NCBI GenBank assembly: GCA_046540255.1 | Contig: JBKHFJ010000001.1 | Location: 146,124-210,123, forward strand | Length of the DNA stretch: 64,000 nucleotides | Source of the DNA: Methanomassiliicoccales archaeon | GTDB taxonomy: Archaea > Thermoplasmatota > Thermoplasmata > Methanomassiliicoccales > JAAEEP01 | Direction: 5' to 3' | Shown here: piece by piece, positions 1 through 64,000 of the stretch | Layout of the letters: the number at the start of each line of letters is the position of its first letter | Numbering within the stretch: the first letter of the stretch is position 1 | Position numbers and translations under genes: made by a program | The notes under the pieces: generated by a model | Told to the model about the DNA's origin: nothing | Seen by the model: the letters and a program-made list of their open reading frames with translations, nothing else | Database searches by the model: none

Positions 1-1
1 C

Positions 2-265
2 GCCGGGACCCAGGAGGATCTTGCCAGGGAGCTTGACGATGGATGGGACATCCATACAGTCAACGCCACCAAGATCGCCTGGGAAGAGGTCGGGAGACCG
101 ATCGCCAACACCGCCATGCTGGGCGCATTGGTTAAGGTCTCGGAGCTGGTGTCTCTCCAGTCGGTCCTGGATGAGATACAGACCAAGTTCTCGGCCAAGT
201 TCCCGGACAAGGTGGTCCAGAAGAATCTGAACAGTATCAAGAGGGCCTACGAGGAGGTGAACTGA
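2..265 (+). CDS. porG: pyruvate:ferredoxin oxidoreductase gamma subunit, C-terminal fragment (N-terminus outside window)
   Basis: Frame is open from the window edge to TGA at 263-265. My translation (...GRPIANTAMLGALVKVSELV...NLNSIKRAYEEVN) resembles POR/KOR gamma C-termini. The stop overlaps the next ATG by 1 nt, and porD-porA-porB follow. Confidence 0.8.
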   Translation, partial: AGTQEDLARELDDGWDIHTVNATKIAWEEVGRPIANTAMLGALVKVSELVSLQSVLDEIQTKFSAKFPDKVVQKNLNSIKRAYEEVN

Positions 266-546
266 TGTCCGGTGACACCTCACACGACGTCCCGGAGGGC
301 GGCTCGATAGACGAGCCAGGCAAGGCGAAGGAGTACAAGACCGGGTCATGGAGGTCCAAGAAACCGGTGCTGGATAAGGAGAAGTGCATCGACTGCCTGA
401 CCTGCTGGATATTCTGCCCGGACGACTGCATAATCATCGAGGATGAGAAGATGGAAGGCATCAGATACGATTACTGCAAAGGCTGCGGGATCTGTGCCTC
501 GGTATGCCCGAAAGAGGCGATCGAAATGGAAGAGGAGGGAGAGTAA
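265..546 (+). CDS. porD: pyruvate:ferredoxin oxidoreductase delta subunit (2x[4Fe-4S] ferredoxin-like)
   Basis: 93 aa with two ferredoxin Cys motifs (CIDCLTCWIFCP and CKGCGICASVCP). Sits between the gamma and alpha subunits. Confidence 0.9.
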   Translation: MSGDTSHDVPEGGSIDEPGKAKEYKTGSWRSKKPVLDKEKCIDCLTCWIFCPDDCIIIEDEKMEGIRYDYCKGCGICASVCPKEAIEMEEEGE

Positions 547-1706
547 TGGAGAGAATGGCTGTCAACGGGGACACGGCCGTCGCCTACGCCTGGAAGCAGG
601 TGAACCCGGACGTGGTGGCCGCATACCCCATAACCCCTCAGACCATCATAGTGGAGGCGTTCTCCGAGTACGTGGCGAACGGGGAGGTGGACACCGAGTT
701 CGTGTGCTCCGAGTCGGAGCACAGCGCCATGTCCCTGTGCATAGGGGCCTCCGCGGCGGGGGCCAGGTGCGCCACCGCCACCGCCTCCGCCGGACTGGCA
801 CTCATGTGGGAGACGCTGTACATAGCCTCCTCCATGCGCCTGCCCATAGTGATGGCCGTGGCCAACAGGGCGCTGAGTGCCCCGATCAACATCCACTGCG
901 ATCACGGTGATTCTATGGGGGCGAGGGATTCTGGCTGGGTCCAGCTCTACGGGGAGAATGTCCAGGAGGCCTACGACCAGTCGGTGTTGGCCTTCCGGAT
1001 CGGTGAGCACCCGGACGTCAAACTTCCGGTGATGACCGGGCTGGACGGATTCATACTCACCCACGCCATCGAGAACCTGGAGGCCCTCCCGGACGAGGCG
1101 GTCAGGGATTTCGTCGGCGACTACGAGCCTAAGCACGGGCTTCTGGACATCGAGAAGCCGATGACCTATGGACCTCTGGATCTCCAGGACTGGTACTTCG
1201 AGCACAAGTACCAGCAGGTGGAGGCCATGGGAAACGTGCCCAAGGTGGCGGAGAAGGTCTTTGACGATTACGAGAAGGAGTCCGGCAGGGAGTACAACAT
1301 CATAGAGCCCTACATGATCGACGACGCCGATTACGTGGTCATGGCCATTGGGTCCACCGCCGGCACTCTGCAAGCAGCGGTCGACGAGCTGAGGGAGGAG
1401 GGCATGAAGGCGGGATGCATCAAGCTCCGTATGTTCCGCCCCTTCCCCGAGGACCTGATCGCGGAGGCCCTGGCGGGCAAGAAGGCGGTCGCGGTGATGG
1501 ACCGGGCGATCAGCTTCGGTGCCGCCGGCCCCATCTTCCCGGAGGTGCGCTCCGCCCTGATGGAGAGGGATGACGCTCCCAAGACGGTCAATTACATCTA
1601 CGGTCTTGGCGGTCGAGACGTGCCGCCGTCTGACATCAAGAGCATCTTCCGCCAGCTCTCCGCCGGTGAGAGTGATAGGGTGAACTACCTGGGGGTGAGG
1701 ATATGA
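546..1706 (+). CDS. porA: pyruvate:ferredoxin oxidoreductase alpha subunit
   Basis: ATG at 546 (TAATG overlap with the porD stop) gives MERMAVNGDTAVAYAWKQVNPDVVAAYPITPQT, a typical 2-oxoacid:ferredoxin oxidoreductase alpha N-terminus. The track ORF 504..1706 starts further upstream inside porD. Confidence 0.9.
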   Translation: MERMAVNGDTAVAYAWKQVNPDVVAAYPITPQTIIVEAFSEYVANGEVDTEFVCSESEHSAMSLCIGASAAGARCATATASAGLALMWETLYIASSMRLPIVMAVANRALSAPINIHCDHGDSMGARDSGWVQLYGENVQEAYDQSVLAFRIGEHPDVKLPVMTGLDGFILTHAIENLEALPDEAVRDFVGDYEPKHGLLDIEKPMTYGPLDLQDWYFEHKYQQVEAMGNVPKVAEKVFDDYEKESGREYNIIEPYMIDDADYVVMAIGSTAGTLQAAVDELREEGMKAGCIKLRMFRPFPEDLIAEALAGKKAVAVMDRAISFGAAGPIFPEVRSALMERDDAPKTVNYIYGLGGRDVPPSDIKSIFRQLSAGESDRVNYLGVRI

Positions 1707-2641
1707 AGCTCAAGGAACTGGTAAAGAAGCCCCAGCGGCTTACCCCGGGGCACAGGCTCTGCGCCGGTTGCCCCGAGTCGATCATAGCCAGGCAGGTCCT
1801 GATGTCCACCGACCATCCGGTGGTGATTGCCACCGCCACCGGCTGCTTCGAGGTATCCACCAGCATATTCCCGTACACCGCATGGAATGTCCCGTTCATT
1901 CACAGCGCCTTCGAGAACGTCGCCGCCACCATCGCCGGGGCGGAGAGCGCCTACAACGCCCTCCGAAGGAAGGGCCAGGTGAAGGAGGACATCCGGTTCG
2001 TGGCCTTCGCCGGCGACGGCGGGACCTACGACATCGGACTGCAGTCGCTCTCGGGGGCGATAGAGCGGGGTCACAACTTCCTCTACGTCTGCCTGAACAA
2101 CGAGGCCTACATGAACACGGGCATACAGCGGTCCGGGGCCACCACCAGGGGGGCCCAGACCACCACCTGCCCGGCCGGCACCTGCATTCCGGGGAAGAGG
2201 CAGTTCCCCAAGGACATGACCAGGATCATCGCGGCCCACGACCTGCCCTACGCCGCCCAGGTCTCTCCCCACAACTGGAAGGATCTTATCGACAAGGCCT
2301 CCAAGGGATTCGAGGCCCAGGGACCGGCGTTCCTGAACGCCGTCTCACCCTGCCCGCGGGGATGGAGGTACGATGCGGCCAACACCATCGAGGTCGCCAA
2401 GCTGGCTGTGGAGACCTGCATCTGGCCTCTGTACGAGGTGGTGGAGGGCGACTACACGCTGACCGCCGACTCCAAGCGCATCGCCGAGGGCAAGAAGGAG
2501 AAGAAGCCGGTGGTCGATTGGCTGAAGACACAGGGCCGGTTCCGCCATCTGATGAAGGACGAGTGGTCCAACGTGGTGGAGGAGATCCAGGAGAGCGTGG
2601 ATCAAAACTGGGAGAGGCTGCAGAAGCTCGCCCAAATGTAG
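1703..2641 (+). CDS. porB: pyruvate:ferredoxin oxidoreductase beta subunit (TPP-binding)
   Basis: 312 aa with a TPP motif region (FAGDGGTYDIG...CLNNEAYMNTG) and N-terminal CAGCPE. Overlaps porA by 4 nt. Confidence 0.9.
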   Translation: MKLKELVKKPQRLTPGHRLCAGCPESIIARQVLMSTDHPVVIATATGCFEVSTSIFPYTAWNVPFIHSAFENVAATIAGAESAYNALRRKGQVKEDIRFVAFAGDGGTYDIGLQSLSGAIERGHNFLYVCLNNEAYMNTGIQRSGATTRGAQTTTCPAGTCIPGKRQFPKDMTRIIAAHDLPYAAQVSPHNWKDLIDKASKGFEAQGPAFLNAVSPCPRGWRYDAANTIEVAKLAVETCIWPLYEVVEGDYTLTADSKRIAEGKKEKKPVVDWLKTQGRFRHLMKDEWSNVVEEIQESVDQNWERLQKLAQM

Positions 2642-2650
2642 TCCAGCAAA

Positions 2651-2680
2651 GGGGCCGTAGGCCCCACCCTTTCACTTTTC
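2651..2680 (+). terminator. hairpin plus T-rich tract after porB
   Basis: GGGGCC-GTA-GGCCCC perfect 6-bp stem (2651-2665) followed by cccTTTcacTTTTct, 10 nt after the porB stop. Confidence 0.4.
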
Positions 2681-2748
2681 TATCAATCTCATGGGCTACA
2701 TCCGGGAACAGGTTATTACCGTATGGGCAATTCTGGGAACGTGATAGT

Positions 2749-3393
2749 ATGGAATACCCCCGATGTGACCGATGCGGCCGTAAGGAGTGCAGGACCGGTG
2801 AGCCGCCCACCAACCCCCTATGCCCGCTCAGCAAGGAGAAGATCGAGACCCGGGAGATCGTCTCCATGTACCGGGGTGAGGAGGGGGACCTCTATAGGGT
2901 GGGGGCCAAGATCGAGGCGGAGAGCTACAGGGAGATCGACGGCGCCATTACCCCCATCCGCCCCAGGCTGGCCGAGGTCATCGCCTTCTGCCGGGAGATG
3001 GACATCGATAGGGTGGGGGTGGCCTTCTGCGCCGGGTTGGTGTGGGAGGCCGGCCGTGTATGCAAGGTGCTGGACGATAAGGGACTGGACGTGGCGTCGG
3101 TCATGTGCAAGTGCTTTTCGGTGGAGAAGGCAGATCTGGGCGTGCCGGAGGAGCACTACATCAGGCAGGGGGAGGAGAAGGGGTGCAATCCGCTCATGCA
3201 GGCCAGGCTGCTGAACCAGGTGGGCACCCAGCTCAACCTGATCGTGGGATTGTGCGTCGGCCATGATATCCTGTTCACCAGGCACAGTCAGGCCCCGGTT
3301 ACCACCTTGATAGTGAAGGACCGCATGTCAGGTCACAACCCGATGCCACCCCTGTACAGCGCCTACTTCCAGGAGATACTGGACAGGGAGTGA
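2749..3393 (+). CDS. DUF1847-like Cys-rich metal-binding protein
   Basis: Only the 3' third of track ORF 1768..3393 is non-overlapping. The first ATG after porB is at 2749 (MEYPRCDRCGRKEC...). The Cys-rich N-terminus and the GLCVGHD motif recall DUF1847 (family assigned from memory). Confidence 0.65.
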   Translation: MEYPRCDRCGRKECRTGEPPTNPLCPLSKEKIETREIVSMYRGEEGDLYRVGAKIEAESYREIDGAITPIRPRLAEVIAFCREMDIDRVGVAFCAGLVWEAGRVCKVLDDKGLDVASVMCKCFSVEKADLGVPEEHYIRQGEEKGCNPLMQARLLNQVGTQLNLIVGLCVGHDILFTRHSQAPVTTLIVKDRMSGHNPMPPLYSAYFQEILDRE

Positions 3394-4086
3394 TCAGTAG
3401 ACGCACTCTGTCTTCATACCGTGGAAGAGTGCCTCTATCTCCTTGATCCTCTTGCTGCTGAGGGGAGAGGCCATGCATGGCCTCAGTGGCGTGTTGATGT
3501 ACACCAGGTCGGGCTCGAGGGAGCGGCAGATCTCCGCCATCTCCTCCGCCTCGTGCTGGTTCTCCTCCAGGAACATCAGCTGCATCCTGAAATCCCCCCG
3601 ATACTCCCCGCTCAGCTTCTCCAGGCCCTGAAGCACCCGGGACAGGGTGATATGGCCCACCGGTCGGTTGACCCTGCAGAAGGTGTTCTCGTTGGCCGCG
3701 TCCAGCTTGGCCATCACCATATGGAAGTCCTCCAGCGACTCGATGGCCCCGGGATCGCAGAGGTGGCAGGCGTTGGTGAGTATGGCCACCTTGGCCGAGG
3801 TGCAATTCCTGACGGTCCGTGCCAGCTCCCCAAGGTTGGAGGCGAGCATGGGCTCCCCGGTGCCAGAGAAAGTGACGTAATCCGCCTCTCGCTTCATCTG
3901 CCCGAGCTCCGACCGCAGAAGGTGGGCCTTGACGAACTCGCTCTTCCTGGTGGTCAGGAATCCCCCGTTCCCCAGCTGGCAGTAGACGCAGTTGAGGGAG
4001 CAGACCTTGGGTTCCATGCATATGGGGTCCACTCCCAGGGACCTTCCCAGTCTCCAGGAACTCACCGGTCCGTAGACCAGCTTCAT
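3394..4086 (-). CDS. radical SAM protein
   Basis: 230 aa with the CxxxCxxC motif CSLNCVYC near the N-terminus, followed by FSGTGEP (SAM-binding GGE-like). Specific function unknown. Confidence 0.8.
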   Translation of the reverse strand: MKLVYGPVSSWRLGRSLGVDPICMEPKVCSLNCVYCQLGNGGFLTTRKSEFVKAHLLRSELGQMKREADYVTFSGTGEPMLASNLGELARTVRNCTSAKVAILTNACHLCDPGAIESLEDFHMVMAKLDAANENTFCRVNRPVGHITLSRVLQGLEKLSGEYRGDFRMQLMFLEENQHEAEEMAEICRSLEPDLVYINTPLRPCMASPLSSKRIKEIEALFHGMKTECVY

Positions 4087-4196
4087 TCGCTCACCAGGTG
4101 GTAGGGATCTCTCATAGTGGCACCGTTACTCCGAATCCGCTGAGTGATAGCCTTGGAGCATAAGGTTAATGCTGTTTTCGGTGTGATTGACGTGGA

Positions 4197-4817
4197 GTGA
4201 ATCACGATCCCTTCGACCGTCTCGCGGAAGGTTACGATGAGTGGTACCTGCGATCACCGGAGCTGTTCAGGGCCGAGCTCGGTGCGCTCCTCTCGCTGGG
4301 GCTTGAGGGGAGGGGCCTGGATGTCGGGACCGGCACGGGTATATTCGCCGGGGAGGCCGGGACCGGGATCTGCCTGGACCCCTCCCTTCCCATGCTCCGA
4401 AAGGCGGTGGGAAGATGCGATCCGGTGAGGGGTGTGGCGGAGGGGCTGCCCTTCGCCCCATCCGTCTTCGATTACGTCATGATGACCGCCACCCTTTCAT
4501 TCTTGCCCCGGCCGGAAAGGGCCGTGAGGGAGGCGCACCGCGTGCTGAGAAGTGGAGGGTTCCTGGCCTTGTGCATCATACCACGGGACTCGGAATGGGG
4601 GCGCCTCTACATGGAGAAGGCAAAACGGGGGCATCCCGTGTACGGGGATGCCAGATTCTTCACCGTGGCCGAGGCCAGGGACCTGCTCGATGCGGCGGGG
4701 TTCCGTCTGGAGTGTATGGTCTCCACATTGCATGGGCTGGAACCATCGGATGAGAGGGAGGGACTCGGTGTCGATGAGAGGGGCGGGTTCGTTTGCCTCA
4801 AGGCCGTCAAGGTCTGA
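4197..4817 (+). CDS. class I SAM-dependent methyltransferase
   Basis: 206 aa with GTG start. Carries motif I LDVGTGTGIF and a downstream LRSGGFLAL motif typical of Methyltransf_11-like enzymes. Confidence 0.75.
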   Translation: MNHDPFDRLAEGYDEWYLRSPELFRAELGALLSLGLEGRGLDVGTGTGIFAGEAGTGICLDPSLPMLRKAVGRCDPVRGVAEGLPFAPSVFDYVMMTATLSFLPRPERAVREAHRVLRSGGFLALCIIPRDSEWGRLYMEKAKRGHPVYGDARFFTVAEARDLLDAAGFRLECMVSTLHGLEPSDEREGLGVDERGGFVCLKAVKV

Positions 4818-4818
4818 T

Positions 4819-5061
4819 TCACAGCTCGCCGGCGTTGGCCAGCCTCTCCTCGTGGGCCAAGAACTCCTCCCACAGGGAAAGGGTCTCCCTGGCCTCCTCC
4901 TCGTCCATGGTCTGGATGGCGAATCCGGCGTGCACCACCACGTAGTCTCCCGGGGAGACCTCCACCATGGAGAGGTTCACCCGCTTGGACACGCCTCCGA
5001 AGTCCACCTCCCCGTACTGTCCGTCCAGGGAGAGCACCTTTCCGGGTATGGCCAGGCACAC
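4819..5061 (-). CDS. hypC: hydrogenase maturation chaperone HypC/HybG family
   Basis: The track ORF starts at GTG 5070 (MREVCLAIPGKV). An internal GTG at 5061 gives the canonical HypC N-terminus M-CLAIPGKV with Cys at position 2, so I prefer 5061. Confidence 0.8.
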   Translation of the reverse strand: MCLAIPGKVLSLDGQYGEVDFGGVSKRVNLSMVEVSPGDYVVVHAGFAIQTMDEEEARETLSLWEEFLAHEERLANAGEL

Positions 5062-5070
5062 TTCTCTCAC

Positions 5071-5439
5071 CTACTCGGACATGACGTTGAGGATGGCCTC
5101 GGCCGGCTCACCGCCGGTCTCCCCCAGGGCCCGCTCGGCCCTCTCCCGGGAGCAGCCGGTCTGTTCCATGATCAGGTTGATGTCCTCCTCGGACAAGGCC
5201 TCTTCCGATCCAGAATCCGGCGAGGCCTCCCTGTCACTCACCTCGGTCTCTCCCACCACTTGGTAGGTCTCCTGTCCCTGCACCTTCATCAGGGTCACAT
5301 TGGCCTCGGTGATCCGGTACTCCTTGTCCGCGGTCCGGATGATCACCTCCTCCACGTCGGGGAACTCCTCGGTCTCGATCCCCATCTTCTTCATCGCCGC
5401 CTTCATCTGGCGGGGGTTCATCCTACCTCCAGGGAACAT
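5071..5439 (-). CDS. nac: nascent polypeptide-associated complex protein (archaeal NAC alpha)
   Basis: 122 aa. The N-terminus NPRQMKAAMKKMGI, the NAC domain, and a C-terminal UBA-like region (EDINLIMEQTGCSRERAERAL) fit archaeal NAC. Confidence 0.85.
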   Translation of the reverse strand: MFPGGRMNPRQMKAAMKKMGIETEEFPDVEEVIIRTADKEYRITEANVTLMKVQGQETYQVVGETEVSDREASPDSGSEEALSEEDINLIMEQTGCSRERAERALGETGGEPAEAILNVMSE

Positions 5440-5476
5440 GCTCTCGGGTACTGAGATATTGCCCCCGATATTAAAT

Positions 5477-5516
5477 GTTTTGAAAAATACAGGAAAGGTG
5501 AGGGGTTCGCCCCCTC
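5477..5516 (-). terminator. hairpin plus oligo-T after glnA copy 1
   Basis: The minus strand reads GAGGGG-GCGAA-CCCCTC (5500-5516) followed by GTATTTTTCAAAAC (5477-5490), directly after the glnA stop at 5522. A TTTAATAT TATA-like box for nac follows (about 5468-5477). Confidence 0.4.
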
Positions 5517-5521
5517 TTGTC

Positions 5522-6889
5522 TCAGGTGGTGAGCAGGTACTTCTTGATCTCCCAGGGGGTCACCTGCTTCCGGTAGTCCATCCACTCCATCTCCTTGATG
5601 TGCAGGAAGTGCTCGAACATGTGGTCCCCCAGGGCGGCCTTCATCATGCTGCTCTCCCTCATCTCATCGAGGGCCTCCCCCAGGTTCTCCGGGATGCAGT
5701 CCAGACCAAGCTCCCCCCGCTCCTTCTTGGTCATGGCGAAGGTATCCTTCTCCACCGGATCTCCAGGGTATATCCCCTTCTCGATGCCGTCCAGGCCGGC
5801 GGCGAGCATGACGGCGAACTGAAGGTAGGGGTTGCCGGACGGGTCCGGGTTTCGGTGCTCCACCCTGGTCTTTATACCCCGTCCTGCCGGGACCCTGACC
5901 AGGGCGCTGCGGTTCATGTTGGCCCAGGAGATGTAGCAGGGGGCCTCGTAACCGGGTATCAGGCGCTTGTAGGAGTTGATGCTTGGTGTCAGCACGGCGC
6001 AGGTGGCCTTTGCGTGCTTGAGCAGTCCTCCGATGTACTTGAGGGCGGTGTCGCTCAGGCCGTGCTCCCCGTTCTCGTCGTCGAAGATGTTCCTACCCTT
6101 GTTGTCCACCATGGACTGGTGCACGTGCATGGCCGATCCCCAATGGTCCTGGAGCGGTTTGGGCATGAAGGTGGCGTGCAGGCCGTGCTGCATGGCTATG
6201 GTCTTGATCCCCAGCTTCATGGTCATCATCCGGTCGGCGATGGTCAGGGCGTCCCCGTACTTCAGGTCGATCTCCTGCTGCCCTGGGGCCACCTCGTGGT
6301 GCGACTCCTCCACATCGAACCCCATCTCGTCGAACTTGATCATGATGTCCTTGCGGACCATCTCCCCCTTGTCCAGGGGCATCAGGTCGAAGTATCCGCC
6401 GATGTCCGAGGGCTTTCTGGATGGGGTGAGGTCTCCCTCGGTCTTGAACAGGAAGAACTCGAATTCCGGCCCCACGTTCATATTCCAGCCCTTCTCCTCG
6501 GCCTTCTTCATGACCTTCTCCAGGGCCAGGCGGGGATCGCCGGGGAACCGGTTCCCCTTCTCGTCCTCCACCGTGGGATCGGATATGGTGCACATCAGCC
6601 TGGCAGTGCGCATCTCACCGTGCATGGTCCAGGGGTACACCTGGTATGAATCTATGATGGGCATTGCCCTCATGTCCGACTCCTCCACCGTGGTGTATCC
6701 CAATATGGAGGAGCCGTCGATGAAGACCCCCTCGTCGAGGGCCTTCTCCAACTTGGTTACCGGTATGGAGACGCTCTTCACCGTTCCCAGTATGTCGGAG
6801 AACTGCATCTCCATGAAACGGACGTTATCTTCCTTGACCTGCTTGACCAGGTCCCTCTTCTTGTCTGGGTCATCCTCTTCGGATTCCAT
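5522..6889 (-). CDS. glnA: glutamine synthetase type I (copy 1)
   Basis: 455 aa with full-length GS-I motifs: FMEMQFSDILG, NVGPEFEFFLF, HHEVAPGQQEI, MHVHQS, SYKRL, NRSALVRVP. Confidence 0.95.
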   Translation of the reverse strand: MESEEDDPDKKRDLVKQVKEDNVRFMEMQFSDILGTVKSVSIPVTKLEKALDEGVFIDGSSILGYTTVEESDMRAMPIIDSYQVYPWTMHGEMRTARLMCTISDPTVEDEKGNRFPGDPRLALEKVMKKAEEKGWNMNVGPEFEFFLFKTEGDLTPSRKPSDIGGYFDLMPLDKGEMVRKDIMIKFDEMGFDVEESHHEVAPGQQEIDLKYGDALTIADRMMTMKLGIKTIAMQHGLHATFMPKPLQDHWGSAMHVHQSMVDNKGRNIFDDENGEHGLSDTALKYIGGLLKHAKATCAVLTPSINSYKRLIPGYEAPCYISWANMNRSALVRVPAGRGIKTRVEHRNPDPSGNPYLQFAVMLAAGLDGIEKGIYPGDPVEKDTFAMTKKERGELGLDCIPENLGEALDEMRESSMMKAALGDHMFEHFLHIKEMEWMDYRKQVTPWEIKKYLLTT

Positions 6890-6944
6890 GGGTCCTTTTG
6901 ACGGAGGGGGGACTAATATAGTTAACCCAACAGCTATATGTATC

Positions 6945-6990
6945 GTATAAAAATATATATATATTAAATAAAAAATTGAAAGGTAAGGGG
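6945..6990 (-). promoter_or_regulatory. pure A/T tract between the glnA copies (oligo-T terminator plus TATA region)
   Basis: The minus strand reads TTTCAATTTTTTATTTAATATATATATATTTTTATA. It begins 2 nt after the glnA copy 2 stop and lies about 55-100 nt upstream of the copy 1 ATG. This is a striking contrast with the GC-rich surroundings. Confidence 0.5.
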
Positions 6991-6991
6991 T

Positions 6992-8344
6992 TTACAGTAT
7001 GGGGAGGAACGTGTCGATCTCCCAGTCGGACACCTGGGTGCGGTACTCGTCCCACTCCATCTCCTTGATGTGAAGGTAGTGGCGAAAGATGTGCTCCCCC
7101 AGCGTGTCCATGACCAGCTCGCTATCGCACATGCGGTTGAGCGCCTCCCCTAGGTTCTCCGGGAGGCTGTCGATACCCATTCTCTTCCTCTCCTCCCTAT
7201 CCATCTTGTAGATGTCCCTCTCCACCGGGGCCGGAGGATAGATGTCATTCTCCAAGCCGTCCAGGCCGGCGGCGAGCATGACGGCGAACTGCAGGTAGGG
7301 GTTGCCAGCGGGATCGGGGTTCCTCAGCTCCACCCTGGTCCTGCCACCTCTGCCGGCCGGCACCCTGATGAGTGCGCTGCGGTTCATGTTGGCCCAGGAG
7401 ATGTAGCAGGGGGCCTCGAACCCTGGCACCAGCCTCTTGTAGGAGTTGACGTAGGCGTTGATCACCGCGTTCACTTCCTTGGCGTGGTGCAGCAGCCCGC
7501 CGATGTACTTGAAAGCCTCATCGGAGAGGCCGAACTCCCCCTCGGGATCGTCGAAGGCGTTCGTCCCGTCCTGGTAGCAGAGGGACTGGTGGACGTGCAT
7601 CCCCGATCCGTTGACCCCATAGAGGGGCTTGGGCATGAAGGTGGCGTAGAGTCCGTGCTTCAGGGCTATGGTCTTGATGCCGAACTTCAGGGTGACCATG
7701 CGGTCGGCCACGGTCAGGGCGTCCTTGTAGCGCAGGTCCACCTCGTGCTGTCCGGGGGCCACCTCGTGGTGGGCCGCCTCCACGTCGAACTCCATCTTGT
7801 CGAACTCCAGCATGATGTCCTTGCGGACCATCTCCCCCTTGTCCAGTGGTATGAGGTCGAAGTAGCCTCCGGCGTCCGCCGGCTTGGCCAGCGGGTTCCC
7901 CCTCTCGTCCGTCTTGAACAGGAAGAACTCGAACTCCGGGCCGACGTTGAACTCCAATCCCTTCTTCTTGGCCTTTTCCATGACCTTCTCCAGGACCAGC
8001 CTGGGATCGCCCTTGAACCTGTTGCCCTGGTGGTCGTAGATCTTGCACATCAACCTGGCCGTCTTCATCTTGGTGTCCGCGGTCCACGGGTAGATCTGGA
8101 AGGAGTCCAGTATGGGGGTGGCCCTCATGTCCGACTCCTCGATGGTCACGTAGCCGAGGATGGAGGAACCGTCGATGAACACACCCTCATCGATGGCCTT
8201 GTCCAGCTTCTCGGAGGGGATGGACACGCTCTTCACCGTCCCCAGGATGTCCGAGAACTGCATCTCGATGAACTTCACTTCCTTATCCGCGACCTCTTTG
8301 AGCACCTTCTCCTTAAGTTCGGGGTCTATGTCTGTCGGGGTCAT
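6992..8344 (-). CDS. glnA: glutamine synthetase type I (copy 2)
   Basis: 450 aa carrying the same GS-I motifs (FIEMQFSDILG, GSGMHVHQS, NRSALIRVP). By eye roughly 70 percent identical to copy 1. Confidence 0.95.
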   Translation of the reverse strand: MTPTDIDPELKEKVLKEVADKEVKFIEMQFSDILGTVKSVSIPSEKLDKAIDEGVFIDGSSILGYVTIEESDMRATPILDSFQIYPWTADTKMKTARLMCKIYDHQGNRFKGDPRLVLEKVMEKAKKKGLEFNVGPEFEFFLFKTDERGNPLAKPADAGGYFDLIPLDKGEMVRKDIMLEFDKMEFDVEAAHHEVAPGQHEVDLRYKDALTVADRMVTLKFGIKTIALKHGLYATFMPKPLYGVNGSGMHVHQSLCYQDGTNAFDDPEGEFGLSDEAFKYIGGLLHHAKEVNAVINAYVNSYKRLVPGFEAPCYISWANMNRSALIRVPAGRGGRTRVELRNPDPAGNPYLQFAVMLAAGLDGLENDIYPPAPVERDIYKMDREERKRMGIDSLPENLGEALNRMCDSELVMDTLGEHIFRHYLHIKEMEWDEYRTQVSDWEIDTFLPIL

Positions 8345-8394
8345 TGGGTTCCCTGATATATAAATGTATTAAAAAATGTTTCTATGACCAATAT

Positions 8395-8422
8395 ATCGAG
8401 TGTAATTCCTATATTACTCGAT
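8395..8422. promoter_or_regulatory. imperfect palindrome upstream of glnA copy 2 (candidate operator)
   Basis: ATCGAGTGTAAT-TCCTAT-ATTACTCGAT. The outer arms ATCGAGT/ACTCGAT are perfect and the inner arms GTAAT/ATTAC are offset by 2 nt. Lies 51-78 nt upstream of the ATG at 8344, beyond the A/T-rich TATA-like tract at 8351-8382. Confidence 0.35.
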
Positions 8423-8448
8423 AAATGTTCAATGAGAATCAGATCCGT

Positions 8449-9624
8449 CTATCGATCCACTCTTCGAAGGTATTCGAGCGCCCCCTCCAAGGCCTCCTCG
8501 CCCCGGTCCATCTCCTGGGCGCCACCGGAGGCGAAGGAGGGCTTCCCTCCTCCCCGGCCCCCAAGGGGAGAGAGTGACCGGCTCAGGACCTCCCTGCAGT
8601 CCACATCCAGGTCCTCACCTCTGGCCACGATCATCATCAACTTCTCCTCCCCACCGGTAAGCACGGCCATCGATCCCCACCGCTCGACGAACCGGTTGGC
8701 CGCGGAGATCAAGGTCCTCTTGTCCACCCCAGGGTAGTGTCCGTGGTAGACGTGTATCCCACCGATCTCCTCCGGGTCTAGCTCCCGGAGGACACGCCTC
8801 CCGTATCGTTCGAGGGCCTTCTTGGTCCTACGCAATTCCCCCCTCATATTCTCCAGTGCGCTCACCAGGTCCTCCGGATGGGCGCCCGCGGACGAGGAGG
8901 CCTGCAGCGCGATACTGGCCAGTTCCAGCCCCCTGTCGACCGCCTCCTCCCCCACCATGAAGTGTATCTCATAATCGCCGTTCCTGGCGGTGGTGAAACC
9001 GGTGATCAGGAGTCGTCCTATCTCCTTGGTGTCGGAGACATGGATGCCGGAGCAGGCGGCCTGGTCCAGGTCCCCGATGTCCACCACCCTGATCCTGTCG
9101 TCCGTCACCCTTTCAAGCTTCGCCCTGACACCCTCCAGTCCGGGGTCCGACCTGTCCAACCATGTGGCGGTGACCGGTAGGGAGGAGGAGATCATGCGGT
9201 TGACCTCGGCCTGGGCACGATGGAGCATCTCCCAGTCCACCTCCCCCTGCACCACCACCGAACTACTCCTCTCGGATATGACGATCTTGCATAGTTCCAC
9301 CTCTCCCCTCTCCTTCAGGGAGTGGAAGAGAAGGTGCTCGGCGGTATGCGCCCTCATCAGCCCGTACCGGTGGTCCCAGTCAAGCTCCCCCTGGACCCGG
9401 TCCCCCGGGGAGAGATGGTGGCCAGGGATCCGGTGCCAGATCCCCTCATCCTCCCTGACCTCGGCAACCTCGAGGCCCCCGATCCATCCCCTGTCGGGGT
9501 CCTGCCCTCCCCCGCCAGGGAAGAAGGCGGTACGGTCCAGGCTTACCCAGTCTCCCTCGACGGCGGCCACGCTTGCCTCGAAGGACTTCAGGTAGGGATC
9601 CTTTCTGTAGAGGGGAACGGTCAT
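8449..9624 (-). CDS. alaX: alanyl-tRNA editing protein AlaX, long form (editing domain plus DHHA1-like C-terminal domain)
   Basis: 391 aa. Carries FFPGGGGQ, the HTAEHLL zinc motif, CSGIHV, and a C-terminal GGRGGGKPSFASGG as in the AlaRS C-terminal domain. Confidence 0.8.
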   Translation of the reverse strand: MTVPLYRKDPYLKSFEASVAAVEGDWVSLDRTAFFPGGGGQDPDRGWIGGLEVAEVREDEGIWHRIPGHHLSPGDRVQGELDWDHRYGLMRAHTAEHLLFHSLKERGEVELCKIVISERSSSVVVQGEVDWEMLHRAQAEVNRMISSSLPVTATWLDRSDPGLEGVRAKLERVTDDRIRVVDIGDLDQAACSGIHVSDTKEIGRLLITGFTTARNGDYEIHFMVGEEAVDRGLELASIALQASSSAGAHPEDLVSALENMRGELRRTKKALERYGRRVLRELDPEEIGGIHVYHGHYPGVDKRTLISAANRFVERWGSMAVLTGGEEKLMMIVARGEDLDVDCREVLSRSLSPLGGRGGGKPSFASGGAQEMDRGEEALEGALEYLRRVDR

Positions 9625-9707
9625 GGGGTACTGGTATGTTCGGCCGCACGATAAATCTTCCTTGTCGGGGTTTCCAAAATCACATATACCCTATCGGCGA
9701 TTGAGCT

Positions 9708-10178
9708 GTGACCATCGGTGGAAAAATGGACGACATGGATCAACGCATCATCACCGAGCTCTGTACCTCTTCCAAGGGGTCCTACAGGCAGATCGCCAAG
9801 AGGCTGGGGGTTCACCCCACCACGCTCATCCAGAGGATCAAGAACCTGGAGGAGAGGGGGGTGGTACTGGGCTACCGGGCGCACGTGGACCACCTGAAGC
9901 TGGGGTACGAGTTCATGGCCATGGTCCACGTCTACGTGGACGGAGACCTGCTGGAGGTACAGAACGAGATGAAGGAGCTGCACAACGTGGTGGCGGTGTT
10001 CGACGTCACCGGCGAGTGCGACTCCATCGCCTGGGTGGCCTGTAAGAACCGGGAGGAGTTCAGTGGCATCATCAAGAAGATGCTCACCATCGAGGGGGTG
10101 AGCAAGACGAACACCTACGTCATCCTCAACGTCATCAAGGATCCCTACGAGTTCGTTCCCATGTTCGGGGAGGAATGA
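9708..10178 (+). CDS. Lrp/AsnC family transcriptional regulator
   Basis: GTG at 9708 or, more likely, ATG at 9726 (MDDMDQRIITEL...). Has an HTH (SYRQIAKRLGVHPTTLIQRIKNLEERGVV) followed by an RAM/ACT-like domain. Confidence 0.85.
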   Translation: MTIGGKMDDMDQRIITELCTSSKGSYRQIAKRLGVHPTTLIQRIKNLEERGVVLGYRAHVDHLKLGYEFMAMVHVYVDGDLLEVQNEMKELHNVVAVFDVTGECDSIAWVACKNREEFSGIIKKMLTIEGVSKTNTYVILNVIKDPYEFVPMFGEE

Positions 10179-10362
10179 GCGCACGTCCGTCATTTCCTCC
10201 ATGGAGGGGAGATCTGTACGGATAATTCCGGAAAAGCCGTCATAATTTCACCCTTCCCGCCCATCCGGATGTCTTCCCATCCCGGGTGGAGCAAAGCGTT
10301 TAATACCTCCCTTCCAATTATCACCGAATCGCCCTCCCTAGGGGTACCAGAGGTTCAAGGAA

Positions 10363-12222
10363 ATGATGAGAACGCACACATGCGGGGAGATCAGCGAGAA
10401 GGACATCGGAGAGGGTGTCACCCTCGCGGGTTGGGTGAGGTTCTCCCGTGACCACGGGGGGGTACTCTTCTTCGATCTCGCTGACGCGCACGGTTCCACC
10501 CAGGCCGTCCTGGATCCAGAATCTACCGACGAGACGCTCGACCTGGAGGTGCTGGAGCGGACCCTGAGCTCGGTGAGCAGGGAGTTCGTGGTCCAGATAT
10601 CCGGGGTTGTCAGGAATCGTGTGGAGGGTACCGAGGACCCCAGGAACCCTACGGGGCGGGTGGAGGTACTCATCGAGCGGGGCAGATTGCTGAACTCCTC
10701 CCGAGCCCTGCCGTTCGAGGTGGCCGAGCAGAAGGACTCCCTCCTCCCCGGGGAGGACCTGCGCCTCCGGTACCGCTACCTGGACCTGCGGAGGCCCAGG
10801 ATGCAGAGGAATCTCCGCTTCAGGCACCGGGTCATCTCCGCCCTGCGGAGGGCATTGGACGATCGCGACTTCTTGGAGGTGGAGACTCCCCTTCTCACCA
10901 GGAGCACCCCGGAGGGGGCGAGGGACTTCATCGTTCCCTCCCGGACAAGTCCGGGGAGCTTCTACGCGCTCCCCCAGTCGCCACAGCTGTACAAGCAGAT
11001 GCTCATGGTGGGGGGAGTGGACCGGTATTATCAGATGGCCCGCTGCTTCCGGGACGAGGACGCCAGGGCGGACAGGCAGCCCGAGTTCACCCAGATGGAC
11101 ATGGAGATGTCCTTCGTGGAGGAGGAGGACATCCAGTCCGTCATCGAGGAGGCACTCGCCCAGGTGTGGAGGGAGGTCTACGGAGAGGATCTGGACACAC
11201 CGTTCCCCCGCATACAGTACGATCGGGCCATAGCCAGGTACGGTTCGGACTCCCCGGACACGCGATTCGGCCTTGAGCTGAACGAGGTCACCGAGCTGGC
11301 CAAGGAGTCCGAATACGACATATTCCAGAGGATCGTCTCCAAGGGCGGGTGCGTGGTGTGCGTGAACCTCCGGTCCTCCCTGGTGAGCTCCCCCGCCGAG
11401 GGGGAGTCCAACATCGGTCGGAAGGAGATCGACCGGCTGATCGAGTGGGCCAAGTCCCAGGGCGTGGGAGGCCTAACCTGGATGAGGGTGACCGAGGAGG
11501 GCCTGAAGTCGAACATCGTCAAGTACTTCCCCCGGGATCTCCAGGACCGGCTGATCGATGCTATGGACGCCGATCCAGGGGACCTCCTGCTGTACCTGGC
11601 GGGGCCCAGGGACCGGACGTTCCAGGCGGGGGGCGCCCTCCGCCTGAAGCTGGCCGATGACCTGGGTCTGCTGGAGGGCAAGGGTCATCAGTTCGTCTGG
11701 GTGGTAGATTGCCCCCTGTTCGAGGTGGACCCCGTCTCCGGTGCTTTGGAACCGCTGCACCATCCCTTCGTCTACCCGGAGGGAGGAGAGCTGGACCTGG
11801 CCGATCCGGAGAGCATGCGTGGACTTTCCTACGACCTCTGCCTGGATGGGGTGGAGGTCGGCAGCGGGTCCATCAGGAACCACGACCCCGTGCTGCAGAA
11901 GCAGGTGCTGAAGGCCCTGGGGATGAGCGAGGACAGGATCGAGGAGGATTTCGGGTTCTTCCTTGAGGCCCTCTCCTACGGGACCCCTCCCCACGGCGGC
12001 ATAGCGCTGGGCATGGACCGCCTGATCGCGGTGCTGATGGGATGCCAGAGCATCCGGGAGGTGGTGGCCTTCCCCAAGAACAAGAGGTTCCAGTCGCCTG
12101 TGGACGGCTCCCCCACGCCGGTGGAGGAGTCCAAGCTCTCCGAGCTGCAGATCCTCTCCCTGGCCGACGAGGAGGTGCTGGAGGAGGATCTCATCGGGGA
12201 CGCGGAGGAATGGGAGTCATAA
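10363..12222 (+). CDS. aspS: aspartyl-tRNA synthetase, bacterial-type (long form with insertion domain)
   Basis: 619 aa. The N-terminus MMRTHTCGEISEKDIGEGVTLAGWV parallels bacterial AspRS. Class II motifs are present (FRDED, GGIALGMDRL), and the length implies a GAD-like insertion. Confidence 0.9.
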   Translation: MMRTHTCGEISEKDIGEGVTLAGWVRFSRDHGGVLFFDLADAHGSTQAVLDPESTDETLDLEVLERTLSSVSREFVVQISGVVRNRVEGTEDPRNPTGRVEVLIERGRLLNSSRALPFEVAEQKDSLLPGEDLRLRYRYLDLRRPRMQRNLRFRHRVISALRRALDDRDFLEVETPLLTRSTPEGARDFIVPSRTSPGSFYALPQSPQLYKQMLMVGGVDRYYQMARCFRDEDARADRQPEFTQMDMEMSFVEEEDIQSVIEEALAQVWREVYGEDLDTPFPRIQYDRAIARYGSDSPDTRFGLELNEVTELAKESEYDIFQRIVSKGGCVVCVNLRSSLVSSPAEGESNIGRKEIDRLIEWAKSQGVGGLTWMRVTEEGLKSNIVKYFPRDLQDRLIDAMDADPGDLLLYLAGPRDRTFQAGGALRLKLADDLGLLEGKGHQFVWVVDCPLFEVDPVSGALEPLHHPFVYPEGGELDLADPESMRGLSYDLCLDGVEVGSGSIRNHDPVLQKQVLKALGMSEDRIEEDFGFFLEALSYGTPPHGGIALGMDRLIAVLMGCQSIREVVAFPKNKRFQSPVDGSPTPVEESKLSELQILSLADEEVLEEDLIGDAEEWES

Positions 12223-13551
12223 CCTCTTCTCCAGTTCCCTTCTCACCGTTTCCACCACCTCCTGGGAGGAGAATGATCCACCGCACTCCCTCATCACCCT
12301 CCCGATGAGGTGGTTCGCCGCCTTCTCGTTCCCCCTGAAGTCCTCCACTATCCCTGGGTTCCTCTCGATGAGGTCGTTGATCAGTTCCACCAGGCCGGGT
12401 TCACTTCCCCCCTCGCCCCGTTCCTCACTCCGCAGAAGGGCCTGGATCTGCCTCTCCGCCTCGGTGTCGGTGATCTCCCCGTCCAGGGCCTTGATCACCA
12501 GAAGCTCCAGCCGATCCAGGTCCTCCAGCCCGTCCAGCTCCTCCTTCAGGGAGGAGAGCGGGCCGGTCACCCACGGTATGACCTCCTTGGGCGTCCTCTT
12601 CTCCATCAGCGATTCCATCAGATCGGTGAGCTTCCAGGAGGTCAAGGCCACCTGCCTGACCATGCTGTAGGGGACGGAGTACTGGTCGGCCATTCGGCGG
12701 GAGCGCTGCAGGGGAGTCTCCCGAAGGGTGAGCGACTCGGCCATCGCCCGTATGTGGAATATGCCCAGGTCCGGCTCCCCGATGTAGCCGTAGTCCTCTT
12801 CCATCTCCTTCTTGCGGGCGGAGAGCGTCACCTTCCGGTCCTCGTCGAACCTCCTGGTCTCCCTGACCACCCTCTTCCCCGCCTTCAACAGCTTCCTCTG
12901 CCTCAGGGCCTCGAACTTGAGACCCCTTTCCAGGTTCCTCAGGCCCATGATGTTCTTGACCTCCACCCTCTCCTTCCCCACCGAGATGTTGGCGTCCACC
13001 CTCACCGTCTGCTCGTCACCCGCCGTGAGGCCCACCAGGTGGCGGAGCTCGATGAGCAGATCGGTCAGGAACGCCCTGGCCTGTGCGGGCGATTTCAGAT
13101 CCGGCTCGGTGACTATCTCCACCAGGGGTATGCCCGATCGGTTGTGATCGACCAACGATACCTCCTCACCGGCCTTCCCCACCCGCCTGACCTTGGCCGG
13201 GTCCTCCTCCAGGTGCACCCTGGTGATCCTGACCCCTCCCTCCTGGAATTCGAACCTCCCCCTCTCCCCGATCGGGGAGTCGTACTGGGTGATCTGGAAG
13301 TTCTTGGGCAGGTCCGGGTAGAAATAGGTCTTCCTGGAGAACCAGGTGATCTCGGGGACCTCGCAGTCCAGGAACCTGGCGATGCACAGCCCCTTCCTCA
13401 AGGCCTCCCGGTTGACCCTGGGCCGGGATCCAGGGAAGCCCAGGCAGGTGGGACAGACCGAGGTGTTCGGACCCTCTCCCGTGGTGGGACAAGGGCAGAA
13501 CATCTTGGACCTGGTGGGCAGTTGAAGGTGGATCTCCAGACCGATCTTCAC
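12217..13551 (-). CDS. gatB: aspartyl/glutamyl-tRNA amidotransferase subunit B
   Basis: 444 aa with N-terminus MKIGLEIHLQL...KMFCPC...CPTCLGFPG typical of GatB. Overlaps gatA by 4 nt. Confidence 0.9.
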   Translation of the reverse strand: MKIGLEIHLQLPTRSKMFCPCPTTGEGPNTSVCPTCLGFPGSRPRVNREALRKGLCIARFLDCEVPEITWFSRKTYFYPDLPKNFQITQYDSPIGERGRFEFQEGGVRITRVHLEEDPAKVRRVGKAGEEVSLVDHNRSGIPLVEIVTEPDLKSPAQARAFLTDLLIELRHLVGLTAGDEQTVRVDANISVGKERVEVKNIMGLRNLERGLKFEALRQRKLLKAGKRVVRETRRFDEDRKVTLSARKKEMEEDYGYIGEPDLGIFHIRAMAESLTLRETPLQRSRRMADQYSVPYSMVRQVALTSWKLTDLMESLMEKRTPKEVIPWVTGPLSSLKEELDGLEDLDRLELLVIKALDGEITDTEAERQIQALLRSEERGEGGSEPGLVELINDLIERNPGIVEDFRGNEKAANHLIGRVMRECGGSFSSQEVVETVRRELEKRL

Positions 13552-14867
13552 AGGCTCACCTCCGGAGTGCGGTAGGTGAAGGACTCCTCCCAGCGCAGCA
13601 TGGCGTCCACCAAGGAGGACTCATGCCACCTGGGCGCCACCATATGGATGCCCACCGGCATGCCATCCAGGTAGTCGCTGGGGAGGGATACGTGGGGCAG
13701 CCCGGTAAGGTTGGCCGGCACGGTGAGGCAGTCCGCTTTGTACATATCCAGGGGCCTCATCTCCTCCACCTCGTCGAACCTGGGGGCCACCATGGGCATG
13801 GTGGGCGTCAGCACCAGGTCATGGTCCCTGAACACCCGGGCGTAGTCGTCCTGGACCACCTGCCTCACCTGCAGGGCCTTCATGTAGTACCGGTCGCGGA
13901 AGCCCACCATCCTGGAGAAGGTCCCCAACAGCACCCTCCTCTTGGCCTCCTTGCCCAGGTGGGCCGACCTGACCTGGGAGAAGTAATCGTTGTAGTGCTG
14001 GCTGATGTCATCGCCTTGGACCCCGTACCTCATGCCGCAGTACCTGGCCAGATTGGTGGACACCTCGCAGGAGGCCAGCAGGTAGTAGGCCGGCAGGGAG
14101 AATCTCAGGGAAGGCATCTCCACCCAATGGACCTCCATGCCCAGGGACCTCAGGCGGTCCACTGAGCCCTGGAAGGAGTCCAGGACCTCTTCGTCCAGCC
14201 CCTCCATGGCGTTCCTGGGAACGGCCAGCTTACCCACCTCACCCCCCTGCAGTCCGGGCTGCACCTGGGAGGTGGGGTCCTCTTCGTCCGGGCCGGAGAT
14301 GACTGGTAGGTACTCGGCGATCTGTGCCCCGGACCGGGAGAGCAGCCCGATCTTGTCCAGGGAGTTGGCGTAGTCCACCAGGCCGTGGCGGGAAACCCGG
14401 CCGTAGGTGGGGGTGAGACCCACCACGCCGCAGTAGGCGGCCGGGCAGGAGATCGAACCACCGGTGGACTCCCCCAGGGCCAGATGACCGTCCAGCAGGG
14501 CGGCGGCGGCCGCGGAGCCCCCGGAGGAGCCACCGCAGGAGCGCTCCGGGTCGAAGGGGTTCCTGGGAACACCGTAGGCCGAGTTGGTGTTGAAGGATCC
14601 GAAGCCGAACTCGTCCATGTTGGCCTTGCCCAGCAGCAGTCCTCCCACCTCCCTGAGCCTGCGAACGGCGGTGGCGTCGAAGGGAGGTCTGTAACCGTTC
14701 AGTATGGATGATCCGGCCCTGGTCTGAATGTCCCTGGTGCACAGGTTGTCCTTGGCCGAGAAGAGGAAGGTGGCCTCCTTCACGGATCCCTCGGTCAACC
14801 CCGGGTTCAGCTCGGCGAATATCCCGTATTCCCGGTCGATCCCCCTCAGCCTCTCCAGGTAGCTCAA
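13548..14867 (-). CDS. gatA: aspartyl/glutamyl-tRNA amidotransferase subunit A
   Basis: 439 aa with the amidase signature GGSSGGSAAAAA and KANMDEFGFG. Confidence 0.9.
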   Translation of the reverse strand: MSYLERLRGIDREYGIFAELNPGLTEGSVKEATFLFSAKDNLCTRDIQTRAGSSILNGYRPPFDATAVRRLREVGGLLLGKANMDEFGFGSFNTNSAYGVPRNPFDPERSCGGSSGGSAAAAALLDGHLALGESTGGSISCPAAYCGVVGLTPTYGRVSRHGLVDYANSLDKIGLLSRSGAQIAEYLPVISGPDEEDPTSQVQPGLQGGEVGKLAVPRNAMEGLDEEVLDSFQGSVDRLRSLGMEVHWVEMPSLRFSLPAYYLLASCEVSTNLARYCGMRYGVQGDDISQHYNDYFSQVRSAHLGKEAKRRVLLGTFSRMVGFRDRYYMKALQVRQVVQDDYARVFRDHDLVLTPTMPMVAPRFDEVEEMRPLDMYKADCLTVPANLTGLPHVSLPSDYLDGMPVGIHMVAPRWHESSLVDAMLRWEESFTYRTPEVSL

Positions 14868-15133
14868 GACAGTCTAGGCCCCCTGACCCACTCCTGGTAT
14901 GTGTCCATAAGCTCCCTTAGGTGGGAGGGATCGATATCCTGGTGGGGTTCGTCCTCCCTGGTGACGTCCTCCACCAGTATCGGGTTGAAGCCCCACTTCT
15001 CGTGGGAGGGCGCCCCGTTCAGGATGGAGAAGTAATCCAAGATCTCCTCCAGGTCCCCCGCGAACTCCTCGATCTCCTCCTCAGTGAGATCCAGCCTTGC
15101 CTGTCTCGCCACCTCTTTCAGGGTCTCTTTCAT
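14864..15133 (-). CDS. gatC: aspartyl/glutamyl-tRNA amidotransferase subunit C
   Basis: 89 aa, acidic, with ARLDLTEEEIEEF typical of GatC. First gene of gatCAB, overlapping gatA by 4 nt. Confidence 0.85.
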   Translation of the reverse strand: MKETLKEVARQARLDLTEEEIEEFAGDLEEILDYFSILNGAPSHEKWGFNPILVEDVTREDEPHQDIDPSHLRELMDTYQEWVRGPRLS

Positions 15134-15260
15134 GATCCACCTCCGGGCTCGCTGGCTGATTATCCCTCGGCCGTATTTTAACTATTCGCCCCTGACCGCA
15201 CCCAGTGTCCAGAGGGAAATATTTATTGCTTAGACCGGGCTTACCGCGATTGGTGCTCCG

Positions 15261-15749
15261 ATGGAAGCCGAAAAGTTGGTGAGCCAGGGATTCCAGTTGC
15301 TGACCGAGGGGGAATACAAGAAGGCCCTGTCCAAGTTCGACAAGGCCGTCAAGGAGGACCCCGAGAACCCCGAGGCCCATTACGGGAGGGCCGAGGCGGG
15401 GATGCTCTTCCCCAAGGTATCCTCCGAGGACATCCACTCGGCGTTCAACAAGGCCATCGAGCTGGATCCCCGGAACGCCTTCTACCTTGCCTCATACGGG
15501 GCATTCTGCATCGAGGAGGGCAGGTTCAACGACGCGGAGAAGGCCTACAACCAGGCGGCCGAGATGGACCCGGACAACGCTCCCAACTACTACTCCGAGT
15601 TCGCTGTGGAGTACTACAGAAGGGCCCCGGAGATCCACGAGAACCTCATGGACGAGGAGGGCATGAAGGTCATACGCAGGAAGGCCCTCCAGTACCTACT
15701 GAAGGCGGTGGGCATGGACATGGATCAGGCCAAGGAGATCCTCTGCTGA
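15261..15749 (+). CDS. TPR repeat protein
   Basis: 162 aa with repeated 34-aa-like units (A..Y..A...dP.n..a.y). Confidence 0.7.
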   Translation: MEAEKLVSQGFQLLTEGEYKKALSKFDKAVKEDPENPEAHYGRAEAGMLFPKVSSEDIHSAFNKAIELDPRNAFYLASYGAFCIEEGRFNDAEKAYNQAAEMDPDNAPNYYSEFAVEYYRRAPEIHENLMDEEGMKVIRRKALQYLLKAVGMDMDQAKEILC

Positions 15750-15750
15750 G

Positions 15751-15966
15751 TCAGCTGAGCGCGGGCCGGTCCTCCCGCCCCGCCCCGTCGGCGCAGCGGG
15801 TGCACAGCCCCGTTCTGGCGTCGAAGTGGCGGGCGCACACCAGCCTCCCGCACATCCTGCAGGTATACCTGGCCGGCCTCCCGCACTCGCTGCATACCCC
15901 CAGCTTCTCCATTCTCTCCATGACATCTCTGGGACCGGAAGGATAAAAACCTTCTCCCAGAAGCAA
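15751..15966 (-). CDS. small zinc-ribbon / Cys-rich protein (start uncertain; ATGs at 15921 and 15912)
   Basis: CSECG..x..CRMCG...C..H......CTRC gives 8 Cys/His ligand candidates in about 40 aa. Overlapping longer ORFs on the same strand look like GC shadows. Confidence 0.45.
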   Translation of the reverse strand: MLLGEGFYPSGPRDVMERMEKLGVCSECGRPARYTCRMCGRLVCARHFDARTGLCTRCADGAGREDRPALS

Positions 15967-16007
15967 TAATATAATCCCCCCTCTGATACCTTTCTGGAGG
16001 AAGGGAA

Positions 16008-16487
16008 TTGGATATTGGAGATCTCCCAGTCGTCGAGGTGATGGACAGGGAGGTGAACCTGATCGATGGCGACCGTCCCATCGACGAGGCGCTCAGGCAC
16101 TGCTCCGAGCACGAATCCGCCGACGTCATCGTGGTGGACCAGGAGGAACGGTACCTGGGCCTGATCACCCACATCGAGATCCTGGGTTACATCAGCCCGT
16201 TCATGGGCATCCACACCGGCAGGAAGACGATGGGTCCCTCCCTGATGGTCCATCGCTGTCCCCGTATGAGGGACCTCATGAACCCCGGCCACAGGACGGT
16301 GGGCAAGGACACCCCCCTCTCCGAGGCCCTCCTGCACATGAGAAAGGACCACCATCGTTACCTGGTGGTCCTGGACGAGGAGGGCAGGGTGCTGGGAAAG
16401 GTGGACCTGCGGGACATCATCACCCTTCTCCTGAAGGAGGGGGCCCTGCAGGGTGACACCTGTGAGCTCAACCCAGACGGCCCTTGA
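16008..16487 (+). CDS. CBS domain pair protein
   Basis: 159 aa with TTG start and two CBS-like units (VMDREVNLID...VVVDQEERYLGLIT; LMNPGHRTVG...LVVLDEEGRVLGKVDLRDI). Confidence 0.75.
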   Translation: MDIGDLPVVEVMDREVNLIDGDRPIDEALRHCSEHESADVIVVDQEERYLGLITHIEILGYISPFMGIHTGRKTMGPSLMVHRCPRMRDLMNPGHRTVGKDTPLSEALLHMRKDHHRYLVVLDEEGRVLGKVDLRDIITLLLKEGALQGDTCELNPDGP

Positions 16488-17604
16488 GCAGGGTGGGGGT
16501 GACCAGGATGCTCACCAGGACCACCACGGTGACCGCGGTGAACAGCTTGTCCCCTATCACCCCCTGGATCAGGGCGATGTTGGCTATGATCAGGGCCACC
16601 TCCCCCCTGGGCACCAGACCGATGCCCACGGTGAGGGCGTCCTCTCTCCCCAGGGGCCGCAGGGCTCCCAGGTAGCCGCCCAGCACCTTTCCCAGTATGG
16701 CCAAGACCACCGTCACTGGCACCAGCAGGGAGGTCAGATGGTCCACGGAGAGATGCAGGAGTAGGCCGACCGAGGCGAAGAAGAAGGTGGCCATGAAGCC
16801 GAAGGCGAAATCGCTCAGGCTCTCGAACAGATGGATGTTCTTCCTTATCGGGGGCCCGATGATCAGGCCGGCCACGAAGGCCCCTATGGCGTAGTGCAGC
16901 CCGCTGAGGTGGGTGACCGTGGCCAGGATGAGGCCGATGAGGATGGCCACCGCGTAGGACATCTCGTGGGTACTCGCCCTCCTTGCCCGGTCGTAGAGGG
17001 AGGCCACCGGCCCCCTCCCCACGGTCACCAGCAGGATCAGGATGACCGCCCCAGCTAGCATGGGTAGGAAGGTCTCCAGTACCCCCTGCCCCCCGGCCAG
17101 GGCGAAGGAGGAGAGCAGGGCCAGAAGCACGATGCCGATGACATCATCGAATATGGCCGCCTCCACGATGGTGGAACCTATCCTCCCCTTCAAACTCTTC
17201 AGGTCCAGGAGGGTGCGCACCGAGATCCCTATCGAGGTGACCGAGAGCACCGTGCCCAGGAAGACGCTCTCCGTCCAATCGAGGTGGAAGGCGAGGCCGA
17301 CCAGTAGGCCGAGCCCGAAGGGGACAACCACTCCTCCTATGGCGGCGGAGGCGGAGGACCTCCTGGAGCGTGCCAGGCTGTCCAGGTTCATCTCCGCCCC
17401 GCTGATGAACAGCAGGGCGATGATGCCCAGGTCGGCGAACAGCCGTATGGTGCCGTTGAACTCCACCAGCCCCAGGAGGGAGGGGCCCAGGATCACCCCG
17501 GCCAGGATCTCCCCCACCATGGAGGGGTATCCCACTCGTTCGAACAGCTCACCAAGTCCCTTCGCCAGGATCAGAATGACGATGAGGGCGACAATGACCT
17601 CCAC
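16468..17604 (-). CDS. cation:proton antiporter (CPA2 / Kef-NapA type)
   Basis: 378 aa, polytopic. The N-terminus LAKGLGELFERVGYPSMVGEILAGVILGP is typical of Na+/H+ exchanger family proteins. Confidence 0.85.
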   Translation of the reverse strand: MEVIVALIVILILAKGLGELFERVGYPSMVGEILAGVILGPSLLGLVEFNGTIRLFADLGIIALLFISGAEMNLDSLARSRRSSASAAIGGVVVPFGLGLLVGLAFHLDWTESVFLGTVLSVTSIGISVRTLLDLKSLKGRIGSTIVEAAIFDDVIGIVLLALLSSFALAGGQGVLETFLPMLAGAVILILLVTVGRGPVASLYDRARRASTHEMSYAVAILIGLILATVTHLSGLHYAIGAFVAGLIIGPPIRKNIHLFESLSDFAFGFMATFFFASVGLLLHLSVDHLTSLLVPVTVVLAILGKVLGGYLGALRPLGREDALTVGIGLVPRGEVALIIANIALIQGVIGDKLFTAVTVVVLVSILVTPTLLKGRLG

Positions 17605-17646
17605 GGGAGTTCTATTGACGCTTATGGATAATAAAAGACTTCCCCA

Positions 17647-18315
17647 TCACAGCAGGCCCAGCCACTCCATCCCCTCGGTCACCCCTTCCCCGTTGGGCCT
17701 CGAGGTCACGTGGTCGGCCACCTCCTTGGCCGCCGGGCTGGCGTTGCCCACCGCTATGCCCCTTCCGCATCCCTGTATCATCTTGGCGTCGTTGTCGGAG
17801 TCCCCGAAGGCGGCCACCTCCTCCACACCGATGCCCAGCAGCTCGCAGGCCTTTCTCACCCCGCTGAACTTGCTGTGTCCGGGCTCCATAAGGTGGATGG
17901 CGAAGCCGGTGGTCTCCACCACCACCTCGCGCCCCCTCAGGGCCTCCCTCACCTCGTCCGGGTCGACGGTCAGCTTGAGGGCGACCTGGGTCTCCCTCCA
18001 CCGGTCGGTGAACAGCCTCTCTACCGGCATGATGGTCCTCAGGTACTCGTAGGCCTCGGTGGCGGCATGGTTGGAGTGGACGGTGTAGATCCTCTCCTCG
18101 TAGGAGACGAGGCCCCCGTTCTCCGCTATGATGGGGCCGTTCATCCCCACGAAGGTGGAGAGCCCGTAGGAGACCGGCAGGACGTTCCCGCTGGCCACCA
18201 TGGTGATCACCCCGTTGTCCTGGACCCTGCGCAGGCTCTCCATGGCCGAGACCTCCAGCCTGCGCCTGGGATCGGTAATGGTGCCGTCGATGTCCACCAC
18301 GATCGCCCTGATCAA
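17647..18315 (-). CDS. HAD-IIB phosphatase (archaeal phosphoglycolate phosphatase-like)
   Basis: 222 aa with HAD motif I VDIDGTIT, the motif IV region FGDSDNDAKM, and a cap-2 type layout. Confidence 0.75.
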   Translation of the reverse strand: MIRAIVVDIDGTITDPRRRLEVSAMESLRRVQDNGVITMVASGNVLPVSYGLSTFVGMNGPIIAENGGLVSYEERIYTVHSNHAATEAYEYLRTIMPVERLFTDRWRETQVALKLTVDPDEVREALRGREVVVETTGFAIHLMEPGHSKFSGVRKACELLGIGVEEVAAFGDSDNDAKMIQGCGRGIAVGNASPAAKEVADHVTSRPNGEGVTEGMEWLGLL

Positions 18316-18328
18316 CCGCTCACCCCTT

Positions 18329-19234
18329 CTACCTGACGCCGCTGCGCAGCTCCCCCAGGGTGGTCACCCTCTCTGCCATGGCGTTGTGCTTGTGGATGGA
18401 CTCCTCGCTCTCGCTCTTGACCGTCACCATCACCTCGTCCGGGAGTTCCGTGTAGCTCTCCAGGACGCGTGCCAGTATCTCCCTCACCACGTCCTCGACG
18501 AACTTGGGGTTGCGATGGGACTGCAGTACTACCAGGGCCTCCTCGTTCCTCTTCAGTATCTCGTAGGTGGGGGAGCTGAAGCACTCCTCCACCAGATCGA
18601 TGAGGTCGTTGGCCTCCACGTCGTACTCCTCGGGGACCTCCATCATTAGGGAGGCCACGTTCCTCTGGTTGTGTGATATAACCGGCCCATCGCCCCCCTC
18701 CTCGGGGAGGAACTCCGGGTAGCGGTACTTGACCGTCTCCATGGCGCAGGGGCAGGCGGTCATACCTATGACCTCCACACCGATCAGCTTCTTGATCCCG
18801 TCCCCCCTCCTGCTGGATGCCTTTGCCAGGAGCCTGTAGTGCTCTAATGTCTTCCTACCCTCCGGTCCGGTCCTCTCGGTGAAGTAGTCGCCAGAGACGT
18901 GCACCTCGGAGTAGGAGGCGTACTCGTGCTTCTCCAGCAGGGCCCTGCAGATGTTGGCCCCCAGGACCTCCAGCCCGTGCACCGGTTCCCTCACACTGTC
19001 GTCCACCACCTCCGACACCACCTCCAGGTTTCTGGAGAGGTGGGAGCCCTTCTGGGTGGAGGGCAGATCCACAAAGACGTCGATGGTGGTGTTGACCACG
19101 GTGTTGCGGTTGCCCCTCCTGACGGTGACCGGTTTCTTCACACCGGTCACACCCACCCTGCTCAACCTGAAACCATTGGCAAGATGTCTGCCCTGGACGT
19201 CTCTATCCGTGATGTCACCACCGAATGGGTGCAT
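18329..19234 (-). CDS. mptA: GTP cyclohydrolase MptA / FolE2 (type IB) family
   Basis: 301 aa. RLSRVGVTGVKKPV...VFVDLPSTQKGSHLSRN matches my recollection of the archaeal MptA N-terminal region. Confidence 0.75.
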   Translation of the reverse strand: MHPFGGDITDRDVQGRHLANGFRLSRVGVTGVKKPVTVRRGNRNTVVNTTIDVFVDLPSTQKGSHLSRNLEVVSEVVDDSVREPVHGLEVLGANICRALLEKHEYASYSEVHVSGDYFTERTGPEGRKTLEHYRLLAKASSRRGDGIKKLIGVEVIGMTACPCAMETVKYRYPEFLPEEGGDGPVISHNQRNVASLMMEVPEEYDVEANDLIDLVEECFSSPTYEILKRNEEALVVLQSHRNPKFVEDVVREILARVLESYTELPDEVMVTVKSESEESIHKHNAMAERVTTLGELRSGVR

Positions 19235-19347
19235 CGGATGGGCTCATATAAACTTTAGCTTACCCACAATGAGGGTGGTAGTCCCGATGTGATGGCCGTG
19301 CCGGTGGAGGAAGTCTATAAAGTAGGTGGCGTCATTATCCGAAGCGC

Positions 19348-19995
19348 ATGATCTGCGGGGTGGACGAGGCCGGCAGGGGGCCGGTGATGGGCCCGATGGT
19401 GGTCGCCGCCGTGATGATCGAGGGGGAGGGACCACTAATGGAGCTGGGGGTGAAGGACTCCAAGCAGCTCACCCCGGCAAGGAGGTCCGCTCTCTCGGTC
19501 AGCATCTCGGAGATCTGCCATGTGGAGGTGAGGACGATCGGTCCGGAGGAGATCGACCATCACCGGAGCAGCATGTCCCTCAACGCCATAGAGGCCGAGG
19601 CCTTCGCCTCCCTGATCAACCGCCTGCGCCCCCACCGGGCCTTCGTGGACGCGGTGGACGTCGATCCCGGCAGGATGAGAAGGCATCTGGAGGGAATGGT
19701 CGGACCGGAGGTGGAGGTGACCTGCCAACATCGGGCGGACGAGTGTTTCCCGGTGGTCTCGGCCGCCTCCATCGTGGCCAAGGTGACCAGGGACCGTCTC
19801 ATGAGGGAGGTGGAGGAGGAGCTTGGAGGCCCTGTAGGCAGCGGTTACTCCCACGATCCCGTCACCAGGGCATTCCTGGAAAAATGGATAAGGGATCATG
19901 GGGATTTGCCCCCGCACACCCGGAGGTCCTGGATCACCGCGAGGCGGATGGTATCCCTCTCCAAGGTGGCCAGGCTGGGTGAATGGACGGATTGA
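19348..19995 (+). CDS. rnhB: ribonuclease HII
   Basis: 215 aa with N-terminus MICGVDEAGRGPVMGPMVVAAV, carrying the DEAGRG catalytic motif. Confidence 0.9.
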   Translation: MICGVDEAGRGPVMGPMVVAAVMIEGEGPLMELGVKDSKQLTPARRSALSVSISEICHVEVRTIGPEEIDHHRSSMSLNAIEAEAFASLINRLRPHRAFVDAVDVDPGRMRRHLEGMVGPEVEVTCQHRADECFPVVSAASIVAKVTRDRLMREVEEELGGPVGSGYSHDPVTRAFLEKWIRDHGDLPPHTRRSWITARRMVSLSKVARLGEWTD

Positions 19996-20330
19996 TCATG
20001 AGCGTCGAGCACAGGATCCAGGAGATGATCGACAGGTTCCAGTCCAGGGTGGAGAACGATCCCGAGCTCCGGGAGGAGCTCATGGGGCTCAGGAAGAAGG
20101 TCCACCTCGACCTGGGCGAGGAGCAGTACCGCTTCGTCCTGGAGGACGGCCAGGTGCACTCATTCTCCCATGGGGGTTTCGACGATGCCGACATACGGGT
20201 GATGTCGGACCCGGAGACGGTGGAGGGTCTTCTCACCAAGAGGATCAGGCCGATGAAGGCCCTGGCCCTGAGGAGGCTGAGGTTCGAGGGGGAGGTGGAG
20301 GACCTGATGAGGTTCAGGAAGTTCCTCTGA
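19983..20330 (+). CDS. SCP2 sterol-carrier-like domain protein
   Basis: 115 aa (alternative ATG at 19998). The pattern ...VHLDLGEEQYRFVLEDGQV......ADIRVMSDPETVEGLLTKRIRPMKALALRRLRFEG fits the SCP2 fold family. Confidence 0.65.
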   Translation: MDGLIMSVEHRIQEMIDRFQSRVENDPELREELMGLRKKVHLDLGEEQYRFVLEDGQVHSFSHGGFDDADIRVMSDPETVEGLLTKRIRPMKALALRRLRFEGEVEDLMRFRKFL

Positions 20331-20336
20331 CCCCCA

Positions 20337-20349
20337 AAACATTTATCTA
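20337..20349 (+). promoter_or_regulatory. TATA-like box for the tRNA gene
   Basis: AAACATTTATCTA is centred about 30 nt upstream of tRNA position 1, the expected archaeal TATA-to-TSS spacing. Confidence 0.45.
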
Positions 20350-20373
20350 GAGGTCTTATTATAGAGGCCACAG

Positions 20374-20451
20374 AGCGGGGTGGGGTAGCCAGGAAATCCC
20401 GTCGGGCTCATAACCCGGAGATCGGTCGTTCAAATCGACCCCCCGCTACCA
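20374..20451 (+). tRNA. tRNA-Met (CAU), initiator-type, genomically encoded CCA
   Basis: Hand-folded. Acceptor stem AGCGGGG/CCCCGCT (A1:U72), T arm GGTCG-TTCAAAT-CGACC, anticodon arm TCGGG-CTCATAA-CCCGG with three G:C pairs next to the loop, discriminator A then CCA. No intron. Confidence 0.85.
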
Positions 20452-20499
20452 CCTCTCACACGGCTCAATATTTATAGTACGGGACGACAAGTTTTCCGC

Positions 20500-20844
20500 A
20501 TGGAGATTCCCGGAGAGGTATTCCTGGAGATCGCGGTGATCCTGACCTAACTGGGATTCACCCTCATCTTCTACGCTGGAATGGTGGCAGGGGGGAGGAC
20601 CGTCCTGAGTGAGGTGAGGGGCAAGGCGGACAGGGGGTACCATGCCATCCGTACCAGCTTCACCCACCGGATGGTCCTCGGCCTGGATTTCCTGATCGGT
20701 ACGGACATCATAGCCACCATTCTGGTCCCCACCCTGGAGGAGATAGTGCTCCTGGCCTCCATAGTAGGGGTGCGTTCGGTGTTGGCGTACTCCCTCGCCA
20801 AAGAAGCCATCGACCTGGATGAGACGCCCGCCCCGGGCCCATGA
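20500..20844 (+). pseudogene. DUF1622-like membrane protein interrupted by an in-frame TAA (20548-20550)
   Basis: ATG at 20500 reads MEIPGEVFLEIAVILT-TAA-LGFTLIFYAGMVAGGRTVL... in one frame. The track ORF (20581..20844) covers only the part after the stop. LGLDFLIGTDIIATI is the DUF1622-like core (family from memory). Confidence 0.5.
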
Positions 20845-20899
20845 TGCCAGGAAATTGGAAATATCCCCAGTCTTATTCTCGTTCGCGAGGTAGTTACAG

Positions 20900-22408
20900 A
20901 TGCCAGAGTACGTGGGAGCCATTGACCAGGGCACCACCGGTACCCGTTTCGCCGTGTTCGACCACGCCGGACACCTGGTCTCCTCGGCCTACGAGGAGCA
21001 CACCCAGATCTTCCCCCGTGCGGGATGGGTGGAGCACAATCCGGTGGAGATCTGGCAGAAGACCCGGAAGGTGATGAGGGAGGCCCTGCGCAGGAAGAGG
21101 ATCGACCCCTCCCAGCTGGCCGCGATAGGGGTGACCAATCAGAGGGAGACCACCATCATCTGGGACAGAAGGACGGGGAAACCCATCCACAACGCCATCG
21201 TGTGGCAGTGCAGGCGGACCTCCGAACTCTGCGAGAGGTACGCCCGGGAGGGATGGGAGGAGACAATCCGGGACAGGACCGGACTGGTCCTAGACCCCTA
21301 CTTCTCCGGGACCAAGGTGAAGTGGATCCTGGACAACGTCTCCGGTGCCAGGGAGAGGGCGGAGAGGGGGGAGATCCTCTTCGGGAACGTGGACACCTGG
21401 CTTATATGGAAGCTGACCGGCAACCACATCACCGACCACACCAACGCCTCCCGCACCCTTCTCTTCGACATCTCCAGGTGTCAGTGGGACCGGGAGCTCC
21501 TGGAGCTGATGGACATTCCGGAGGGCATACTCCCCGAGGTGAGGCCCTCCGTCGACTACCAGGGCTACGGCGAAACCATCGCCCCGGACATGGACGGATT
21601 CCGCGTACCGGTGTGCGGGGACCTGGGGGATCAGCAGGCCGCCCTGTTCGGACAGACCTGCTTCGGCCCGGGGGAGGCCAAGAACACCTACGGCACCGGC
21701 TCCTTCATGCTGCTGAACACCGGGGAGGACAGGATCGCCTCCGAGCACGGCCTTCTCACCACCATCGCCTACACGATGGGAGGGGAGAGGGCGGTCTACG
21801 CCCTGGAGGGATCGATCTTCATCACCGGCGCGGCGGTGCAGTGGCTCCGTGACGGCCTGGGCCTGATCTCCGAGGCGGCGGAGACGGAGAGGATGGCCAG
21901 CTGCGTCTCCGACTCGGACGGGGTCTACTTCGTGCCCGCCTTTGTGGGCCTCGGCGCGCCCTATTGGGACCCCTACGCCCGGGGCACCATAGTGGGCATC
22001 ACCCGGGGCACCGGCCGGGAGCACCTGGTGCGGGCCACTTTGGAGTCGATATGCTTCCAGACCAGGGACGTCTCGGATACGATGACCCGGGAATCCGGCA
22101 TCCCTTTGCACTCGCTCCGGGTGGACGGCGGTGCGGTGAGGAACGATTTCCTCTGCCAGCTCCAGTCGGACATTCTGGGGGTGCAGGTCCTGCGCCCCAC
22201 ACTGAGGGAGACCACCGTGCTGGGTGCGGCCTACGCAGCCGGCCTGGCGAACGGCTTCTGGGAGAGCGTCGATGAGCTCAGGGAGAACTGGGTGATAGAC
22301 AGGACCTTCGAGCCCTCCATGAGGGAGGAGAAGAGGGAGTACCTCTACCGCAACTGGCGGAGGGCGGTGGAGAGGTCACTGGACTGGGTCCCTCCGGAGG
22401 ATCGGTGA
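20900..22408 (+). CDS. glpK: glycerol kinase
   Basis: 502 aa with YVGAIDQGTTGTRF, GVTNQRETTIIWD and FGTGSFML-like motifs. Full-length FGGY kinase. Confidence 0.95.
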   Translation: MPEYVGAIDQGTTGTRFAVFDHAGHLVSSAYEEHTQIFPRAGWVEHNPVEIWQKTRKVMREALRRKRIDPSQLAAIGVTNQRETTIIWDRRTGKPIHNAIVWQCRRTSELCERYAREGWEETIRDRTGLVLDPYFSGTKVKWILDNVSGARERAERGEILFGNVDTWLIWKLTGNHITDHTNASRTLLFDISRCQWDRELLELMDIPEGILPEVRPSVDYQGYGETIAPDMDGFRVPVCGDLGDQQAALFGQTCFGPGEAKNTYGTGSFMLLNTGEDRIASEHGLLTTIAYTMGGERAVYALEGSIFITGAAVQWLRDGLGLISEAAETERMASCVSDSDGVYFVPAFVGLGAPYWDPYARGTIVGITRGTGREHLVRATLESICFQTRDVSDTMTRESGIPLHSLRVDGGAVRNDFLCQLQSDILGVQVLRPTLRETTVLGAAYAAGLANGFWESVDELRENWVIDRTFEPSMREEKREYLYRNWRRAVERSLDWVPPEDR

Positions 22409-22412
22409 TCCC

Positions 22413-23978
22413 TTGGACCGGACGGAGGTGTTGGTGATCGGCGGAGGGGCCACCGGGGCCGGCACGGCCAGGGACCTGGCCATGCGTGGATTTCAGGTCA
22501 CCCTGCTGGAGAGATCCGACTTCTCCTGCGGGGCCACCGGGCGCAGCCATGGCATGCTCCACTCGGGTGCCAGGTACGCCGTCAAGGACCCCCAATCGGC
22601 TGTTGAGTGCGCCACCGAGGGCGAGGTGCTCAGACGCATAGCCCCCTTCTGCGTGGAGGACACCGGTGGACTCTTCGTGGGCCTCACCCAGGAGGATGAG
22701 GACTACCTCCCCACCTTCCTCCGGGCCTGTCAGGCCTCCGGGGTCAGGACCAGGGAGATCGGGGTGGAGGAGGCCCTGGAGAGGGAACCGGTACTGAACC
22801 CGGGGACCAAGGCGGCGGTGGAGGTGAACGACGGCTATCTGGACCCCTTCTTCCTCACCCAGGGGAACGTGCGTGATGCCCGAAGCTGGGGGGCCAGGGT
22901 TCTGAACTACGCCGAAGTGGTGGACATGCGGATCTCCGGCGGGAGGATCGAGGAAGTGGACTACCGGGATCTGCGCACCGGTGGCATCGAGACGACCAGG
23001 CCAGAGATGGTGGTGAACGCCACCGGGGCCTGGGCCGACCGGATCGCCGGGATGGCCGGGATGAGCATTTCCCTGAGGGTGGACAAAGGCTCCCTTGTGG
23101 TGATGAACGGCCGCATGACCCGGGCCCTTATCAACCGCCTGCGGCCCCCCTCTGACGGGGACATCATCGTACCCAGCCACTCCAGCAGCATCGTGGGGAC
23201 CACCTCGGTGGCCATCGACGACCCGGATGAGTGCCATCCCACCCGGGAGGAGGTAGACCTGCTGATCTCCCAGGGGGCGGACATGGTACCGGCCCTGAAG
23301 GGGGCCAGGGCGATCAGGGCGTACGCTGGCATCCGCCCCCTCCCGGCCGAGTCCGAGGAGGGCAGGGAGATCTCCCGGGCCTATCACCTGCTGGACCATG
23401 AGGAGGAGGGCCTGGACAACCTGGTGAGCATCATCGGGGGAAAGCTAACCACCTATCGCCTCATGGCCGAGGAGGTGTCGGATCTTGTGGCCGCAAAGCT
23501 GGGTGGCAGGGGGGGTTGCCGTACCGCGCTGGAGCCGATAATGGAGGGGGCAACGGAGATCAGCTCCCCCCTGCCGGAGTTCCACCTGTCCAGGATGCGG
23601 AGGAAGTACAGGGGGCTCGCCCCGTCCATAGCCAAGGAGTGCGAGGAGCCCAGGGGAAGGGAGACCCTTTGCTCCTGCGAGAGGGTGCTGCGGGGAGAGG
23701 CCCAGTTCTTCTGCCGGGAGGGGGACGTTCACCTAATGTCCGATCTACTCAGGAGGACCAGGGCGGGGATGGGCTTCTGCCAATCCGGCATGTGCTGGTC
23801 CCGCCTACTCTCGGTGATGATCGATCACCTGGACCGGGATCCGGAGGAGTTACTGCGGGAGTACCTGAGGGAGAGAATGAGAGGGGTCCGACCGGTTCTC
23901 TTCGGGGAGCAGCTGCGCCAGGAGGCCTTCAAGGAGTACCTGTCCACCCTCTATCACCTTCCAGGGGGTGAGCCCTGA
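22413..23978 (+). CDS. glpA: anaerobic glycerol-3-phosphate dehydrogenase subunit A
   Basis: 521 aa with TTG start. Has an FAD dinucleotide fold (VLVIGGGATGAGTARDLAMRG) and a C-terminal BFD-like Cys region (CSCERV...CQSGMC). Confidence 0.9.
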   Translation: MDRTEVLVIGGGATGAGTARDLAMRGFQVTLLERSDFSCGATGRSHGMLHSGARYAVKDPQSAVECATEGEVLRRIAPFCVEDTGGLFVGLTQEDEDYLPTFLRACQASGVRTREIGVEEALEREPVLNPGTKAAVEVNDGYLDPFFLTQGNVRDARSWGARVLNYAEVVDMRISGGRIEEVDYRDLRTGGIETTRPEMVVNATGAWADRIAGMAGMSISLRVDKGSLVVMNGRMTRALINRLRPPSDGDIIVPSHSSSIVGTTSVAIDDPDECHPTREEVDLLISQGADMVPALKGARAIRAYAGIRPLPAESEEGREISRAYHLLDHEEEGLDNLVSIIGGKLTTYRLMAEEVSDLVAAKLGGRGGCRTALEPIMEGATEISSPLPEFHLSRMRRKYRGLAPSIAKECEEPRGRETLCSCERVLRGEAQFFCREGDVHLMSDLLRRTRAGMGFCQSGMCWSRLLSVMIDHLDRDPEELLREYLRERMRGVRPVLFGEQLRQEAFKEYLSTLYHLPGGEP

Positions 23979-25141
23979 TGGAGCTGGACGTCCTGGTGGT
24001 CGGACATGGCCTGGCCGGCCTCTACTGTGGACACCTGCTGGCCAGGCACGGTTGTCGGGTGGGGATCGCCGGTGTTGGGGAGACCGCCACCTCCCTCTCC
24101 TCCGGATGCCTGGTCCTGGATTCCGGTCGCCCCGGAGGGGATGTGCTGGATGGTCTTTCCGGGAACCTCGCGGACCGGGACCAGCTCGCCGCCCTTCTCC
24201 AGGATTCGGTGCAGGACCTCTCAGTCTCCCTGGAGGCGGAGGGGCTGCCCCTGCTCGGCCGTCCGGGGGAGACGGTTCGGGCCCTGAACAATCTGGGCAC
24301 CTGGACGGGGTTGGACCTGGCCCCTCGCTACACCTATGCTGGGAGGGAGGGGGAGCTGGACGACTTCTGCCTGCTGGGCCTGCAGGGACATCGGGATCTG
24401 GATCCCGATCTGATGGCGGCCCTTTCAGGTACAAAGGCCCTGTGGACCTCACTTCCCTTGGACAGGGCGGACTACACCTCCATGGAGGTAGCCCAGATGT
24501 CCCGGGTGGACGGTTCTCTGCTGGATCATCTGGTGGACGCCCTCTCGGAGGTGAGGGAGGAGCTGGTGGGCCTCCCCCCCCTGTTCTTCCTGCGGGATTA
24601 CCTCCACGGGATGAGGCGACTGGAGCGTGGATCAGGCCGCAGGCTCTTCGAGCCTGTGACCCCCCTTTCCCTCCCCGGAAGGAGGCTTCAGGAGGCGCTG
24701 GAGGGCATGGCTTCTCGGGACGGCTGCCGGCTGCTCCGGAAGCGGAGGGTGGGGGAGGTCCGTTTGGAGAGGGGAGAGGCCTTGGAGGCCGAGCTGGTCG
24801 GCCCCTCCCGAACACAGCGGGTGGAGTTTTCCTGCCTGGTAATGGCCACCGGAGACACCGTGGGGGGCGGTCTGCGGGTGAGGGATAGCGGGGTGGAGGA
24901 GCCCTGCGCCCACCTCCAGGTGGCCCAGGGCGAGGGCGGATCCCCCCTGAGCAGGACGGTCGGTTCCGGCCTGAGGGTGAGGGACCTGCACCCCTTGGAC
25001 TCTAAAGGAAGGGTGGTGAGGAACGCGGTGGCCGCCGGCTCCCTGATCGGAGAGGTGTCATACCCCCGGGGTCAGGGGATGGAGGCAGTGCTCCTGTCCG
25101 CCGCTTTGGCGGCCAGGGAGGCCAGGGAGGCGATAATGTGA
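23978..25141 (+). CDS. glpB: anaerobic glycerol-3-phosphate dehydrogenase subunit B
   Basis: 387 aa with N-terminal FAD fold DVLVVGHGLAGLYCG. Sits between glpA and glpC with overlapping stop/start codons. Confidence 0.75.
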   Translation: MELDVLVVGHGLAGLYCGHLLARHGCRVGIAGVGETATSLSSGCLVLDSGRPGGDVLDGLSGNLADRDQLAALLQDSVQDLSVSLEAEGLPLLGRPGETVRALNNLGTWTGLDLAPRYTYAGREGELDDFCLLGLQGHRDLDPDLMAALSGTKALWTSLPLDRADYTSMEVAQMSRVDGSLLDHLVDALSEVREELVGLPPLFFLRDYLHGMRRLERGSGRRLFEPVTPLSLPGRRLQEALEGMASRDGCRLLRKRRVGEVRLERGEALEAELVGPSRTQRVEFSCLVMATGDTVGGGLRVRDSGVEEPCAHLQVAQGEGGSPLSRTVGSGLRVRDLHPLDSKGRVVRNAVAAGSLIGEVSYPRGQGMEAVLLSAALAAREAREAIM

Positions 25142-26166
25142 TACTGGAGACCTCGAAGTGCATCAACTGCGGCAGCTGCATGCGGGAGTGCCCAGTGGTG
25201 CTGCTGGAGGGCCAGGCCAGGTTCTCAGGCCCCAGGACGGCGGCGGTGGATAGCCCGCGCTTCATGACGGAGCTCGGTGCACTGGCCGGTGACATAACCA
25301 TGTGCACCACCTGCTGGAGGTGCGAGGAGGTCTGTCCCGCCCGGATCCGACTGCCAGAGGCCATCCTGGACATCAGGCGGAGGATCTTCTCCGCCGGGGA
25401 GCCCCTCCAAGGGCACAGGAGGATCATCGAGAACGTGGACCGCCACCGGCTGTCGGTGGAGCCGGCCGGCGAGGTCCCGAGGGGAGTGAAGGAGAGCGGG
25501 CAGGTCCTCTACTTCCCCGGGTGCATCAGCCGGGAGAGGGTGCCTTCCATCTATTTGGCAACGATCGGCGTCCTGGAGAAGGTGGGGGCCGATTTCGGCA
25601 TCCCTTACGATTGGGTGTGCTGCGGGGCCCCCCTGGAGAAGATCGGGGACAGGGAGAGGATGGATCGGCTGGTGGAGGAGAACCGGAGGAGGTTCGAAGG
25701 TTTCCAGAAGGTGGTGACCTCCTGTCCAGGTTGCACCACCCAGATGCTGCACCATTACGGGATCCAGCCGATGCACACCATAGAGTACCTGTACGAGGAG
25801 ATCGGTCTGGAAAATCTGCCGTTTCGCGCAAGGAAGGTGCGGGTAGCCCTCCACCACCCATGCCATTTGGCCAGGACCATTGGGCCCCACGCCATCGACT
25901 ACGCCTACGAGATCCTCCAGGCCATACCCGGGGTGGAGGTGATGGAGATGGAGGATCCGGAGGTCTGCTGCGGGGGTGGGGGCGCGGTGGTGGCCGGACA
26001 TCCCCAGGTTGCCCTGGACCTGGCCCGGGAGAAGATGCGCAACTTCGGGGAGAGCGGCGCCGACCTGCTCCTGGCCCCATGCCCCTTCTGCAAGCTTAAC
26101 CTGGACCGGGCTGGAGGGGAGGTGGAGGAGTTCGTGACCTTCCTGGACGGCTGCATGGGCCGCTGA
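25138..26166 (+). CDS. glpC: anaerobic glycerol-3-phosphate dehydrogenase subunit C (Fe-S, CCG domains)
   Basis: 342 aa with two ferredoxin-type motifs (CINCGSCMRECP, CTTCWRCEEVCP) and two CCG-like motifs (CCGAP, CCGGGG). Confidence 0.85.
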   Translation: MILETSKCINCGSCMRECPVVLLEGQARFSGPRTAAVDSPRFMTELGALAGDITMCTTCWRCEEVCPARIRLPEAILDIRRRIFSAGEPLQGHRRIIENVDRHRLSVEPAGEVPRGVKESGQVLYFPGCISRERVPSIYLATIGVLEKVGADFGIPYDWVCCGAPLEKIGDRERMDRLVEENRRRFEGFQKVVTSCPGCTTQMLHHYGIQPMHTIEYLYEEIGLENLPFRARKVRVALHHPCHLARTIGPHAIDYAYEILQAIPGVEVMEMEDPEVCCGGGGAVVAGHPQVALDLAREKMRNFGESGADLLLAPCPFCKLNLDRAGGEVEEFVTFLDGCMGR

Positions 26167-26850
26167 TCAGATCCATTCCAGCAGCTTCGGCTCCTCGGTC
26201 TCCTGCACCTGCCTGATCTCGAAGGGCATCCACTTGGAGGAGACCGCATATCCCCTCATGTGCCTGATGCGCATCATCCGCCTCAGGTTCTGGTCGAACT
26301 TCATCTCGATGACCCCATCGGATATGGCCATCAGATGGTTCACCGTTTGGTCCTCGTGGACCCCTTCGTACAGGGTGAAGATGGCCGAACCGTACTGGGT
26401 CCTGATCCTGGAACTAAATATCTGGAAGAATTTAAGGACCACGTTCGGCTGGTTGTATAGGAAGAGGGTGGACAGGGAGTGGAGGAAGATCTTCAAAGGC
26501 CTCCCCACCTTCTGAGAGATGGCATCTATGTTGAACATGATGCCTTCGAGATCGACCACGTAGTGGACGTCGGACCTGTGCTCCGCGTCCCCGTTGTCGA
26601 ACGACCCCAACAGGCTGGTGTGATAGTCGATCAGGAACAGGTTGCTGCCCAGGGCGGAGTCCGCATCGATCCCGAACTTCTCCATTAGGGAGAGAACGCT
26701 GTCGGAGTCCATATCGGCGGTGATGAACACCACTGGCTCCCCCCTCTCCAGGTGGTCCTTGATCAGGGTGACGTTGAACTCGAGGGCACCGATCCCGGGG
26801 CTGCCCACGTTGAGCACCGTGCACCACTCTGGAAGTCTGTTCCTGATCAT
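26167..26850 (-). CDS. KaiC/RecA-superfamily single-domain protein with degenerate P-loop
   Basis: 227 aa. The expected GxxGxGK[ST] position reads VGSPGIGALEF (no Lys-Thr). The rest resembles COG0467/KaiC-like domains. Lies 7 nt downstream of the two-domain KaiC-like gene. Confidence 0.6.
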   Translation of the reverse strand: MIRNRLPEWCTVLNVGSPGIGALEFNVTLIKDHLERGEPVVFITADMDSDSVLSLMEKFGIDADSALGSNLFLIDYHTSLLGSFDNGDAEHRSDVHYVVDLEGIMFNIDAISQKVGRPLKIFLHSLSTLFLYNQPNVVLKFFQIFSSRIRTQYGSAIFTLYEGVHEDQTVNHLMAISDGVIEMKFDQNLRRMMRIRHMRGYAVSSKWMPFEIRQVQETEEPKLLEWI

Positions 26851-26857
26851 ATGATCC

Positions 26858-28309
26858 CTACACTATGGGGGTGAGCTGCACCCAACCCCCTCTCTCCCTT
26901 CTCCCGAACGAGATCACGTTGCACTCGGTGAAGGGCTCCTCCCCGTAGAGCAATATGGTTCCGCCGATGCGCTCGATCCTGATGTGGTTGTTGGCCAGGT
27001 CCGCCAGCTGCTCCCGCGACCTGGAAGAGGGGGCGACCAGTCCCACGAAGACCTCCCTTCGGCTCTTCACCGAGGCCAGGTGGTCCATGAGCTGGTCCAT
27101 CACCTCCCGTCCGTAGATGGACTCGATGGTGTCGAATCCCATCAAGGACAGGATGGGCCTCTGCGCCCCCTGCATCCTGTACTCCACCGTCCTCCAGTCC
27201 AGATCGGCGGAGGCGTCGGAGCCCTCCACGGGGAGCACGAAGTTCGCCTCGAAGCTGTCAAGCTGACTGGCGACCGCGGGGACCTTGACCAGGGCGTCGA
27301 ACTCGCCCTGGGGCAGGCCACGGGACACCAGGTTCCGCATCCCTTCCGGGCTCGATTTCCTCAGCGGGCTCCACAGCACCCCCCTCCCGGAGGCGGCGAA
27401 GTTGAGCACCAGGGAGGTCTCTATGGCCTGGGTGATAGAGGTGGGTATCCCCTCCCCCAGCTCGATCATGGTGATCGAGCCCCTCTCCAGGCCGCCACCG
27501 AGCATCCTGTCCAGGTCGGATATCCCGGTGGAGACCATCTCCCCCTGGTCCGGCAGGGGCTCCCAGCCATCCGGTATGTGAAGGCCGCCTGACCAGTCCC
27601 CACCGAAACTCATCATCTTCCCCCCACTCAGGGTGAACATGTACTTGGGCTGTTCTATCTCGCATCCCCTCAGCTTGTGAATATCCATCTCCCTGAGACG
27701 CCTCCGGTGGATCTCCTTGGAGGAGAGGTCGATCACCCCATCCCCCATGTAGTCAAGCTGCCCCTCCTGACTCTCCAGCACGATCAGGAGGTTGGCCCCC
27801 ATCTTCTCCACCAGGTTCCCCTGCAGGACGTTCATCAGGCGGTGACAGGGTATCTCGTACTTCTCCGCCATCGCATCCAGGCTGTCTATGACCACCAGGG
27901 ATCTCTGGGGGAGGTTCTCCTCGACCCTCTCGAAGATCGCCTCCAACTCCTGAAGCTCCCTGCCCAGGGTGAGGGTGATCTCCCCCTCCCCGATGGTCTG
28001 CTCCTCGATGCCCTTGAGGCCGTTCAGCGCGGCACGGGGGTCGCCCCGGTCATCCTCCGTCAGGGTCTGCTCCATCCTCTCCTTCAGCCAGGGGAACTGG
28101 GGGAACAGGGAGGAATCGGACACCCGGGTGGAGATGTAGTATCCCCTCTCCGTCTCGGCCATGTCCTCGATGGTCTGCAGGGCCAGGGTGGTCTTCCCGG
28201 CCCCGGGCCCGCCCCGGAGGATGAGGGAATGGCCCCCGGGATTGTTGAAAAAGCTTACTATCTCCTTGGGTATCCTGAACCCTTTCGATGGGACCATTCG
28301 AGTATTCAC
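26858..28309 (-). CDS. KaiC-like two-domain RecA-superfamily ATPase
   Basis: 483 aa. Domain 1 has Walker A GGPGAGKT and Walker B LVVIDSLD. Domain 2 (ISDLDRMLGGGLERGSITMIELGEGIPTS) lacks the P-loop lysine. Confidence 0.75.
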   Translation of the reverse strand: MNTRMVPSKGFRIPKEIVSFFNNPGGHSLILRGGPGAGKTTLALQTIEDMAETERGYYISTRVSDSSLFPQFPWLKERMEQTLTEDDRGDPRAALNGLKGIEEQTIGEGEITLTLGRELQELEAIFERVEENLPQRSLVVIDSLDAMAEKYEIPCHRLMNVLQGNLVEKMGANLLIVLESQEGQLDYMGDGVIDLSSKEIHRRRLREMDIHKLRGCEIEQPKYMFTLSGGKMMSFGGDWSGGLHIPDGWEPLPDQGEMVSTGISDLDRMLGGGLERGSITMIELGEGIPTSITQAIETSLVLNFAASGRGVLWSPLRKSSPEGMRNLVSRGLPQGEFDALVKVPAVASQLDSFEANFVLPVEGSDASADLDWRTVEYRMQGAQRPILSLMGFDTIESIYGREVMDQLMDHLASVKSRREVFVGLVAPSSRSREQLADLANNHIRIERIGGTILLYGEEPFTECNVISFGRRERGGWVQLTPIV

Positions 28310-28437
28310 CCCAGTTAACGAAAGCCATCAGGTGTTGAGTGGATAAATCTTTCTGGATGATTCTCGTGCCTGATAGCATGTCCCGGGAGAGAAGGTTTAA
28401 TATTCAGCACCTGGATTGACACACAGGAGGTGGAGCA

Positions 28438-29628
28438 TTGAAGGCGGTGGTTCTGGCCGCGGGTGAAGGGACGAGGCTGCGTCCCTTCACCTCCTCTCGG
28501 CCCAAGGTCATGATACCAGTGGGGAACAAGCCGATACTCGAGTACGTGGTGGAGGCCCTGGTGGCTAACGCCATAACCGAGATCGTGGTGGTGGTGGGCT
28601 ACCGGAAGGAGAGGATCATGTCCCACTTCGCGGACGGTCGCGATTTCGGGGCCAGCATAAGTTACGTGGAGCAGCAGAGGCAGCTGGGCACCGCCCACGC
28701 CCTGCTGGCGGCCAGGGGGGAACTGCACGGGGAGTTCCTGGTGCTCCCCGGAGACAACATCATCGACGCCCGGACGGTCGCCGACCTGCTGGCCACGGAC
28801 CACCGGCCCAGTATGCTGGTCACCGAGAGCGAGACCCCCTCCAAGTACGGGGTGGTCCAGGTTAGCCGAGGGAGCGTGACCGCCATAGCGGAGAAGCCCA
28901 CCGAGAGGATGGGGAACATCATCAGCACGGGTATCTACCGCTTCCCCCCCGATCTGTTGGAGACCATGGAGAGGTCCGTCCGGGAGGGGGAGAGGGGGAT
29001 CACCGACGCCCTCCGGGGGTCGATCGATCGCATTGACCTGCGGGCCATCTCCACCACCGGCTGCTGGATCGATGCCGTTTACCCCTGGGACCTCATCGGG
29101 CTGAACGCGGCCGCCATCGGGGAGGGAGGAAGGCAGACCGCCGGGAAGGTGGAGTCCGGGGTGACCCTCAAGGGACCGGTGCGCATCGGACGGGGCACCA
29201 GGATCCGCTCCGGATCCTACATAGAGGGACCAGTGTGCATTGGGGAAGGATGTGACATAGGACCCCATGCGGTGATATTTCCCTCCACCTCCATAGGGGA
29301 CGACGTGCAGGTGGGGGCGTTCACCTACCTGTCCCAGAGCCTGATCATGAGCAACGTCATCCTCGGTTCCCATTCCCACCTCTCCCACGGGGCGTTGGAC
29401 GCTGGAGTCAGGGTGGGACCCAACTGCTCGGCCCCGTCTGGTCCCTCGTACACCATGGTGGAGGAGGAGCTTTTCAGGCTGGACGAGATCGGACCCATGA
29501 TCGGCGAGGACTCCTCACTGGGATCCAACGTGGTGATCTCCCCCGGAAGCATCGTGGGCGCCTCCTGCAGGGTGGGGGACGGGGCCAGGGTGAACAGGAG
29601 CCTGGAGAACGGGAGCGTTGTGCTTTAG
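28438..29628 (+). CDS. bifunctional sugar-1-phosphate nucleotidylyltransferase / acetyltransferase (archaeal GlmU-like)
   Basis: 396 aa with TTG start. The N-terminus AVVLAAGEGTRLRPFT is an NTP-transferase motif, and the C-terminal left-handed beta-helix hexapeptide repeats are present. Immediately followed by glmS. Confidence 0.8.
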   Translation: MKAVVLAAGEGTRLRPFTSSRPKVMIPVGNKPILEYVVEALVANAITEIVVVVGYRKERIMSHFADGRDFGASISYVEQQRQLGTAHALLAARGELHGEFLVLPGDNIIDARTVADLLATDHRPSMLVTESETPSKYGVVQVSRGSVTAIAEKPTERMGNIISTGIYRFPPDLLETMERSVREGERGITDALRGSIDRIDLRAISTTGCWIDAVYPWDLIGLNAAAIGEGGRQTAGKVESGVTLKGPVRIGRGTRIRSGSYIEGPVCIGEGCDIGPHAVIFPSTSIGDDVQVGAFTYLSQSLIMSNVILGSHSHLSHGALDAGVRVGPNCSAPSGPSYTMVEEELFRLDEIGPMIGEDSSLGSNVVISPGSIVGASCRVGDGARVNRSLENGSVVL

Positions 29629-31419
29629 ATGTGCGGGATAATCGGTTACGCGGGCGGCCGTAGGGCCGAGGAGGTCATACTGGACGGACTGAAGAGGCTG
29701 GAGTATCGAGGCTATGACTCGGCGGGTCTGGCGGTCAGGGGGAACGGGATCCAGGTGCACAAGGCCAAGGGTGAGATCGACGGACTTCGTCTTAGCAACC
29801 CCGGGCTGGAGGGGGAGTCGGGGGTCGGACACACCCGCTGGGCCACCTGCGGAAAGCCATCCAAGGTCAACGCCCATCCCTTCCTGGACTGCACCGGGAG
29901 CATCGCCCTGGTCCACAATGGCATCATCGAGAACCACTACTCCCTGAGGTCGGAGCTGGAGGCCGAGGGCCATCGCTTCACCTCGGAGACGGACACCGAG
30001 GTTCTGGTACATCTAATGGAGAGGTACCACGAGGGAGACCTCCACTCCTCCCTCACCAAGGCCCTGAGGGAGGTGAAGGGCACCTACGCCATCGCCGCCA
30101 TCGACTGGGATTCAGAGGAGATCGTGGCGGCCCGCAAGGAGAATCCCTTGGTGATAGGCCTCGGGGTGGGGGAGAACTTCGTGGCCTCCGATGTCACGCC
30201 ACTGCTTAACTACACCACCAAGGTGATCTACCTGATGGACGGTGACACCGCGGTGGTGAGGGCGGACGGGGTGAACATTTACGACCACACCGGCCAGGAG
30301 GTCCACCGCCCGCCCAGTCAGGTGAACTGGTCGGTGGAGGACGCCCAGAAGGGAGGTTTCGAGCATTTCATGCTCAAGGAGATATTCGAGCAACCCCGGG
30401 CCCTTCACGACACCATAGTGGGATCCCTGTCCAGGCTGGAAGAGGGGGACCTACTGGCCGATCCCCGGCCCGACTCGGTCAAGCTAATCGCCTGCGGTAC
30501 CTCCTACCACGCCGGGATGGTGGGGAAGTATCTGGTCGAGGAGCTGACCCGCCTGCCGGTGACGGTGGAGCTGGCCTCGGAGTACCGCTACTCCAGCGGG
30601 GTCTCCGAGTGTCCACTGGTCATGGTGATCTCCCAGTCGGGGGAGACCGCGGACGCCCTGGCCGCGCTCCGGGAGGCCAAGCGGAGGGGATGCCCCACCC
30701 TGGCCGTCACCAATGTGGTGGGCAGCACCCTCACCCGGGAGGCCGAGGAGGTCCTCTACACCCAGGCCGGTCCGGAGATCGGGGTGGCGGCCACCAAGAC
30801 TTTCCTCACACAGCTCGTGTCCATGTTCCCCATAGCCATGCAGCTCGGATCCAACAACAGGGCCCTGCACCCGGACGATATGCGCACCCTCAAGAGGGAG
30901 ATCAGGTCCCTGCCGTTCTACGTCCAGAGCGTGTTGGACCGGGCGGACGAGATCGGGGCGGCGGCGGAGATGTTCGACCGGGCAAGGGACGCCTTCTTCA
31001 TCGGTAGGAACATCAACTACCCCACCGTGCTCGAGGGAGCGCTGAAGATGAAGGAGATCTCCTACCTGCACGCGGAGGGGTACGCGGCCGGGGAGCTGAA
31101 GCACGGTCCCCTGGCCCTGGTGGGCCCCCACACTCCCACGGTGGCCGCCTGCGTGAGGGATCACACCTACGATAAGATGATGTCCAACATATCCGAGGTG
31201 GTGGCCAGGGAGGCCCCCGTTCTGGCTTTAGGATTCGAGGGTGACAGGGAGCTTCCTCAGCTGGCGGACCGGGTGCTGGAGGTCCCGGAGGTGCATCCCC
31301 TGATGACCCCCATACCGATCTCGGTGGTCCTTCAACTCCTCGCCTATCAGGTGGCCAAGAGGAGGGGATGCCCGATCGACAAGCCCAGGAACCTGGCCAA
31401 GAGCGTTACCGTGGAGTGA
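29629..31419 (+). CDS. glmS: glutamine--fructose-6-phosphate aminotransferase
   Basis: 596 aa with N-terminal MCGIIGY (Ntn Cys), two SIS domains, and the C-terminal KPRNLAKSVTVE signature. Confidence 0.95.
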   Translation: MCGIIGYAGGRRAEEVILDGLKRLEYRGYDSAGLAVRGNGIQVHKAKGEIDGLRLSNPGLEGESGVGHTRWATCGKPSKVNAHPFLDCTGSIALVHNGIIENHYSLRSELEAEGHRFTSETDTEVLVHLMERYHEGDLHSSLTKALREVKGTYAIAAIDWDSEEIVAARKENPLVIGLGVGENFVASDVTPLLNYTTKVIYLMDGDTAVVRADGVNIYDHTGQEVHRPPSQVNWSVEDAQKGGFEHFMLKEIFEQPRALHDTIVGSLSRLEEGDLLADPRPDSVKLIACGTSYHAGMVGKYLVEELTRLPVTVELASEYRYSSGVSECPLVMVISQSGETADALAALREAKRRGCPTLAVTNVVGSTLTREAEEVLYTQAGPEIGVAATKTFLTQLVSMFPIAMQLGSNNRALHPDDMRTLKREIRSLPFYVQSVLDRADEIGAAAEMFDRARDAFFIGRNINYPTVLEGALKMKEISYLHAEGYAAGELKHGPLALVGPHTPTVAACVRDHTYDKMMSNISEVVAREAPVLALGFEGDRELPQLADRVLEVPEVHPLMTPIPISVVLQLLAYQVAKRRGCPIDKPRNLAKSVTVE

Positions 31420-32400
31420 TCACACCAGCCTCTCCGGGCAGATGTCCCGTCGGGAGCAGTTCCTGCACTTCCCCGCCCGGTTGTGGTTCCTGTGCACCTC
31501 CCCGGTCTCGGCCAGCTTCCTCATCTCCTCCAACTTTGCGATGAGGAGCCCCTCGAGCTCCTCGGTGAACTCGATCTTGTGCTCCCCCCCATCGTACCTC
31601 AGCAGCCCGTGGGAGACCCGGTGGCCGTTCTCCTCGCTCAGCAGTAGACAGTAGGCGGCCAGCTGCAGTATGTGGGAGAACAGTGGCCCCCTGGGGGTCC
31701 TCCCCGTCTTCACCTCCACGGGTATCTGCTCACCGTCCATCTCGGTGATGTAGTCGGGTCTGCCGGAAAGCCCGTAGTCCTCCGACCGGAGCAGCCTGGA
31801 CTCCTTACGCCCCACGTACCGGATCTTGCCCACGATGTCCCGCTTCCTCTTCCGCTCCTTGACCACCCGGTCGGTGGCCAGGGTGAAGTAGAGGGCCACA
31901 ACCGCCGCGATCAACCAGGTGAGGGCGATGATCTCGTATATCAGGGCGGAATCCGGGTCCACGCCCAGGATGGTCACCGAGTTCAGCGCCAGGATGGCGG
32001 CCACTATGGAGAAGAGGACCACCCATCTCTCGTAGGCGGCCAGCCTCTCTTTCTCCTTCACCCTCATGGACATGAGCATCATGTAGAGGGCCGAGAGGAT
32101 CCATGGGATGGAGATCAGTCCCAGTATGGCGCTCCAGTCCTGGGCCTCCTCCACCGGCATCAGGGAGAGTCCCATCAGGGCCAGTGCGGTGGCCACAAAG
32201 GAGAACAGGATGACCACCTTCTCCCAGTTCCGGGCCTTCTTCTCCTGCTCCCGGATGGAGATGAGGTCCTTGGAGATGGCGTCGTGCTTCTTCTCCCCCT
32301 CCTCTAGAGCCTCCGAGGTCACCTCCTGTTTCCTGCCCAGCCACCAGCTGAGCGGGCAGTAACCGTATCGCTCCAGTTCGCTGGCCGAAATGTACTCCAT
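31420..32400 (-). CDS. Cas4/DUF83-like PD-(D/E)xK nuclease with a four-helix transmembrane insertion
   Basis: 326 aa. The N-terminus is ISASELERYGYCPLSWWL. Four hydrophobic about 22-aa segments span aa 60-175. Then come GLSGRPDYI...IPVEVKTG (D..ExK), QLAAYCLLL (QxxxY) and the C-terminal CRNCSRRDIC. Confidence 0.7.
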   Translation of the reverse strand: MEYISASELERYGYCPLSWWLGRKQEVTSEALEEGEKKHDAISKDLISIREQEKKARNWEKVVILFSFVATALALMGLSLMPVEEAQDWSAILGLISIPWILSALYMMLMSMRVKEKERLAAYERWVVLFSIVAAILALNSVTILGVDPDSALIYEIIALTWLIAAVVALYFTLATDRVVKERKRKRDIVGKIRYVGRKESRLLRSEDYGLSGRPDYITEMDGEQIPVEVKTGRTPRGPLFSHILQLAAYCLLLSEENGHRVSHGLLRYDGGEHKIEFTEELEGLLIAKLEEMRKLAETGEVHRNHNRAGKCRNCSRRDICPERLV

Positions 32401-32430
32401 CCAAAACGGTAAAGGAGGTCTCGATGGTAC

Positions 32431-33189
32431 TTATTCCTTGTTGCACTTCCAGTTGAGCAGGGAATCGTCCGCTATGCAGATGCCCTTGGGCGCCCGGAAG
32501 TCGTCGATGTAGCCGAACCAGTACACCACCAGCCCCTCCCCGAAGAGGTCCACGTACGGAAGGAGCTGCTTCTTGACGTTCTTCTTGATCTCCACATTGT
32601 CCCCGAAGGAAGCCTTCGACTCGATCCAGTTGATGGACCAGCCGTTCAGCTCCACCGGCTCCTCGAAGAGGCAGTCCGGGGTCTTGGGGTACTCCCCCCT
32701 CAGGTCCTCCTCCGTCTTGTAGCAGTGGCCCTGCTCATCCAGCCAATCGGAGAGCAACCTCTCTCCCCACAACCCTCTCTGGTACTGCTTCTCGGAGGCC
32801 CAGGGGGAGTAGACGTAGTCCGCGGCGGTGATCTCCTCGATCTCCCTCTTCAACCGCTCGTCCTCGATGGACCCGGGATCCCTCACGCACTTCCAGAAGT
32901 ACTTCTTGGACCGGTCGCTCTCCTGGAATATGAACAGTCCGGTGAGGATGGGAGAGAAGTTCCAGTCCTCCGCCAGCTCCAGCATGCTCCTCCCCCTCTC
33001 CCAGTCCTTAAGGATGCGCCTGGAGTGCTTCTTGACCTTGTAAAAACTCTTGGTGATGGTCCTGACCGTCTTCTGGGTGTAGACCACATTCAGGAATTCC
33101 TCGTCCATACCCATCTTGTCGGCCATATAAGCAATATCCCTGGGGCTGTTCAGCCCGTCGTATATTGCCTTGTAATCCTCGTACTTCAT
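32431..33189 (-). CDS. TPD-motif (C15orf41/CDIN1-like) PD-(D/E)xK nuclease with N-terminal helical/HTH-like region
   Basis: 252 aa with C-terminal KTPDCLF...INWIESKASFG (D...ExK). The N-terminal RGRSMLELAEDWNFSPILTGLFIFQE resembles the HTH region of the TPD family (from memory). Confidence 0.6.
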   Translation of the reverse strand: MKYEDYKAIYDGLNSPRDIAYMADKMGMDEEFLNVVYTQKTVRTITKSFYKVKKHSRRILKDWERGRSMLELAEDWNFSPILTGLFIFQESDRSKKYFWKCVRDPGSIEDERLKREIEEITAADYVYSPWASEKQYQRGLWGERLLSDWLDEQGHCYKTEEDLRGEYPKTPDCLFEEPVELNGWSINWIESKASFGDNVEIKKNVKKQLLPYVDLFGEGLVVYWFGYIDDFRAPKGICIADDSLLNWKCNKE

Positions 33190-33404
33190 CCTCTCACTGG
33201 GCGGTTGTAGCCGTTAATCAATATTTAAAGGTAACTGTCAAACAAGCGGGGAATTTTTCGCATCTGGACGTGGGACGGTTCCCTTCGGGAGAACGGTACC
33301 CAAAATCTTGATTACGGATGGGTGTCCATTCGAGGATACGATTATATATGGCTTATGGGCTTTGTCATATTGAGGGATGCCAGCAGGCAAGAATCACATG
33401 ATCA

Positions 33405-34052
33405 TTGGAGGGGATAATTACGGCAAATATGACGTTCTTAGCTAGCAGCCATGGTCCCCCGTGGCTTCCGGGAAGCGTGGCGGAGGCCAGGAAGTTCGCG
33501 TACTGGGGTCAACTGATATTCTTCATCTTCTTCTTCGTGTTCCTGGTCCTGGGGATACTCTCCATGGCCACCGGCGCCATAGCCATCGGTGTCTACCAGG
33601 TCGTCTCCGCCATCGTCAACATACTCATCGTTTTCCTCTTGAGGACGACCGTGTTCGATACCATCGATCAGGGTCGATTCGACGAGGCCAGCGACAGGTT
33701 GCTCATCTGGGGCATACTGGGCATAATATTCGGCATCATCCCGGGAATCCTTCTCATAATCGCCTTCATCAGGATACAGGACGTCTTCCAGCCGCAGTAC
33801 CAGCCCTACCCTCCACAGGGGCCTCCGGGACAGCAGCCGCCACAGCAGTACCAGCAGCCGCCACAGCAGTACCAGCAGCCGCCACAGCAGTACCAGCAGG
33901 ATAACCAGCAGTATCAGCCCGCCAGGCCCAAGACGGGACAGCAGACCACGGAGAAGTCCAAACAGAAGCACGAGATGGTTAAGTGCAAGAACTGTGGGGT
34001 ACAGTACCCCGCCTTCATGAGGACCTGCCCCAACTGTGGAGAGCCGCGCTGA
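33405..34052 (+). CDS. membrane protein with Q/P/Y-rich repeat linker and C-terminal zinc ribbon
   Basis: 215 aa (TTG at 33405, ATG alternative at 33429). Three to four hydrophobic helices, then PPQQYQQ x3, then CKNCG...CPNCG. Confidence 0.6.
   Translation: MEGIITANMTFLASSHGPPWLPGSVAEARKFAYWGQLIFFIFFFVFLVLGILSMATGAIAIGVYQVVSAIVNILIVFLLRTTVFDTIDQGRFDEASDRLLIWGILGIIFGIIPGILLIIAFIRIQDVFQPQYQPYPPQGPPGQQPPQQYQQPPQQYQQPPQQYQQDNQQYQPARPKTGQQTTEKSKQKHEMVKCKNCGVQYPAFMRTCPNCGEPR
33831..33899 (+). repeat. 21-bp perfect tandem repeat x3.3 (CAGCAGCCGCCACAGCAGTAC)
   Basis: Units at 33831-33851, 33852-33872 and 33873-33893 are identical, followed by a partial fourth. Encodes QQPPQQY repeats. Confidence 0.9.
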
Positions 34053-34062
34053 TCACGCCGGG

Positions 34063-34776
34063 ATGACATTGACCAGGCTCCTCTACATGGACAACATCGA
34101 GGGCAATTACATCAAGAGGTTCAGGGCCAAGGTGCTGGAGCAGACCGATGACGGGGACGTGATCCTGGACCAGACCGCCTTCTACCCGGAGGGGGGAGGC
34201 CAACCCTCGGACAAGGGCCTTCTCTACTTCGATACGCTTTCCGTTCCGGTGTCCAGGGTCCACATGGACGGGGAGGTGGTCCACGAGCTGGAGGGATGGC
34301 TCCCCGACAACGTGGTGACGGTCAAGGCCACCCTGGACTGGGAAAGGAGGTACGTCCACATGAGGATGCATACCGCCCAGCACATCCTCTCGGGGGTGGC
34401 TTTCGACCGGCTCGGGGCGGGCACCGAGGGCCTTCAGATCCAGGGGGATCGCTCCTCCGTGGACCTCTCCGTAGGGCCAGAGAAGGTCGATCTGGAGGAC
34501 CTTCAGCGAGGGGCCAACGAGGTGGTGTCCCGCGCTCTGCCCATCGGCCTCACCAGCGAGGACCCGGGGGAGCTGAGGGAGAGGATCGAGGGGGGCAGGG
34601 TGGACTTCGCCCGCCTCCCGAAGGTCAAGAGGCTCAGGGTGGTCAGTATCCAGGGATTCGACGAGATACCCTGTGCCGGGACCCACGTGAGGAACACACA
34701 GGAGGTGGGCTCCATCTCCCTGGTGGGGAAGGAGGGGCACGGGGACGGCACACGTATCCTCTTCGAACTGGACTGA
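34063..34776 (+). CDS. alaX: alanyl-tRNA editing protein AlaX, medium form
   Basis: ATG at 34063 (MTLTRLLYMDN...); the track ORF starts at 34036, overlapping the previous gene. Carries FYPEGGGQPSD, HTAQHIL and CAGTHV zinc-binding editing motifs. Confidence 0.8.
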   Translation: MTLTRLLYMDNIEGNYIKRFRAKVLEQTDDGDVILDQTAFYPEGGGQPSDKGLLYFDTLSVPVSRVHMDGEVVHELEGWLPDNVVTVKATLDWERRYVHMRMHTAQHILSGVAFDRLGAGTEGLQIQGDRSSVDLSVGPEKVDLEDLQRGANEVVSRALPIGLTSEDPGELRERIEGGRVDFARLPKVKRLRVVSIQGFDEIPCAGTHVRNTQEVGSISLVGKEGHGDGTRILFELD

Positions 34777-34828
34777 AGCAATGTGACGTTTCCAATGTGG
34801 CAGGCGTCGTTCCCTTGAAACCCACGGA

Positions 34829-35077
34829 TCAAAGGAAGTCCCAGCTCTCCTCCACCTCCCCGGAGGGTCCCACCCTCTCGATCCTCAGGATCCTGTGGTA
34901 GGGGATGCGGGCCTCCCCGGTGGAGAAGAATGACCTGTCCAGCTCGGTGATCTCATCTCCGTTGATCACCCTGATGTCACCGGGCGCCCCACGGTGCTCC
35001 AGGGTGATCCTCGCACTCTCCAGGAGGCGGTCGCTCCTCCACTTGAGCTCGTTGAGGATTTCCCTGGGAAAGAGCAT
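34829..35077 (-). CDS. DUF504 / MJ1316-domain protein
   Basis: 82 aa. ILNELKWR...IPYHRILRI matches the family pattern I recall for DUF504 (UPF0248). Confidence 0.55.
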   Translation of the reverse strand: MLFPREILNELKWRSDRLLESARITLEHRGAPGDIRVINGDEITELDRSFFSTGEARIPYHRILRIERVGPSGEVEESWDFL

Positions 35078-35139
35078 GTTCTAAGCATGGACGGCCTAAA
35101 CAAAGATTTTTCTTTCACTAACCGCTTACCCTGGAGCAG

Positions 35140-36774
35140 GTGTTCCCAATGGTTCAGGGTAATTTCGTCGACGTGGTCTCCGGGGACATATTCCCCGCGA
35201 AGGTCTCCCTTTACGAGAACAGACTGGTCAGGATAGAGGAGGGCCCGGTGGCCAAGAACCAGTACATCATCCCGGGTCTGATCGATGCCCACGTGCACAT
35301 CGAATCCTCCATGCTCTGTCCCTCCCGGTTCGCCGAGGCCGCCGTCCCCCACGGCGTCACCTCGGTGGTCACCGATCCTCACGAGATCGCCAACGTTCTG
35401 GGGATGAAGGGGGTGGAATACATGGTCCGCGACGGGCGGGAGGTGCCGATGAGGTTCTTCTTCACCGCCCCCTCCTGTGTACCGGCCACCCCTTTCGAGA
35501 CCTCAGGCGCCTCCCTGGGATGGAGGGAGGTGAGGGAGCTCCTGGAGAGGGAGGACTTCGTCGCGCTCGGCGAGGTGATGAACTACCCCGGGGTACTGAA
35601 CGACGATCCTGACGTCATCGCGAAGATAGAGGTGGCCGAGCGGTTGGGGAAGCCGGTGGACGGGCACGCCCCCGGGCTCTCGGGCAGGGACCTGGAGAAC
35701 TACGTCTTCGCCGGGGTGACCAGCGACCATGAGTGCACCACCCTGGAGGAGGCGAGGGAGAAGCACGACCTGGGGATGGACATCATGGTGAGGGAGGGAA
35801 GCGCCTCCAAGAACATGGCCGACCTGATGCCGTTCGCCAGGAGGAACGAGTGCATGTTGGTCTCCGACGACATGCACGCGGGGGACCTGGTGGAGGGGTA
35901 CATGGACCGGAGGCTGAGTCAGGCAGTGGAGCTGGGCATGGATCCGGTGGACGCCATCAGGGCGGCCAGCCTGTGGCCCTCCCACCGCTACCACCTGCCG
36001 GTGGGCAGGGTGGAGGTGGGCCAACCGGCCGACTTCGTGGTGGTCAAGGATCTGGAGTCCTTCGAGGTCCTGGAGGTCTACATCGAGGGCCGGCTGGTGG
36101 CCAAGGACGGGAGGCCCCTATTCACACCTGCCCCGATCCAGGCGAAGACCCGCATAGTACCGCAGGACAAGGAGCCCCAGGACTTCGACCTCCCCCATCC
36201 CGGACCTGAAGCCGAGGTGAGGGTGATCAAGGTCCTTCCGGACCAGATAGCAAGCAGATCGAAAGAGGCCACCCTCCCGGTGAGGGGCGGGGTGATCAAG
36301 GAGGACGTGGACAGGGACATTCTGCGCATGGCCGTGATCAACCGGTACAGGCCCGAGAGGCCGGCGGTGGGTTTCGTCTCCGGCTTCGGACTGAAGAGGG
36401 GGGCCGTAGCCTCCACGGTGGCCCACGACTCCCACAATATCGTGGTGGTTGGGACCAGCACATGGACCATGGCGGAGGCCGCCAGGGAGGTGGCCGACGG
36501 AGGGGGCCTCTACGCCACCGACGGTGGGAAGAGCATGCACCTCAGGCTGCCCATCGCCGGACTGATGAGCGATCGGCCCGCCCCTGAGGTGGCCGAGGAG
36601 TACGATCGGTTAGAGCGGTTCGTCTCGGAATTGGGATGCGGGCTTCCCGCCCCGTTCATGACCATGTCCTTCCAGAGCCTCCTGGTGATCCCCGAGCTGA
36701 AGCTGGGCGACCGGGGCCTCTTCGACTCCACCCGGATGGAGTTCGTTGACGTGGTGGTCGAGAAGAATGTTTAA
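35140..36774 (+). CDS. ade: adenine deaminase
   Basis: 544 aa with GTG start. Has the amidohydrolase motif PGLIDAHVHIESS, a two-domain length, and downstream HE/ D motifs. Confidence 0.85.
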   Translation: MFPMVQGNFVDVVSGDIFPAKVSLYENRLVRIEEGPVAKNQYIIPGLIDAHVHIESSMLCPSRFAEAAVPHGVTSVVTDPHEIANVLGMKGVEYMVRDGREVPMRFFFTAPSCVPATPFETSGASLGWREVRELLEREDFVALGEVMNYPGVLNDDPDVIAKIEVAERLGKPVDGHAPGLSGRDLENYVFAGVTSDHECTTLEEAREKHDLGMDIMVREGSASKNMADLMPFARRNECMLVSDDMHAGDLVEGYMDRRLSQAVELGMDPVDAIRAASLWPSHRYHLPVGRVEVGQPADFVVVKDLESFEVLEVYIEGRLVAKDGRPLFTPAPIQAKTRIVPQDKEPQDFDLPHPGPEAEVRVIKVLPDQIASRSKEATLPVRGGVIKEDVDRDILRMAVINRYRPERPAVGFVSGFGLKRGAVASTVAHDSHNIVVVGTSTWTMAEAAREVADGGGLYATDGGKSMHLRLPIAGLMSDRPAPEVAEEYDRLERFVSELGCGLPAPFMTMSFQSLLVIPELKLGDRGLFDSTRMEFVDVVVEKNV

Positions 36775-36801
36775 TATCCGTGCCACCTATCCCGCGGAAC
36801 G

Positions 36802-37356
36802 ATGCTGGAGAAGCTGAAGGAGAGCCTGAGATCCTGCCCCATCGTCAGGTTCGACGATTACCATTACTTCATACATCCCATCACCGACGGCATACCCCGC
36901 ATGCCCCCTGAGGTGATGGAGGAGATCCTGGACTCGATGGAGGAGCTGGTGGAGGACTGCGATCTGCTGGTGGGGCCGGAGGCCATGGGCATATGCCTGG
37001 TGGTGCCGCTCTCCCTCCGGACCAGGATACCCTACAACATCGTCCGCAAGAGGAGGTACTCGCTGGAGGGAGAGGTCAGCGTCAGCCAGGTCACCGGGTA
37101 CTCCGAGTGCGACATGTACATCAACGGCATTCTCCCCGGGGAGCGGGTGGTCCTGGTGGACGATGTCATGAGCACCGGGGGCACGGTGAGGGCGGTGGCC
37201 AGGGCCCTCCAATCCATGGGCGTCGAGGTGGTCAGCATAGTGGTGGTGGTGGAGAAGAGCGATCACCGGGAGGTCCTGGAGAGGGAGCTGGGCGTCCCCA
37301 TCAAGAGCCTGGTGAAGGTGAGGGTGCACGAGGGCAGGGTGGAGGTCCTCAGCTGA
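36802..37356 (+). CDS. hpt: purine phosphoribosyltransferase (archaeal hypoxanthine/guanine PRT-like)
   Basis: 184 aa with the PRPP-binding motif VVLVDDVMSTGGT. The N-terminal region resembles archaeal Hpt/Apt-like proteins. Adjacent to ade. Confidence 0.7.
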   Translation: MLEKLKESLRSCPIVRFDDYHYFIHPITDGIPRMPPEVMEEILDSMEELVEDCDLLVGPEAMGICLVVPLSLRTRIPYNIVRKRRYSLEGEVSVSQVTGYSECDMYINGILPGERVVLVDDVMSTGGTVRAVARALQSMGVEVVSIVVVVEKSDHREVLERELGVPIKSLVKVRVHEGRVEVLS

Positions 37357-38134
37357 TCAACCTCTTCTTCATCAGGTGAACGGAGGCCAGGAAGGTGATG
37401 GCGGTCAGAACCAGCATGTAAGCCAGACCGTAGAGGTCCATGCTCTCCAGGGTACCGAAGCTCAGGTCCCTGATCAGGGTGGTGGCATGGGTCAGCGGGA
37501 GGATCTGGGCCAGTCCCTGGCCCCAGTCCGGTAGGACGGTGAGGGGAAAGAAGGTCCCGCTGAACAGGAACATGGGGGTTATCAGCAGGAAGAAGGGGTA
37601 GTTGAAGGAGTCTATGTTGGGGACCAGGGAGGTGAACAGCATGGCTATGGAGGCGAACATCATGCCCACCAGGAAGCCCACCGCGGGCACCAATAGTACG
37701 CTGGGGAGCTCCACCAGGCCGGCCACGGCCACCACCCCCAGCACGATGGTGGCGTTGATGAAGGTCTTGGTCGCCCCCCACAGGATCTCCCCGGTGATCA
37801 CGTCCTCAATGCTCAGCGGTGTGGCTATGATGGCATCGAAGGTCTTCTGGTAGTGCATCCGGACGAAGGAGCCGTAGGTGCATTCGAAGAAGGAGGTGTA
37901 CATGGCCGAGATGGCTATCAGCCCCGGGGCCAGGAACTTGGCGTAGTCGTACAGGCCACCACTGTACTCCACCTGCCCGATGAGCACCCCGAAGCCCAGC
38001 CCCATGGCGGTGAGGTATAGTATCGGCTCCAGGAACGGCGGGAGGAAGTTGGTCTTCCAGGTGGTGAGGAAGACGTCCCGGTTCCTCCGCCACACCTCCA
38101 CCGATCTCAGGGAGATGTTCGACAGAAAGCTCAT
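37349..38134 (-). CDS. ABC-2 type transporter permease
   Basis: ATG at 38134 (MSFLSNISLRSVEVWRRNRDVF...) overlaps the ATPase stop (ATGA). Six hydrophobic segments. The track ORF 37349..38440 extends spuriously upstream. Confidence 0.8.
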   Translation of the reverse strand: MSFLSNISLRSVEVWRRNRDVFLTTWKTNFLPPFLEPILYLTAMGLGFGVLIGQVEYSGGLYDYAKFLAPGLIAISAMYTSFFECTYGSFVRMHYQKTFDAIIATPLSIEDVITGEILWGATKTFINATIVLGVVAVAGLVELPSVLLVPAVGFLVGMMFASIAMLFTSLVPNIDSFNYPFFLLITPMFLFSGTFFPLTVLPDWGQGLAQILPLTHATTLIRDLSFGTLESMDLYGLAYMLVLTAITFLASVHLMKKRLIS

Positions 38135-39051
38135 TCCCTCAGCCCCCTCCCGGTGAGCCGGAGGAACACGTCCTCCAGGTTGGCCATCCTCACCAGGTGC
38201 TTTCGGATGGCGAATCGGTCCATCAGGTCCTCCAGCAGCTCCTCGGTTCGGTCGGTGTAGACGTAGATGGCGTCGAACGTCCTTTCGTGGGGAATCCCGG
38301 TCTCCTCGACCCTCTCCTCCAACCCGTCTGGGGGATCGAATATCTCCAGTACCCGGGTGCCAACCACCTCGTCCACCAGTTTCCTGGGCTCGTCCTCCAC
38401 CAGGATCCGGCCCCCCTCCATGATGACCAGGCGGTCGCACAGCTGCTCCGCCTCGTCCATGTAGTGTGTGGTGATGATCACGGTGACGCCCCGCCTCTTC
38501 AGCTCCCTCACCTTGTCCCAGATCATGTGCCTGGCCTGGGGATCAAGGCCGGTGGTGGGCTCGTCCAGGATGAGCAACTGGGGGTCGTTCATCAGGGCCC
38601 GGGCGATGGTCAGCCTCCTCTTCATGCCCCCGGAGAGCTTGGTGATAAGCACGTCCCTCTTCTCCTCCAGCTGCATGAACTCCAGCAGCCGCTCGGCCCT
38701 CTCCAGGGCCACCTCCTCCGGTATGCGGAAGTACCTGGCGTAGACGGTGAGGTTGCGAAGCACCGAGAAGTCCGGGTCCAGGTTGTTGTCCTGCGGGGCC
38801 ACCCCTATCATCCCCTTGATCTCCCTGGGGTTCTCCCCCACCTCCATGCCCAGGACCCGGAGGGTCCCCTGGGTGACCGGGGAGACGCAGTAGATCATCT
38901 TCATGGCGGTGGTCTTCCCGGCCCCGTTGGGGCCGAGGAAGCCGAAGCACTCCCCCTCCATGATGTTGAAGTCTATGCCGTCCACCGCGGTGAATGAGTT
39001 GAACCTCTTGATCAGCCCCCTTGCCGACACTACCCCTTCCATATCAGCCAC
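38131..39051 (-). CDS. ABC transporter ATP-binding protein (ABC-2/DrrA-like)
   Basis: 306 aa with Walker A GPNGAGKTT, signature LSGGMKRRL, and Walker B LLILDEPTTGLD. Confidence 0.9.
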   Translation of the reverse strand: MADMEGVVSARGLIKRFNSFTAVDGIDFNIMEGECFGFLGPNGAGKTTAMKMIYCVSPVTQGTLRVLGMEVGENPREIKGMIGVAPQDNNLDPDFSVLRNLTVYARYFRIPEEVALERAERLLEFMQLEEKRDVLITKLSGGMKRRLTIARALMNDPQLLILDEPTTGLDPQARHMIWDKVRELKRRGVTVIITTHYMDEAEQLCDRLVIMEGGRILVEDEPRKLVDEVVGTRVLEIFDPPDGLEERVEETGIPHERTFDAIYVYTDRTEELLEDLMDRFAIRKHLVRMANLEDVFLRLTGRGLRE

Positions 39052-39123
39052 CGGAATCGCCTAGATATTATATATTATAGACTCAGGGTAGGTGAAAGGG
39101 TCAAGAGGACCCGGATCCAGGGG

Positions 39124-40650
39124 GTGAGGGTGGACCTCTCCTTCCCACTTCTGATCGGCTACTTCACCCTGGCCGGGGCCGGGATAGGCGCCCTGAGCGG
39201 TCTGGTCCCGGGCATACACGTGAACACCATGGCGCTGATCCTGGTGGCCGTGCAGCCCACCCTTTCCCCTCATCTCCAGGAGGCGTGCGCCGCCTGCGGC
39301 CTTCCCGGTGAGTGCGCCCCCTTCCTGAGCGCCTCGGTGGTGGTCTCCGCCGCCGTGGTCCACTCCTTCATGGATTTCGTCCCCTCGGTCTTCCTGGGCG
39401 CCCCGGACGAGTCCCAGGTGCTATCCGTCCTTCCGGGCCACAGGATGCTTCTGGACGGCAGGGGGTTAGACGCGGTGCGGGCGGCCGCCCGGGGATCCCT
39501 GATCGGCTCCTGCACGGCCATACTGCTGGCCATGCCCCTACACTGGCTGATGGGCGAGCCTTTCCAGATGTACGACCTTCTCAGCCCCTACATCCCCTGG
39601 ATCCTGATAGGGGTGGTGGTCCTGCTCCTGATGTCGGAGTGGAGGAAGGTGATGGTGCTTAAGGTCGAATCCGCCTCCCCCACGGCCTCCACCTCTCTGA
39701 TCCCTCCCCGGGCGGTGAAAGGGGAGTCGGCCCGCCTGAACGGCCGGGTGCGGGGCCTCCCACCCCGGCTGATCACCCCCCAGGGGGAGTGGAGGATCCG
39801 GGGCCGGGCGCCCCGGGGCCGATGGGTGGAGTTGAGGGGCACATGGATCACCGGAGGTCGGTGGGACGGGATGGGATGGGCCCTGCTTCTCTCCCTCCTA
39901 TCCGGTGGACTGGGCTACATCGTGATGAACGCCCAGCTGCCCCTGCACCACCTCTCCGGCCTGGGGGACAGCGAGCTGTTCCCCCTCCTGACCGGGCTGT
40001 TCGGACTGCCCACTCTGCTCCTCTCCCTGGGATCGGGGGAGCTGCCTCCCCAGGAGGAATTAGGGGTACAGGAGGGATCCGGTCCGGCCGTCCGGGGATC
40101 GGCGGCCGGGGCCCTGGTGGGATGGTTCCCCGGGATCACCTCCACCGCGGGGACGGTGATCTCCTCCCTCCTGTTCCGGGAGGGGAGCGGTCCCGCCAGG
40201 TTCATCACCATGGTCTCCTCAGTGGGCACCTCGGCCACCGTGTTCAGCCTGGTGGCCCTGTCCGTCCTGGGCAGGGGGAGGACGGGCACCATGCTGGCGG
40301 TGAAGGAGCTGGTCGGCAACGGCGGACAGGCGGCCCTTTCCTCCCAGCCCTCCTACCACTTCGCCATTCTCCTTCTCTGTGTACTGCTCTCCTCCCTGCT
40401 GGCCTACCACCTGACCATGGTGGGGGGAAGGGCCTTCCTGCGCCTGCTTCGGAGGTTCCCCCTGGAGCGGATGACCAAGGGCATCATGATCCTGGTGGTG
40501 GCCCTGGTCGGCCTGTTCACCGGTCTCCCCGGGCTGATCGTCCTGGTACCCTCCACCCTGCTGGGTCTGGTACCCCCCAGGGTGGGGGTGAGTCGGGTGC
40601 ACCTCACTGGCTGTCTGATACTGCCCCTGGTGGTCTACTTCCTGGTCTGA
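39124..40650 (+). CDS. polytopic membrane protein, TctA/DUF112-like
   Basis: 508 aa with GTG start. The N-terminal GAGIGALSGLVPGIHVNTMA resembles archaeal COG1784 proteins (from memory). Carries an Arg/Trp-rich soluble insertion around aa 175-250. Confidence 0.5.
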   Translation: MRVDLSFPLLIGYFTLAGAGIGALSGLVPGIHVNTMALILVAVQPTLSPHLQEACAACGLPGECAPFLSASVVVSAAVVHSFMDFVPSVFLGAPDESQVLSVLPGHRMLLDGRGLDAVRAAARGSLIGSCTAILLAMPLHWLMGEPFQMYDLLSPYIPWILIGVVVLLLMSEWRKVMVLKVESASPTASTSLIPPRAVKGESARLNGRVRGLPPRLITPQGEWRIRGRAPRGRWVELRGTWITGGRWDGMGWALLLSLLSGGLGYIVMNAQLPLHHLSGLGDSELFPLLTGLFGLPTLLLSLGSGELPPQEELGVQEGSGPAVRGSAAGALVGWFPGITSTAGTVISSLLFREGSGPARFITMVSSVGTSATVFSLVALSVLGRGRTGTMLAVKELVGNGGQAALSSQPSYHFAILLLCVLLSSLLAYHLTMVGGRAFLRLLRRFPLERMTKGIMILVVALVGLFTGLPGLIVLVPSTLLGLVPPRVGVSRVHLTGCLILPLVVYFLV

Positions 40651-42809
40651 TCGAGCAGCCTCTTCAGGGAGGGGAAGTCGTACCCGAAGGGGGAGAGCAG
40701 CTCCTCCGTGGCCCTGATCACCAGGTCGGTGTAGTACCCCGGGTCGTAGACCTCTTCCCCGGTCATGAACTGCTCCACCCTCACCCTCTCCCAGGGGTCC
40801 CTGCTCCCCCGGTCGAGGACCAGGTAGCGAACGCTCTTCCCGGGTGGTATGGACAAGCCCCGGGAGCGGAACTGGCTCAGGGCGGCTACCGAGTCGTTGA
40901 GCTGCCTGTACTCCTCCAGGGGCTTGGATATCCGCTTGCGGACCAGCAGCCTCCCAGGGCTTACCTCCCCCCGTACCAGTGAGGCGGCGTGATCCTCCAT
41001 GACCCGGATCACCTCCGGGAGGGTCTCCAGGAACTCATCCCGGTCCCCCGCATCGGAGAGGAGCCGCAGCATCTCTCCCTGCATCTCCCCGACCAGGTCG
41101 GTGGTGTCGTGCCTGCGGAGGGCGATCCCCCTGGCCTTCACCTTACCGTCATGGAAGAGCCCGTAGTAGCGGTTCAGGGCCCCCACCCCGGTGGTGATGC
41201 AGGGGAGGAACACTATCCAACGGTAGATCCCCTCCAGCTCCAGGGGTATGTCCAGATCCTCCTCCACCTCTCCGCACAGCGCTTCCACCCCCTCCCCACC
41301 GGACACCCACAGGGAGTCCACTATGCCGTGCAGCACCTGGAAACCCCTCCACTCCGCCGCCTCCGCCGCCCGGAGCAGTATCTCCCTCCCGTAGGCGGTG
41401 ATCGACTCGTGGCACTCGATCCTGCCGAACCTGGCGTTCCGGTAGCCGGTGTAGCCGAAGCAGGTGACCAGCACCCACTTAAGGACCCTTGCCCTCTGCT
41501 CGTACACCTCTCGCCTCTCCGGCATCTCCTCCATAAGACGCTTGCAGGCCGCCCTTCTCCCGATCACCGGCTCGAGCACCCGGGGTATGAGCCCTCTTCT
41601 CCTCTGGCACACCGGGTAACCGATCTCCGGCACCCGGTGGGGGGAGCGGGGACAGCAGTCGCACTTGACCGTTTCCGGGGAGATGTTGAACCTGACCATG
41701 ATGTTCGGGTAGAGGGAGGCGAAGTCCAGCTCCGCCACCTCTTCATGAAGACCCACTTGGGGCTCGTATATGAACCCTCCTCGGTCGGAGACCATCAGCT
41801 CCCTGGCGGTCTTGAATCCCTCTGGGAGGTTCTTCTTCCACATGATCAGGTGGCCGCTCCGGACGGCCTCGTTGACCTGCATGGCGGAGATGGCACTCCC
41901 CGGGGAGAGGCGGCACAGGTCCTGGACCGGGATCCTGGAGAGCCTGGAGAGGTCGATGAGCCCGTACAGGCCGCTCTCGCTGTACATGAAGGATGACTCA
42001 CGATCGATGTGGATGCGGCCCCGGAGCTTGCAGGCCGAGGGCTTGTAGAGGATGCGCCCGTAGGTGAAGTAGCTCTTCTCCTTCCCTCTCCTCTCCCCCT
42101 CCCCCCTGCCCAGCCGCAGGTCCATGCCCATCTCCTGGGCCCTCCGGGCCAGGTGGTGGAGGTAGAAGTCGTCCCCTCCCCGGGTGAGTAGAACGTCGGG
42201 ATCCTCCCGGTCCAGCAGCTCCTGCAGGTCCTCCAGGATGCCCGCCTCCTCCCCCTCCAGCACCGCACCGTCCAGGGCCACCGAGCGGATCGGGTCCTCC
42301 GGCGTGGGCAGCCCCCTCGCGGGCTCCACCCCCACCCCCAGCTCGGCCACTTTCAGAGGGGGAAGGGGATAGGAGTGGCGGTAGGGGGAGTCCAGGTTCC
42401 GGTACCCCTCCCCCGCCTCCACCAGGCCCATGGGGAAGACGTCCTGTTCCAGGAAGTACCTCTGGTCGAAGCGGAGGTCCACGTTGAACAGCCGGTAGTC
42501 CCGGTAGCTCCCCCACCCGTCTATCATCCTGGCCAGATCGGCCAGTCGGGAGTAGTCCCCCACCCGGATGCCCAGGGTGGTCCTCTCCCTCCCGTCCAGC
42601 CACACCTTCCTCTTCTCCCTCCAGGTGTCGTGGACATCCACCTTCTCCAGCTTGCCCTCCAGCTCGCCCAGATCTCTCCCGGGGGCCCAGACGTGGATGC
42701 TGGGGGAGAAGGGGTGCACCCTCCTCTCCACCCCGTCCGCGGTCTTTAGCCACACCACCATGGCGTTCCCCCGGTGATCCGGGTAGCAGTCCAGTATCCA
42801 ACCCCTCAT
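40635..42809 (-). CDS. family B DNA polymerase, PolB2-like, with degenerate exonuclease motifs and altered motif C
   Basis: 724 aa. Motif A DFASLYPNIM is intact, motif B reads KWVLVTCFGYTGY, motif C reads HGIVDSLWV (canonical YGDTDS), and RGIALRRHDT is KxY-like. The Exo I position reads VAELGVG (no DxE) and the Exo II position reads GGDDFY. Confidence 0.8.
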   Translation of the reverse strand: MRGWILDCYPDHRGNAMVVWLKTADGVERRVHPFSPSIHVWAPGRDLGELEGKLEKVDVHDTWREKRKVWLDGRERTTLGIRVGDYSRLADLARMIDGWGSYRDYRLFNVDLRFDQRYFLEQDVFPMGLVEAGEGYRNLDSPYRHSYPLPPLKVAELGVGVEPARGLPTPEDPIRSVALDGAVLEGEEAGILEDLQELLDREDPDVLLTRGGDDFYLHHLARRAQEMGMDLRLGRGEGERRGKEKSYFTYGRILYKPSACKLRGRIHIDRESSFMYSESGLYGLIDLSRLSRIPVQDLCRLSPGSAISAMQVNEAVRSGHLIMWKKNLPEGFKTARELMVSDRGGFIYEPQVGLHEEVAELDFASLYPNIMVRFNISPETVKCDCCPRSPHRVPEIGYPVCQRRRGLIPRVLEPVIGRRAACKRLMEEMPERREVYEQRARVLKWVLVTCFGYTGYRNARFGRIECHESITAYGREILLRAAEAAEWRGFQVLHGIVDSLWVSGGEGVEALCGEVEEDLDIPLELEGIYRWIVFLPCITTGVGALNRYYGLFHDGKVKARGIALRRHDTTDLVGEMQGEMLRLLSDAGDRDEFLETLPEVIRVMEDHAASLVRGEVSPGRLLVRKRISKPLEEYRQLNDSVAALSQFRSRGLSIPPGKSVRYLVLDRGSRDPWERVRVEQFMTGEEVYDPGYYTDLVIRATEELLSPFGYDFPSLKRLLDQTRK

Positions 42810-43054
42810 CTCCCCTCCAGCTCCTCCCTGAGCCTCTCGATCTCCTTCTCCTGCTCCAGCAGGATGGAGAGGATCACAGCCTCCACCGGATCGCTCAGGG
42901 CGGCGTAGGAGGAGGCGGAGGAGTGCTTCCTCGCCCTATCCAGCAGGCGATCGAAGGCCTCCCTGTCCTTCCCCCTGAGGGCCCGGCGGAAGGCCTGCCA
43001 GCTCCTAAGTATCGACTCCAGCGTCTGCCTGTGGGTGGGTACGGTCCTTCCCAT
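42806..43054 (-). CDS. small alpha-helical protein, unknown function
   Basis: 82 aa, Arg/Glu/Leu-rich. Overlaps the polB start by 4 nt and begins 4 nt after the RadB-like stop. Codon usage resembles neighbouring genes. Confidence 0.5.
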   Translation of the reverse strand: MGRTVPTHRQTLESILRSWQAFRRALRGKDREAFDRLLDRARKHSSASSYAALSDPVEAVILSILLEQEKEIERLREELEGR

Positions 43055-43058
43055 GGTA

Positions 43059-43772
43059 TCACCCGAACTCGTCCAGTGTGGTCTGGTAGTAGGGGACGGG
43101 GCGGTAGAGCATGGACCTCCCCTCCTTCACCAGGGACAGCATGAGAGCCTTGCTCCTATTCTCCATCCTGAGCACGCTGTCCGCACTGTCGTACATGAAG
43201 GTGTGCATGCTCCTCTTGCAGCTGATCTTGGTCAGCCCGTGGTTGGTGATCAGGGTGCCGGTCCCGTGCCGCTGGGTGATTCCCCTGAGCAGGGAGACAC
43301 AGCGCTTGATGAGCTGGAAGGCCTCCGACCACCACATGTCCCTGTCGTGGAACAGGTCTGGGAAGCAGGAGACGATCAGTGCGGAGCATTCGGTGTCCTC
43401 CACCTCCTTCTCCAGATGGTCCTCGATCAGGGAGACCATCTGGTAGGCGGTGAACGCCCTGGCGATGTTCACGCTGTCCAGCACCTCTCCGGTGTCCATC
43501 CCCAGGCGCTTGCACAGGCCGGCCATGGCGTGGGGGTTGACCGAGTTCCCCCCGTCCACCCAGACCACCTCACCATGCCTCACCGCATCGATGGCCACCC
43601 GGTGGGTGAGGTCGAACAGGAACCGGTCCGAGCTGTCCATCAAGAGGAGGCTGGAGCCCGGTATTCCCCCGAGGAAGGAGTCTATGAAAGGGATCGAGGT
43701 GTACAGCCTGGTCTCCTGGAGGCCCGGGGTCCGTATCACTCCAGCTGCCGGCAAACCTCTGGTGGTGAACAT
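43059..43772 (-). CDS. RadB/RecA-superfamily-like protein lacking Walker A and Walker B residues
   Basis: 237 aa. SIPFIDSFLGGIPGSSLLLMDSSDRFLF aligns by eye to the RadA/RadB ...LD.LLGGG...GE.GSGKT region without GKT. VVWVDGGNSVNP...NIARAFT fits the RadB core. The Walker B strand reads ALIVSCF. Confidence 0.6.
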   Translation of the reverse strand: MFTTRGLPAAGVIRTPGLQETRLYTSIPFIDSFLGGIPGSSLLLMDSSDRFLFDLTHRVAIDAVRHGEVVWVDGGNSVNPHAMAGLCKRLGMDTGEVLDSVNIARAFTAYQMVSLIEDHLEKEVEDTECSALIVSCFPDLFHDRDMWWSEAFQLIKRCVSLLRGITQRHGTGTLITNHGLTKISCKRSMHTFMYDSADSVLRMENRSKALMLSLVKEGRSMLYRPVPYYQTTLDEFG

Positions 43773-44115
43773 CTGCGCTCATGCTTACCACCGTGCGGTT
43801 CTCTAAAAAGGGTGAGCGTGAGGGATGGATGAAAGTGCCCCGTCGAGATCGACCGTTCGCCGCGTGGGACCGGTCACATACCGCGTTGCTTTCCAGAGGC
43901 GGGAAACGGCTCAAGCCGTCGACGGTACCTTTCGGTGGAGCGTCGGGAAATGGATCGTGGACAGGGCATCTGGTCGGGATCCATCAAAATTGGTGAAACT
44001 ACGTCCAAGGATCCGGGTTTTCCCAGGGAGGGCACCGGCGGATCGGCCCATCGGAGGTGGGGAGGGTCAACTCCTCAATCGGTTCAGGTCAAAATGAAAT
44101 ATAGGCGGTAGGACG

Positions 44116-45084
44116 TTGAAGGGGATGATGGGTCCCAAGGTCAGGCTTTCGAACGGCGTGGAGCTCCATGACGGGGAGACGTTCTACTTCGATCCCCTGG
44201 AGCTGCGCCACAGGGGCGTCCACTGCATCTCCCACGCCCACTTCGATCACCTGCCCCAGAAGGTCATGGGCGACAGGGTGGTGTGCTCGGAGCTCACCCA
44301 CCGCTCCCTGTGCCACCGCATCGACCGAACGGTGGAGAGGGTGGAGCATTCCCGGGTGAGGTCGCTGGACGCGGGGCACATCGACGGATCGAACATGTTC
44401 CTGGTGGAGGGGGAGACCAGGACGCTGTTCACCGGGGACTTCTGCAACCGGGACCGATTCGGGATCCGGGGGGCGAGGCCGGAGAGGGTGGACACCCTGA
44501 TCATCGAGTCCACCTTCGGGGCCCCCAGGTACCGGTTCCCCCCGCCGGAGGAGGAGCTGAAGCGGGTGAGGGACTGGGTGGACGAGAACATGTCCAGGGG
44601 GAGATCGGTGGTGCTCATCTCCTACCCGCTGGGGAAGACGCAGGAAACCATCATGATGTTCGAGGACCTCCAGCCCTTCCTCTACGGCTCCGCCCTGCAC
44701 GTGACCCAGAGGGTGGACGAGAGGGGGCTCTCCTACCGTCCCTTCGATAGGGGGCTCGGAGGCCCGTCACTGATCATCTGGCCCACCGGGTCCAGGAGGT
44801 CCCGCCTCCTGGCGGAGATGAAGGATTGGGGGGCGGTCACGGCCGTACTCTCAGGGTGGGCCATGGATCCCTCGTACAGGTACAGGATGGGGGTGGATGA
44901 GGCCTTCACCATCTCCGACCACGCGGACTACCAGGGCCTGCTGGACTTCGTCCGGGACTGCGATCCCTCCCTGGTCTACACCCATCATGGGTTCGAGGGG
45001 GAGCTGGCCTCCGCGGTGAGAAAGGAGCTTGGCGTGGAGGCGTACGCCCTCAAACCGAATCAGAACAGCCTGCTGGACTACTGA
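44116..45084 (+). CDS. metallo-beta-lactamase / beta-CASP family nuclease (short form)
   Basis: 322 aa with TTG start (ATGs at 44125/44128). Has the HxHxDH motif ISHAHFDH, later ESTFG, and a C-terminal ISDHAD...THHG typical of beta-CASP motifs. Confidence 0.7.
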   Translation: MKGMMGPKVRLSNGVELHDGETFYFDPLELRHRGVHCISHAHFDHLPQKVMGDRVVCSELTHRSLCHRIDRTVERVEHSRVRSLDAGHIDGSNMFLVEGETRTLFTGDFCNRDRFGIRGARPERVDTLIIESTFGAPRYRFPPPEEELKRVRDWVDENMSRGRSVVLISYPLGKTQETIMMFEDLQPFLYGSALHVTQRVDERGLSYRPFDRGLGGPSLIIWPTGSRRSRLLAEMKDWGAVTAVLSGWAMDPSYRYRMGVDEAFTISDHADYQGLLDFVRDCDPSLVYTHHGFEGELASAVRKELGVEAYALKPNQNSLLDY

Positions 45085-46035
45085 TCACCACATGCGGGGA
45101 TAGGTGCCCGGCTCCATGAACACCCGCTCGGTGTCCGCGGCCAATCCCTCTTTCGAGTCCACCATCCCCTGGGCGTCCATCTTGGTCACCGCCAGGGCCA
45201 CTCCCTCCCCCTTCTCGGTGATCAGTGCGGCGGTCTCACCCTGGGATATCGAGGAGTCCACCTCTATGATCCCGACGACTGCCAGGTCGGCCCCGTGGCA
45301 TATGGCGTCCACCGCCGAGTCCTTGATCACCACCTTGGGCAGCGGCTCCAGCAGCACTTCCATGGGCATGAGCATCCTCCGCAGCCACCGGTCGTCCCCC
45401 TCCTTCCAGAAGACGAAGGCGTCCTTGAGATCGTGCAGGGTGACGGAGTCCTCTTCCCACATGCTGCCCGATCTGATCCGCCTCAGCTCCTCCATGTTCG
45501 CTCCCACGCCCAGTGCCTCCCCGATGTCCACGCACAGGGTGCGGATGTAGGTGCCCGAGTCGCAGGCCACCCGGAAAAGCACCCTCCTCCCCTCGATCTG
45601 CAGTATCCTGATCGAGTGGATCTCCCTCGTTCGCAGGGACCGCTTCACCGCCGAGCGCACCGGGGGCATCTGGTAGATCCTTCCCTGGAAGGAGAACATC
45701 ACCCTCCTGATGGCCTCCTCCCCCTTGTCCCTGTGCAGCCGCATCAGGCAGACGTACTCCTTGTCCGAGCTGAGGACCAGGTCCATGGCCCTCGTGGCCT
45801 TCCCGGTGGCCACGGGAAGCACCCCGGTGACCCTGGGGTCCAATGTGCCCCCGTGTCCCACCTTGTCCGTACCAACGATCTCCTTCACCCAGGCGGCCAC
45901 CTGATGGGAGGTGGGACCCTGCGGCTTGTCCAGGTTGATCACCCCCGAGGTCAGGAGCTCCTCCAGGCTCCGCTCCCTCGGCCGCCTGCCCCACTTCAGG
46001 GAGGGGGGGTTCCGGTCCCTGACCAGCCGGCTCAA
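45085..46035 (-). CDS. cbf5: H/ACA RNP pseudouridine synthase Cbf5 (TruB family with PUA domain)
   Basis: 316 aa with GVINLDKPQGPTSHQV and GHGGTLDPRVTGVLPV (catalytic Asp), plus a C-terminal PUA-like region. Confidence 0.9.
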   Translation of the reverse strand: MSRLVRDRNPPSLKWGRRPRERSLEELLTSGVINLDKPQGPTSHQVAAWVKEIVGTDKVGHGGTLDPRVTGVLPVATGKATRAMDLVLSSDKEYVCLMRLHRDKGEEAIRRVMFSFQGRIYQMPPVRSAVKRSLRTREIHSIRILQIEGRRVLFRVACDSGTYIRTLCVDIGEALGVGANMEELRRIRSGSMWEEDSVTLHDLKDAFVFWKEGDDRWLRRMLMPMEVLLEPLPKVVIKDSAVDAICHGADLAVVGIIEVDSSISQGETAALITEKGEGVALAVTKMDAQGMVDSKEGLAADTERVFMEPGTYPRMW

Positions 46036-46565
46036 TCGACATCACCCAGCCGTTCCAGGATGAGGTCGGCCACCCGCTCCGGGGAAAGGTCGGTGGTGTC
46101 CAGGATGAGGTCGTAGACCTCCCGGTCCAGGAGATCGATGCCGTAGTATTGCCAATACCTGGTCCGCTCACTCTCCTCTCGGGCATCTATCTGCTCCTTG
46201 GCCTTCTCCGGGTCGATTCCCTCCCTCTCCGCGACCCTTCTTGCCCTCTCCTCCAGATCGGCCTCCAGGAGCACCTTGAAGGCGGGTATGCCGTGCCGGG
46301 CGAGCATGTGCCCGGCCAACCTCCCCTCCATGATGATGTCCTCGCTCCCCCTGGCGATCTCCACCATGCGCCGGTCCAGCATCTTGTCGTACTGCGGGTC
46401 CTGCTCTGCCAGGTGGCCGAACTGCTCCAAAGTGAGGTCGTGGTTCCTGGCCATCTCCCTGAAGACGTTCCCGGAGATGACGCATTCCACGCTGAGCATC
46501 TCTGAGAGCCTCTCACAGACGGTGGTCTTGCCCGAGCCCGGGGGTCCGCTGATGGTGACCCTCAT
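46032..46565 (-). CDS. cmk: cytidylate kinase (archaeal type)
   Basis: 177 aa with the P-loop MRVTISGPPGSGKTT. Occupies the conserved archaeal position between DUF106 and cbf5. Confidence 0.85.
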   Translation of the reverse strand: MRVTISGPPGSGKTTVCERLSEMLSVECVISGNVFREMARNHDLTLEQFGHLAEQDPQYDKMLDRRMVEIARGSEDIIMEGRLAGHMLARHGIPAFKVLLEADLEERARRVAEREGIDPEKAKEQIDAREESERTRYWQYYGIDLLDREVYDLILDTTDLSPERVADLILERLGDVD

Positions 46566-47311
46566 CTCTCCTCCGACTCCTCGTCAGAGGTCTCCGCCGC
46601 CCGGGAGTCGCGTATGCCCAGCAGGCCCTTGAGGGTCTTGACCAGGGTGGGCCGCTCCTCGGGAGACCTCCCCTGTTCGATCTCGTGCAAACGCTTCCCG
46701 AAGTCGTAGTAGCGCAGAGCCCTCATCAGTATCTGTCCGAAGGGGAGGGAGATGGTGGAGTACAGGAGAATCCAGACCGGAAGCACGATGTTGTCGTTCA
46801 GGTCGACATTCTGGGCCCAGGGCACGGCGAACTGGGCGTTCTCCACCTGGCCCATGAAGACGGAGATCCAGGCGAAGATGGGGATGACCACGATCATGGA
46901 GATGGGGAGGAGCTTCAGCTGACTGGTGGAGACCTGCATGGACTTCTGCATGATCTCCTGCTGCTGGTCGGTCAGCTTCTTGATCTTGTAGGTGTTGTTC
47001 TCCATCCTGGCCTGCCTGAGCTCCTTGTTGAAGGCCTGAACGATCTTCTGGCTCTTGATCTGCTCCACGTGATCCGTGAAGAGGTGCCTCATGAGGATGG
47101 TGGTGCCGGTCATGATCATGCCGGTGAGGAACAGGGTGACCACCGGGTACTCCCCGTTGATCCCCACGATCGGCTCCAGCACGAAACCCACCGCCGCACC
47201 CAGCCCGCTTCGGAGGGAGGGATCGAACAATATGAACACGGCCAGTATGAACACGAATATGGTGACCATCCTGGACAGGCTCATTCCCTGCTGGTTCTGG
47301 GCCACGATCAC
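46562..47311 (-). CDS. DUF106 / EMC3-Get1-like membrane insertase homolog
   Basis: 249 aa. Three transmembrane segments with a coiled-coil loop (KELRQARMENNTYKIKKLTDQQQEIMQ). Occupies the conserved position downstream of secY in archaea. Confidence 0.7.
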   Translation of the reverse strand: MIVAQNQQGMSLSRMVTIFVFILAVFILFDPSLRSGLGAAVGFVLEPIVGINGEYPVVTLFLTGMIMTGTTILMRHLFTDHVEQIKSQKIVQAFNKELRQARMENNTYKIKKLTDQQQEIMQKSMQVSTSQLKLLPISMIVVIPIFAWISVFMGQVENAQFAVPWAQNVDLNDNIVLPVWILLYSTISLPFGQILMRALRYYDFGKRLHEIEQGRSPEERPTLVKTLKGLLGIRDSRAAETSDEESEER

Positions 47312-48876
47312 TCACCTCCGAAGAACTGCCGCAGTACCGGATGCATCTCCATCATCTGCTCCCTGCCCATAGATTCGTAGAACTGTATCAATATTCCGAC
47401 GGCCAGGAGAAGTCCCGTGCCCCCCGCGTTTCCCACCGTTCCGATGAGGTCCGCTCCAGCGGCCAGCGCTCCTATCAGGGCGCCGCTGATCACGGTGACC
47501 ACCGGGATGTACCTCTGTAACACCCTCTTCAGTACCCTCGGGTCCCTGCGGAATCCTGGTATCTGGAGACCGCTGCCCTCGATCTGCTTGGCCACTGCGT
47601 CCGGGCCCATGTTGGTGGTGTTTATCCAGAACTTGGCGAACACGATGCACCCCACCACCATCACGGTGAAGTAGCTGAGCACCCGCACCCCGATCTGCAG
47701 CGGGTTGTGGTCTCCCACCACGTCGCCGTACTGTCCAGGGTTAAGCATCGGCAACAGCCACTCGCTCAGACCCCTGGGTGCGGACAGGTACCAGGCCAGC
47801 CCTCCGGCCGCCTGGCTTTCCCCCGGCTCGAAGTAACCCAACCAGGCCTGTCCGCCTATCAGTGGCAAGTCGCTGTTGTAGAGGAGCATGGAGATCATGC
47901 TCACGTTGGCCAGCAGGGCGGCGATGAGGATGACCGGTATGACCGAGGCGTAGATGAGCTTGATGGGGTATCTACCCCTTGCTCCCCTGGCGGACCCGTG
48001 GGCCAGGGGGAGCTCTATGCGTGACGATTCCACGTAGGCGACGAACAGGAAGATGGTGATGGTGCCCACCAGGGCGATCATCGGGTTGGGATTCTGCAAC
48101 AGTATCCGCTCATAGCCCCCGCCGGCCAGCTCGGAGACCGACATGTTCTGCAGTATGTAGATGGTCTTGGGGATGGTGCCGGCCGGTGGGTTGGATAAAT
48201 CCATGGCGGTACCTGGTTCCACCGCGTTCCAGTTGAGGGTGCCGGTGAATATGGCCTCCGACACCCCGGCGGCGATGAACAGGGATATACCGCTCCCTAT
48301 GCCCCACTTGGAGATCACCTCGTCCATTAGGAACACCAGGTAGGCGCCTATGAACAGCTGGAAGATGATGATTATCCTGGCCAGGTTCATCCCGCTCAGG
48401 ATGCCCCCGGCGCCCACCACACCATCGAGGTTGGAGACCAGGCCGTCCGCCGGCACCAGGTAACCGAACACCTGCGGGATGGCGGTGATCAGGATCATCA
48501 AGATGACCATGAACTTCTGGACGCTCTGGTAGACCGCCTTGTCCTCCTCATTGGACAGGTCCAGCCTGATGATCTTGGCGCCCACGAAGAGCTGCATGAT
48601 GATGGAGGCGGTGACGATCGGTCCTATGCCCAGGTGCATCAGGGTCCCCTGGGCACCGGCCATGATGGCCCGGTACTGGGCGAAGAGGTCGACGGTCTGC
48701 TGCTGGTCCAGGCCGTACAGGAAGACGTTGGTCATCACGAAGTAGAAGACTATCACCAGGACGACCCACATCATCTTGGACCTGAAGTGGACGTGCCCCT
48801 CAGGTCTGCTGACGGCCGGTAACCTATCGCTAATCGGCTTCAGCTTGTAGAGCAGACTCTTGTCTTCCGCAGCCAT
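47308..48876 (-). CDS. secY: preprotein translocase subunit SecY
   Basis: 522 aa with 10 hydrophobic segments. Has the motif GIGPIVTASIIMQL and the typical position after rpl15. Confidence 0.95.
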   Translation of the reverse strand: MAAEDKSLLYKLKPISDRLPAVSRPEGHVHFRSKMMWVVLVIVFYFVMTNVFLYGLDQQQTVDLFAQYRAIMAGAQGTLMHLGIGPIVTASIIMQLFVGAKIIRLDLSNEEDKAVYQSVQKFMVILMILITAIPQVFGYLVPADGLVSNLDGVVGAGGILSGMNLARIIIIFQLFIGAYLVFLMDEVISKWGIGSGISLFIAAGVSEAIFTGTLNWNAVEPGTAMDLSNPPAGTIPKTIYILQNMSVSELAGGGYERILLQNPNPMIALVGTITIFLFVAYVESSRIELPLAHGSARGARGRYPIKLIYASVIPVILIAALLANVSMISMLLYNSDLPLIGGQAWLGYFEPGESQAAGGLAWYLSAPRGLSEWLLPMLNPGQYGDVVGDHNPLQIGVRVLSYFTVMVVGCIVFAKFWINTTNMGPDAVAKQIEGSGLQIPGFRRDPRVLKRVLQRYIPVVTVISGALIGALAAGADLIGTVGNAGGTGLLLAVGILIQFYESMGREQMMEMHPVLRQFFGGE

Positions 48877-48893
48877 GTCCCATCACGAATTGG

Positions 48894-49331
48894 CTACTGT
48901 GGCTCCAGAACACTCCCTCCGGCCGCCTCTATCTTCTCCCTGGCACTGTTGGAGGTGTCCGAGACTATGACCTGCATGGGGGTGGATACGTGGCCGGTCC
49001 CCAGCAACTTGTCCACTCCCATACTGTTCAGGTCAACAGTCATAAGATCGTTCTCCTTACGGGCTATCCCATCCCTCATCATGGAATCCAGTTGTTCTTC
49101 CAGATCTCCCACGTTCAGCGTGATTTGGGCTGAAACGACCTTCTGGGGCCGCTTGAAGCCTCGTCTCCCGAAATGCTCCGGGTCGTATTTAAGAATGCTC
49201 ATGAACTTGTGCTTGAGGAGGCCCGCGCCCCCATGGCCGCCAATCTTCCCGGCCCCACGTCCGGCCTTTTCACCGCGCCCATGGGTGCGGCTTCCTCTGA
49301 GCTTCTTGCTCCTGCTCGGCATTTCTATCAC
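48894..49331 (-). CDS. rpl15: 50S ribosomal protein uL15
   Basis: GTG at 49331 or ATG at 49322. SRSKKLRGSRTHGRG...GGHGGAG is typical of uL15. Confidence 0.9.
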   Translation of the reverse strand: MIEMPSRSKKLRGSRTHGRGEKAGRGAGKIGGHGGAGLLKHKFMSILKYDPEHFGRRGFKRPQKVVSAQITLNVGDLEEQLDSMMRDGIARKENDLMTVDLNSMGVDKLLGTGHVSTPMQVIVSDTSNSAREKIEAAGGSVLEPQ

Positions 49332-49798
49332 TCCTCCAGCATTCTATCGATGAGCTTGTTTATATCCTCGCCCCGGTATCCCAGAGCTCCCCCGTTCTGG
49401 TAGGACCTCTTCACCCCCTCGTATCCCTTGAGGGGGGGATGCAGCCTGAACACCGGCTTCATGTCCTTGATGTCCCTGAGCCTCGCCTCATCGTTGGCCA
49501 CGGCCTTGGATAGGGACATTATGGAGGTGAACTCGGAGTTCTCCATCACGTAGTTATCGTCAACTGCCCTGTCCCCCTTCAGACGGCCCCGGAACTTGAT
49601 CAGCCGGGCCAGCGTCTCCTCGGAGATCTCGCCGTAGGTCACGTAGTCCTTGACCTTCTGTATCATGCCCATGGCTGAGGGCGTCTGGGGAACGATGGAA
49701 CAGTGGTTCACCCTGGTGAGGTTCAGCACGTCCAGGGTATCCTCTATCTTCCCACTGACGTTGACCGGTCCTCGAACTCTAATAACTGCGTAAGCCAT
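49328..49798 (-). CDS. rpl30: 50S ribosomal protein uL30
   Basis: ATG at 49798 gives MAYAVIRVRGPVNV.... The track ORF (to 49843) runs back into rps5. Confidence 0.9.
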   Translation of the reverse strand: MAYAVIRVRGPVNVSGKIEDTLDVLNLTRVNHCSIVPQTPSAMGMIQKVKDYVTYGEISEETLARLIKFRGRLKGDRAVDDNYVMENSEFTSIMSLSKAVANDEARLRDIKDMKPVFRLHPPLKGYEGVKRSYQNGGALGYRGEDINKLIDRMLEE

Positions 49799-49802
49799 AT
49801 GA

Positions 49803-50510
49803 TCACTCTTCCTCGGCAACGGCCTCTTCGAAGTCCTCTTCACCGAGCGTCTCGCCCATGTGGATCTTGACCGGCCCGCTGACGATGTTCAATCTCTGGG
49901 CCTGCTCGTCGGTCACTCGGAGCTCCGAGGTCCTGACCAGGGCGTCGAAGGTGGCCAAAGCGTAGTTCACCGTGGTCTTGGTGTGCCCCTTGGCGAAACC
50001 CCAGGCGTCCTCTATCCCGGCCAGGGTGAGTATGCTCTTGGACACGTCGCCCACGGCCAGCCCGATTCCCCTGGGGGCCGGCTTCAGTGTCACCTCCACG
50101 GATCCGGACTTCCCGTGCACCTCCATGGGAAGGGTGTGCGGCGTACCGCATCCGCACTCCCACGATCCGCAACCTCGCTTGATCTCGATGACGTTCAGCT
50201 TGGCTATGTCGATGCCCTTCCTTATGGCGGGGCCCACCTCCTTTCCCTTGGCCCGGCCCAGGCCGATGAATCCGTCTCCGTTGCCCACGGCGCAGGTGGT
50301 CCCGAACTTGACCCTCCTCCCGGAGTCGGTCATCCTCTGGACCATGTTGAGGTCGATGACCTCGTCCTCCAGGTCGGGCAGCAGGGCGTCCACGATCTCC
50401 GGCTCGCGCAGCGGGAGCTTGGTGGCCAGGGCCGTGCTCAACGTGGTGATCTCCCCGTCGAGCACCATCTTGCCAAGTCTTGTCTTGGGGGTCCACTCCA
50501 AATCAATCAC
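49803..50510 (-). CDS. rps5: 30S ribosomal protein uS5
   Basis: 235 aa with [18 protein letters not shown] and GIGLAVGD motifs. Confidence 0.95.
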
Positions 50511-51003
50511 CCTCTATCTTGTTCATGATGTTCTCAACTGACTCCCTGAGATCCTCGCCGATGTGATCCCCCATAAGCCTGTCCTCCGGGGGGAGCACTT
50601 CCTCGCCGTGCGGGATGTCCACACCGGCATCCAGCATCCCCTTGAGTGCGGCGAAGGGACAGCCGCCGACGGCCGGTACCTGAAGGCCGATGTCGAGCAC
50701 CGCGCTCTCGATGCCCTTCTCCACGGCTCTCTTCCCGGCCAGGTATCCGGTCAGGTAGGCGACGGGCAGGGTGCCGGTGGAGGCCTCCCAACCCATCTTC
50801 CGGATGTCCCGGGAGTGGGCCGTGGCCATCACACGGTCACCCTCTGGACCGTAATCTATGAACTGGATGGTGGTGTGGTTCTGGGACCGCCTCACCACCG
50901 CCCTGGGCATTCCGGAGCGCAGCAGTCTGGCCCGGTGGCGGTAATCCGTCCGCCCCTCCCGCCTGCGGCGGAAGGGGACCTTGTACCTGGGTCCCTTGGC
51001 CAT
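50503..51003 (-). CDS. rpl18: 50S ribosomal protein uL18
   Basis: 166 aa with the N-terminus [17 protein letters not shown] typical of archaeal L18/L5e. Confidence 0.95.
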
Positions 51004-51459
51004 TCAGATCTCCTCCTGGATGTGTCCCTCGGTGCGCAGGTGCAAGATGAGGTGGTTCCTGCTCTTGAACATCCCGCCCTTGGCCTTGAGGTAGAACTCC
51101 CTGTAGGCACTCCTGGAGATCTTCCCTTGGTCCCTGAGCTCCTTAAGCTCGGCCCTGATGGGGCGAATGGTGTGGATCCACCTGCTCTTTCTGGGACTTC
51201 TGGCGTAGGCGGAGCCTCTCCGGCTGCCCACACCCCTCCTGCGACCCTTGCCCTTCTGTGCCTGACCATGTCTGATCCGGCCGCGGGAGGTACCCCGTTT
51301 GGGGAGGGCGCGTATGGTCCCGGAGTCAATGGCAGTCCTAACATCTGCCCTGGTGATGGCGTCGGCCACGTCCTCGATCCGGTTGGGATCGATCCATATC
51401 CGGCCCTCGCCGCATCCCAGGATCTCCGCCGCCATTCTTCGTTGATTCTTAAGGTCCAT
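51004..51459 (-). CDS. rpl19e: 50S ribosomal protein eL19
   Basis: 151 aa starting MDLKNQRRMAAEILGCGEGRIWIDP. Confidence 0.95.
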   Translation of the reverse strand: MDLKNQRRMAAEILGCGEGRIWIDPNRIEDVADAITRADVRTAIDSGTIRALPKRGTSRGRIRHGQAQKGKGRRRGVGSRRGSAYARSPRKSRWIHTIRPIRAELKELRDQGKISRSAYREFYLKAKGGMFKSRNHLILHLRTEGHIQEEI

Positions 51460-51460
51460 T

Positions 51461-52225
51461 TCAACCCATCCTGTTCAGTATGTGAATGCCAAGCTCGTTG
51501 GCCCTCTTCTCAATCTCAAGCCTCTTCTTATATCCAACGGTTCCGCCTACCCTGGCCGCCTGCCTCTCGGGATCAAGGTCCTCCAGGTGGGAGGGGTTGT
51601 ATACCATTATCTCCTCGAATCCGGAGGAATGGAGTCCCCTCACCTTGGCGGGCTTCCTGAATCCAATGGAGGCACAAGGGGGGCGGTACTTGAGCCCCTT
51701 CCTCATCTTGCTGTGCAGGCCCTTGGGCCTCCTCCACTTAGTTCCCAGCTTCTGGTAGCGGAACCACTCCTGCCTGCGGAACTTGGGGGTCTTGCCCTTC
51801 TTGGACCTGCGGATCGCCAGGAGCTGGGAGGTCTCCTCGTCGAGCTGGGGCTTGGGGGCGGCGAAGTACCCGCCCTCCTCCACCACCTCGGAGGTCTCCT
51901 CTTCTTCCTCTTCCTCCTCGAGGATCTCCACGGTCTCCTCCTGGACCTCCTCCAGTTCGCTCTCGGGCTCCGCCGGGCTCTCTTCCTCTCCCCCCTCGGC
52001 CTCTCCCTCGAGGATGCCGTGATCCTCGATGAGCTCTATCCACTGGTCCCTGATCTTGGGGCCCACCCCGTTCAGGGCGGCCACGATCTCCTCGGATCGC
52101 TCGTCATCGTGGAGGGCGTCCAGAAGGTCGTCGAGGTTCTCGATCCCCATCTCCTGGAGCACCTGGAAATGTTCCTCCTTATAGTAGGGGAGGTCCGATA
52201 TCCTGCGTATCTCCTTTTCGCTCAT
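51461..52225 (-). CDS. rpl32e: 50S ribosomal protein eL32 with about 120-aa N-terminal extension
   Basis: The C-terminal 130 aa (KFRRQEWFRYQKLGTKWRRPKGLHSKMR...) form the eL32 core. The N-terminus has an HhH-like LNGVGPKI motif followed by a poly-Glu linker. Confidence 0.9.
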   Translation of the reverse strand: MSEKEIRRISDLPYYKEEHFQVLQEMGIENLDDLLDALHDDERSEEIVAALNGVGPKIRDQWIELIEDHGILEGEAEGGEEESPAEPESELEEVQEETVEILEEEEEEEETSEVVEEGGYFAAPKPQLDEETSQLLAIRRSKKGKTPKFRRQEWFRYQKLGTKWRRPKGLHSKMRKGLKYRPPCASIGFRKPAKVRGLHSSGFEEIMVYNPSHLEDLDPERQAARVGGTVGYKKRLEIEKRANELGIHILNRMG

Positions 52226-52773
52226 GCGTGCTCCCTCCTGGCCTTCTCAACGATGTATATGCCATCCTGGAATACCCTGGGATCGTAACCCCTGATCCTG
52301 GTGGCCCTCTCTATGTTGGCGGCCGTCTGTCCCACGGTCTCCAGGTTGGCCCCAGTGACCGTGACATCGCTGCCCTTGACGTCCACCTTCACCCCTTCCG
52401 GGATGGGAGTTGACCTGGGGCCCCTCTCCCCCATGAAGTTCTCTATGACGAAGCGGTTGCCCCTCACGTTGACCTTCATGGGAAAGTGGGAGTACACGAT
52501 CTTAAGCCTGCACTCGTAGTCCTCCTGGACTCCTTGGACCATGTTCCTGATGTGGGCCGCGAAGGTGCCCACCAGGGACTTCTCCCTGGTCCGGGGCATC
52601 CTGGAGCTGACCCTGATCTCCCCCGCTCCCACCTGGATGTCCACCCGGGGGTGGTGGAGCCGCTTGGTGATCTCTCCATTGGGTCCGGAGACCTTTACCC
52701 AAGGTCCCTTCCTCTCCGCGCTGACCCCCTCAGGGAGCTCTATGTGTTCCTCGATGATTCCGGTGATGGTCAT
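52222..52773 (-). CDS. rpl6: 50S ribosomal protein uL6
   Basis: 183 aa with two-domain L6 pattern, located between rps8 and rpl32e. Confidence 0.9.
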   Translation of the reverse strand: MTITGIIEEHIELPEGVSAERKGPWVKVSGPNGEITKRLHHPRVDIQVGAGEIRVSSRMPRTREKSLVGTFAAHIRNMVQGVQEDYECRLKIVYSHFPMKVNVRGNRFVIENFMGERGPRSTPIPEGVKVDVKGSDVTVTGANLETVGQTAANIERATRIRGYDPRVFQDGIYIVEKARREHA

Positions 52774-52784
52774 ATCGATCAGCC

Positions 52785-53177
52785 TCAGTAGACGAACGCC
52801 AGAAGCTTCCCCCCGACGCCCATCTCCTTGGCGCTCATGTGGCTCAGCACACCCTCGGTGGTGGTGAGTATGAGCACCCCGAAGTCCTGGGCGGGAAGAT
52901 ACCTGGACTCGTACTTGTCCAGCTCGTTCTTCTTGATCGCGTAGCGGGGCTTGATCACTCCGCAGTTGTTGATGGTCCCCTTCAATCGGACATCGAACAT
53001 CCCCGCCTTGCCGTCCTCGACCAGCTCGAACTGGTCGATGTACCCGCTCTCCTGCATTACCTTCAATACCCTACCTATCATCTTGGAGGAGGGCTTGATG
53101 ATGCAGTTACCCTTTCCCACAAGGGCGGCGTTCTTCATCGCTGACATGGCATCGTTAAGTGGATCGCTCTGCATCAT
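52785..53177 (-). CDS. rps8: 30S ribosomal protein uS8
   Basis: 130 aa with DPLNDAMSAMKNA at the N-terminus and GGKLLAFVY at the C-terminus. Confidence 0.95.
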   Translation of the reverse strand: MMQSDPLNDAMSAMKNAALVGKGNCIIKPSSKMIGRVLKVMQESGYIDQFELVEDGKAGMFDVRLKGTINNCGVIKPRYAIKKNELDKYESRYLPAQDFGVLILTTTEGVLSHMSAKEMGVGGKLLAFVY

Positions 53178-53183
53178 CTCACC

Positions 53184-53330
53184 TCATGAATACTTCTTGA
53201 ACCCGATCTGTGGCGCTATCTCCCTGAAACACTGCCGGCAGAGGTGCATTCCGTACCTCCTGACGATGCCGGTCTTACGGCCACAGCGTTGACAGCCCCT
53301 ATTCCTGCCGAAATCCTTCCTGGGTTTCAT
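53184..53330 (-). CDS. rps14: 30S ribosomal protein uS14 (zinc type)
   Basis: Not in the ORF track (48 aa). My translation is [48 protein letters not shown], with a CxxC...CxxC zinc motif. The start overlaps the rpl5 stop. Confidence 0.9.
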
Positions 53331-53839
53331 TCAACCACCTCAACGTCGAAATGATCCTTCATGAACTCCATCGCCTCCTCCCTGGAGACCCGGTGCCTCT
53401 GGGGGAGCTTCCTCCTCATGATCCTCCTCTTGGTGACCCGGTATCCCGGCCTCTGGATCACCACGTTGACGTCCATGCCGAAGATGCCGATCTGAGGGTC
53501 GTACCTCATCCCCTGGAAGTCGGTGTAATCGTTGATACCGAATGAGAGGTTCCCCTCGGGGTCGAAGGAGTAGTCGAACACCTTGTTCTGCCTGATCCAC
53601 AGGGCCCGCTTGAGGAAGTCGGCGGCCCTTTCCCCTCTGAGGGTGACCTTGCATCCTATGGCCATGCCCTTCCTTATTCCCAGGTCCCTGTTGGTGGTGC
53701 TGGAGATGGTGATCTTCGGCTCCTGTCCGGTGAGCATCTTGAGCACTTGCTGGGCCTTGTTCAGGCGCTCTCCCGCCTCACCTACGCCTATGTTGACCAC
53801 TACCTTCTCGATTCCGGGCCGTCTCATCGCCTGGCTCAT
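53327..53839 (-). CDS. rpl5: 50S ribosomal protein uL5
   Basis: ATG at 53839 ([23 protein letters not shown]...), 170 aa. The track ORF 53327..54199 extends spuriously into rps4e. Confidence 0.95.
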
Positions 53840-54546
53840 ACTACACTCGCCTCCGGAAGCTCTATCTCTGGCGTCTTGGTACCTATCACGAACACGTTGG
53901 CCTTGACGGTTGAGGTACCGTCCTGGAATTTGACCACGTTCTGCAGGTGGGAGCGGGTGATCTCCACCTCCTTGATGACCGCAACCTCCCCGGCATGCGC
54001 CCCGCTGATCACCATGGCGGTGTTGCCTTCGGCGAGCTTGAATGCGCCCATCACCTCCTGCACGGGCACCTCTATCTTGAGGACGTCCCCGGTGCTGTGG
54101 GAGTCCTGGTCGGTGGTCAGGTTCCTGCCGTCGTGCAGGTTGAGCTGGGTCACCCCTCCCTTCAGGGTGGTCTTGCTTTCGATCCTGCACAGCTTCCACT
54201 TTTCCTGGCCGCCTCCGATGTCCACCAGGCGGAACTTGCCCCGGTGGTCCAGCAGCATCCTGAAGTGCTGGTCCAGCTTGGGGATGGACACCACGTCCAT
54301 CAGTCCCACTGGGAACCTGGAGCTCTTGGGCGGCCGCCCGTCGACCAGGACCTCTTTCTTACCCACTACGTACTTGGCCTCATTGGCGGTGTCGCACAGG
54401 TCGAGCATGTCCCTTATCACCATGGACACCGGAATGCTCCGCTCTATGGGGTGGGGGCCGGGTGAGGGCTTTGTGGCCCAGTAAGCGGTCTTCCTGGCTA
54501 TCGGCCAGCTCCTGGGAGCGGTCAGTCTCTTCATGTTCTTGCTCAT
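53836..54546 (-). CDS. rps4e: 30S ribosomal protein eS4
   Basis: 236 aa starting MKRLTAPRSWPIARK. Confidence 0.95.
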   Translation of the reverse strand: MSKNMKRLTAPRSWPIARKTAYWATKPSPGPHPIERSIPVSMVIRDMLDLCDTANEAKYVVGKKEVLVDGRPPKSSRFPVGLMDVVSIPKLDQHFRMLLDHRGKFRLVDIGGGQEKWKLCRIESKTTLKGGVTQLNLHDGRNLTTDQDSHSTGDVLKIEVPVQEVMGAFKLAEGNTAMVISGAHAGEVAVIKEVEITRSHLQNVVKFQDGTSTVKANVFVIGTKTPEIELPEASVV

Positions 54547-54914
54547 TCAGCTCCCTCCTCGCTCTCAAGCTTATCCTTTCGCCATGCGTCGGAGAGGTCC
54601 AGCTTGGTGACCACCACGTTGGAGGCGTGGACGGGCATGGCGATCTCCGTCCCGTCGGCCTGGTAGGTGGTGATACCCTCGATGGTGATCCTCCCCGTCC
54701 TGGTGTCGACCTCGGTCACCTTCCCCTCGGTCCCCACCTTGTCCTCGCTACCCCTCATGATCATGACGGTATCGCCCCTTATCACCGGTATGGACCTTCT
54801 CCCGTACTCTTCCATCAGGGAATCGCTCAGATGGGAGGCTACCATCTTCCTTCTGGCGTGGGCGGGGGCGTTGTACTGCGCCTTCCTCTGCTTCCTCGCC
54901 TTCTTGCTCTTCAA
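54543..54914 (-). CDS. rpl24: 50S ribosomal protein uL24
   Basis: 123 aa with a KOW motif region (IRGDTVMIMRGSEDKVGTEGKV). Confidence 0.95.
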   Translation of the reverse strand: MKSKKARKQRKAQYNAPAHARRKMVASHLSDSLMEEYGRRSIPVIRGDTVMIMRGSEDKVGTEGKVTEVDTRTGRITIEGITTYQADGTEIAMPVHASNVVVTKLDLSDAWRKDKLESEEGAE

Positions 54915-54923
54915 ATTATCACC

Positions 54924-55322
54924 TTATATTATCATGGATGCAGTGGCCGCGATCCTTGGCCACCGCTCGGCGGCCTCCCTGGCCACCGGTCCCTTTATAT
55001 CCGTGCCCCTGGTGTCACCGTCCTCCGTGGTGATCACCACCGCGTTGTCCTCGAAGGAGATCATGGTACCGTCCGACCTCCTGAAAGGCCTCTTCTGCCT
55101 GACGACGACGGCGTAGATCACCTGCCGCCTCATCTGGGGGCTTCCCCTCTGCACCGAGGCCACCACGATGTCGCCTACGCCCGCCCTGGGGTACCTTCTA
55201 GCCACCCCATGGTACTTGGGCACAGAGATGATCCTGATGATCTTGGCCCCGGTGTTGTCTATGACGTCCAGTTCGGATCCGGACTGGATGCCGCGCGTCT
55301 GATTTCCAGCGATTCCCTTCAC
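54924..55322 (-). CDS. rpl14: 50S ribosomal protein uL14
   Basis: 132 aa with LDVIDNTGAK and VVVRQKRPFRRSDG. Confidence 0.95.
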   Translation of the reverse strand: MKGIAGNQTRGIQSGSELDVIDNTGAKIIRIISVPKYHGVARRYPRAGVGDIVVASVQRGSPQMRRQVIYAVVVRQKRPFRRSDGTMISFEDNAVVITTEDGDTRGTDIKGPVAREAAERWPRIAATASMII

Positions 55323-55328
55323 GCCAGT

Positions 55329-55652
55329 TCACCTCTTCTCCACTATAACGTATGAAACGGTCTTGCTGATGGGCCGGCACTCCATGAACCGGACCTCGTC
55401 CCCCACCTGCACATTCATGCAGGGCGGGTTGTGAACGGAGTATCTGGCGGTCCTCTTCTCCAGCCTCTCGTACTTGCCGACGTACTTCATGTAGATCCTC
55501 TCCACCACCGCGGTATTCTCCATCTTGGTGGAGACTACCATCCCGTCGACCTGCTGTCCTCTGACAGGCAGGGTTCCGTGGAACGGACAGTTCCTGTCCT
55601 CACAGGCGGTTTCAGGAGGTTTGACGTTAATTCCAATATCTGTCTCAGCCAT
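55329..55652 (-). CDS. rps17: 30S ribosomal protein uS17
   Basis: ATG at 55652 (MAETDIGINVKPPETACEDRNCPFHG...), 107 aa. The track ORF extends to 55733. Confidence 0.9.
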   Translation of the reverse strand: MAETDIGINVKPPETACEDRNCPFHGTLPVRGQQVDGMVVSTKMENTAVVERIYMKYVGKYERLEKRTARYSVHNPPCMNVQVGDEVRFMECRPISKTVSYVIVEKR

Positions 55653-55656
55653 GAGA

Positions 55657-55929
55657 TCACCTAATCTTCTTGATGCGGTCCTCGGGTCGATGCTGGATCT
55701 CCCTTCCTCTGATCGTGATTCTCTCACCCTCATATGTGAACTGGAATTCGTTTCCCGGCTTGGGGATCATCCTGGTCCTCCCCCCGCCCTCGATAGTGAT
55801 GGTGTTCTTGGTCTCATCCACCACCCTTCCCTCGACACCAGTGGTGCTGGCGTCCGACGACGAGGTCACCTTCACCTCCAAACCGATGAATTCCTGTCTC
55901 ATGAAATCCCTTCTATTCACCTTTCCCAT
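55657..55929 (-). CDS. rnp1: ribonuclease P protein component 1 (Rpp29/Pop4)
   Basis: ATG at 55929 (MGKVNRRDFMRQEFIGLEVKVTSS...GVEGRVVDETKNTITIE), Sm-like Rpp29 pattern. Sits in the usual position between rpl29/sui1 and rps17. Confidence 0.8.
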   Translation of the reverse strand: MGKVNRRDFMRQEFIGLEVKVTSSSDASTTGVEGRVVDETKNTITIEGGGRTRMIPKPGNEFQFTYEGERITIRGREIQHRPEDRIKKIR

Positions 55930-55940
55930 CGAACACAGCC

Positions 55941-56240
55941 TTATCTGAACTCGGTCTTGAAACCCATCTTCTCCAAGGTCTCCTTGACCTTCTTCTTGTG
56001 CTCTCCCTGCAGCTCGATGCGTCCATCCTTGGCGGTCCCCCCGGCGGCACACTTGGTCTTCAGCTGCCGGGCCAGGTCGTCGATGTCGATATCGTTGGTA
56101 TCGATACCCTCGATGACCGTGACGGTCTTCCCGTACCGCCTCCTGTCAGTGGTTATCCTCACCTTCTGCTGTTCCCTCGCGATCTCCTCGCAAATGCAGA
56201 GTTCCTCGGGCAGTCCACACACGGGGCATATCTCAGCCAT
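55941..56240 (-). CDS. sui1: translation initiation factor aSUI1 (eIF1 homolog)
   Basis: 99 aa with an N-terminal zinc knuckle (CPVCGLPEELCIC) and SUI1 domain (RRYGKTVTVIEG...KCAAGGT). Confidence 0.9.
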   Translation of the reverse strand: MAEICPVCGLPEELCICEEIAREQQKVRITTDRRRYGKTVTVIEGIDTNDIDIDDLARQLKTKCAAGGTAKDGRIELQGEHKKKVKETLEKMGFKTEFR

Positions 56241-56443
56241 TACCTATCTTCCTCCTCCTTCTGGACGGTGAGGATACGGGCGATGTTCGTCCTGATCGCC
56301 CTGATGCGCCCGGGATTGGGTGGTGCGCCGCCCATGGCGGCCGAACCCCTCTCGTGCATGAGCTCGTCCATGAGCTCCTTGAGGGTCTCCTCCCTCTCCT
56401 CCAGGCTCATATCCCTGATGTCGGAAGCCTTGATCAGTGGCAT
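56240..56443 (-). CDS. rpl29: 50S ribosomal protein uL29
   Basis: 67 aa with IRDMSLEEREETLKEL and a C-terminal IARILTV. Confidence 0.9.
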   Translation of the reverse strand: MPLIKASDIRDMSLEEREETLKELMDELMHERGSAAMGGAPPNPGRIRAIRTNIARILTVQKEEEDR

Positions 56444-57520
56444 CTACTCGGACACCTCCTTCTCCTCTTCCTGTTCCGTCTCGGGCTCCTCTGTCCCTTC
56501 CTCAGCTGTCCCTTCCTCAGGCTCCTCGGTCCCCTTCTCGGATCCCTCCGACCCGGTCGGGGCGGATTCCTCGTCGGGGATCTCGGCGGTCTTGGCTTCC
56601 ACCTTGACCTCTTCCTCGGTCTCCACGGCGGTCTCTATCTCGGAGACCTCCTCTCCCGGCTCGACCTCCTCGGTCTCCACGGCGGTCTCTATCTCGGAGA
56701 CCTCCTCTCCCGGCTCGACCTCCTCGGTCTCCACGGCGGTCTCTATCTCGGAGACCTCCTCTCCGGGCTCGACCTCCTCTCCGGGCTCGACCTCCTCGGT
56801 CTCCAAGGTGGCCTCATCGACCTCATCACTGGCGTCGACGTAGGCCTCGCCCCTCTCCTCGGCCTCCTTTCTCTCCTCTGCCTCAACCCGGGCGAAGACC
56901 TCTGGGAGGAGCTCCTTGGCCTCGGTGGTGGAGAGGACGTCGATCTCGTCAGGCAGCCGAGCATCCGGGGCCATGATCTCCACCTTGACCCCTATGGTGC
57001 CCCTCTTCAGCTTGGCGGTGGCGAAGCCTGACCTGATGAACTCGAGCTTGGGGGCCCCGCAGAACTTGATGTAACCGTCCTTGAACTTCTCCGTCCGGTG
57101 CCTCTGACCGGTGAGCTTCCCCGCGAGCACCACCTGGCAGCCCTTGGCCCCCGATTCCATTATCCGCCTGACGGTGGAGTGGCCGGCCCTCCTGAAGTGC
57201 CAACCCCTCTCCAGGGCAAAGGCCAGCTTCTCGGCCATGATCTGGGCGTTGAGGTTGGCCTCCTCCACCTCCTGCACCTCGATCTGGGGATTGTCGAAGG
57301 AGAAGTTCTCCTCGATGTTCCTGGTCAGCGTCTTGATGGCCGCACCTCGACGCCCGATGACCAGTCCGGGTCTCTCGGTCACCAGGGTGACCCGGGTGCC
57401 CATGGGGGTCCTCTGAACCTCCACGCCTCCGAATCCGGCCCTGTCCACTTCCTTCATGAGGTACTCCTTGAGCAGGACCCTCCTGATGTTCTCGGCTATG
57501 AAATTCCTCTCACTGGCCAT
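56444..57520 (-). CDS. rps3: 30S ribosomal protein uS3 with about 150-aa acidic repeat C-terminal tail
   Basis: 358 aa. The KH domain core (first about 205 aa) is followed by an EEVEPGEEVSEIETAVET x3 tail. Confidence 0.95.
   Translation of the reverse strand: MASERNFIAENIRRVLLKEYLMKEVDRAGFGGVEVQRTPMGTRVTLVTERPGLVIGRRGAAIKTLTRNIEENFSFDNPQIEVQEVEEANLNAQIMAEKLAFALERGWHFRRAGHSTVRRIMESGAKGCQVVLAGKLTGQRHRTEKFKDGYIKFCGAPKLEFIRSGFATAKLKRGTIGVKVEIMAPDARLPDEIDVLSTTEAKELLPEVFARVEAEERKEAEERGEAYVDASDEVDEATLETEEVEPGEEVEPGEEVSEIETAVETEEVEPGEEVSEIETAVETEEVEPGEEVSEIETAVETEEEVKVEAKTAEIPDEESAPTGSEGSEKGTEEPEEGTAEEGTEEPETEQEEEKEVSE
56614..56806 (-). repeat. 54-bp tandem repeat x3 plus an 18-bp sub-repeat inside the rps3 3' region
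   Basis: The unit start CCTCGGT recurs at 56614, 56668 and 56722 (period 54) and again at 56794 after an extra 18-bp CTCCTCTCCGGGCTCGAC duplication. Units are near-identical. Confidence 0.9.
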
Positions 57521-57967
57521 TTATTCCATCTCCTCCAGTATGACCTCGATGTTCACCATCTGCTGGTTCCAGGGGGTGGCCCTTCCGTAGGCCCTGGGCT
57601 GATAGCCCTTTACGGTCCGTCCCAGGTGGGAGGCGACGACCTTCACCGTCATGGTGTCGGCATCCAGCCCCTTGTACTCGGCGTTGTGCATGGCGCTCTC
57701 CACCACCTTCAGGATGGCCTTCGCGGCCTTCTGGGGATAGCGGCCGGGCCCAACGCCCTTCTTGTGGGAGACCCGCTTCTTGTACCGCCTCATCGGTACG
57801 GGCCTCTTCCCCTCGGATATCTCGTTGAGGGTGTCAACCGCCTTGGAGACCTCCATTCCCCTGATCATGCTGCATATCTCCCTGGAATGCTTGGGGGATA
57901 CGGGTATCTCCTTACCCAATGCCTTGGAGGTGGTGTCCGGGTCCGTCTCCATAGTGTAGCCAGCCAT
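57521..57967 (-). CDS. rpl22: 50S ribosomal protein uL22
   Basis: ATG at 57967 (MAGYTMETDPDTTSKALGKEIPVSPKHS...), 148 aa. The track ORF extends to 58225. Confidence 0.9.
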   Translation of the reverse strand: MAGYTMETDPDTTSKALGKEIPVSPKHSREICSMIRGMEVSKAVDTLNEISEGKRPVPMRRYKKRVSHKKGVGPGRYPQKAAKAILKVVESAMHNAEYKGLDADTMTVKVVASHLGRTVKGYQPRAYGRATPWNQQMVNIEVILEEME

Positions 57968-57975
57968 GTCATCAC

Positions 57976-58437
57976 CTACTTGAGCGGCAGGAACTTCGAG
58001 GACCTGGTGGCACCGACGCCCGGTCCGGAGTGCCTTACGATGCCCCGGGTCTGGGCGAACTCCCCCAGGTAGTGTCCGATCATCTCCGACTTGATCTCGA
58101 ACTCCTTGAACTCCTTGCCGTCGTACACCGCCACCCGTTTGCCCACGAACTGGGGCATCACGGGCACGTCCCTGCGATGGGTGCGGACCACACCGTCCGC
58201 CGAGTCCCTCAGTCGGTCGTAGCATCTCTGCTGTTCCTCGTTCAATCCCCTGGTCAGGGTCCTGCGGACCCTGGAGGGCATCAGGGTGATCAGATCGTCA
58301 AAGGGCATCTCCTTGAGCTCATCCAGGCTGTACCCCCGGTAGGCGAACTCCTTCTTCCTCCGGGCCTGGATGGCCCCCTTCTTCTTCCTTGCCTTTCGCC
58401 TAGAGGCTTTGGTCCCGCCCTTGATATCCTTAGCCAT
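57976..58437 (-). CDS. rps19: 30S ribosomal protein uS19
   Basis: ATG at 58437 (MAKDIKGG...). GKEFKEFEIKSEMIGHYLGEFAQTR is typical of uS19. Confidence 0.9.
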   Translation of the reverse strand: MAKDIKGGTKASRRKARKKKGAIQARRKKEFAYRGYSLDELKEMPFDDLITLMPSRVRRTLTRGLNEEQQRCYDRLRDSADGVVRTHRRDVPVMPQFVGKRVAVYDGKEFKEFEIKSEMIGHYLGEFAQTRGIVRHSGPGVGATRSSKFLPLK

Positions 58438-58442
58438 GGGAA

Positions 58443-59144
58443 TCACTTACTCCTCTTCTTCTTACGTTTGGGTGAGAGGTGGCCCACCTTTCTCCCGGGT
58501 GGGGCGTTCCTGCTCACCGTGCTCGGTTTACCAACATGCTGGTGACCCCCCCCGCCGTGGGGATGGTCCGCGGCGTTCATGGCCACTCCTCTCACCCTGA
58601 AATAGGCCTTGCTCCTGCTCCTGTAGGCGTGATACTTGGCACCGGACTTCCCGAAGGGCTTCTCCTTGTGCCCCCCTCCGGACACCGTTCCCAGGGTGGC
58701 CCTGCATCGGGGATCCAGGGTCTTCAGTGCCCCCGAGGGCATCATGACCACGACCTTCCTTCCCCGGGAGATGACGGTGGCCGAGGTGCCGGCGCTGCGG
58801 ACCATCTTCCCCCCGTCCCCGGGGACGGACTCGATGTTAAAGATGGGCGTGCCCTCCGGCACGCTCCTGAGCTGCATGGTGTTGCCGATGGCGACCGGGG
58901 CGTTCTCCCCCACGGTCACCTCCTGACCCACTTCCAGGCCCTCCGGGGCGATCATGGATACCATCTCCCCGTCGAAGTCGACCTGGGCCAGAGGGCAGTT
59001 CCTGCCCGGGGAGTGGATCAAATCCACCACCATGCCGGTACCCTCGCCCACCTGGGGTCTGACCTCTCCCTTGTGCCTGTGACTGGGGGACCGGTAACTG
59101 GAGCTTCCGCGCCCACGCCTCTGCTGTATGATATTCTTGCCCAT
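58443..59144 (-). CDS. rpl2: 50S ribosomal protein uL2
   Basis: 233 aa with a C-terminal VRGVAMNAADHPHGGG motif. Confidence 0.95.
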   Translation of the reverse strand: MGKNIIQQRRGRGSSSYRSPSHRHKGEVRPQVGEGTGMVVDLIHSPGRNCPLAQVDFDGEMVSMIAPEGLEVGQEVTVGENAPVAIGNTMQLRSVPEGTPIFNIESVPGDGGKMVRSAGTSATVISRGRKVVVMMPSGALKTLDPRCRATLGTVSGGGHKEKPFGKSGAKYHAYRSRSKAYFRVRGVAMNAADHPHGGGGHQHVGKPSTVSRNAPPGRKVGHLSPKRKKKRSK

Positions 59145-59154
59145 GTGTATCGCC

Positions 59155-59430
59155 TCAGAACACTCCTATTCTCATTCCGATCTCCTCGGCCGAGTAGGCC
59201 TGGTCGAGTTGGATGATGGCATGCTTACCGTGCTTGGTGATCTTGGTCCACACCTTCACCACCTCGGCCTCGAACAGCTCCTCGAACGCCTCCTTGATCT
59301 CGCTCTTGTCGGCATCCCGGTGGACTACGAACTCCAGCTTGTTGCCGTCGGTGAAGTTCTGGGTGGGCGTCCCGGTCATGTTGTTCATCGTCTTCTCGGT
59401 CACGAACGGGTGAAGCAGCACTCTGTTCAT
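59155..59430 (-). CDS. rpl23: 50S ribosomal protein uL23
   Basis: ATG at 59430 (MNRVLLHPFVTEKTMN...), 91 aa. GTG alternative at 59439. Confidence 0.9.
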   Translation of the reverse strand: MNRVLLHPFVTEKTMNNMTGTPTQNFTDGNKLEFVVHRDADKSEIKEAFEELFEAEVVKVWTKITKHGKHAIIQLDQAYSAEEIGMRIGVF

Positions 59431-59432
59431 TC

Positions 59433-60209
59433 TCACCAACCTCCTATTTCCTCGAAGGCGGACTCAGAGACCAGGAGAAGCCTCCCTGGATCCCCACCAG
59501 GGGCCAGCAGACCGGTGTTAAGCATGTTCGCAGGCACCGCCTCCACCCCCGGCAGGTTGGCCGCCGCCCTCCTAAGTGGAGCGTTCGGATCGCTGACCAC
59601 TATCAGCAGGCTCAGGGGCCTCCTGAACTTCCTGCCCCTCATCTTTCCTCTGCCTGCCCGGACCTTCTTGCCCACCTTGGCGCGGTCGAGGTCGTCCCCT
59701 ACGCCCAGGGAGTCCAGCGCCTCCATCACCTCGGAGGTGCGCCCGATCTGCTCGATGTCGTCCTGCACGACCAGGGGGAGGGAGAGGTCCGCGTCGAACA
59801 GGTGCCCCCTGTTCCTCACCACATCAGGGTCGGCGGTGGCGGAAAGGGCGGACAGCCTGGCCATGCCCCTCTCCTTCCTGTTCATCCTCTTGTCCCACTG
59901 CTTCTCCGGGACCGGGGGATGGGCCCGCCTTCCCCCCACGTTGGGGGGAGACTCGGCACCGGCCCTCCCCTGGGAGAGCCTCTGTACCCGGGCCACGCCC
60001 CGCCCTTTTCCCCAGGTGGAAACGGCGTGTCTCATGCCTGCCATCTTGGACGGGCCGTAGGGTTGCCTCCGGTTGGCCCTCTCGATGGTGACCGCTCTCC
60101 TTATCATGTCCGGTCGATAGGACTTCCTGAAAGCCTGGGGGAGTTCGGTGGTACGGACCACCTCCCCGCCCAGGGAATACACGTTGATGGTGGAATCGCC
60201 TCCTGTCAT
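59433..60209 (-). CDS. rpl4: 50S ribosomal protein uL4
   Basis: 258 aa with PYGPSKMAGMRHAVSTWGKGRGVARV typical of archaeal L4. Confidence 0.95.
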   Translation of the reverse strand: MTGGDSTINVYSLGGEVVRTTELPQAFRKSYRPDMIRRAVTIERANRRQPYGPSKMAGMRHAVSTWGKGRGVARVQRLSQGRAGAESPPNVGGRRAHPPVPEKQWDKRMNRKERGMARLSALSATADPDVVRNRGHLFDADLSLPLVVQDDIEQIGRTSEVMEALDSLGVGDDLDRAKVGKKVRAGRGKMRGRKFRRPLSLLIVVSDPNAPLRRAAANLPGVEAVPANMLNTGLLAPGGDPGRLLLVSESAFEEIGGW

Positions 60210-60210
60210 T

Positions 60211-61212
60211 CTAGGCCCCCTGCTTGGATTCGGTGGATATGTAAACGAAGTTCGGCGCCTCGTCCAGTTCGACGCCCCTCTTCCTGACCGGGTCCCTGAA
60301 CCTGATCAATCGCTTGGTTGGTCCGGGCACGGATCCGTGGACCAGCACGTAGGGGTTGATCACGGTGCCGTAGCGGAGGAAGCCCCCCTTGGGGGTTACC
60401 TCCTCACCGTTATCGCCGATCTTCAGTATGCGCTTGTTGAACTCGGTCCTCTGGTGGTATCCTACCTGCCCGGCCATGGGCAGCGTGGGCCTGACGTATC
60501 CGGGCCTCTTGGGGCCGAGGTTGCCGTACTGGCGCCGGTGCTTGCTGTTCTTATGGTCCAGCAGCTTGACCCCCCATCTCTTCACGGCCCCTTGGAATCC
60601 CTTGCCCTTGGTGACGGCGGAGACATCGACCATCTTTCCCTCTCCCACGAAATCGGAGAAGCCGATCTCCTTGCCGAGGAGGGACTTCGCGTACTCCATC
60701 CTCTCGTCCATGGTCCCCCCGCCGATCCGCATCTCCATCATCTCCGGGACCTTCTTGGGTATGCCCTTGACCCTCTTGGGCTGGGTGTAGGCCAACACCC
60801 TAATGTCGTCCACATCCAGTCCCTCCACCGCCTTCAGGGCCTTCTTGCTGTCGTAGTTCTTGGGGATGGGCAGACGCTTGGAGACCTCGGGATCGATCCG
60901 GCTGGCCCAGACCTCCCCCTGGGTTCTCATCCCGTAGGCGGTGCTCTCGTAGAAACGCACCGCCGCCACCTTCATCGGAGGAACCTCCAGTACGGTCACG
61001 GGTATCTGCACCTCCTGCCCCGCGGTGGTGCTCTTGGGGCGGTAATCCGTTATCATGGCATGGGTCATCCCGGCCTTGTATCCGGCGAAGCCCTGGATTT
61101 TAGGGCCTTCGCTGATCTCAGGCCATGCGTCCAGCCTGGGGGTCTCCTTCTTCGCCCTCTTCCGGGGCGAATACGCTCTTGATCCTTTACGCGGGCGTCG
61201 TCTTTGCGGCAT
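60211..61212 (-). CDS. rpl3: 50S ribosomal protein uL3
   Basis: 333 aa with the N-terminus RRPRKGSRAYSPRKRA and FAGYKAGMTH. Confidence 0.95.
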   Translation of the reverse strand: MPQRRRPRKGSRAYSPRKRAKKETPRLDAWPEISEGPKIQGFAGYKAGMTHAMITDYRPKSTTAGQEVQIPVTVLEVPPMKVAAVRFYESTAYGMRTQGEVWASRIDPEVSKRLPIPKNYDSKKALKAVEGLDVDDIRVLAYTQPKRVKGIPKKVPEMMEMRIGGGTMDERMEYAKSLLGKEIGFSDFVGEGKMVDVSAVTKGKGFQGAVKRWGVKLLDHKNSKHRRQYGNLGPKRPGYVRPTLPMAGQVGYHQRTEFNKRILKIGDNGEEVTPKGGFLRYGTVINPYVLVHGSVPGPTKRLIRFRDPVRKRGVELDEAPNFVYISTESKQGA

Positions 61213-61398
61213 GATTCTCCCTCTCTCTCAATGAGAGAATCCACTCTCTGGGCTAACGCTCAGTCGTTCAACGGTCTTGAGGTCTGCACCTTCGACCGTG
61301 ACGCCGTTCACGCGCTCCAGAATGGATATGGGCGCGATGCAGGGTTGCGTCAGGGCATTGCCCAAGGCGTCTGGTCGAACGTCCTCTCGCGTTCAGCA
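61213..61398 (-). promoter_or_regulatory. long 5' leader of the rpl3 operon with predicted helices
   Basis: The 253-nt gap has no convincing ORF. A 13-bp interrupted helix pairs 61291-61305 with 61366-61380. A 7-bp hairpin GATTCTC/GAGAATC (61213-61241) abuts the start codon. Confidence 0.35.
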
Positions 61399-61417
61399 AG
61401 AGTTGCATTAGGATTAT

Positions 61418-61430
61418 GTTATTTAAGTTA
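61418..61430 (-). promoter_or_regulatory. TATA-like box upstream of the rpl3 operon
   Basis: The minus strand reads TAACTTAAATAAC, the only A/T-rich box in the 253-nt spacer. Confidence 0.4.
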
Positions 61431-61465
61431 TGCGGTTACGTGCCCTCAGTGAGGGTGAGGTGGGG

Positions 61466-61786
61466 CTACAGCCCCCCCTTCTTGGCCTTCTTGTTCAGCC
61501 GGTCCCTCCGCTGTTTGGCGGTGAATCCAGTGGCCCGCTCCAGGAACCTGTTGAATCTATTGATGGTTTCCCTGGCCACCTCGTCAGGCACGGAGGGATC
61601 GCTCTCCGTCTCCACCCACAGGGAGGACTTGGAGAGGATCTTGACCTCCATCCGGGGAATGGCACCGTATCCGGCCACCAGGAGGTCGCCCTCCTCCCGA
61701 GACTCTCCGAAGATCTCCTCCATGATGCCCTTCAATCCATCGCCCTCGATGTTCTTGTGATGGCCCCGCTTGATATCGTATTCCAT
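61466..61786 (-). CDS. small conserved hypothetical protein (possibly DUF5611-like)
   Basis: ATG at 61786 (MEYDIKRGHHKNIEG...), 106 aa with a basic C-terminus. The track ORF extends to 61900 into the upstream gene. Family guess is from memory and weak. Confidence 0.45.
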   Translation of the reverse strand: MEYDIKRGHHKNIEGDGLKGIMEEIFGESREEGDLLVAGYGAIPRMEVKILSKSSLWVETESDPSVPDEVARETINRFNRFLERATGFTAKQRRDRLNKKAKKGGL

Positions 61787-61794
61787 GTTTCCAC

Positions 61795-62781
61795 CTAGGC
61801 CAAGAAACCGAACTGGTCCAAGTATTTTGCCACGTCCACCGAGGTGCACGCGTACTCCTCGCAGTTGAGAACGGAGCTCCACTCCCCCCAGCAGTCGCAC
61901 TCGACCCCGTCCAGGTCCTTCGGGTCCTGGGAGAGGGAGAATCTCTGCACCGATGCCTTGAGCTCGGGGTCACACCGCCCGCAGTTGTGTATGCCCCTGG
62001 GGGTGCCGCCGCCCGAGGGGGCGGAGATCACCCTTCCCCCGTCCGAGGGGGCGCTCCTGAGGACCTCGATCAGGGACCACCACCAGGGTGGGCGGAACTC
62101 TCCCCTCCTCCAGATCCTATCGACCAGGGTTCCCTTCTGCACGTTCAGGGGGTTGATGCTGACGCTCTCCGAACGGCTGGTAGCAAGCTTCATCGAGCTG
62201 ACCGTGTCCCTGATCGCCTCCCTCTCGCCCAGGAAGGGAGGCTTGAGCAGGAGGTAGGTGCGGAGAGGTACCTCCAACCGCTCAAGAAGATCGGCCGCCC
62301 TCAGGTATTCCTCCAGGTCGAAACCCTTGTTGATGCACGCACTCCTGATCTCGTCAGAGGCCGACTCCAGCCCGATGGCCAGTTGTGACCTTTCCACGTC
62401 TATACCGTCAAAATTCCCCCTTCTAACGAACTCGGGGCGGCTCTCCAGCAGGATGCGCTCGCTGGAATCGAAGGCGGAGAAGAGCGACTCCCGGAAGGGG
62501 ACGGGGATCTCCTCCGGATCCAGGAAGCTTCCCGAAGTGTACACCTTGAGCATCTCCTCCCCATCGTACCTCTCCAGGGCCCTCTCCAGCTGCCTCTCCA
62601 GCTGGTGCAGCCCGATTCCCTGCGTGGAGGCGAGGTTGTATCCGCACATCAGGCAGCCCGAACGGTGGTACCACCAGCATCCGGTGGTGCGGAAGATGAT
62701 CACCAGGGCGTCGACCCTCCTGCCTCCGATCACGTCCTCCTCCTTCCAGCAGGCCTCCAGGAACTCGGTCTTCCGGGTCAT
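61795..62781 (-). CDS. radical SAM protein, TIGR01210/RaSEA-like (archaeosine biosynthesis family)
   Basis: ATG at 62781 (MTRKTEFLEACW...), 328 aa. IFRTTGCWWYHRSGCLMCGY matches the non-canonical Cys motif I recall for this family. Confidence 0.65.
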   Translation of the reverse strand: MTRKTEFLEACWKEEDVIGGRRVDALVIIFRTTGCWWYHRSGCLMCGYNLASTQGIGLHQLERQLERALERYDGEEMLKVYTSGSFLDPEEIPVPFRESLFSAFDSSERILLESRPEFVRRGNFDGIDVERSQLAIGLESASDEIRSACINKGFDLEEYLRAADLLERLEVPLRTYLLLKPPFLGEREAIRDTVSSMKLATSRSESVSINPLNVQKGTLVDRIWRRGEFRPPWWWSLIEVLRSAPSDGGRVISAPSGGGTPRGIHNCGRCDPELKASVQRFSLSQDPKDLDGVECDCWGEWSSVLNCEEYACTSVDVAKYLDQFGFLA

Positions 62782-62977
62782 CTTCCCCCCGAGAAACGTC
62801 CACCACCATATATAATCCCACGTCAGAGAGAAAGGACCGATCCCTACGGAAATCGCAATGCCATCATGGTCTTCCCGGCCGTGAGTGGATTTGAAGTCCC
62901 GATAACGAGGCCATATATACAGAAGTTGGAAACATATTAATATTCTGCTCCATTTATCCATTGGCAAAGGTGATCAT

Positions 62978-64000
62978 ATGGCACGTAAGATAGTAGTTAT
63001 CGGTACGGGGGCGGCTGGTATGCCGGCGGCCTCCACTGCCAGAAAGAATGACAAGGATGCGGAGATCAACGTCATCACGGATGACGAATACATAGCCTAC
63101 TCCCCCTGCGTCATCCCCTGGGTTCTGGAAGGGATGATGGGCTGGGACTACATAGTCATGCACGATCCGGAGTTCTACGAAAAGGAGAGGGACATCCACG
63201 TGCACACCCAGCTCAAGGCGACCGAGGTGGACATGGACAACAAGAAGGTGACCACCGAGGACGGCAGGGAGTGGGAGTACGACTCCCTGGTGCTGGCAAC
63301 GGGAGGGGACGTCTTCGTGCCCCCGATCGAGGGTAAGGACCTCCCGGGGGTCTTCACCGTTCGGAAGATCTGGGACGGCAAGAAGATCGAGGAGAAGATG
63401 AAGGGGGCCAAGTCCGCCGTGGTCGCCGGTGCAGGGGTGATCGGTCTGGAGATGGCCGTCTCCTTGAAGAGGGCGGGACTGGACGTCACCGTGGTGGAGA
63501 TGTTCCCCCAGGTAATACCCAGGATATTCGACAAGGACATGGCCGATATGGTGCAGAAAGAGGTGGAGGAGATGGGCGTGAATTTCGTCATGAACACGCC
63601 CATCGGTTCCGTCAATGGGGACGGGAAGGTCGAGAGCGTGACGGCCGGGGATAAGGAGTATCCCTGCGACTTCGTGATCATGTCCACCGGAGTGCGCGCC
63701 AATCTGGAGCTACCCAAGCAGATGGGTCTGGACATCGGTCCGCTGGGGGCGGTCCGGACGAGTCCCACCCTGCAGCCCTACCAGAAAGGTAGGATCGTCC
63801 CCGACGTTTACCTGGCCGGTGACGTGATACAGGTCCAGAGCGCCATCGTACCCGGTCCCACCATGAGCCAGCTGGGTTCCAGCGCGGTCAGGCAGGGGAT
63901 GGTGGCCGGCACCAACGCGGCCGGCGGCAGTGCCATCTACCCCGGGGTGGCCAGCCCCTGGATCAGCATGATCGGCGACCTGCAGTGCGCCGGTACGGGC
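62978..64000 (+). CDS. FAD-dependent pyridine nucleotide-disulfide oxidoreductase (NADH oxidase / CoA-disulfide reductase-like), 3' end outside window
   Basis: Not in the track because no stop lies within the window. My translation MARKIVVIGTGAAGMPAA...YSPCVIPW (redox Cys)...VVAGAGVIGLEMA shows two Rossmann GxGxxG motifs. Open to base 64000. Confidence 0.8.
   Translation, partial: MARKIVVIGTGAAGMPAASTARKNDKDAEINVITDDEYIAYSPCVIPWVLEGMMGWDYIVMHDPEFYEKERDIHVHTQLKATEVDMDNKKVTTEDGREWEYDSLVLATGGDVFVPPIEGKDLPGVFTVRKIWDGKKIEEKMKGAKSAVVAGAGVIGLEMAVSLKRAGLDVTVVEMFPQVIPRIFDKDMADMVQKEVEEMGVNFVMNTPIGSVNGDGKVESVTAGDKEYPCDFVIMSTGVRANLELPKQMGLDIGPLGAVRTSPTLQPYQKGRIVPDVYLAGDVIQVQSAIVPGPTMSQLGSSAVRQGMVAGTNAAGGSAIYPGVASPWISMIGDLQCAGTG

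Follow-up and report, generated by a model that had tools for sequence, protein, structure and literature searches.

The closest described relatives of the protein reported here are the solo-Cas4 nucleases, such as SSO0001 (4IC1) and Methanosarcina mazei Solo-Cas4 (PMC12501428). These are soluble oligomers encoded away from CRISPR loci, and they carry a D..ExK active site, a QxxxY motif and cysteines in a 1 + 3 arrangement. The Cas4 proteins of CRISPR adaptation, including the type I-C enzyme (8D3L/8D3Q) and a Cas4-Cas1 fusion (7MI4), are its best structural and profile matches, have the same catalytic and cluster residues and are without a membrane insertion, while the Fe-S nuclease domains of Dna2, AddB and MGME1 share the superfamily fold. 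A nuclease tied to the cytoplasmic membrane, its catalytic domain facing the cell interior, is known from SNIPE, which acts against phage in E. coli, behaves as a variable defense gene and joins DUF4041 and a GIY-YIG nuclease to one N-terminal transmembrane (TM) helix; the tether prevents self-cleavage (PMC13190303). A separate family, TPD, includes the human anemia protein CDIN1 (C15orf41), an RNA exonuclease that acts on RNA:DNA hybrids, binds DNA without cutting it, uses the catalytic set E166/D196/E214/K216 and depends on a partner protein for the supply of its substrate (PMC13463051). The human partner, Codanin-1, is a eukaryotic protein. Archaeal CDIN1 orthologs have already been noted (PMC7092493).

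We analyzed a stretch of 64,000 nucleotides from a Methanomassiliicoccales archaeon (contig JBKHFJ010000001.1; the whole stretch is referred to below as the window), in which a 326-aa Cas4-family protein (31420..32400, identified from its open reading frame and profile matches) is encoded directly downstream of a 252-aa TPD protein (32431..33189). All features given here lie on the minus strand. The Cas4 protein, which we call membrane Cas4, shares its motifs, its cysteines and its fold with solo-Cas4 and is likewise encoded away from CRISPR loci, but it contains two times two TM helices inside the fold, is predicted to be an integral membrane protein and, unlike the known solo-Cas4 proteins, is a syntenic core gene in Thermoplasmatota. 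It differs from Dna2, AddB and MGME1 in being membrane-embedded and in having no helicase domain. Compared with SNIPE, it has none of the SNIPE domains by Pfam, its TM helices are internal and it behaves as a core gene, although the concept of spatial control over self and non-self can be applied to both. According to an earlier note, made from the letters of this DNA, a transmembrane-inserted Cas4 is not known to have been described, and our literature search likewise found no earlier description.

Profile searches place the 326-aa protein above the curated cutoff of the TIGR00372 cas4 model (93.9 bits, cutoff 65). PF01930 and PF12705 match it at residues 178-322, and PDDEXK_1 and Cas_Cas4 are the only Pfam families recovered. 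When the insert is deleted in silico, the TIGR00372 score is 98.1 bits and the alignment spans model positions 2-179 of 180, with residues 1-58 pairing with positions 2-45. These N-terminal residues form a cytoplasmic part (32227..32400) with a Cys helix (C15) and a G..H motif (H39). The alpha/beta nuclease core, delimited by alignments and invariant columns (residues 187-326; 31423..31842), holds D216, E229, K231, Q246, Y250 and the triad C312/C315/C321. Its GRPDYI/VEVK, QLAAY and CxxCx5C motifs line up residue for residue with SSO0001 and the type I-C Cas4 8D3L, and residue-level alignments of the core were also made to 7MI4; H39 aligns to SSO0001 and 8D3L together with D216, E229, K231, Q246 and Y250. 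Across 52 relatives with 0, 2, 4 or 8 TM helices, C15, C312, C315, C321 and K231 are invariant, and H39, D216, E229 and Q246 are nearly so.

The AlphaFold model of membrane Cas4 has a pLDDT of 82.9, highest in the nuclease core, and its top Foldseek matches are the Cas4 structures 8D3Q, 8D3L and 7MI4, MGME1, SSO0001 and Dna2, with 4R5Q also found. The match to 8D3Q (E 1e-6) covers the core alone, there being nothing that corresponds to the TM bundle. The Cas4/DUF83 hallmarks listed by the earlier note are therefore borne out by the profile score and the motif alignments, and a Cas4 fold is recovered on both sides of the insertion. We propose that the protein is an active Cas4-family, RecB-like PD-(D/E)xK nuclease that would be integral in the membrane and face the cytoplasm; its Fe-S binding and catalysis we infer from the conserved residues.

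The insert, of ~125 aa with four TM helices, separates the N-terminal Cys/His helices from the Cas4 core. The earlier note had described ~120 aa with four hydrophobic segments, which is correct, and had treated them as a single four-helix unit, which is not: a single 2-TM hairpin occurs in it twice, in tandem. Unit 1 (residues 59-120; 32041..32226) contains TM1 (~62-82) and TM2 (~90-111), and unit 2 (residues 121-186; 31843..32040) contains TM3 (~125-146) and TM4 (~155-175) and ends in a K/R-rich linker helix. Compared with each other, the two units give a local score of 87, against 25 +/- 4.6 in shuffles, and a hairpin profile agrees. Kyte-Doolittle means over 19 residues reach 2.0-2.5 in the four segments, all of which are helical in the AlphaFold model. 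Helices at residues 30-80 and 86-113 cover unit 1, and the confident model contains stalk helices at 30-80 and 149-186. Matches to other membrane families were set aside as TM compositional similarity, namely a Pfam MFS_1 match that, at 24.4 bits, falls short of the gathering score (33.4), and matches to SLATT, Bax1-I and the like.

The earlier argument that an even number of helices keeps the cysteines together holds. Relatives carry one, two or four copies of the hairpin, giving a series of 2, 4 or 8 TM helices in which the count is always even, and the loops follow the positive-inside pattern: cytoplasmic loops average 3.8-5.4 K+R (3.8 in the loop between the units, 5.4 in the linker after TM4), compared with 0.1-0.2 in external loops (0.1 in that of unit 1). 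From these loop charges, an N-in/C-in topology with all four cluster cysteines on the cytoplasmic side is predicted, in agreement with hydropathy and the AlphaFold model. The two tandem hairpins of ~62 aa would interrupt the fold after the His-motif helix, in the loop that leads to the first strand of the core. As both ends of each hairpin would be cytoplasmic, the Cys helix at the N-terminus could still close the cluster formed with the three C-terminal cysteines, and the continuous long helices would make a rigid link between the membrane and the active-site domain. We hold this architecture and topology with high confidence. In Chloroflexota, the same enzyme is encoded as two genes with the break inside the hairpin. 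The Cys-helix piece is retained as a separate small open reading frame in three of three loci, each with a different junction, and these upstream frames ruled out two other accounts of the ~172-aa bacterial relatives, as truncated gene calls or as N-terminally anchored Cas4 proteins without the first cysteine. A hairpin module of variable copy number appears to rebuild the Cas4 nuclease as an integral membrane protein, in a gene that bacteria split in two. An Fe-S nuclease fold can, it would appear, tolerate and conserve an internal membrane domain.

The TPD protein matches PF14811 with 148.1 bits (E 1.8e-43; gathering score 27), which confirms the family assigned to it in the earlier note, and an identical database entry is named 'C15orf41 family protein'. 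It is a full-length member with the same catalytic set as CDIN1: E143, D172 (of the TPD motif), E190 and K192 (of WIESK), encoded within 32614..32763, are invariant in 44 TPD homologs, with D and E 18 residues apart, as D196 and E214 are in human CDIN1. The AlphaFold model (pLDDT 95.3) shows nine helices and then a mixed sheet, giving a helical N-domain (residues 1-153) linked through a long helix to an alpha/beta C-domain, a layout that agrees with the description of CDIN1 (PMC13463051). A sequence search of the PDB gave no significant match, and the PDB fold search gave weak restriction-endonuclease-like and AraC-type HTH resemblances with a best E of 0.09, so the HTH-like N-terminus suggested earlier was not confirmed. 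The earlier note had called the family uncharacterized in archaea; its eukaryotic member, an RNA exonuclease, is no longer so. By analogy with the human protein, for which alone it is known, the archaeal TPD may have RNA exonuclease activity on RNA:DNA hybrids. Since CDIN1 does not cleave DNA, a description of the two genes as a pair of DNA nucleases is probably wrong.

As the earlier note stated, the two open reading frames are in tandem on the same strand. The 30-nt spacer between them (32401..32430) contains no TATA-like element on direct reading. Upstream of the TPD gene, a candidate archaeal TATA box (TTTAAATA; 33222..33229) lies 33-40 nt before the ATG and is followed by a GAGG Shine-Dalgarno-like motif. 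The two genes are probably co-transcribed in this genome, judging from this arrangement.

Membrane Cas4 forms a large and easily recognized family, which databases currently label as an ordinary 'CRISPR-associated Cas4'. Grouping its full-length homologs at 90% identity yields more than 120 clusters, the same full-length architecture is present in 483 species-representative genomes, and the best 80 loci all belong to Thermoplasmatota. The GC3 values (0.90 and 0.89) are host-like and the neighbors are housekeeping genes. In viral contigs (IMG/VR), scanned for both genes, no relatives were found, and plasmids yielded no full-length membrane Cas4, their matches spanning residues 191-326 alone. 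A viral fold search (BFVD) returned Cas4-like matches at the level of the core alone, with long alignments at an rmsd of 15-20 A. Nothing in these searches places the gene on viruses or plasmids in the manner of a mobile-element Cas4 (MGE-Cas4); membrane Cas4 is a vertically inherited core gene of Thermoplasmatota.

With respect to function, we tentatively favor the reading, drawn from sequences and models, that TPD and Cas4 would form a CRISPR-independent, membrane-tethered housekeeping unit, and we rate a role in genome maintenance as a possibility of somewhat less than even odds. In such a unit, DNA ends or flaps would be the substrates of the Cas4 domain, the RNA strand of hybrids would be trimmed by TPD, and the tether would keep an activity that could be genotoxic restricted to substrates on the inner side of the membrane. 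Host-like GC3, housekeeping neighbors, the lack of viral and plasmid copies in the collections searched and the conserved E/D/E/K set of TPD all point in this direction. Genome maintenance has no known need of a membrane tether, which speaks against such a unit. The physical partnership, the substrates and the biological role of the two proteins are accordingly stated here as expectations.

The main rival to the housekeeping unit, which we consider unlikely, is defense at the point of entry or processing of DNA during uptake, roles raised in the earlier note. A nuclease held at the membrane would cut incoming DNA (of viral, plasmid, vesicle or environmental origin) as it crosses the envelope and spare the nucleoid, and TPD would clear the RNA or hybrid parts of invaders. 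A cytoplasmic active site on a rigid membrane tether, as modeled, would suit this role; the Cas4 family is often linked to defense (PMC5704561), and SNIPE provides a precedent, yet membrane Cas4 and SNIPE have no homologous domain in common. The genomic behavior of membrane Cas4 also fails to favor defense: the gene is single-copy and vertically inherited, is found among housekeeping genes throughout a lineage of phylum rank rather than patchily or in defense islands, and is absent from the viral contigs and plasmids searched. In addition, a column identity of 58% marks its TM region as conserved, not diversifying, and PADLOC reports at the locus the Cas4 domain of the 326-aa protein and nothing else. 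Envelope or defense hints do occur among the neighbors of relatives. In one locus (L081) the gene start is overlapped by an LTD + PLD-like protein, and in an 8-TM locus (L005) by an LTD protein; a CPBP/Abi-type protease, with motifs read by eye, is directly downstream in one archaeal clade; and one bacterial locus (L174) has a CPBP/Abi-type protease (Rce1-like by Pfam) downstream, together with Mom and DUF968. Were it true that the tether restricts the nuclease in space, the principle seen in SNIPE would extend to another fold and to archaea.

The second rival, which we regard as improbable, is that there is no functional pair: membrane Cas4 would act alone, its hairpins serving localization or sequestration, with TPD beside it through inherited gene order. 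The earlier note had proposed a two-nuclease module and suggested looking for the pair in other genomes, where it is indeed frequent. TPD sits immediately upstream in the same orientation, separated by a short gap, at 60 of the 78 evaluable species loci, and the same arrangement is seen at 63 of 73 evaluable metagenome loci. Presence of the pair in two deep clades suggests that the arrangement is probably ancestral. The pairing is not obligatory, however, in either direction. TPD is missing from the remaining 18 of the 78 species loci (4-TM) and from the 2-TM and 8-TM variants examined, while ten of the 73 loci have TPD without membrane Cas4. Among these ten is a locus of the same synteny (L157), where no remnant of the Cas4 gene was found in the gap. 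Moreover, every TPD-positive species locus also carries convergent glmS and an NTP-transferase, so the linkage of TPD is inseparable from inherited synteny. Several features argue in turn against mere inheritance of gene order. The short same-strand gap and gene order are kept between clades whose Cas4 proteins are only ~42-45% identical, even though the region upstream of TPD has been rearranged (a membrane Zn-ribbon gene lies at -1.0, -2.3 or -3.1 kb); the spacer has no promoter-like element; another phosphoesterase (Metallophos) occupies the TPD position on the same strand in one locus (L073); and CDIN1 is known to need a partner protein. The conserved neighbor of the archaeal TPD, where Codanin-1 partners the human protein, is membrane Cas4. 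The module of the earlier note thus survives as a recurrent gene pair and not as an exclusive one, and we give even chances to TPD being a functional partner of membrane Cas4 in this clade. An operon with an archaeal CDIN1 homolog would be a simple prokaryotic system for studying CDIN1-type substrates and partners, and the pair bears on the roles of both solo-Cas4 and CDIN1.

A more far-reaching view, to which we attach a low probability, is that membrane Cas4 represents an unrecognized class spanning two domains of life, comprising archaeal forms with one, two or four hairpins and bacterial split forms. The Fe-S cluster would clamp the cytoplasmic ends of an array of transmembrane hairpins, and if the hairpins oligomerize into a ring, as toroidal soluble Cas4 does, the result would be a conduit or sensor under the guard of a nuclease, linking what happens at or across the membrane to the cleavage of nucleic acids.

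That membrane Cas4 is a true CRISPR adaptation protein acting in trans, with cas1-cas2 elsewhere in the genome, we judge very unlikely. Its score exceeds the 'equivalog' cutoff of TIGR00372, PADLOC Cas4 models match it and its database name is 'CRISPR-associated protein Cas4'. Against this, neither cas1, cas2 nor a CRISPR array was found in the 64-kb window, where the only Cas matches among 65 open reading frames are to the 326-aa protein itself, and no adjacent adaptation module is present; the earlier note had likewise seen no CRISPR context. No CRISPR-like array occurs in 174 related sequences totaling 1.99 Mb, the conserved neighbors are housekeeping genes, and a membrane tether would be poorly compatible with assembly onto a Cas1-Cas2 integrase. 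Membrane Cas4 is, in our assessment, very probably CRISPR-independent.

Although the architecture is unusual, which is all that could suggest a misassembled or miscalled fusion (or frameshift) of a membrane protein with Cas4 fragments, the chance of such an artifact, against which the earlier note had argued from the even number of helices, is negligible because hundreds of independent assemblies carry the same uninterrupted open reading frame, with identities of 40-98%, conserved residues flank the insert on either side and also occur within it, and the AlphaFold model is confident.

FEN1, a metallophosphoesterase and LTD-PLD occur once each among the fetched loci, apart from a weak metallophosphoesterase match (31% identity) several kb upstream in L081, and were dismissed as recurrent partners. 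Some neighbors do favor a genome-maintenance role: FEN1 adjoins a 2-TM variant of membrane Cas4, a likeness to Dna2 seen in one lineage; SSB and RecN surround a bacterial split form, and SMC is found near a relative in L082.

The 326-aa ORF at 31420-32400 on the minus strand encodes a Cas4-family protein with four predicted transmembrane (TM) helices inside its fold, here called membrane Cas4, whose closest database entry (98% identical) is named for Methanomassiliicoccales. Residues 178-322 match the Cas4 models TIGR00372 (93.9 bits, cutoff 65), PF01930 (2e-11) and PF12705 (7e-16). The motifs GRPDYI, VEVKTGR, QLAAY and CRNCSRRDIC pair residue by residue, in an alignment, with the same core motifs of SSO0001 (4IC1), type I-C Cas4 (8D3L) and a Cas4-Cas1 fusion (7MI4). 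When residues 1-58 are joined to 178-326, deleting the insert, the construct covers TIGR00372 model positions 2-179/180 (98.1 bits, E 5e-28), and the N-terminal 61 residues alone align to positions 2-45; parts of the Cas4 fold flank the insert. Among 52 relatives with 0, 2, 4 or 8 TM helices, C15, C312, C315, C321, K231, H243 and Y250 are invariant, and H39, D216, E229 and Q246 nearly so. With profiles above cutoff, aligned motifs and invariant cysteines, the Cas4 hallmarks that the earlier note had read in this protein are well founded. An AlphaFold model built on 49 homologues (pLDDT 82.9, pTM 0.72) places two short N-terminal helices before a long helix (30-80), helices 86-113 and 117-142, a second long helix (149-186) and the canonical alpha/beta core. 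Its best structural neighbours are Cas4, MGME1, SSO0001, Dna2 and ACE1, an Argonaute-associated Cas4-family protein.

The TM helices were called from hydropathy, charge bias and the AlphaFold model. Four segments have Kyte-Doolittle means of 2.0-2.5 in 19-residue windows, and residues 58-120 are homologous to 122-186 (local score 87 vs 25.4 +/- 4.6 for shuffled sequences); the insert is modular, a repeat of a hairpin unit of ~62 aa. By a profile of this hairpin, relatives of 260-285 aa have one copy, those of ~325 aa two and those of 500-600 aa four (three detected in a few); the N-terminal Cys helix and C-terminal CxxCxnC are retained in all of them. In P0247, a relative of 198 aa, the insert is absent and the His-motif helix is joined straight to the core. 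K+R counts in the cytoplasmic stretches average 3.9 ahead of TM1, 3.8 in the loop that joins the hairpins and 5.4 past TM4, as against 0.1 and 0.2 in the two predicted external loops, the pattern expected for an N-in/C-in protein. An even number of helices had been proposed to keep the N-terminal and C-terminal cysteines on one side of the membrane, and this argument is upheld because both the hairpin copy numbers (2, 4 or 8 TM helices) and the charge bias fit such a topology. Column identity among relatives is 58% in the TM region vs 74% in the core; invariant TM-region positions include T71, G77, W100 and E156.

About 49 of the 149 non-self representative matches are proteins of ~172 aa in which the Cys helix is missing and a single TM helix comes first; the named ones come from Anaerolineales. 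Each of the three independent loci that could be read has, upstream on the same strand, a small ORF for the missing part, with Cys helices of the ASEIGEYLYCRRAWWF type, a G..H motif and a single TM helix. The small subunit (~78 aa) comprises the Cys helix, His motif and TM1, and the large one (~172 aa) TM2 and the nuclease core. The junction is a 4-nt overlap in L008 (3697-4448; L numbers denote related loci fetched from other genomes or metagenomes), a 14-nt spacer with a GAGGTGA ribosome-binding site in L174 (910-1784), and an in-frame stop plus one codon in L175 (~2760-3519) and L176 (~1520-2275), all from Anaerolineales and related bacteria. In bacteria the break between the two genes falls at the hairpin's external turn, an argument for pairing of the two hairpin helices with one another; that the Cys helix is retained argues that the core needs it even on a separate chain. 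The small-subunit ORF is uncalled in L175 and L176, and many bacterial large subunits have a Cys directly after the QxxxY tyrosine. Databases list family sequences under automatically assigned names, 'CRISPR-associated protein Cas4' among them. The earlier note knew of no described transmembrane-inserted Cas4, and our literature search found no paper describing an inserted or split membrane form, and a phylogenomic study of Cas4 (PMC5704561) does not mention transmembrane segments.

In genomes, membrane Cas4 behaves like a housekeeping gene. When one genome per species was scanned for the N-terminal motif, 483 genomes proved to carry a relative; the best 80 all belong to Thermoplasmatota (Methanomassiliicoccales, other Thermoplasmata and 'Ca. 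Haladaptatiplasma'). Its neighbours in the window are genes for glycerol kinase, glycerol-3-phosphate dehydrogenase, KaiC/GvpD-like ATPases, sugar nucleotidyltransferase, GlmS, a membrane zinc-ribbon protein, AlaX, an MJ1316-domain protein, adenine deaminase, phosphoribosyltransferase and an ABC transporter. The lack of CRISPR context noted from the sequence extends to the relatives: no array was found in the window, nor any CRISPR-like array in 174 related sequences (1.99 Mb), and the PADLOC Cas matches in the window stem only from membrane Cas4, the 'Cas1b' and 'Cas1g' models being Cas4-Cas1 fusions that match through their Cas4 part. The viral contigs scanned encode neither this protein nor its upstream neighbour, and plasmid matches to membrane Cas4 reach the core only. 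The convergent glmS ends at 31419, abutting the membrane Cas4 stop at 31420 with zero intergenic bases; in most related loci the tblastn match ends of the two genes lie only ~7-28 nt apart, too close for separate terminators. Two adjacent KaiC/GvpD-like P-loop ATPase genes (26167-28309, minus strand) sit beside the NTP-transferase/glmS block and are conserved there in related genomes (also L001 and L003).

The upstream neighbour, a 252-aa protein (32431-33189, minus strand), is 100% identical to a database entry named for Methanomassiliicoccales. Its assignment to the TPD (CDIN1/C15orf41) family was correct: it is a full-length PF14811 member (E 1.8e-43) in whose homologues E143, D172, E190 and K192 are invariant. 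The model (pLDDT 95.3) has a helical N-domain, a long connecting helix and an alpha/beta domain, and sequence and fold searches found no solved structure significantly like it. C15orf41 orthologues occur in Euryarchaeota and resemble their human counterpart unusually closely (PMC7092493). The human enzyme, CDIN1, is an RNA exonuclease that depends on Mg, prefers RNA:DNA hybrids, binds DNA without digesting it, uses E166/D196/E214/K216 and relies on Codanin-1 for substrate feeding (PMC13463051).

On the minus strand, TPD is followed by a 30-nt spacer, in which no TATA-like element is visible, and then by membrane Cas4; such an element precedes TPD. TPD lies directly upstream of membrane Cas4 on the same strand in 60/78 evaluable species loci, and membrane Cas4 directly downstream of TPD in 63/73 evaluable metagenome loci, both sets being the best 80 and so biased to relatives of the query, with genes called crudely as longest ORFs. 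The arrangement persisted through rearrangement of the region upstream of TPD. It is probably ancestral, since two deep clades carry it in a midpoint-rooted neighbour-joining tree, with two TPD-less clades between them. The two-nuclease module proposed in the earlier note is therefore supported as a recurrent adjacency, but less so as a functional unit: NTP-transferase and convergent glmS genes are likewise kept at every TPD-positive locus, which confounds linkage with inheritance, and TPD and membrane Cas4 each also occur alone. Eighteen TPD-less 4-TM loci and the 2-TM and 8-TM variants lie in other housekeeping contexts (IF-2B/MtnA-like isomerase, aconitase X, Nop5, CCA-adding enzyme, ribosomal L15e, pyruvate:ferredoxin oxidoreductase), and ten TPD loci are without membrane Cas4, in tblastn searches at 1e-5 that very divergent partners may escape. 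L157 (5001-6171) has otherwise identical synteny of the membrane Zn-ribbon gene, TPD, glmS and NTP-transferase, with no recognisable remnant of membrane Cas4 in a ~370-nt gap. Speaking for a unit, a calcineurin-like phosphoesterase on the same strand takes the TPD position in L073. We give about even chances to TPD being a functional partner of membrane Cas4 in this clade. In a high-GC lineage (L152-L156, L158, L160, L169, L172) TPD stands in a different context, with no membrane Cas4 within the available flanks (0.45-5 kb downstream).

Genome maintenance is suggested by scattered genes near membrane Cas4 in other lineages: a FEN1 flap endonuclease gene (L093, 2051-2959) lies 48 nt downstream of a 2-TM form on the same strand, SSB and RecN genes surround the bacterial split form, and SMC is present in L082. 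Given these neighbours, the hybrid-directed RNase activity of CDIN1 and a Cas4 domain that is related to Dna2, we tentatively favour a membrane-tethered unit of Cas4 and TPD that would process DNA ends or flaps and RNA:DNA hybrids, a reading we hold as possible rather than probable. The main rival, by analogy with SNIPE, a membrane-bound anti-phage nuclease of E. coli (PMC13190303), is spatially restricted cleavage of incoming DNA. It draws some support from envelope-type neighbours, namely lamin-tail-domain (LTD) and LTD-PLD proteins whose genes overlap the membrane Cas4 start in two lineages (L081, 7414-10020; L005, 3-641) and CPBP/Abi-type intramembrane proteases directly downstream (L034, 3437-4906; L174, 1781-2470). 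The distribution of membrane Cas4, which is conserved, non-mobile and non-island, speaks against this rival. The archaeal protease was called from EExxxR, FxxxH and HxxxN motifs read by eye and a zinc ribbon; its bacterial counterpart gave an Rce1-like match in Pfam.

Further features were seen at these loci. In L081 the LTD protein is encoded upstream of a 4-TM form and contains a PKD domain besides two PLD-like domains; the one in L005 is encoded upstream of an 8-TM form. The L034 protease gene has equivalents in L042, L049, L051, L059, L060, L062 and L068, one archaeal clade. A YjeF/Nnr gene lies upstream of membrane Cas4 in L093 and likewise in L073. In the window, GC3 of membrane Cas4 and TPD (0.90 and 0.89) is like that of their neighbours. 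The divergent neighbour of TPD (33405-34052, plus strand) encodes a 215-aa membrane protein with a C-terminal zinc ribbon and no Pfam family match, present in most syntenic loci at variable distance; its Q/P-rich tract is encoded by a perfect 21-nt tandem repeat (33831-33899, QQPPQQY x3). Among the 65 ORFs of the window, one matches the PADLOC mad3 and 'homing endonuclease' models (E 2e-34) and others match pVip/kinase, AriA and HEC models, all probably through generic domains. Within the minus-strand ORF 56444-57520, positions 56613-56797 hold a near-perfect 54-nt coding tandem repeat of 3.1 copies, followed by an 18-nt sub-repeat.

Follow-up and report, generated by a model that had tools for sequence, protein, structure and literature searches.

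Three minus-strand genes in a metagenome-assembled genome (MAG) of a Methanomassiliicoccales archaeon encode, in order of transcription, iRadA, PPB2 and PolB2, and a conserved element with a TATA-box-like sequence lies ahead of the first (Table 1; positions refer to the window, the whole 64,000-nt stretch of DNA that was analysed). The trio is the known archaeal iRadA–PPB2–PolB2 operon, already described, and should not be regarded as a group of dead genes. Only the promoter element is new.

Table 1. Operon genes, protein motifs and promoter features in the window
Feature	Position	Strand	Remark
iRadA ORF	43059..43772	minus	237 aa
PPB2 ORF	42806..43054	minus	82 aa
PolB2 ORF	40635..42809	minus	724 aa
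Conserved upstream promoter element	43815..43844	minus	resembles the Sulfolobales DNA-damage response element
Promoter element core CACTTTCATCCATCCCTC	43837-43820	minus	hexamer ACTTTC 43836-43831
TATA-box-like TTTTTAGA	43802..43809	minus	21 nt downstream of hexamer, 29 nt upstream of iRadA ATG
iRadA P-loop remnant DSSDRFLF	43614-43637	minus
iRadA C-terminal PIP-like box QTTLDEFG	43062..43085	minus
PPB2 N-terminal arm MGRTVPTHR	43028-43054	minus
Exo I equivalent RNLDSPY	42381..42401	minus	Asp140 kept, Glu lost
Exo II remnant RGGDDFY	42162..42182	minus	N and D lost
FxxA...D(K/R) segment EGFKTARELMVSDR	41781..41822	minus	PolB2 residues 330-343
Motif A DFASLYPNIM	41697..41726	minus	catalytic Asp362, steric-gate Tyr367
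Motif B variant KWVLVTCFG	41454..41480	minus	Lys444 kept
Motif C variant HGIVDSLWV	41304..41330	minus	Ile496 for first Asp; Asp498 kept

Gene order and its conservation

The iRadA, PPB2 and PolB2 genes are one tightly coupled unit. As read from the sequence, a 4-nt gap separates iRadA from PPB2 (TGA-tacc-ATG), PPB2 and PolB2 overlap by 4 nt (ATGA), and the SD-like sequences GGGTGA and GGAGG precede the two junctions. The original prediction had given the same arrangement, and re-reading of the ORFs and junctions bore it out; all three products have strong homologues. For iRadA, the NCBI start lies 11 codons downstream of the one used here.

Order, adjacency and shared orientation of the window genes are those of the type 1a PolB2 mutasome. 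The linkage, of which the original prediction did not say whether it had been described, was first reported together with a predicted complex by Makarova and Koonin (2013/2014; Makarova et al. 2014, PMC4104785). Timinskas et al. 2025 modelled the trio as a 1:1:3 “PolB2 mutasome”, with a Methanomassiliicoccus example included, and their supplementary data contain Methanomassiliicoccus operons with identical gene order (PMC11791011). The Methanomassiliicoccus sp. mutasome (NLT37497-NLT37499) belongs to the same order, Methanomassiliicoccales, and has the same type 1a gene order; the window proteins are about 55–60% identical to Methanomassiliicoccus-type homologues and come from a different species.

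The predicted linkage is present in relatives, whose loci were gathered by a search seeded with the PolB2 alignment. PPB2 lies directly upstream of PolB2 in 59 of the 67 species-level loci assessable for linkage; iRadA is adjacent in 53/67 and split off by an insertion in five. The genes inserted between iRadA and PPB2 in these five are of mixed kinds (a beta-propeller protein, an HhH-GPD glycosylase, a lipocalin, DUF2284 and OmdA), with no consistent fourth partner among them. Synteny of the operon is kept in complete genomes of relatives. A mobile-element origin was rejected because the GC content is like that of the surroundings and the locus is syntenic with a ribosomal-protein/SecY/Cbf5 region in those genomes.

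Co-regulation of the divergent beta-CASP nuclease gene was also considered and rejected, there being no promoter element on that gene's strand. Adjacency of this gene, and likewise of the downstream TctA gene, is conserved only within Methanomassiliicoccaceae, so plain synteny suffices as an explanation. An Rfam search gave no RNA family near the operon, and scans for sigma-70 promoters and intrinsic terminators were empty, as expected for an archaeon.

Catalytic and putative docking residues of the three proteins

PolB2 is a family B polymerase (Pfam DNA_pol_B, 7e-29; NCBIfam NF004416, 1.5e-146) with strong matches in the homologue search (E=0). Its AlphaFold model (pLDDT 89.5) matches KOD, 9N and Tgo PolB in Foldseek with a TM of about 0.78. 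Polymerase motifs were read from a residue-by-residue alignment to P. abyssi PolB, and conservation was counted over 69 PolB2 relatives. Motif A (LDFASLYPNIM against LDFRSLYPSII in P. abyssi) keeps its Asp, and D362, S365, Y367 and P368 are each present in 69/69. Motif B (KWVLVTCFG against KILANSYYG) retains the Lys and has VT in place of NS, with K444 and W445 each in 69/69. Motif C (VLHGIVDSL against VLYIDTDGL) has Ile for the first Asp and keeps the second; H494, G495, I496 and D498 are likewise each found in all 69, and the string HGIVDSLWV occurs identically in the published PolB2 table (PMC11791011). The retained motif A and altered motifs B and C had been predicted, with coordinates within 1 nt.

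With Ile at the first Asp in 69/69, the IxD motif C is a hallmark that does not vary in the family, and not decay. Sulfolobus Dpo2 has the same set of residues at motif A Asp, motif B Lys and the two motif C positions. Invariance of D362, Y367, K444 and D498 together with Ile496 argues for a working active site and not drift. Judged by these residues, none of the polymerase catalytic residues of the active Dpo2 class is missing from PolB2, and “degenerate”, the term of the original prediction, is misleading for the polymerase. The Dpo2 of S. islandicus, which has IID in motif C, is a robust polymerase without exonuclease activity that extends mismatches (PMC8764526), and Dpo2 is needed for damage-induced, targeted mutagenesis in vivo (PMC7390963). 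By extrapolation from these Sulfolobales enzymes, which are distant in sequence, euryarchaeal PolB2 would be an active polymerase as well.

The exonuclease side is different: by the same kind of reading, all three exonuclease motifs are lost and the domain is partly decayed. In the profile alignment, FDIE of Exo I stands opposite RNLDSP, with D140 kept and Glu replaced by P142; among the 69 relatives, 49 have D and 19 have E at position 140, and position 142 is variable. This register is backed by the AlphaFold model, in which four strands precede helix 188-202, as in canonical exonuclease domains. The absence of DxE had thus been called correctly, but its placement at LKVAELGVGVE had not: the register was shifted by about 18 residues, and that stretch aligns to the strand after Exo I (PIIMISYADEE). 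At Exo II, RGGDDFY (YNGDNF(D/A)F in P. abyssi) lacks both N and D, in keeping with the predicted loss of NxxxFD. Exo III also appears lost, with Y276xxxG280 and about 50 residues deleted in a reading of model and alignment. Replicative PolB3 and PolB1 have intact DxE, NxxxFD and YxxxD and DTD in motif C; window PolB2 does not.

A further conserved segment, F332-K-T-A335...D342-R343, has low pLDDT (55-64) in the PolB2 monomer model. Among the 69 relatives, E330, K333, L338 and D342 occur in 69, F332 and R343 in 68, and A335 in 56. In published models, a segment with FxxA (similar to that of Rad51 oligomerisation) and D(K/R) binds iRadA and the PPB2 arm (PMC11791011). The window segment is taken to be this motif because it fits that description and its spacing to motif C (154 aa to IxD here, 148 in S. 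islandicus). KSYFTYG (residues 245-251) was dropped as the iRadA-binding motif, since FKTA...DR (332-343) fits description and spacing better.

iRadA matches Pfam Rad51 (6.6e-8), with homologues down to 1e-88 among non-identical matches. The top Foldseek matches of its AlphaFold model (pLDDT 87.6) are RadA, Rad51 and DMC1 cores (TM 0.72-0.78). Walker motifs were placed by profile alignment to P. furiosus RadA 1pzn. Walker A reads DS-SDRFLF against GEFGSGKT, with K replaced by L52 and T by F53, and Walker B reads ALIVSC against LLIVDS, so the predicted loss of the P-loop (at MDSSDRFLF) and of the Walker-B Asp (at SCF) held; neither GKT here nor DxE, NxxxFD and DTD in the PolB alignments are intact. 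To judge from this alignment, iRadA is a homologue of the RadA/Rad51 ATPase core that has lost Walker A and B and is without the N-terminal domain. RadB retains its P-loop. As DSSDRFLF replaces the P-loop here, the protein belongs to the iRadA family, and the earlier label “RadB-like” was wrong. At its C-terminus, iRadA has a PIP-like box with a single aromatic residue (QTTLDEFG); relatives end in QTTLDE[FY], and in 48 homologues Q230 and T232 never vary and L233 and E235 hardly do. Clamp motifs in iRadA have been described (PMC11791011). In PolB2 mutasomes a motif of this kind is expected in either iRadA or PolB2 and rarely in both. The PolB2 tail (...LKRLLDQTRK) is without a clamp-binding box, and the candidate clamp motif is in iRadA only.

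PPB2 corresponds to arCOG07300, and its homologue search gave 1071 cluster representatives at E<=0.001. Members of this family are proteins of some 80-90 aa with a predicted three-helix fold that would form a trimer. Orthologues in relatives are annotated as Pfam DUF8156 (PF26485); a Pfam search gave no match for the window PPB2, which says nothing, as a relative's PF26485-annotated orthologue was also unmatched. The N-terminal consensus of the family is MGRTVPT[FY]R, and the window protein has His8 for the usual Phe/Tyr, together with Arg3 and Arg9. A role of the MGRT arm in the complex has been described (PMC11791011).

A conserved element upstream of the operon

An element with the consensus CAYTTTCR-N5-CYC marks the operon promoter both in the window and in the majority of Thermoplasmatota relatives, 21–22 nt ahead of the TATA box. 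The relatives have TTTATA at the equivalent place, mostly with a 22-nt spacer from the hexamer. A PWM built from 24 non-redundant relatives, with the window left out, scores 20.6 bits at the window site, against 13.4 for the next best site in the window and a maximum of 16.4 in 20 shuffled windows. The pattern CAYTTTCRNNNNNCYCNC has one match in 64 kb, where 0.02 are expected. ANTTTC followed by a TATA box occurs in 35/60 iRadA upstream regions, where chance would give about 1, and in a single case on the reverse strand; all 40 pattern matches in the loci are on the operon strand. In split operons both halves carry a copy, as do solo PolB2 genes. A second element in the window, marking further regulon members, was rejected, other PWM matches being <=13.4 bits and within the shuffled range; a match ahead of AspRS (10236-10265), which lacks a suitably spaced TATA box, was likewise rejected.

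An ANTTTC-type element is found in damage-response promoters of Sulfolobus, as it is at the window operon. The DNA-damage response element (DDRE) of Sulfolobales shares with it a non-palindromic ANTTTC core with R(G) and CTC behind it at equal offsets, and is likewise located ahead of the core promoter. Over 25 sites, the positions that had played no part in selection agree in part with the extended S. islandicus consensus AATAGTTTCRGWDTACTCWS: purine at +6 (25/25), C at +12 (25/25) and C at +14 (23/25) match it, whereas +8 to +11 and -3 to -1 do not; the C-rich part is partly expected anyway in a genome of 62% GC. The DDRE controls dpo2 in Sulfolobus, and induction of dpo2 after damage depends there on Orc1-2 (PMC6061795). 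The resemblance to the DDRE suggests, at the level of sequence, damage-inducible expression of the window operon. The two differ in the C-rich 3' half and in placement. In Sulfolobus the hexamer is at -44 to -39 from the TSS, directly upstream of (next to) BRE/TATA; with the TATA box at its usual position, the window hexamer would fall near -58 to -53, about 14 nt further. With this other spacing, the element may also act in another way.

The element might mark a damage-inducible regulon under an Orc1/Cdc6-paralogue regulator. Besides the PolB2 mutasome, such a regulon would take in, among relatives, Exo VII, tandem HARP proteins, a Hef-like helicase and a GyrI-like protein; this reading is put slightly short of an even chance. 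Genes found behind the same element in relatives include the Exo VII large subunit, tandem HARP proteins and a DEAD/ResIII helicase. The regulon reading competes with one in which CAYTTTCR-N5-CYC is a real regulatory site, bound perhaps by a lineage-specific activator or repressor, that has nothing to do with DNA damage or Orc1-2-type proteins, its likeness to ANTTTC being coincidental. This is a serious possibility, though held to be somewhat below even. It is consistent with the different TATA distance, with the shortness of the 6-nt core and with the unrelated genes (a cytosine methylase, an RND transporter fragment) that a motif-first metagenome scan also matched. The search for a regulator gene points the same way: no Orc1/Cdc6 gene lies in the 64-kb window or in the Thermoplasmata locus flanks, practically none is found in the flanks of 80 loci, and the P-loop ORFs of the window are a KaiC/GvpD-like protein, an ABC ATPase and a cytidylate kinase. 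Against coincidence, however, the agreement reaches past the hexamer to the unselected positions, the orthologous Sulfolobus operon is Orc1-2-dependent and damage-induced (PMC6061795), and the strong sites elsewhere precede genes for DNA repair.

Sun et al. 2018 asked whether proteins of the Orc1-2 cluster regulate the damage response outside Sulfolobales. No description of a euryarchaeal damage-response element of this kind was found in the searchable literature. The promoter element is the useful part of the locus: a short cis-element tied to the one operon known to be Orc1-2-dependent in Sulfolobus offers a direct, testable handle. If the damage-inducible regulon reading is true, an Orc1-2-centred DNA damage response would be ancient and common to Sulfolobales and Euryarchaeota.

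A predicted translesion complex

Taken together, it is quite probable that the locus is the Methanomassiliicoccales orthologue of the type 1a PolB2 “mutasome” operon, with a predicted translesion role and transcription that may be raised by damage. The three products very probably act as one complex, to judge from structural models: the Methanomassiliicoccus sp. trio was modelled by AlphaFold as PolB2, iRadA and three PPB2 with high confidence (ranking score about 0.87; PMC11791011). Going by what has been published on relatives, a heteropentamer would form from one PolB2, one iRadA and a trimer of PPB2. The FKTA segment of PolB2 would dock on iRadA as Rad51 subunits dock on each other, one PPB2 N-terminal arm would be inserted between PolB2 and iRadA, beside the DNA, and the iRadA tail would tether the complex to PCNA. 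Such a complex is predicted to carry out translesion synthesis without proofreading, mainly by extending primer ends, mismatched or lesion-paired, that a stalled replicase or an inserter polymerase has left. Through a factor binding the promoter element, DNA damage might increase transcription of the operon; the likeliest candidate for this factor would be an Orc1/Cdc6 paralogue of the Orc1-2 type. The original prediction of a single complex in specialised repair and not replication is supported; its further claim that no catalytic activity is left stands for the exonuclease and the ATPase, but not for the polymerase.

The Dpo2 operon of Sulfolobus (S. islandicus/S. solfataricus) contains the same three families, PPB2 (arCOG07300) and iRadA included, and shares the IxD motif C, the loss of exonuclease motifs, the MGRT arm and the dead P-loop. 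In contrast to it, the window operon belongs to a euryarchaeal lineage (Thermoplasmatota), its PolB2 is larger, with a more complete though inactive exonuclease domain, and residue 9 of PPB2 is Arg and not Thr as in S. islandicus. The E. coli Pol V mutasome (UmuD'2C-RecA-ATP) is a functional analogy, being a damage-induced, multi-subunit translesion polymerase with a RecA-family protein and small subunits; its catalytic subunit, however, is Y-family, its RecA is active and ATP-bound, its control is by LexA and its small subunits are not homologous. Eukaryotic Pol zeta (Rev3-Rev7-Pol31-Pol32) is likewise B-family, without proofreading and specialised in extending mismatched or lesion-paired termini, but has other accessory subunits and no Rad51-like subunit, and is not orthologous to PolB2.

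Instead of lesion bypass, the complex might serve replication initiation or origin-independent restart with Orc1/Cdc6, since an arORC2 gene is present in many euryarchaeal PolB2 neighbourhoods (PMC4104785, PMC11791011) and a Rad51-like subunit could load at recombination intermediates. This role is judged unlikely: the window and the Thermoplasmata locus flanks lack an Orc1/Cdc6 gene, a role of Orc1-2 as transcription regulator now accounts better for the Orc link (PMC6061795), and the other genes with the element are of repair type. Still less likely is the 2008-2014 view, proposed in PMC4104785 and also the main reading of the original prediction, of three catalytically dead proteins in a purely structural or regulatory replisome module, which fits a motif C without its first Asp and the loss of the P-loop and every Exo motif but conflicts with the invariant polymerase residues, the substituted Ile496 among them, and with a Dpo2 that is robust in vitro (PMC8764526) and required for mutagenesis in vivo (PMC7390963).

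The operon itself is one more annotated example. In NCBI two of its genes go by “hypothetical protein” and the third is called no more than “DNA polymerase domain-containing protein”, which gives correct naming a certain value.

The operon and its distribution

The iRadA (inactivated RadA), PPB2 (the small protein arCOG07300) and PolB2 genes are tightly packed, as originally predicted: 4 nt separate iRadA from PPB2 (TGA-tacc-ATG), and PPB2 and PolB2 overlap in ATGA. An SD-like GGGTGA or GGAGG lies ahead of each downstream start (PPB2 and PolB2), and the GC content of the operon is that of its surroundings. Sequences identical to the trio occur among Methanomassiliicoccales MAG proteins at NCBI, where PPB2 and iRadA are named 'hypothetical' and PolB2 'DNA polymerase domain-containing protein'. 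The operon is flanked by a divergent beta-CASP/MBL nuclease gene and a convergent TctA transporter gene; Cbf5, cytidylate kinase, SecY and ribosomal protein genes lie farther away. The family that best matches the nuclease is annotated 'ligase-associated DNA damage response exonuclease'; its place beside the operon is conserved within Methanomassiliicoccaceae alone. At the PolB2/TctA 3' overlap no terminator-like structure was detected. A KaiC/GvpD-type ATPase elsewhere in the window is unrelated to the operon.

Features of the window, and genes other than the operon that follow the promoter element in related loci and metagenome contigs (L-numbers)
Feature	Position	Strand	Basis or remark
iRadA-PPB2-PolB2 ORFs (237, 82 and 724 aa)	43772-40635	-	ORF calling
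beta-CASP/MBL nuclease, divergent	44116-45084	+	best match TIGR04122, 128.9 bits against a cut-off of 325
TctA transporter gene	39124-40650	+	3' end overlaps PolB2 (-) 3' end by 16 nt, 40635-40650
KaiC/GvpD-type RecA-superfamily ATPase (483 aa)	26858-28309	-	P-loop intact (GGPGAGKT)
Conserved element upstream of iRadA (in the stretch CACTTTCATCCATCCCTCACGCTCACCC-TTTTTAGA, which also holds the TATA box)	43815-43844; hexamer 43836-43831	-	sequence reading
TATA box of iRadA promoter	43809-43802	-	sequence reading
Non-operon gene behind element, L040	8532-9029
Non-operon gene behind element, L042	9995-10480
Non-operon gene behind element, L030	8662-9168
Non-operon gene behind element, L031	3109-3615
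Non-operon gene behind element, L048	220-687

The three-gene linkage is already known. PolB2, arCOG07300 and an inactivated RadA were placed in one predicted operon of archaea and some bacteria (Makarova et al. 2014), and the partners were later renamed PPB2 and iRadA, with a PolB2:iRadA:PPB2(3) heteropentamer modelled in 40 species (Timinskas et al. 2025). The supplement of the latter study contains Methanomassiliicoccus operons of type 1a with the motif string HGIVDSLW, and the window trio carries all of its sequence-level hallmarks, namely the MGRT start, FxxA...D(K/R) and the PIP-like tail. Among 67 assessable species-level loci (Thermoplasmata, Methanomicrobia/ANME-1, Halobacteriota and Theionarchaea), 59 have PPB2 immediately upstream of PolB2 and 53 have an adjacent iRadA. 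In several relatives unrelated genes, 1.7-3.7 kb in all, separate iRadA from PPB2 and so split the operon (L007, L008, L016, L017, L034; also L011, L015), and in L083 iRadA is downstream on the other strand. Other related loci show no detectable iRadA or PPB2 beside PolB2 (L057, L063, L066, L068, L069, L073-L075, L077, L079); their partners may lie elsewhere in the genome or be too diverged for the profiles used.

Active sites of PolB2 and its partners

The motif readings of the original prediction are correct overall, save for the register of Exo I. HMMER alignment to P. abyssi PolB gives an intact motif A Asp, NS replaced by VT with Lys intact in motif B, HGIVD in place of YIDTD in motif C, and GGDDFY in place of NGDxFD in Exo II. 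The absence of DxE from Exo I holds, with the register displaced by about 18 residues: in the alignment of the family profile to the P. abyssi PolB structure, FDIE aligns with RNLDSP (D140 kept, Glu lost), and LKVAELGVGVE, read earlier as Exo I, falls on the next beta-strand. The AlphaFold model of PolB2 (pLDDT 89.5) has the canonical four strands ahead of the helix preceding Exo II, and it is this agreement between profile alignment and strand pattern that identifies the earlier alignment as shifted.

The proposal that the three products act in a single complex, specialised for repair, very probably holds; the degeneracy of the polymerase is not borne out. Residues D362, S365, Y367 and P368 of motif A, K444 and W445 of motif B, and H494, G495, I496 and D498 of motif C are identical in 69/69 PolB2 sequences, an identity that includes the 'wrong' Ile and thus indicates strong purifying selection on the active site. 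S. islandicus Dpo2, the Sulfolobus PolB2, has IID at motif C where the window protein has IVD; it is a robust polymerase that lacks exonuclease activity and extends mismatched and lesion-paired ends (PMC8764526), and damage-induced mutagenesis depends on it alone (PMC7390963). To judge from sequence, the window PolB2 is not dead, and the activities truly lost are the exonuclease of PolB2 and the ATPase of iRadA.

By profile alignment, iRadA has DS-SDRFLF where P. furiosus RadA has the P-loop GEFGSGKT, and IVS where RadA has the Walker B IVD; both losses had been read earlier. Its model (pLDDT 87.6) is an ATPase core of RadA/Rad51/DMC1 type without the N-terminal domain, and its C-terminus, QTTLDEFG, is a PIP-like box conserved in relatives; the window PolB2 has none. 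PPB2 begins MGRTVPTHR (family consensus MGRTVPT[FY]R). The PolB2 segment EGFKTARELMVSDR, in which D(K/R) comes after an FxxA motif, is near-invariant in 69 relatives; the monomer model gives it low confidence, which is what a loop that becomes ordered on binding should show.

The start of iRadA is ambiguous (43739 or 43772). NCBI places the start at a GTG, 11 codons after the ATG, for a product of 226 aa. Residues 1-18 lack conservation and are modelled as disordered, and only ~7 nt lie between the ATG and the TSS that the TATA box would predict. Many Thermoplasmata PolB2 homologues (among P0184-P0240) are ~895-925 aa long with best local alignments covering 62-69% of the query, which suggests an insertion of ~170 aa; one carries the intein Pfam domain PF14890.

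A DDRE-like promoter element

The remaining interest of the locus lies in its inferred damage-inducible control. An element, CAYTTTCR-N5-CYC, common to most Thermoplasmatota relatives, stands 21-22 nt upstream of the operon TATA box. With a PWM built without the window, from iRadA upstream regions only, the window site reaches 20.6 bits, more than any site in shuffled windows, and no other strong site occurs in the 64 kb; a single match to CAYTTTCRNNNNNCYCNC is present in the window (0.02 expected). The relatives' iRadA upstream regions share this architecture, with a spacer to the TATA box of mostly 22 nt. Of 60 upstream regions, 35 contain ANTTTC with a TATA box after it; random or shuffled controls give ~1, and the opposite strand gives 1.

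In related loci totalling 810 kb, nearly all strong sites stand immediately before iRadA, and also before PPB2 in split operons and before PolB2 where it is solo. Sites before PPB2 and PolB2 are independent support, since the PWM derives only from iRadA upstream regions. Each half of the split operons has its own element copy and TATA box, the displaced iRadA of L083 has its own copy, and the element precedes each solo PolB2 gene listed earlier.

The core of the element is the ANTTTC of the Sulfolobales DNA-damage response element (DDRE), which is bound by Orc1-2, an Orc1/Cdc6-type regulator, and is needed for induction of damage-response genes; dpo2 itself is Orc1-2-dependent (PMC6061795, PMC5817253). 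Agreement with the S. islandicus 20-bp consensus extends to +6, +12 and +14, positions outside the selection, and not to +8 to +11 or -3 to -1. The TATA box is ~14 nt farther away than in Sulfolobales. No Orc1/Cdc6 gene was found in the window, and practically none in the flanks of related loci. The strand of the nuclease gene carries no DDRE-like site. Discussion of the ANTTTC element in the searchable literature is confined to Sulfolobales, and promoters go unmentioned in the 2025 mutasome paper (Timinskas et al. 2025). In this euryarchaeal lineage a DDRE-like element may plausibly make the operon damage-inducible.

Other strong sites precede genes for tandem HARP-domain proteins, for a GyrI-like protein and for a protein of 168 aa with a PIP-like C-terminus, QMSLDRYL, and no Pfam match. 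Among metagenome contigs, a motif-first scan picked up promoters of iRadA (20) and PPB2 (7), of an Exo VII large subunit gene (L096) and of a Hef-like DEAD/ResIII helicase gene (L109), together with evident chance matches in AT-rich contigs. The HARP, 168-aa, GyrI-like, Exo VII and helicase genes may together form a DNA-damage regulon. In two Theionarchaea loci (L071, L072) the upstream variant contains an additional T (ACTTTTCCAATGCTC) and has a TATA box after it; the element may thus be wider and more variable than the search pattern captures.
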